Shown piece after piece: positions 1-12,165 of a DNA stretch of 12,165 nt. The stretch comes from Capsulimonadales bacterium (GTDB lineage: Bacteria; Armatimonadota; Armatimonadia; Armatimonadales; Armatimonadaceae), in NCBI GenBank assembly GCA_033762295.1, contig JANRLW010000088.1:1-12165 (forward strand), read 5' to 3'. The translations under genes and the position numbers were made by a program. How positions within the stretch are numbered: the stretch's first letter is position 1; each line of letters starts with the position of its first letter. Under the pieces are notes generated by a model, which was not told the origin of the DNA, did not search any database, and saw nothing but the letters and a program-made list of their open reading frames with translations.

Positions 1-909
1 GACGACCGGGCGGCGGTGCTGGAAAAGCTTCCCCGCGACACGGGGACGGGGGCCGGGACGAACATTCGCCGACCGCACCATGAGGTGCTGAAGTTGATCG
101 CGCGGGAGCCGGATCGACCCGCCTATATCGTCGTTCTGTCGGACAGTTATAACGACGAACCGAAGTCCGAAGATCCGGCTTATCGGGATTATTTGCGATA
201 CTACGTGCCGGGGGGCCAGCTCTCCAAGTACCCGAATACGTCGGAAAACGCGGATTACGAGCGGCTTCTGCGGGAACTGGTCGTGTCGGGCAAGGTGCGG
301 CAGTTCGGCATCGGGGTCGGTTTCAACGAAATGGGGCGTCCGATCGAGCGGCTGCCACAGTCCGCTCCGAAGCCGGAACCCGTTCCCACGGTCGCGCCGG
401 TTTCAGCCGTATCCAAACCGGCGGAAAATCCGTCTCCGTTATTGTGGATCGTCCTCGGTCTGGCCGGAATCGCGGCGGTGGGCGGCCTGGTGTTTTTCCT
501 GTCTGCGGCGAAACCGATGGCTCTCCGAATCAGCAACGGGCCAAAGGAGATGAAGGATTTTCAGGTGCGTGCGGGGCAGCCGGTGCGCATCGGCGGCGAG
601 GGCGCACGGTTCGCTCCGGATGCCTTTCCGATCGCGGAACTGAAATCGGCGGTCGTCGTGATTCGTCCGGGGCGCGGCGGATTGACGGCGGCTCCGGCCT
701 CTCAGGCGATGCCGGGCGGAAAATCGGATGCCGCCGCGCCTCCGCCGGGCAACGAAACATCGAAGGTCCGTGTCCTATTAAACGGACTTCCTCTGGAAGC
801 CGAATCTCCGGTCGGGTATGGCGACGAATTGCGTATTGCGATAACGCCGGCCGCCGGGGGAGTGGCCAGGGAGTACCGTCTCAAACTGACCGATCCGAAA
901 AACATCTAA
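1..909 (+). CDS. vWA domain (C-terminal half) - Pro-rich linker - single TM helix - degenerate FHA-like domain protein; 5'-truncated
   Basis: Frame is open from base 1 (GAC GAC CGG GCG GCG GTG...), so the GTG at 16 is probably internal. vWA-like motifs in the correct order: GTNI (55-66), YIVVLSD (to 144), RQFGIGVG. The MIDAS DxSxS motif would lie upstream of the window. Linker PKPEPVPTVAPV, TM LLWIVLGLAGIAAVGGLVFFLS (~439-504), then FHA-like pattern VRIGG...VLLNGLPL...PVGYGDELRI. Stop TAA at 907-909. Confidence 0.75.
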   Translation, partial: DDRAAVLEKLPRDTGTGAGTNIRRPHHEVLKLIAREPDRPAYIVVLSDSYNDEPKSEDPAYRDYLRYYVPGGQLSKYPNTSENADYERLLRELVVSGKVRQFGIGVGFNEMGRPIERLPQSAPKPEPVPTVAPVSAVSKPAENPSPLLWIVLGLAGIAAVGGLVFFLSAAKPMALRISNGPKEMKDFQVRAGQPVRIGGEGARFAPDAFPIAELKSAVVVIRPGRGGLTAAPASQAMPGGKSDAAAPPPGNETSKVRVLLNGLPLEAESPVGYGDELRIAITPAAGGVAREYRLKLTDPKNI

Positions 910-963
910 AATATCCGAGCCGCCACGATGCCTGACCGTTACACAACTACAAGGAAACCATTG

Positions 964-1650
964 GTGACAAATTATCGGGGACGACGACACGTCGTCATTT
1001 TTCTTTTACTGACGTTACTTTCCTTTGCTTCCTTGCGAAACGCGCAGGCTCAGGAACCGAAACTGACACAGAATTCCGGATCGGAACTGCAGAATGCGTA
1101 TCAGGATAAAAAACCGTACACGCTTCGCCTGCTGTTTACCGATCCTTCCGGCGATACGGTCAGTAAATCCAAGGCGATTTTCGTCGATGAGGGACCGTCG
1201 GGGAACCTTCGGATTCCCGCGACCAACATCACCGGGGATGTGCGGACGGGCGCGGTCATCGAGTGGCGGGTGAACGGATTCGAGCCCGGTTCGCACAAGG
1301 GGTATTTCGAGGTAAGTCGGCTCAACGATACCGCGCCGATCCGGTATCCGGCCGAACCGACCGAGTTCTATTCGTTCGTGGTTGAAAACCTGACGACGAA
1401 ATGGATCATCTTCGGTGTGGGGCTTTTGATCGGCCTGACGGCGATTCCGGCGATCGTGTTCTTCCTCTCGCGTTCCATCAATCCGCGGGGCGACTCCTCG
1501 CAGGCGGCGCGTCTGGGCCTTTTCTTCGGGATTCTGGCGATCTGTGTGCTGTTCATCGGGTTGTTTCTGAGCATTTACGGATGGCTGGTCTTCGCGATCA
1601 TCGTCCTGGCGTTTCTGGCGTTGCCTCTCCTGTTCACACGCCGTCGGTAA
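964..1650 (+). CDS. Exported beta-rich (Ig-like?) domain protein with signal peptide and three C-terminal TM helices
   Basis: ORF track gives 928..1650. SD-like AAGGA at 951-955 precedes in-frame TTG 961 and GTG 964. Starting there gives a clean signal peptide (MTNYRGRRH-VVIFLLLTLLSFASL-RNAQA|QEPK). Three hydrophobic segments: WIIFGVGLLIGLTAIPAIVFFL, LGLFFGILAICVLFIGLFLSIY, WLVFAIIVLAFLALPLLF, ending in RRR. Confidence 0.8.
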   Translation: MTNYRGRRHVVIFLLLTLLSFASLRNAQAQEPKLTQNSGSELQNAYQDKKPYTLRLLFTDPSGDTVSKSKAIFVDEGPSGNLRIPATNITGDVRTGAVIEWRVNGFEPGSHKGYFEVSRLNDTAPIRYPAEPTEFYSFVVENLTTKWIIFGVGLLIGLTAIPAIVFFLSRSINPRGDSSQAARLGLFFGILAICVLFIGLFLSIYGWLVFAIIVLAFLALPLLFTRRR

Positions 1651-1681
1651 CTCGCCATTTTCGTCGTTGTCGCTATGCGTG

Positions 1682-1698
1682 TACAATGGATGGCGGAG
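1682..1698 (+). promoter_or_regulatory. Candidate -10 element (TACAAT) and RBS (GGAG) upstream of the first paralogue
   Basis: TACAAT at 1682-1687 is a 5/6 match to TATAAT in a GC-rich background. GGAG at 1695-1698 lies 9 nt before ATG 1708. No convincing -35 element. Confidence 0.3.
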
Positions 1699-1707
1699 AA
1701 CATTGAA

Positions 1708-2763
1708 ATGGAGATTTTTCCCGTTGATCTCGGTCCGGAATGGCAGGTGGCACTGATTCAGGCGCGGATGCTGGCGTCCTCGGCGCCCGGATCGCGTCGC
1801 GGTCCGCGAACGTCCGTGACCGCCGGCGACACAGGAACCCGTTTCGGTGCGCTCGGTCGATTCTGGACCGGCGGAGCCGGACTTCCCGACGGCAGGGCGG
1901 ACGACGTTCTCCGATCGATGGGCGGCGTCATCGGCGGGTCCGTCGGCGGGTTGGGCGGAGGGAGCATCGGGTTTCTTGCCCCGGCAATCGTCGGGGGGAC
2001 ACAGGGCCAACCGATCTTCGGCGCTATTTTCGGCCTGCTGGGATTGACGATGCTGACGGCGGGAATCGTCATGCCGCGAGCGTTGCTCCGGCACTGGGCA
2101 CGGACGGCAATCACGCCGAACGAAGTCGAGGCGATGCTGGACGGCCGGGAAGCGGGACCCGAACGGGCCTATCTGACGCTCCTTCGGGATGCGTTGCGCC
2201 AGGAGATTCCCGACCAGGCGGCGACCGAAATACGAAAGGCGTTGCGCGCCCTCGGGGAGGCGATCCACCGACTGCCTGCGGTGCCGGAGACCGGGGAGAC
2301 GGATGCTCGACAACTGCGTGAGAACGCGGAGAGTGCCGAGCGCGCGGCGTCGGAGGAACCGGACCCGGTGACGGCGGCCTCGCTTCGACGTCAGGCCGAG
2401 GCGCTGCTTCGTTCGGCGCGGGCGGCGGAACAGTCCGCTCTGGTGCTTCGCCGGAACGCCGTCCTGCGCAGGGAGATCGCCGTGCAGACGGAGGCGCTTC
2501 GACTAGGATTGGCCGCCCTTTATGCGGGGGCTGGCGATATGGCCGAGTTGAGTCGTCTGGCGGAGCAGGTGCGCGGTGTCGCGGCCGAAGCCGGCGCGGT
2601 AGCGGACGCCCGCGCGGAACTGGAGGAGTTTCTGACGAACGAATCAACGCCGATGGCGGTCAACCCGTCGGTGGAAACAGCAAGAGGCGGTAGGTCGCCG
2701 AGCGTGGCCGAGACCGAGGGCGCGACCGTCGCCTCCGTCGCCACCGTCACCGGCCGAAGGTAA
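1708..2763 (+). CDS. Membrane-anchored helical/coiled-coil protein, paralogue A (Gly-rich hydrophobic hairpin)
   Basis: ORF track gives 1675..2763. Start placed at ATG 1708 because MEIFPVDLG aligns with the N-termini of the next two genes and has a GGAG RBS; ATG 1675 and 1690 are alternatives. Gly-rich segment MGGVIGGSVGGLGGGSIGFLAPAIVGG, TM IFGAIFGLLGLTMLTAGIVMP, then an Ala/Arg/Glu-rich helical C-terminal half. Confidence 0.8.
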   Translation: MEIFPVDLGPEWQVALIQARMLASSAPGSRRGPRTSVTAGDTGTRFGALGRFWTGGAGLPDGRADDVLRSMGGVIGGSVGGLGGGSIGFLAPAIVGGTQGQPIFGAIFGLLGLTMLTAGIVMPRALLRHWARTAITPNEVEAMLDGREAGPERAYLTLLRDALRQEIPDQAATEIRKALRALGEAIHRLPAVPETGETDARQLRENAESAERAASEEPDPVTAASLRRQAEALLRSARAAEQSALVLRRNAVLRREIAVQTEALRLGLAALYAGAGDMAELSRLAEQVRGVAAEAGAVADARAELEEFLTNESTPMAVNPSVETARGGRSPSVAETEGATVASVATVTGRR

Positions 2764-2769
2764 AGGAAC

Positions 2770-3756
2770 ATGGTGATCCGTCCGGGGGACCTGGGAAGCG
2801 TCTGGCATATCGCTCTGGTGCGTTATCGCGCCCTGGGGCACGCTCGCTTTTCGCCGCCGGCCGAAATCGGTCGACTCGGACGCATCTGGGCATCCGGGCT
2901 CGGGCTTTCGGAAGAGGTCGCGGCGTCCACCCTGCCCATGATGGTCGATACCGCCATGCCACTGGTCGCGGGCGGCGGAACGGCAATCTCGCTGGCCGCT
3001 CTTGCCGTGGCCTTTCTGAGCGGGTTTCGACCGGACGTGACGTCGGGCTGTCTGCTCGGGGCCGCGATCGGTCTGTTCCTCTGCCTGGTGGTGTTGCCCC
3101 GTCGGAACTTCCGCCGTCTTCATCTCGCGCCGGTACGCTGGGATGAACTGGAAGCGTTAAAAGGGGCGCAGCCGACCCGCACGAAGGAGGAGGCGTCGGT
3201 TCCCGCTCGAAAACGGTCGGCTCTCCTTCGCGTATCGGAAGGCCTGCGCGGCGCGGCGCCACGACTGCCGGGGGATGACCTGGAACGTGAGTTTCTTCGT
3301 CTCCTGCAGGACGTGACCGATCTGCGGGGTTTCGATTCGACGACCGAGGCCGCCGTCCGGTCGGTGGTCAACGCGCTCGGCGAGGCGGTCGGCAGTCTGC
3401 CGGACCCGATGCACCAGAATGACGTTCCTTCGACGGCGACCGATGCGGTATCGGAAAACGACCGTCGCCTGGCACGACGTCTGCAGGTTTTACGTAATGA
3501 TTTGATGGCGGAACTCGCCGCCGTCCGTGGACTGTTGCCGGCGCTGACCGGGGAGGCGACGGGAACGACGGGAACGACGGGAACGGAACGTCTGGCCGCC
3601 GTATCGACGACCGCTCGTCAGGTGACTTCCGAGGCGAAGGCGGTCTTGGCCGCGCGTCAGGATCTGGCGCCGGAGTTGTATCCGCGACTGGCGGCCGTCT
3701 ACGGACATCGGGCCGAACCGGAAACGGAACGAACGGCGCGAATCGAGCCGCGCTAG
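2770..3756 (+). CDS. Membrane-anchored helical/coiled-coil protein, paralogue B
   Basis: RBS AAGGA directly after the previous stop (TAAAGGAACATG), 6-bp gap. Two TM segments (AISLAALAVAFLSG; GCLLGAAIGLFLCLVVLP). Shares blocks EREFLRLLQD...ALGEAVGSLP and EAKAVLAARQDL with its neighbours. Confidence 0.8.
   Translation: MVIRPGDLGSVWHIALVRYRALGHARFSPPAEIGRLGRIWASGLGLSEEVAASTLPMMVDTAMPLVAGGGTAISLAALAVAFLSGFRPDVTSGCLLGAAIGLFLCLVVLPRRNFRRLHLAPVRWDELEALKGAQPTRTKEEASVPARKRSALLRVSEGLRGAAPRLPGDDLEREFLRLLQDVTDLRGFDSTTEAAVRSVVNALGEAVGSLPDPMHQNDVPSTATDAVSENDRRLARRLQVLRNDLMAELAAVRGLLPALTGEATGTTGTTGTERLAAVSTTARQVTSEAKAVLAARQDLAPELYPRLAAVYGHRAEPETERTARIEPR
3557..3585 (+). repeat. In-frame 9-bp tandem repeat (GACGGGAAC)x3 encoding TGT-TGT-TGT
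   Basis: Perfect copies at 3558-3566, 3567-3575 and 3576-3584. Confidence 0.9.
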
Positions 3757-3784
3757 CCAGTCACAGGAATAGGTCAGGGAAGCG

Positions 3785-4903
3785 ATGCAATTGACGTTGC
3801 GGGATATCGGCGAGGAACGTTTTGTCACGGTGCTCGGGCGGTCCGTCCGGGCGATACAGGGAGCGAACAACGCCCACGCGGCGACGCCCAACGCCACCCT
3901 GCATCCGCCGTTTCCGGGAAAACTGAAACGCGCGCCGCGTCGGCTGGCGCGGTTCTGGACCCGGAAACTCGACCTTCCGGAGGAAGCGGCAACGCGTCTC
4001 GCCGACCAGATCTGGACGGGACCGTACGGAGCGAGCCTGAAAGCCTTCTCCTTCGTTTTCCTTTTTCATATGGCGCTCGCCGCTTTCCTGATGGGAATCG
4101 GCACGGGCGTCGGAGTTTTTATCGGCGTATTTTTCCTGTTTCTGTGGACCAGTATCATTGGCGGCATGGTCTGGGCGCCCAGGGTCCAGTTGACCCAGAT
4201 TGCCGAAAGAGATCTGACGGTCGAGGATATCGAGGCGTTGCTGCCGAACGCGCGAGGTCGCCTGGAACGGCAGTATTTCGGTCTGGTTCTGGATGCGCTC
4301 CGAACCGAGATTCCGTCGGAGTCCGCGAAAAGCGATATTCGGGCGGCGCTCCGGCATCTGGGCGACGCGATCGCGCGGCTTCCGTCCGATCCGGTGGCGA
4401 CGCCGGATGCGGATATCCTGCGTCGGGAGGCGCAAGGTCTGCGAATGCAGGCGAACCGGGAGACGGACGCCTTCGTAGAATCCTCATTGCTGCGTCAGGC
4501 TGAGATGCTGGAGCAGCGGGCGACGCTGGCGGCGCAGAACGGACGGTCCGCCCGACGAATCGCGATGCTGCGACGGGAGGCGCGTACTCAGATGGACAGC
4601 CTGCGTTCGGTTTTGGTCGGGTTTCAGCAGGCGCAGCAGTCGGATGTCGTGGCGATCAGCCAGCTTTCGTCGGCGTTGCAGCGGGTGAGCGGTGAAGCGA
4701 AAGCGGTCGCTCTGGCCCGCCAGGAACTGGAAAACGAGGAACTGGAACGGATGTACGGCGCGCCGCTGCCGGTTCCGAATCCGGTGACGACCCCGGCGGT
4801 ACAACCGGTCCGGCCAAATAATCCCGGTCCCACCGGGCCAATGCCTGCGCCGCCCGCCTCCGGAAACCGGGGGCCCTGGTGGCGGAACAATAACGGCGTG
4901 TAA
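3785..4903 (+). CDS. Membrane-anchored helical/coiled-coil protein, paralogue C, with Pro-rich tail ending GPWWRNNNGV
   Basis: AGGGA upstream of ATG, 28-bp gap from the previous gene. TM hairpin FSFVFLFHMALAAFLMGIGTGVGVFIGVFFLFLWTSIIGGMVW. Shared blocks ERQYFGLVLDALRTEIP...LGDAIARLP and EAKAVALARQELE. Confidence 0.82.
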   Translation: MQLTLRDIGEERFVTVLGRSVRAIQGANNAHAATPNATLHPPFPGKLKRAPRRLARFWTRKLDLPEEAATRLADQIWTGPYGASLKAFSFVFLFHMALAAFLMGIGTGVGVFIGVFFLFLWTSIIGGMVWAPRVQLTQIAERDLTVEDIEALLPNARGRLERQYFGLVLDALRTEIPSESAKSDIRAALRHLGDAIARLPSDPVATPDADILRREAQGLRMQANRETDAFVESSLLRQAEMLEQRATLAAQNGRSARRIAMLRREARTQMDSLRSVLVGFQQAQQSDVVAISQLSSALQRVSGEAKAVALARQELENEELERMYGAPLPVPNPVTTPAVQPVRPNNPGPTGPMPAPPASGNRGPWWRNNNGV

Positions 4904-4912
4904 AGGCGAACA

Positions 4913-4946
4913 GGCGCTTCGGCGCAAAGGGGCGGCGCTACGGCGC
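4913..4946 (+). repeat. Twin 13-bp direct repeat GGCGCT(T/A)CGGCGC, each copy a 4-bp stem with a cUNCGg tetraloop
   Basis: GGCGCTTCGGCGC at 4913-4925 and GGCGCTACGGCGC at 4934-4946; 12/13 identical, 21-bp period, in the 60-bp spacer before the tubulin-like gene. Confidence 0.7.
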
Positions 4947-4963
4947 GAACGAAACAGAAAACC

Positions 4964-7900
4964 ATGGCAGAAAATAACGGCAACACCGTCAACAACGCAC
5001 CGACGACCGTCGGACCGGCACAGAACGCGCAGGCGCGGGAAGAACAGCGTCTGCGCGGCGTTTCCCGTTCCCTGCTGATTGCCGTCGGGGGAACCGGTCA
5101 TAAGGTTCTGCTCGACGTCCGGCAGCGACTTTTGCAGAAGTACGGTTCTCTGGACAAACTCCCGATCGTCGGCTTCCTGCTGATCGATACGGACCAGGCG
5201 ATCTTCGGCAAGAACCCGAACTACAGCGATGCCGCCAACCTGGACAACGCCGACAAGATCCATACCAGCGTTCACGGGGTCGAACAACTCCGGCGGAACC
5301 TGCGAGAGTATCCGCATCTGCGAGACTGGCTGGACCCGAAGACGCTTTCGGGCGATATCCAGCAGGGGGCGGGTGCGGTCCGTGCGCGAGGACGTCTGTC
5401 GTTCTTCTGGAACTACGATGTCATCGCCAAGCGGATCGAGGAGGAGATCGCCGAAATCACCAAAGATTCGAGCAAGGCGATCGCCATCCGCAACGGTCTG
5501 CAGGTTTCGGAAGGAATCACCGTCTACATCGTCGGTTCGTTGCTGGGTGGGACCGGTTCGGGGATGTTTCTGGACATGGCCTACGCGGTCAAGGACCTGC
5601 TGAAATCCCAGCGGATGCTGGAAACGGTGGGTATCTTTACGATCCCACCGAACTCGGCGGCGGTCGCGGTCGATAACCGGCCGAACGCCTACGCCTCTCT
5701 TCTCGAATTGAATCACTACACCGACCCGTCGACGACCTTTACCGCGCAGTACAAACCCGATCAACCGGGCATCGAGAACGCCGACCCGCCGTTCCGGTAC
5801 ACCTATCTGGTCGACACATCGTCGCCGTCGGCGAACCTGGGATCGGTCGATAAACTGGTGGAGATGATCGGGCATTCGATCTTCCTGGACCTGACCAGCG
5901 AGTTCCAGCGGCAGAAGAAATCGAACCGGGATAACTTCGACCAGTTCCTAACCAATCCGGACGATCTCGGCTGTCCGCAGAACTACCTTTCGATGGGACT
6001 CGCGGCCATTCATTTCCCGAAGGACAAAGTGTTGCACGCCTGCGCCTCCCGTCTGGCGCACCAGATCCTGATGCGCTGGACCGAGCCGCTTTCGCGCGTG
6101 ACGAATGTCGGCGCATTCACCGAGGGCGAACTGGCGCGTCTGGGTCTGGACCCGGACGAGATTCGTCGCCAGTTGACGATCGCCAGCGCCGAAACCGGCG
6201 ACCTGCTCCGGGATGCGGCGATGCAGTTCTGGAGCGGCGTCAACCGCGAGTACGAAACGAACTATCCGGGTCATAACCGGGTGGTCGAACTGCTGAACAC
6301 ACGGCAGGCCGACCTGCAGGCGAAGTACGTCGACAACGACCCGAACCCCGATCCGCTCGGGAAGCGTCGCGCGAACCTGGGCGAATTCATCTGGCAGATG
6401 GTCGAGAACCTGCGTGCGGTCATTCCGGCGAAGGAAGCGGCGCTGCGATCGTTCATTTCCGAGTGTGTCAACGACCCGAACCGTCGGCACGGTGTCGCCC
6501 GCGCCTTCCTGGATCAGTGCAGCGAGCGGTTCCGCAACTATGCCACCGCGCTGGCCGCCGATCGGGACGCCGCCAAGGAAACGCTGGTGCCGCTTTCCGA
6601 ACAGCGGGACGGGCAACTGGGGGAGATTACCCGACTGGCCGGGGATGTCGTTCTCGGAATGGTCATGGGCGGCGCGAAACGACGCTCGATCGATGAAAAG
6701 AAGGACGCCTATCTGCGGTTCGCCCGGCAGTGGGACACCGCGTTTCTGGATATTCGCGCCAACGACCTCGCCATCTACTTCTACACCGGAATGCAGAGCG
6801 TTCTCGATGCGCTGAAAGAGGAGATGGACGCCTATATCGAGCGGATGCGCCAACTGGAAACGTTCTACCGTCGGGAGGAGAATCTGGCGATCGAGAATCC
6901 GGTGGACGTCAACGGGGCCATCCTGTTCGACCGGGGACGGCGGGTGGAATCCGAGAACGGAACGGCCACTTACGTCGACGGCGATATCGACCGGCGGTAT
7001 ACGGCCTATGTCGGCGACGGAATGAACCCGGGCAACACGACCGTGAACACGACCTCGTCGGAAATCCTGGCCGAAGTCGGGACGGCCGGAAACATCTACG
7101 GTTTGCGGGACGCCGACATCAACCATATCAAGTCCGTGGTCGCCGCCCGGACCCGCGCCGTCTTCCGGGCGGTCGAGAACGAGTCCGTGATCGAGAAGTT
7201 TTTTGAGAAGTACGGCTACGGGACGGATCGCTCGATTGAGGAGATGCGCCGGGTCTTCGGCCTTTCTCAGCCGTTCATTCACCTGCAGCAGAACGCGCCG
7301 AACTACAAGCACCATCAGAACAAGGAACAGACCATCGTCGGAAAGATTTACGGGGCGCAGGGACGTACCGAATCCGAACAGCGTTTCCTGGCGATGTTGA
7401 AGGACACGGTGCAGGGTATTCGGGACGGTCAGATTTCCAACTCCAACGAACAGCATCAGGTGCTGTTCCTGCGTGAGCGAGCGGCGTTCCCGCTGCGATT
7501 GCTGGAAGGAATGGACTCCTATCGGTTCGCCTACGAGCAGGCGCGTTCGCAGGGCGCCTCGGTGAACCCGATCCATACGCGCAAGGATGTCAAGGAGTGG
7601 GTCCGGATCGATCCGCCGTCATTCGTCGAACAGATGGAATCGTGGGAAACCTTCTGTGTCGGCTGGGCGTCCGGCGTCATCACCGAAGAGCGGGATGTGA
7701 AGTATACGGCGACCGGCGCGCGGGAGACGATCCATTTCCTGGCAACCTACAAGGATCGCTTCGGAATGTCGAAAACGGACCGTCTGGGAACGTTCGTCGC
7801 GATCACGGGTGACATGGCGCGCCTGATGCGCGAATCGGAGACGCCGCAGCAACAGGAAGGACGTCCGCCGCTGGAGGCCCGCGAGATCATTCTGATTCTG

Positions 7901-8368
7901 TGTGACAACCCGGGCATTCGCCTGCACCTGAACCAGGGCATCGAGAACCGCCTGCACGAATTGGGGGTCTTTGAGATGGGAAATACGCTGGTTCAGCACG
8001 TGAACGCACAGGAGAAGGTGCTGGCCGCGCCGATTTACCGTCCGTACCAGAAGATGATCTCCGAGTACCTGGAGAAGATCAACTGGAACCCGAACGGACC
8101 GACGGTTCGTGCGGTGGCTCCGGTAGCGACGGCCCCCGCTCCGGTGCCGGTCGGAACCGGCGCGAACGGCAAGACGTCTCTGGCGGCCCCGGCGACCGCT
8201 CCGGCGGTCGCCGGTCCGGAACCGCCTCCTGCCCTGCCGGCTCCGGCGCCTCCCGGCGTGAAAAGCGTCCGCGAACGGCTGGCCGACCTGAAAGCCCTCT
8301 TCGAAGACGGTCTTCTGGACGACGAGGAGTTCAAACAGCGTAAGGCGGAGATTCTGAAAGAGATTTAG
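4964..8368 (+). CDS. Tubulin/FtsZ-like GTPase (Tubulin_2 / FtsZl1-type) with long helical region, Pro/Ala linker and C-terminal SHOCT-like domain
   Basis: Tubulin-fold loops in order: LLIAVGGTG, FLLIDTD, GAGAVRARGR, signature GSLLGGTGSG (GGTGSG at 5546-5563), NAYASLLEL, PPFRYTYLV. About 700 further aa, largely helical. C-terminus VRERLADLKALFEDGLLDDEEFKQRKAEIL (from 8267) fits the SHOCT pattern L..LK.L...G.I..EEF...K..IL. Confidence 0.92.
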   Translation: MAENNGNTVNNAPTTVGPAQNAQAREEQRLRGVSRSLLIAVGGTGHKVLLDVRQRLLQKYGSLDKLPIVGFLLIDTDQAIFGKNPNYSDAANLDNADKIHTSVHGVEQLRRNLREYPHLRDWLDPKTLSGDIQQGAGAVRARGRLSFFWNYDVIAKRIEEEIAEITKDSSKAIAIRNGLQVSEGITVYIVGSLLGGTGSGMFLDMAYAVKDLLKSQRMLETVGIFTIPPNSAAVAVDNRPNAYASLLELNHYTDPSTTFTAQYKPDQPGIENADPPFRYTYLVDTSSPSANLGSVDKLVEMIGHSIFLDLTSEFQRQKKSNRDNFDQFLTNPDDLGCPQNYLSMGLAAIHFPKDKVLHACASRLAHQILMRWTEPLSRVTNVGAFTEGELARLGLDPDEIRRQLTIASAETGDLLRDAAMQFWSGVNREYETNYPGHNRVVELLNTRQADLQAKYVDNDPNPDPLGKRRANLGEFIWQMVENLRAVIPAKEAALRSFISECVNDPNRRHGVARAFLDQCSERFRNYATALAADRDAAKETLVPLSEQRDGQLGEITRLAGDVVLGMVMGGAKRRSIDEKKDAYLRFARQWDTAFLDIRANDLAIYFYTGMQSVLDALKEEMDAYIERMRQLETFYRREENLAIENPVDVNGAILFDRGRRVESENGTATYVDGDIDRRYTAYVGDGMNPGNTTVNTTSSEILAEVGTAGNIYGLRDADINHIKSVVAARTRAVFRAVENESVIEKFFEKYGYGTDRSIEEMRRVFGLSQPFIHLQQNAPNYKHHQNKEQTIVGKIYGAQGRTESEQRFLAMLKDTVQGIRDGQISNSNEQHQVLFLRERAAFPLRLLEGMDSYRFAYEQARSQGASVNPIHTRKDVKEWVRIDPPSFVEQMESWETFCVGWASGVITEERDVKYTATGARETIHFLATYKDRFGMSKTDRLGTFVAITGDMARLMRESETPQQQEGRPPLEAREIILILCDNPGIRLHLNQGIENRLHELGVFEMGNTLVQHVNAQEKVLAAPIYRPYQKMISEYLEKINWNPNGPTVRAVAPVATAPAPVPVGTGANGKTSLAAPATAPAVAGPEPPPALPAPAPPGVKSVRERLADLKALFEDGLLDDEEFKQRKAEILKEI

Positions 8369-8388
8369 GCGTTCCGAGGTTTCGTTCG

Positions 8389-8425
8389 ACACCGGGCAGA
8401 CCGCGCGCTGCCCGGTGTTTTTGTT
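8389..8425 (+). terminator. Rho-independent terminator of the + strand cluster
   Basis: Perfect 11-bp stem ACACCGGGCAG (8389-8399) / CTGCCCGGTGT (8408-8418), 8-nt loop, followed by TTTTGTT; begins 20 nt after the TAG. There is no matching U-tract for the - strand. Confidence 0.85.
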
Positions 8426-8438
8426 CGGACGCTTCGCG

Positions 8439-9704
8439 CTACGGCGTGGGGAGGGTCCAGAGAGTCAGGTTTTCCGCGCCTTTGACCAGCAGACGGTTGC
8501 CTGAGATGGCCGGGGACGCCCACATCGCCGAGTCGGCGACCGGGTAGCGGGCGGTTTCCGTCAGGGTGTTGCCGGTCTTTTTGTAGACGAACAGATCGCC
8601 ACCGGCCGTAAACGCCAGCAGGGACGGCCCGACATCGTACAGGCTGACATTTTCGCCTTTGTTGCCCTCGCAGACCCAGGCGCTTTTTCCGGTGGCGGTA
8701 TCCAGTACGGTTATCTGGCCGCGCCGTTTTTCGTTGCAGAGATAGAGTTGGTTGCCGGAAAGGACCGGCGAGGAGGTGGAGAGGGTAACGTCCAGGGTTT
8801 CCCAGACCTTATCCGCCGTCCATCGGTTGCCGTTGGCGCGGATACGTAACGCCATGGTCGGACGCTGATTTCCGCCGACGAACACGGTATCGCCGAGAAC
8901 GACCGGGGTGATCGAGTTGTGGTTGAACATATTCCGGCGGTTCCCCAAACTCCAGAGGATCGCGCCGTTTTCCGGATCGATGCCAACGAACTGGTTGTGG
9001 GTCGCCGTGATGATCTGCCGCTTTCCGCCGATGCGTGCCAGTACGGGCGAGGCATAGGCCGGTCCCTCGGTGTCCGTTCTGCGAACCTCCTTCCCGGTAT
9101 CCTTATCCATCGCGATAAACGCTCCCTCGTTGTCATGGCCGACATGCAGATAGATGATTCGGCCATCGATCAGCGGCGACAGGGAGGCTCCGCAGATCGG
9201 CATCGGGATTTTGAACTGGGTCGAAAAGTCTCGTCGCCAGAGCGGTTTTCCGGTGGCGGCATCGAGGCAGGAGAAGAGTCCGTTGACCCCGGTGGTGTAG
9301 AGTTTCCCCTGGTGCCAGAGGGGAGTGGAACGGGGCGCTTTCCCCAGACGTTGTGCGGGAAAGATGACGCTGTCAAAGGGTGCGTCGACCACATCCTCCC
9401 AGACGGTGCGGCCATTCTTCAGATCGATGCAGAGCGTATGCTCCTTGTTCTCGCGGCGAACGAGCACGAACGCGCGGTCACCGACGATGATGGGCGAGGA
9501 GTGTCCCTGTCCGACGGCGACGCTCCATCTTTTCACCAGCGTTTTCGGCCAGACCGCAGGATTTTTGAAATGTGGCACGTGGCCGTCGCGGTACGGGCCG
9601 CGCCACTGCGCCCAGTCGTCGGCCAGTGCCACCGTTGTCGCCGTCAGGTGGGTTGCCGTCAAAAGGGCGATGACGCCGCACCGGGTCGATATCATTTTCC
9701 GCAT
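8439..9704 (-). CDS. Secreted PQQ-binding-like beta-propeller repeat protein (BamB-like 'DWPQWRGP' family)
   Basis: ORF track gives 8439..9809. Start moved to ATG 9704 (AAGGA RBS 8 nt upstream; signal peptide MRKMISTRCGVIALLTATHLTATTVALA|DDWAQWRGPYRDG). Repeated propeller motifs: GHSSPII, CIDLKNGRTVW, CLDAATGKPLW, AMDKDTGKEV, YASPV, GIDPENGAILW, LDTATGKSAW, WASPAIS. Confidence 0.88.
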   Translation of the reverse strand: MRKMISTRCGVIALLTATHLTATTVALADDWAQWRGPYRDGHVPHFKNPAVWPKTLVKRWSVAVGQGHSSPIIVGDRAFVLVRRENKEHTLCIDLKNGRTVWEDVVDAPFDSVIFPAQRLGKAPRSTPLWHQGKLYTTGVNGLFSCLDAATGKPLWRRDFSTQFKIPMPICGASLSPLIDGRIIYLHVGHDNEGAFIAMDKDTGKEVRRTDTEGPAYASPVLARIGGKRQIITATHNQFVGIDPENGAILWSLGNRRNMFNHNSITPVVLGDTVFVGGNQRPTMALRIRANGNRWTADKVWETLDVTLSTSSPVLSGNQLYLCNEKRRGQITVLDTATGKSAWVCEGNKGENVSLYDVGPSLLAFTAGGDLFVYKKTGNTLTETARYPVADSAMWASPAISGNRLLVKGAENLTLWTLPTP

Positions 9705-9742
9705 CTTCGTTGTCCTTGCCTGCTGTGGGGTAATGCCACCGT

Positions 9743-9768
9743 AACAGAGCGAGGGCCGGAAGGGTTCC
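9743..9768 (-). promoter_or_regulatory. Candidate ECF-sigma promoter GGAAC-N18-GTT for the beta-propeller gene
   Basis: Minus strand reads GGAAC (9768-9764), 18 nt (CCTTCCGGCCCTCGCTCT), then GTT (9745-9743), about 40 nt upstream of ATG 9704. Confidence 0.3.
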
Positions 9769-9815
9769 CGGTTTGGCGGTTCCCGTGGCGTTCGAAACGG
9801 ATGGACCAAAACGGT

Positions 9816-12165
9816 TTAAAATACGTGGTTCCCCAGGCGGGCGATTCGTGGCTCGCCGAGGACCGACGAATCCCAGGGGATCGAGTACGATATGCCGGGC
9901 AGCAGATCGAAGCAGTTGTCCGCCACGGGACGATCGCCGTTCTCATCGAGGCAGACTCCCCAGCAAAAAACCTCACTTTTCAAGGTCAGCGTTCCGTCTT
10001 CGACGGTCAGGACGATTTGCGGATCACGGACCAGAGGCAGGTCGCCGAACCGTGAGAAAAACGCCCGATGCTGGGCGATCATGCGATCGGACTCGTCATA
10101 GAGAAGGAGAAACGCGCCAAAATCGGGATGATCCGTAAAATACTCCCGACCCCAACCCGCCCCGACGGATCGAACCGAATGGGCGGGCAGGTTAAGCTGG
10201 TAGCCGTCGGTTTCAACCAGCGAACCGTCGGCGGCAAAGGTGCCGAACAGAACGCGACCGTGCCGTTCACTGTCGGAATCGTTGATGGCGAAGTAGTCAA
10301 CCCCGGTATCCGGGTGCGCGGCGGCGATGGCGGTGATTGGGGCGAAGGCGCGGCGGACCGGGTGGTAGGCGAGACGCTTGCGGCGGTAGTAATCGACAAT
10401 GGTCCAATCGTGTGTCGACGGCCAGGACGAGTTGTACATCCAGAAGATCGCCGCCGCCGACGAGAACATTCGCCTTCGGTAGTTGGCGATGTATTCCGTG
10501 ATGCCTTCGGCTTGCAGCAGGCCGGAGATAAAGGCGTACTCTTCCATCTCCATCGCCAGCGGATCGAGTCCGGTCCAGAGTTGGACGGTCTGATAGGCAT
10601 GCCCTAATCGCCCCGGAAGGACATCATGGATGGCGAACGGGTTATCGTGATGCTCCCAGGTGGCAGAGAGCAGTTTTCGCTCCGATCCGGGCAGAAAGTC
10701 CCTGAGTGTCGCCGGGGTAGAGCATCCGAGGACGCCACCTTCGTTAGGGAATCGATCGACGAAGGTCCGGTACTCCCACCAGTCCGCGCCACCGTGCATC
10801 TGCAGGCTTACCCTCCAGGGGTGCTGGTCGCCGATGGTTGGGTCACGGGGGCTTTTGTAGTCCGGCGAGTACGGCGACGAGATCCAGTAGAAGCAGTGTG
10901 GCGCTTCCTGTGCGGCGATCTGCGGCAGATCATGGTGGAACATTGCGTAGTGCGGGTGCGTGCGGTAAGCGTCGTCGTAGCCCCAGTGCCAGTCGCCCTC
11001 TTCGATCTCGTTGTTGCCGCACCAGACGACCAGCGAGGGGTGGTGTGCCATTTCTCGCATCGCCCAGCGCACTTCCGTCCGCACCTCCCGCACAAACTCC
11101 GGGTAGTCACCGGGATATTTCGAGCAGGCAAAAAGCAGGTCGTGCCAGACCAGGAGACCCTGCCGGTCGCAGTAGTCCAGAAAAGCGGGATCGGCGTAGA
11201 TCCCGCCGCCCCAGATGCGGAGCAGGTTGAAGTTGGCCCCGACGGCAAGATCGATCAGTTCACGGTAGCGTTCGGGGGTGACCGTGGAGTGAAGCATATC
11301 CGCCGGAACCCAGTTGCCGCCCTTGCAGAAGATCGGGCGGTTGTTGATCTTGAGCGTGAAATACTTGCCCTCGACCGGGTGCGGTGATTGGTCCACCTCG
11401 ACCCGGCGTATACCCAATTGGCATGAGCCAATCAGGCGATGCCCCTCTATGTCGATGATCGCTTGCACGGAATACTGGAACGGTGCACCATGACCAAGGG
11501 GCCACCATAGTTGGGGATTGTCTATTTTCAGAGAAACCGCATGGCGCGACTCACCGGACGGCAGGGTTATCTCCTGTGTGGCGCTATCGCCCGTAGTGAG
11601 CACGGTTAGATGGAGTTGCGCCGAAACAGGGGACGCGGCGGGATTGTGAACGGTCAGTGTGGCATGGACATCCGCCGTGGTCAGATCACGGGACGGAATC
11701 GCATAGAATTGCGTTTGTTCCAGGGTAGGTTTTTCGCCCCAGTACAGGAGGACATCGCCGAGAATGCCGACATTGAGCAGACGTTGTTGCCAGTCCCAGC
11801 CACGTTGCCACTGTCCGCGCCGGTGCCAGTGTATCTTGGTCAGGCGGGCCTGTGGAGAATCGCGGTACTCTGCTCCCGGCTTTTCCGCCACATCAAATAA
11901 CCCGGCATCGAGGAGCACGACCAGCGTGTTTTCGCCATCGGGACGCAGATGTTTGGTGACTTCAAAACGCGCGGGACGGTGAGCGTTGGCATGACGACCG
12001 ACTTCCTGACCGTTCAGATAGACGACAGCACACATCTCCAGACGCTGGAAGGTTATCCACGTTGGCGTGCCGACGACATAGTCGGCGGGCAGGGTGAAGG
12101 TGCGACGGTACGCCCAGTAGTACTCCTCGACCCAGCGTGCCTTGAGTGAGTTCAGACCATAGCGG
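9816..12165 (-). CDS. Glycoside hydrolase family 2, beta-mannosidase-like; 5'-truncated by the window edge
   Basis: Frame stays open beyond the track start at 12035 to the edge (RYGLNSLKARWVEEYYWAYRRTFTLP...TFQRLEMCAVVYLNG). Motifs: GWDW, LWWPLGHGAP, IFCKGGNWVPAD, NFNLLRIWGGGIY, WHDLLFACSKYP, HHPSLVVWCGNNE (acid/base Glu, 11007-11024), RFPNEGG (likely nucleophile, 10734-10754), FWMYNSSWP, DNCFDLLPG. Confidence 0.9.
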   Translation of the reverse strand, partial: RYGLNSLKARWVEEYYWAYRRTFTLPADYVVGTPTWITFQRLEMCAVVYLNGQEVGRHANAHRPARFEVTKHLRPDGENTLVVLLDAGLFDVAEKPGAEYRDSPQARLTKIHWHRRGQWQRGWDWQQRLLNVGILGDVLLYWGEKPTLEQTQFYAIPSRDLTTADVHATLTVHNPAASPVSAQLHLTVLTTGDSATQEITLPSGESRHAVSLKIDNPQLWWPLGHGAPFQYSVQAIIDIEGHRLIGSCQLGIRRVEVDQSPHPVEGKYFTLKINNRPIFCKGGNWVPADMLHSTVTPERYRELIDLAVGANFNLLRIWGGGIYADPAFLDYCDRQGLLVWHDLLFACSKYPGDYPEFVREVRTEVRWAMREMAHHPSLVVWCGNNEIEEGDWHWGYDDAYRTHPHYAMFHHDLPQIAAQEAPHCFYWISSPYSPDYKSPRDPTIGDQHPWRVSLQMHGGADWWEYRTFVDRFPNEGGVLGCSTPATLRDFLPGSERKLLSATWEHHDNPFAIHDVLPGRLGHAYQTVQLWTGLDPLAMEMEEYAFISGLLQAEGITEYIANYRRRMFSSAAAIFWMYNSSWPSTHDWTIVDYYRRKRLAYHPVRRAFAPITAIAAAHPDTGVDYFAINDSDSERHGRVLFGTFAADGSLVETDGYQLNLPAHSVRSVGAGWGREYFTDHPDFGAFLLLYDESDRMIAQHRAFFSRFGDLPLVRDPQIVLTVEDGTLTLKSEVFCWGVCLDENGDRPVADNCFDLLPGISYSIPWDSSVLGEPRIARLGNHVF

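Follow-up and report, generated by a model that had tools for sequence, protein, structure and literature searches.

The window analysed here (the whole stretch of 12,165 nucleotides) is one entire contig of an Armatimonadaceae bacterium genome. It carries six co-oriented ORFs (g1–g6, Table 1) with the codon-position GC pattern of real genes, and homologues of each of them occur in other genomes. The gene content described in the first-pass annotation is confirmed, and its picture of six genes separated by gaps of 6–60 bp and closed by a single terminator agrees with the ORF calls and with a hairpin that begins 20 bp past the g6 stop. Terminator-like sites show no excess over chance in the whole window (12 observed, 11.4 expected), and this hairpin has the longest stem among those listed. 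As described earlier, the hydropathy analysis identified TM or hydrophobic segments in g1–g5 and none in g6. The upstream contig of the same genome (C122) was located by tblastn and by a 20-bp contig overlap, the shared bases at the 5' end of the window being identical and in frame with g1. The window holds the distal two thirds of a ~12-kb, nine-gene cluster with the order zinc-ribbon/PQQ-propeller, kinase-like, vWA-TM-FHA-fold, beta-domain/3-TM, three TM-hairpin helical paralogues (the triplet) and Tubulin_2-linker-SHOCT. This gene cluster of an Armatimonadota bacterium is real and conserved, and its loci are flanked by housekeeping genes.

Table 1. Features of the window and the evidence on which they were assigned.
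Feature	Position	Strand	Description and evidence
g1	1..909	+	ORF open at 5' end; C-terminal 302 aa of a signal peptide-vWA(MIDAS)-TM-FHA-fold protein
g1 single TM segment	439..495	+	residues 147-165 of window part; hydropathy 2.44
g1 cytoplasmic FHA-fold domain	511..906	+	AF2 model (pLDDT 86.6) and Foldseek; no canonical pThr-binding residues
g2, exported 3-TM protein	928..1650	+	240 aa; signal-like segment, ~120-aa beta-rich ectodomain, 2-3 C-terminal TM (hydropathy)
g3, triplet clade A	1675..2763	+	ORF, BLASTP, alignment, tree; likely true start Met12 at 1708
g4, triplet clade B	2770..3756	+	~35-aa insertion; tree clade of 5 rows, support 96/92
g5, triplet clade C	3785..4903	+	Trp-rich C-terminal tail; tree clade of 8 rows, support 100/98
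g6, FtsZl1/Tubulin_2 protein	4964..8368	+	1134 aa; no TM segment
Tubulin_2 GTPase domain	5072..6070	+	Pfam match; GGTG and GGTGSGMFLD motifs
SHOCT-like bi-helical C-terminal tail	8273..8356	+	after Pro/Ala-rich linker; SHOCT 25.3 bits
Intergenic gaps g1-g6	18, 24, 6, 28, 60 bp	–	
Terminator-like hairpin	8388-8419	+	12-bp stem, 8 GC pairs, T run; between convergent genes

Of the vWA domain, the part of g1 in the window holds just the tail (VWA_CoxE, E-value 0.043); the assignment is supported by its N-terminal half on C122, which encodes the first ~140 aa with the signal peptide, the MIDAS half and a DVSGS motif (VWA_2, 26.3 bits), and by full-length orthologues that pass VWA_2. The predicted topology, with a signal peptide ahead of the vWA and one TM segment after it, bears out the earlier proposal that the domain faces outwards. 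The FHA-like domain suggested for the cytoplasmic tail holds as a fold, but not as a canonical phosphothreonine-binding site. No Pfam FHA match reached the threshold in the tail; the top Foldseek matches are all FHA domains (KIF1A, 4.4e-4; SLMAP; Rad53 FHA1), FHA-domain proteins make up 5 of the 9 sub-threshold matches of the tail profile to the PDB, and the family alignment contains 'LGGxG' and lacks S..H. The best sequence-profile match, also sub-threshold (E-value 0.13), is EssC. Membrane machines of the EssC/YukB kind (5fwh and 9qks in the PDB) have phospho-independent FHA folds, which likewise lie on the cytoplasmic face of a membrane protein and miss the canonical Arg/Ser/His; in contrast to them, the fold is here fused to an extracellular vWA and accompanied by neither an FtsK-type ATPase nor a type VII secretion context.

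A kinase gene had been guessed to lie further upstream, and retrieval of C122, which had been proposed as a check, supplied both the remainder of the vWA gene and a tail-anchored kinase-like protein (Pfam Pkinase, 35.3 bits), together with a zinc-ribbon/PQQ-propeller protein (Pfam PQQ_2 plus DZR). The same order of propeller, kinase and vWA genes was found in genomes G003 and G008, and in locus L031 the vWA gene has a propeller gene upstream, with no kinase match recorded there. The kinase-like protein lacks the catalytic Asp, HRD being replaced by H[A/G][G/A] in all 6 sequences, and, given that the FHA fold is also devoid of the canonical pThr-binding residues, classical phospho-signalling by this cluster is unlikely. 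The g2 gene adjoins the vWA gene in 8 loci and in further loci; in the ESM Atlas its product belongs to a separate Armatimonadota cluster (0.96), with Ig/CopC-like structural neighbours of the ectodomain. The topology predictions put both this ectodomain and the vWA outside the cell.

The products of g3–g5 are paralogues, as had been proposed (BLASTP E-values: g3/g5 7e-34, g3/g4 7e-10, g4/g5 2e-6), each with a hydrophobic hairpin region, and they fall into three old clades. The AF2 model of g3 (pLDDT 83) is all-helical, with two helices of 36–53 residues. The family is small (290 representatives among 1.84 billion), is present in 3 Armatimonadota families and, in line with the first reading of the sequence, matches nothing recognised: Pfam, NCBIfam and PADLOC gave no match, no PDB entry is related to it by sequence, and the fold comparisons were without a significant match (Foldseek, none at E <= 0.001 for the g3 model); nor is any Pfam family common to the 22 triplet members.

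The Pfam Tubulin_2 domain spans residues 37–369 of g6 (E-value 7.1e-67, 226.6 bits), which substantiates the tubulin-fold GTPase. The 85% consensus of 17 aligned Tubulin_2 sequences, including distant Planctomycetota and Chloroflexota homologues, retains the motifs GGTG, DTD, GA..R..GRL, GGTGSGMFLD and N.YA, and the nucleotide motifs of g6 are intact. The SHOCT domain claimed for its C-terminus scores just short of the Pfam cut-off of 27, but the tail is kept in the g6 orthologues and the cyanobacterial homologue L040 passes the cut-off (34.1 bits). FtsZ ends in a C-terminal linker and a C-terminal peptide, the latter binding FtsA, ZipA or SepF as membrane tethers. The g6 protein resembles FtsZ in that its tubulin-superfamily GTPase leads into a flexible, Pro/Ala-rich linker with a short conserved module at the end, and its gene adjoins genes of membrane proteins that could serve as tethers; unlike FtsZ, it has no FtsZ_C domain and is three times longer, and a canonical FtsZ is additionally encoded elsewhere in the genome (FtsZ_C, 1.7e-34). 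For SHOCT-like domains, a role in fastening other domains to the inner leaflet has been predicted (PMC11237479). According to the account of FtsZl1 by Makarova and Koonin (PMC2875224), the T7/H7 polymerisation elements are not recognisable in this family, which is devoid of recognisable T6-H7 elements and may form no filaments at all.

Of 41 related genomes, 38 have a homologue of the tubulin gene (in the same family, 24 of 24 do), mostly as one full-length gene per genome, with protein identity of 58–77% within the family and 55–60% in the sister family; judged from these identity bands and from presence only, the gene is apparently inherited vertically. Linkage of the triplet to Tubulin_2 genes in other genomes, on which the first-pass annotation had staked its proposal beforehand, was upheld: in 13 of 22 distinct loci the orthologous tubulin gene is immediately preceded by triplet genes (8 are without them, 1 is too short to tell), an arrangement seen in two families of the order. 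Among 151 sampled Armatimonadota genomes, Tubulin_2 was found in 58, the triplet family in 16 and the FHA-fold tail in 15, with Tubulin_2 present in 16/16 triplet-bearing and 15/15 FHA-tail genomes, a co-occurrence that is not a statistical test because the genomes are kin. Genomes G003, G035, G028 and G036, as well as several named MAGs, share the order vWA-3TM-triplet(1-3)-tubulin. The position of the triplet directly before the tubulin gene is, however, not obligatory, and of the 21 informative loci, 8 have a tubulin gene that is not preceded by any triplet, 3TM or vWA gene. Where the cluster is split, triplet genes accompany either half: G001 exhibits argH-trip-trip-tubulin, with no vWA or 3TM gene nearby, and G006, G008, G009 and G010 contain vWA-3TM-trip blocks without the tubulin gene, which is far away in G006, G009 and G010. 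In G029 and G030 the order kinase-vWA-3TM-tubulin persists but the triplet is missing, its slot being occupied by an IS200-like transposase or an unrelated membrane ORF. Solo triplet genes elsewhere adjoin unrelated genes (hydrolase, oxidoreductase or glycosyltransferase), as they do in family f7, which has no FHA-tail gene and where triplet and Tubulin_2 genes reside on separate contigs or at a distance on the same contig. In cyanobacterial loci, the vWA-TM-FHA-fold gene adjoins Tubulin_2-SHOCT, without 3TM or triplet genes.

The cluster is a lineage-specific version of the vWA/FtsZl1 (Tubulin_2, PF13809) operons predicted from comparative genomics by Makarova and Koonin (2010, Biol Direct 5:33; PMC2875224), whose account of the FtsZl1 context matches what the first-pass annotation had stated and who proposed a membrane-associated complex and membrane remodelling. 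Like the operons described there, it encodes a giant protein that begins with a tubulin-like GTPase from the same Pfam family, and a vWA protein that carries a signal peptide, a TM segment and an intact MIDAS-type motif. Both also include a protein-kinase-family gene and several membrane proteins that are lineage-specific and fit no known family. The cluster departs from those operons in several respects: neither a diverged P-loop GTPase nor an OmpA-like gene was detected, the kinase is without its catalytic Asp, an FHA fold forms the cytoplasmic tail of the vWA protein, a linker and SHOCT terminate the tubulin-like protein, and the tubulin gene is order-wide and mostly a single full-length copy. 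In this analysis the 3TM and triplet partners were found only in Armatimonadota; the listing of families B1-B9 in supplement 6 of that paper gives one representative locus tag for each, from other phyla where the organism is recognisable. The general architecture of vWA, kinase, membrane proteins and FtsZl1 is already described and only the variant is new.

The anti-phage or conflict role considered initially would have the surface vWA or the inactive kinase sense an invader and the tubulin-like protein multimerise as a threshold or effector scaffold, and it accords with Kaur, Burroughs, Iyer and Aravind (2020, eLife 9:e52696; PMC7159879), who interpreted homologous tubulin+vWA neighbourhoods and the inactive kinases of vWA systems as parts of conflict systems. 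The GAP1-N2 GTPase-centric systems of their section 29 combine tubulin-coiled-coil proteins with a TM protein whose vWA is extracellular. Our cluster shares with them a tubulin-superfamily protein whose C-terminal part is helical or coiled-coil, an extracellular-vWA TM protein and membrane-proximal components; catalytically disrupted kinases are a theme of the related vWA systems, those of the vWA-MoxR system (section 14) being mostly disrupted and related to beta-propeller-fused kinases, and here too the kinase-like protein lacks HRD, is encoded after a propeller gene and weakly matches TCAD9 (E-value 0.042, under the cut-off). A NACHT protein is also encoded downstream of the block in G008, and the slot ahead of the tubulin gene varies. 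However, the DO-GTPase(s) with zinc ribbons, GAP1 and FNIII-repeat protein that define the GAP1-N2 systems were not found in the cluster, and that account confines the theme to Firmicutes and Actinobacteria. Neither in the cluster of the genome itself nor in the examined orthologous loci was a GTPase, GAP1, FNIII-repeat, MoxR, HSP70 or recognisable effector gene seen, PADLOC matches none of the six window proteins, and the flanking genes are housekeeping ones. Defence islands are usually patchy, whereas the tubulin gene is distributed lineage-wide, mostly as one full-length gene, with identity that drops with taxonomic distance. Its distribution and the lack of PADLOC matches lead us to favour an envelope-to-cytoskeleton module with a constitutive envelope or membrane role over a defence system, and we consider the conflict role improbable.

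The tubulin-like gene and the vWA-3TM-triplet block could also serve two independent functions and merely be neighbours in some genomes; the triplet proteins would then partner the vWA/3TM proteins, or act as stand-alone membrane proteins, rather than partner the GTPase. This would agree with the tubulin loci devoid of the other genes, the distant blocks, the solo triplet genes and the separation seen in f7, but it is rendered unlikely by the adjacency in two families of the order, the retention of trip-trip-tubulin in G001, the neighbourhood of the vWA-FHA-tail and Tubulin_2-SHOCT genes in cyanobacteria as well, and the co-occurrence, set against a background of 58/151 in these kin genomes. 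Or perhaps the triplet proteins could be ESCRT-III/PspA-type membrane-remodelling polymers with their own TM hairpin, which the GTPase nucleates or remodels for vesiculation or repair? VIA-align comparisons of the g3 model (residues ~196-286) point to Snf7 (Z 8.6 and 8.2), Asgard ESCRT-IIIB (7.9), Shrub (7.9) and PspA (7.2 and 7.0), among the ESM Atlas clusters that have a Pfam family PspM is the nearest (0.84, a lead only), and membrane remodelling is what was proposed for FtsZl1 operons. Nonetheless, Z-scores under ~13 are common for helical hairpins, Foldseek provided no match at E <= 0.001 and Pfam no family common to the members, comparison by hhalign of the triplet profile with aligned PspA sequences of these genomes returned a probability of 0.14% (E-value 0.42), and genuine PspA genes reside elsewhere in these genomes, which makes such polymers a distinctly remote prospect.

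For the envelope-to-cytoskeleton module, we infer from the sequences an outward-facing vWA membrane receptor and lineage-specific membrane proteins coupled to a cytoplasmic tubulin-like GTPase. The membrane proteins would form an inner-membrane platform, whose outer face may bind a ligand or an envelope component via the metal-dependent vWA site and whose inner face, comprising the FHA-fold tail, the triplet helical domains and the pseudokinase, would recruit the soluble GTPase, with the kinase-like and FHA-fold parts acting as phosphorylation-independent adaptors. The GTPase would then assemble there in a GTP-dependent manner, its flexible linker and SHOCT tail binding the platform or the inner leaflet much like the C-terminal tether of FtsZ. 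Because no experiments on any FtsZl1 protein were found in the literature consulted on FtsZl1/vWA systems, this assembly and membrane recruitment are inferred. Against the module count the loose linkage of the cluster (the 8 of 21 loci), the solo triplet genes of f7 and the triplet-free clusters of G029 and G030, the unrecognisable T6-H7 elements with perhaps no filaments, and the conflict interpretation by Kaur et al. On balance, we see about an even chance that the cluster is a vertically inherited module on a membrane platform, which would organise the envelope or membrane constitutively, alongside the canonical FtsZ, and not in defence.

The window is contig C88 in its full length, and its six co-oriented genes (g1-g6) belong to a larger cluster that is continued on a second contig of the same assembly (C122; the assembly totals 5.16 Mb in 132 contigs). 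Searches with orthologous proteins (tblastn) located the N-terminal part of g1, together with a gene for a kinase-like protein, at the start of C122, and the reverse complement of this contig ends in the same 20 bases that open the window, in frame. C122 thus carries two further same-strand genes upstream of the vWA gene, encoding the kinase-like protein and a propeller protein, beyond which lies a gene for a divergent phosphoglucose isomerase; the complete cluster comprises nine co-oriented genes and spans ~12 kb. The six-gene arrangement reported in the first-pass annotation is therefore confirmed and extended upstream by the N-terminal part of the vWA protein, the kinase-like gene and the propeller gene, and a kinase gene, which that annotation had envisaged on the upstream contig, is indeed found there. 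Within the window the intergenic distances are, in order, 18, 24, 6, 28 and 60 bp, and all six reading frames exhibit the codon-position GC pattern of real genes (GC3 high, GC2 lowest), from which the overlapping antisense ORFs differ; the same codon-position GC filter was used to choose ORFs in other high-GC loci. The start of g3 is likely to be internal to the longest ORF because of an N-terminal motif conserved in its family (see the triplet family below). The hairpin behind g6 lies between convergent genes and has the longest stem among the sites listed, with terminator-like sites across the window occurring at chance level (12 versus 11.4).

Coordinates of the features in the window and of the kinase-like gene on contig C122
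Feature	Position	Strand	Remarks
kinase-like protein	L074:465-1988 (own contig C122)	minus	
g1	1-909	+	ORF, 5' end open (cut by contig end)
g2	928-1650	+	ORF
g3	1675-2763	+	ORF; likely start Met12, position 1708
g4	2770-3756	+	ORF
g5	3785-4903	+	ORF
g6	4964-8368	+	ORF
terminator-like hairpin	8388-8419		12-bp stem, 8 GC pairs, then TTTTGTT; 20 bases past g6 stop
secreted PQQ_2 propeller	8439-9809	minus	downstream of g6
GH2 glycosidase	9816-12164	minus	downstream of PQQ_2 propeller

The two genes on the opposite strand, encoding the secreted PQQ propeller and the GH2 glycosidase, were considered as members of the system and rejected, because their position beside the tubulin gene is not conserved in other genomes. 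Two other genomes encode family-level relatives of this propeller (1e-32 and 1e-25) at 3-4 kb distance from solo triplet genes (L076:13610-14848 and L083:5484-6839); this may be due to chance, as PQQ propellers are frequent across the loci examined.

The g6 protein is a confident member of the Tubulin_2 family (PF13809; 226.6 bits, cut-off 27, E 7.1e-67), with residues 37-369 aligned to positions 1-355 of the 356-position profile, and its closest named relatives come from MAGs labelled Armatimonadota, Armatimonadaceae or Armatimonas. Both signature loops of GTP binding are present (GGTG at 42-45 and GGTGSGMFLD at 195-204), and the elements GGTG, DTD, GA..R..GRL, GGTGSGMFLD and N.YA..EL reach the 85% consensus of 17 aligned homologues, including distant sequences from Planctomycetota, Chloroflexota and cyanobacteria, the positions of the two loops being mostly invariant in the family; such conservation argues that the predicted nucleotide site is under selection. 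A separate gene of this genome encodes canonical FtsZ (FtsZ_C 1.7e-34), hence g6 is not the division FtsZ. Within the tubulin/FtsZ superfamily, FtsZl1 proteins are the branch that has diverged furthest, and from PDB sequences the g6 profile retrieved at E <= 1 nothing but weak coiled-coil matches for residues ~465-637 (EmrA 0.077, Rabaptin 0.18), with neither tubulin nor FtsZ among them. Hydropathy analysis identified no hydrophobic segment. At the C-terminus, behind a Pro/Ala-rich linker, residues 1104-1131 resemble the SHOCT domain (PF09851; 28-position profile) with a score just below the cut-off (25.3 versus 27 bits) and the pattern ERLxxLKxLLxxGLITxxEFxxRKAxILxEV. Every complete Armatimonadales orthologue has this tail, as do two of three cyanobacterial homologues, one of which (L040) passes the SHOCT cut-off with 34.1 bits. 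A GvpG match to the same region (21.7 bits, cut-off 30.6) was dismissed as helical similarity only. At the C-terminus of a distant Armatimonadota FtsZl1 from a vWA-3TM-tubulin locus (L038:2643-6341, +), a double zinc ribbon (DZR, 30 bits) takes the place of SHOCT; in the genome under study a DZR is found on the upstream PQQ-propeller protein, which hints at domain shuffling and at the possibility that the propeller belongs to the system.

The composite g1 protein begins with a signal-peptide-like segment followed by a vWA domain with the sequence FLIMDVSGSM, which falls marginally short of the VWA_2 threshold (26.3 bits, cut-off 27), while full-length orthologues pass it (40.9, 32.9 and 30.5 bits). 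The D and S of DxSxS, the MIDAS motif (PMC2875224), are at least 90% conserved in the family. Hydropathy places one TM segment after the vWA domain, and since a signal-peptide-like segment precedes it, the domain is predicted to face outward. The remaining 132 residues, predicted to be cytoplasmic, have no match in Pfam, FHA (PF00498) included, and the FHA profile matches only one of 13 family members (E 0.05). A search of PDB sequences with the profile of this tail yielded sub-threshold matches, five of nine to FHA-domain proteins (EssC 0.13, KIF13B 0.22, a kinesin, YukB and KIF1B). The AF2 model of the tail (pLDDT 86.6, pTM 0.79) retrieved with Foldseek, among the matches listed, FHA domains except for one spliceosome chain at rank 48, the best being KIF1A (E 4.4e-4), SLMAP, Rad53 FHA1, Rv0020c and GarA (probability 1.00 for the FHA matches, TM 0.37-0.71). 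The tail is thus predicted, on the strength of the model, to adopt the FHA beta-sandwich fold. Phosphothreonine binding by FHA domains relies on a conserved Gly-Arg, Ser-x-x-His and Asn-Gly; the consensus of the g1 tail has LGGxG at the Gly-Arg site (no Arg), lacks Ser-x-x-His and keeps (H)NG alone, and the domain probably does not bind phosphothreonine. Among the domains proposed in the first-pass annotation, Tubulin_2 therefore stands, vWA is validated by the orthologues, FHA holds for the modelled fold and fails as a profile match, and SHOCT remains marginally under its threshold.

The kinase-like ORF is 507 aa long, with the true start probably located further downstream, and ends in a C-terminal TM anchor. 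It matches Pkinase (PF00069) with 35.3 bits (cut-off 31.7), over positions 54-142 of the 263-position profile only. The catalytic loop of protein kinases carries the HRD aspartate; in all six aligned orthologues HRD…N is replaced by H[A/G][G/A]…N. This Asp is absent, but the six sequences share an invariant upstream Lys, Asn and DF/Y/W-x Asp; we therefore predict a pseudokinase, which may have retained nucleotide binding. The catalytic Asp here and the phosphate-binding residues of the FHA-fold tail were both lost, which suggests a former signalling pair whose members turned into scaffolds. The kinase-like part is separated from the tail anchor by a single beta-rich module, or by two in the sister family, with the conserved pattern NEG..P…WLN…SAARL.PG.Y, and a segment resembling this module opens the propeller protein. 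The latter (571 aa) exhibits a sub-threshold DZR (17.9 bits) and a PQQ_2 beta-propeller (92.7 bits) and has no hydrophobic segment.

The g2 protein (3TM) comprises, according to hydropathy, a signal-like segment, a beta-rich ectodomain of ~120 residues and 2-3 C-terminal TM segments. It has no family match in Pfam or NCBIfam and forms its own ESM Atlas cluster, assigned to Armatimonadota (0.96); the structural neighbours of the ectodomain in the ESM Atlas, Ig-like or CopC-like sandwiches, serve as a lead only. The following three genes encode the triplet, a family of paralogues with a TM hairpin (BLASTP: g3/g5 E 7e-34, 37% identity over 265 residues; g3/g4 E 7e-10; g4/g5 2e-6). The alignment of 22 members reveals a common plan: an M-E-I-x-P-x-D-L-G N-terminus, on which the assignment of the g3 start to Met12 is based, a variable linker, LGRLGRxW, a hydrophobic hairpin and a helical domain of ~200 residues. 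An exhaustive profile search of 1.84 billion representatives identified 290 members at E <= 0.001 and 223 at E <= 1e-30, with lengths of 210-386 aa in the 150 listed of the 290; no longer or fused forms were found at E <= 1e-5 among 7999 candidates of 743-2120 aa, which is weak evidence against their existence. The triplet proteins have no match in Pfam, NCBIfam or PADLOC, no Pfam family is common to the 22 members, NCBIfam returned for g1-g6 nothing but a chance-level BimA match (E 0.016, 14 bits, cut-off 600), and the triplet profile found nothing under E 0.2 among PDB sequences. Thus, the family is without a known relative or profile.

The AF2 model of g3 (pLDDT 83.1, pTM 0.74) is all-helical, with long helices at 231-283 and 289-324. 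Foldseek reported no match at E <= 0.001, and its best hits (TM domains of ABC transporters, F-BAR, components of tripartite alpha-pore-forming toxins; E 0.3-2, TM < 0.25) were regarded as helical noise. A VIA-align comparison with 48,161 chains ranked, for residues ~196-286, bMERB (Z 8.7), Snf7 (8.6 and 8.2), Asgard ESCRT-IIIB (7.9) and PspA (7.2 and 7.0), which would make the triplet a candidate for membrane remodelling of the PspA/ESCRT-III type; the alignments to ESCRT-III/PspA span ~80-120 residues at Z 7.0-8.6, and values below ~13 are common for helical hairpins. The comparison with a genuine PspA alignment from the same genomes by hhalign gave a probability of 0.14% (E 0.42), and there is no PspA or Snf7 match in Pfam for any of the 22 members. 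The ESCRT-III/PspA lead is therefore not supported.

The maximum likelihood tree of the triplet family (38 rows, after removal of identical ones and of matches under 250 profile positions) places g5 in a clade of 8 rows (support 100/98), g4 in a clade of 5 (96/92) and g3 in a clade of 8 (91/96, not starred). A fourth clade has members in G003, G014 and L030 and among solo genes, and none in the genome under study. Because the clades of g3, g4 and g5 each take in other genera, the tree argues that the triplet is not a recent tandem duplication. The combination varies with genus (A-B-C in the window, A-X-B in G003), which fits either hetero-oligomers or specialised adaptors.

A g6 homologue is encoded in 38 of 41 related genomes (24/24 in the own family, 13/16 in the sister family), with 58-77% identity within the own family and 55-60% in the sister family. 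It is mostly a single full-length gene, and additional matches are mainly split genes, short SHOCT-like tails of other proteins or distant paralogues. The broader survey of Armatimonadota relied on one sample of 151 genomes, whose kinship makes the counts descriptive and precludes a statistical test. Tubulin_2 occurs there in 58 genomes from many families, the triplet profile in 16 (family f1 6/6, f2 4/7, f7 5/7, all others 0) and the FHA-fold tail in 15 (f1 6/6, f2 6/7, f12 1/1, f13 1/1); the 58 include every one of the 16 genomes with the triplet and of the 15 with the FHA-fold tail.

Adjacency was counted over 22 distinct orthologous tubulin loci, with duplicates merged and only matches above 1000 bits retained. 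One to three triplet genes are found directly upstream on the same strand in 13 loci and are missing from 8 with at least 1.5 kb available, one locus being too short; the linkage of triplet and Tubulin_2 assumed in the first-pass annotation is accordingly upheld by co-occurrence (16/16 genomes) and by most loci, and is not universal as an adjacency. The full order vWA-3TM-triplet-tubulin is found in G003, G035, G028, G036 and L031; a kinase gene precedes the vWA gene in G003, G008, G035, G028, G036, G029, G030 and G001, and a propeller gene in G003, G008 and L031 (divergent in G010). Where the cluster is split, the triplet genes can accompany the tubulin part or the vWA-3TM part: a contig of G001 encodes argininosuccinate lyase-trip-trip-tubulin and a different one kinase-vWA-3TM, and in G006, G008, G009 and G010 vWA-3TM-trip(1-4) lies apart from the tubulin gene, which is located beside unrelated or uncharacterised genes, e.g. 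ornithine carbamoyltransferase (G010) or response regulators (G006, and also G020). Solo triplet genes beside unrelated genes occur in G006, G010 and three examined f7 genomes. G029 and G030 have kinase-vWA-3TM-tubulin without a triplet gene, its slot being occupied in G030 by an IS200-like Y1 transposase (L085:4502-4975, minus; Y1_Tnp 1.2e-24) and in G029 by an unrelated 509-aa multi-TM ORF without a Pfam match (L086:3988-5517, minus). One distant Armatimonadota locus has vWA-3TM-tubulin, and in three cyanobacterial loci a vWA-TM-FHA-fold gene immediately precedes Tubulin_2. Based on these distant loci and on the split clusters, the vWA-FHA-tail protein and the tubulin are the oldest and tightest pair, and 3TM and the triplet are later additions specific to Armatimonadota.

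Several neighbourhoods deserve separate mention. One of the cyanobacterial loci (L040:6080-15681) encodes a divergent Dynamin_N GTPase (814 aa), the vWA-TM-FHA-fold protein (371 aa), Tubulin_2-SHOCT (1101 aa) and a GUN4-like domain protein (792 aa). Two genera have genes of the arginine pathway a short way upstream, which may mark an ancestral chromosomal position: ornithine carbamoyltransferase directly before the tubulin gene in G010 (L015:13178-14611) and argininosuccinate lyase before the trip-trip-tubulin block in G001 (L032:5968-7344). In G008 a 718-aa NACHT protein with low GC3 (0.51) is encoded directly downstream of the propeller-kinase-vWA-3TM-trip-trip block (L082:3387-5543, minus), in the place taken by the tubulin gene in other genomes, and the tubulin gene of G008 is on a separate 5-kb contig.

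The general architecture is already known. The FtsZl1 of Makarova and Koonin (2010) is described as an N-terminal tubulin-like domain with an extended coiled coil and an alpha-helical C-terminal domain, and the vWA/FtsZl1 loci catalogued there include vWA proteins, protein kinases, GTPases, OmpA-like proteins and the lineage-specific membrane families B1-B9 (PMC2875224). The window is similar to these predicted operons in having a vWA-domain gene (g1 with its C122 part), in which the orthologous loci agree. Supplement 6 of that paper gives one representative locus tag per B family, the tags of recognisable organisms being from other phyla. A study from 2023 regards the history of Tubulin_2 proteins as unclear and classes them as divergent 'FtsZ-like' sequences (PMC9871819). 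Our search of the literature outside subscription journals found no experimental study of FtsZl1 since the 2010 description and no account of the Armatimonadota variant, the triplet family or the pseudokinase/FHA pairing. Neither this literature nor the family databases describe the triplet, in agreement with the first-pass annotation, which did not recognise this variant, and we regard the Armatimonadota variant as new.

We propose that the membrane proteins would build a platform, with the MIDAS-vWA domain and the g2 sandwich on its outer face and the FHA-fold tail, the triplet helical domains and the tail-anchored pseudokinase on its inner face, where the cytoplasmic propeller protein may be a further component. 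Such a platform would recruit the soluble FtsZl1 GTPase to its inner face, and the GTPase would assemble there. FtsZ carries a linker and a C-terminal peptide, which the linker and SHOCT-like tail of g6 resemble by analogy. A role in holding domains at the inner leaflet has been predicted for SHOCT-like domains (PMC11237479), and a test of SHOCT self-association came out negative (PMC3581485).

Kaur et al. (2020) described tubulin and TM-vWA neighbourhoods around GAP1-N2 GTPases (PMC7159879), and a conflict system of this kind is the main rival explanation; the inactive kinase would fit their theme of catalytically disrupted kinases in vWA systems (PMC7159879). However, the defining components of the GAP1-N2 system, the TRAFAC GTPase with N-terminal zinc ribbons, GAP1 and the FNIII-repeat protein, have no Pfam match in the nine cluster genes and the next two genes of C122, nor were they found in the orthologous loci scanned. 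None of the six window proteins matches PADLOC-DB 2.0 at E <= 0.1, the tubulin gene is lineage-wide and its neighbours are housekeeping genes, and for these reasons we favour a constitutive role in organising the envelope or the membrane, which, taken together with the mechanism outlined here, we consider to have an even chance of being correct. Of the earlier interpretation, the tubulin-vWA membrane platform is thus retained as a proposal, and the conflict function becomes the rival, given the lineage-wide distribution and the lack of PADLOC matches.

Specialists already expect lineage-specific FtsZl1-vWA operons; the present variant is unusually clean and lineage-wide, and names the contacts to test. 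As it is mostly a single full-length gene and lacks the additional GTPases or chaperones of other versions, a cultured member of the order should give interpretable loss-of-function phenotypes, and the natural splits of the cluster together with the two-gene cyanobacterial form point to contacts of the tubulin with the FHA-fold tail and with the triplet. Two protein families without a current profile, the triplet family and 3TM, are defined as well. A defence role, if true, would make this an unusually conserved defence cluster. A bolder version of the constitutive reading, which we regard as rather unlikely in its entirety, is that FtsZl1 in Armatimonadales could be a constitutive second tubulin-family cytoskeleton, wired to the surface in an integrin-like manner by a dedicated transmembrane complex of a MIDAS-vWA receptor with one TM helix, a fossil kinase/FHA pair acting as phosphorylation-independent adaptors and a phylum-only TM-hairpin family, so that a cytoplasmic polymer could direct the location of envelope events or take its own location from them. 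Such a link between the surface and a tubulin, if true, would change the view of bacterial cytoskeletons.
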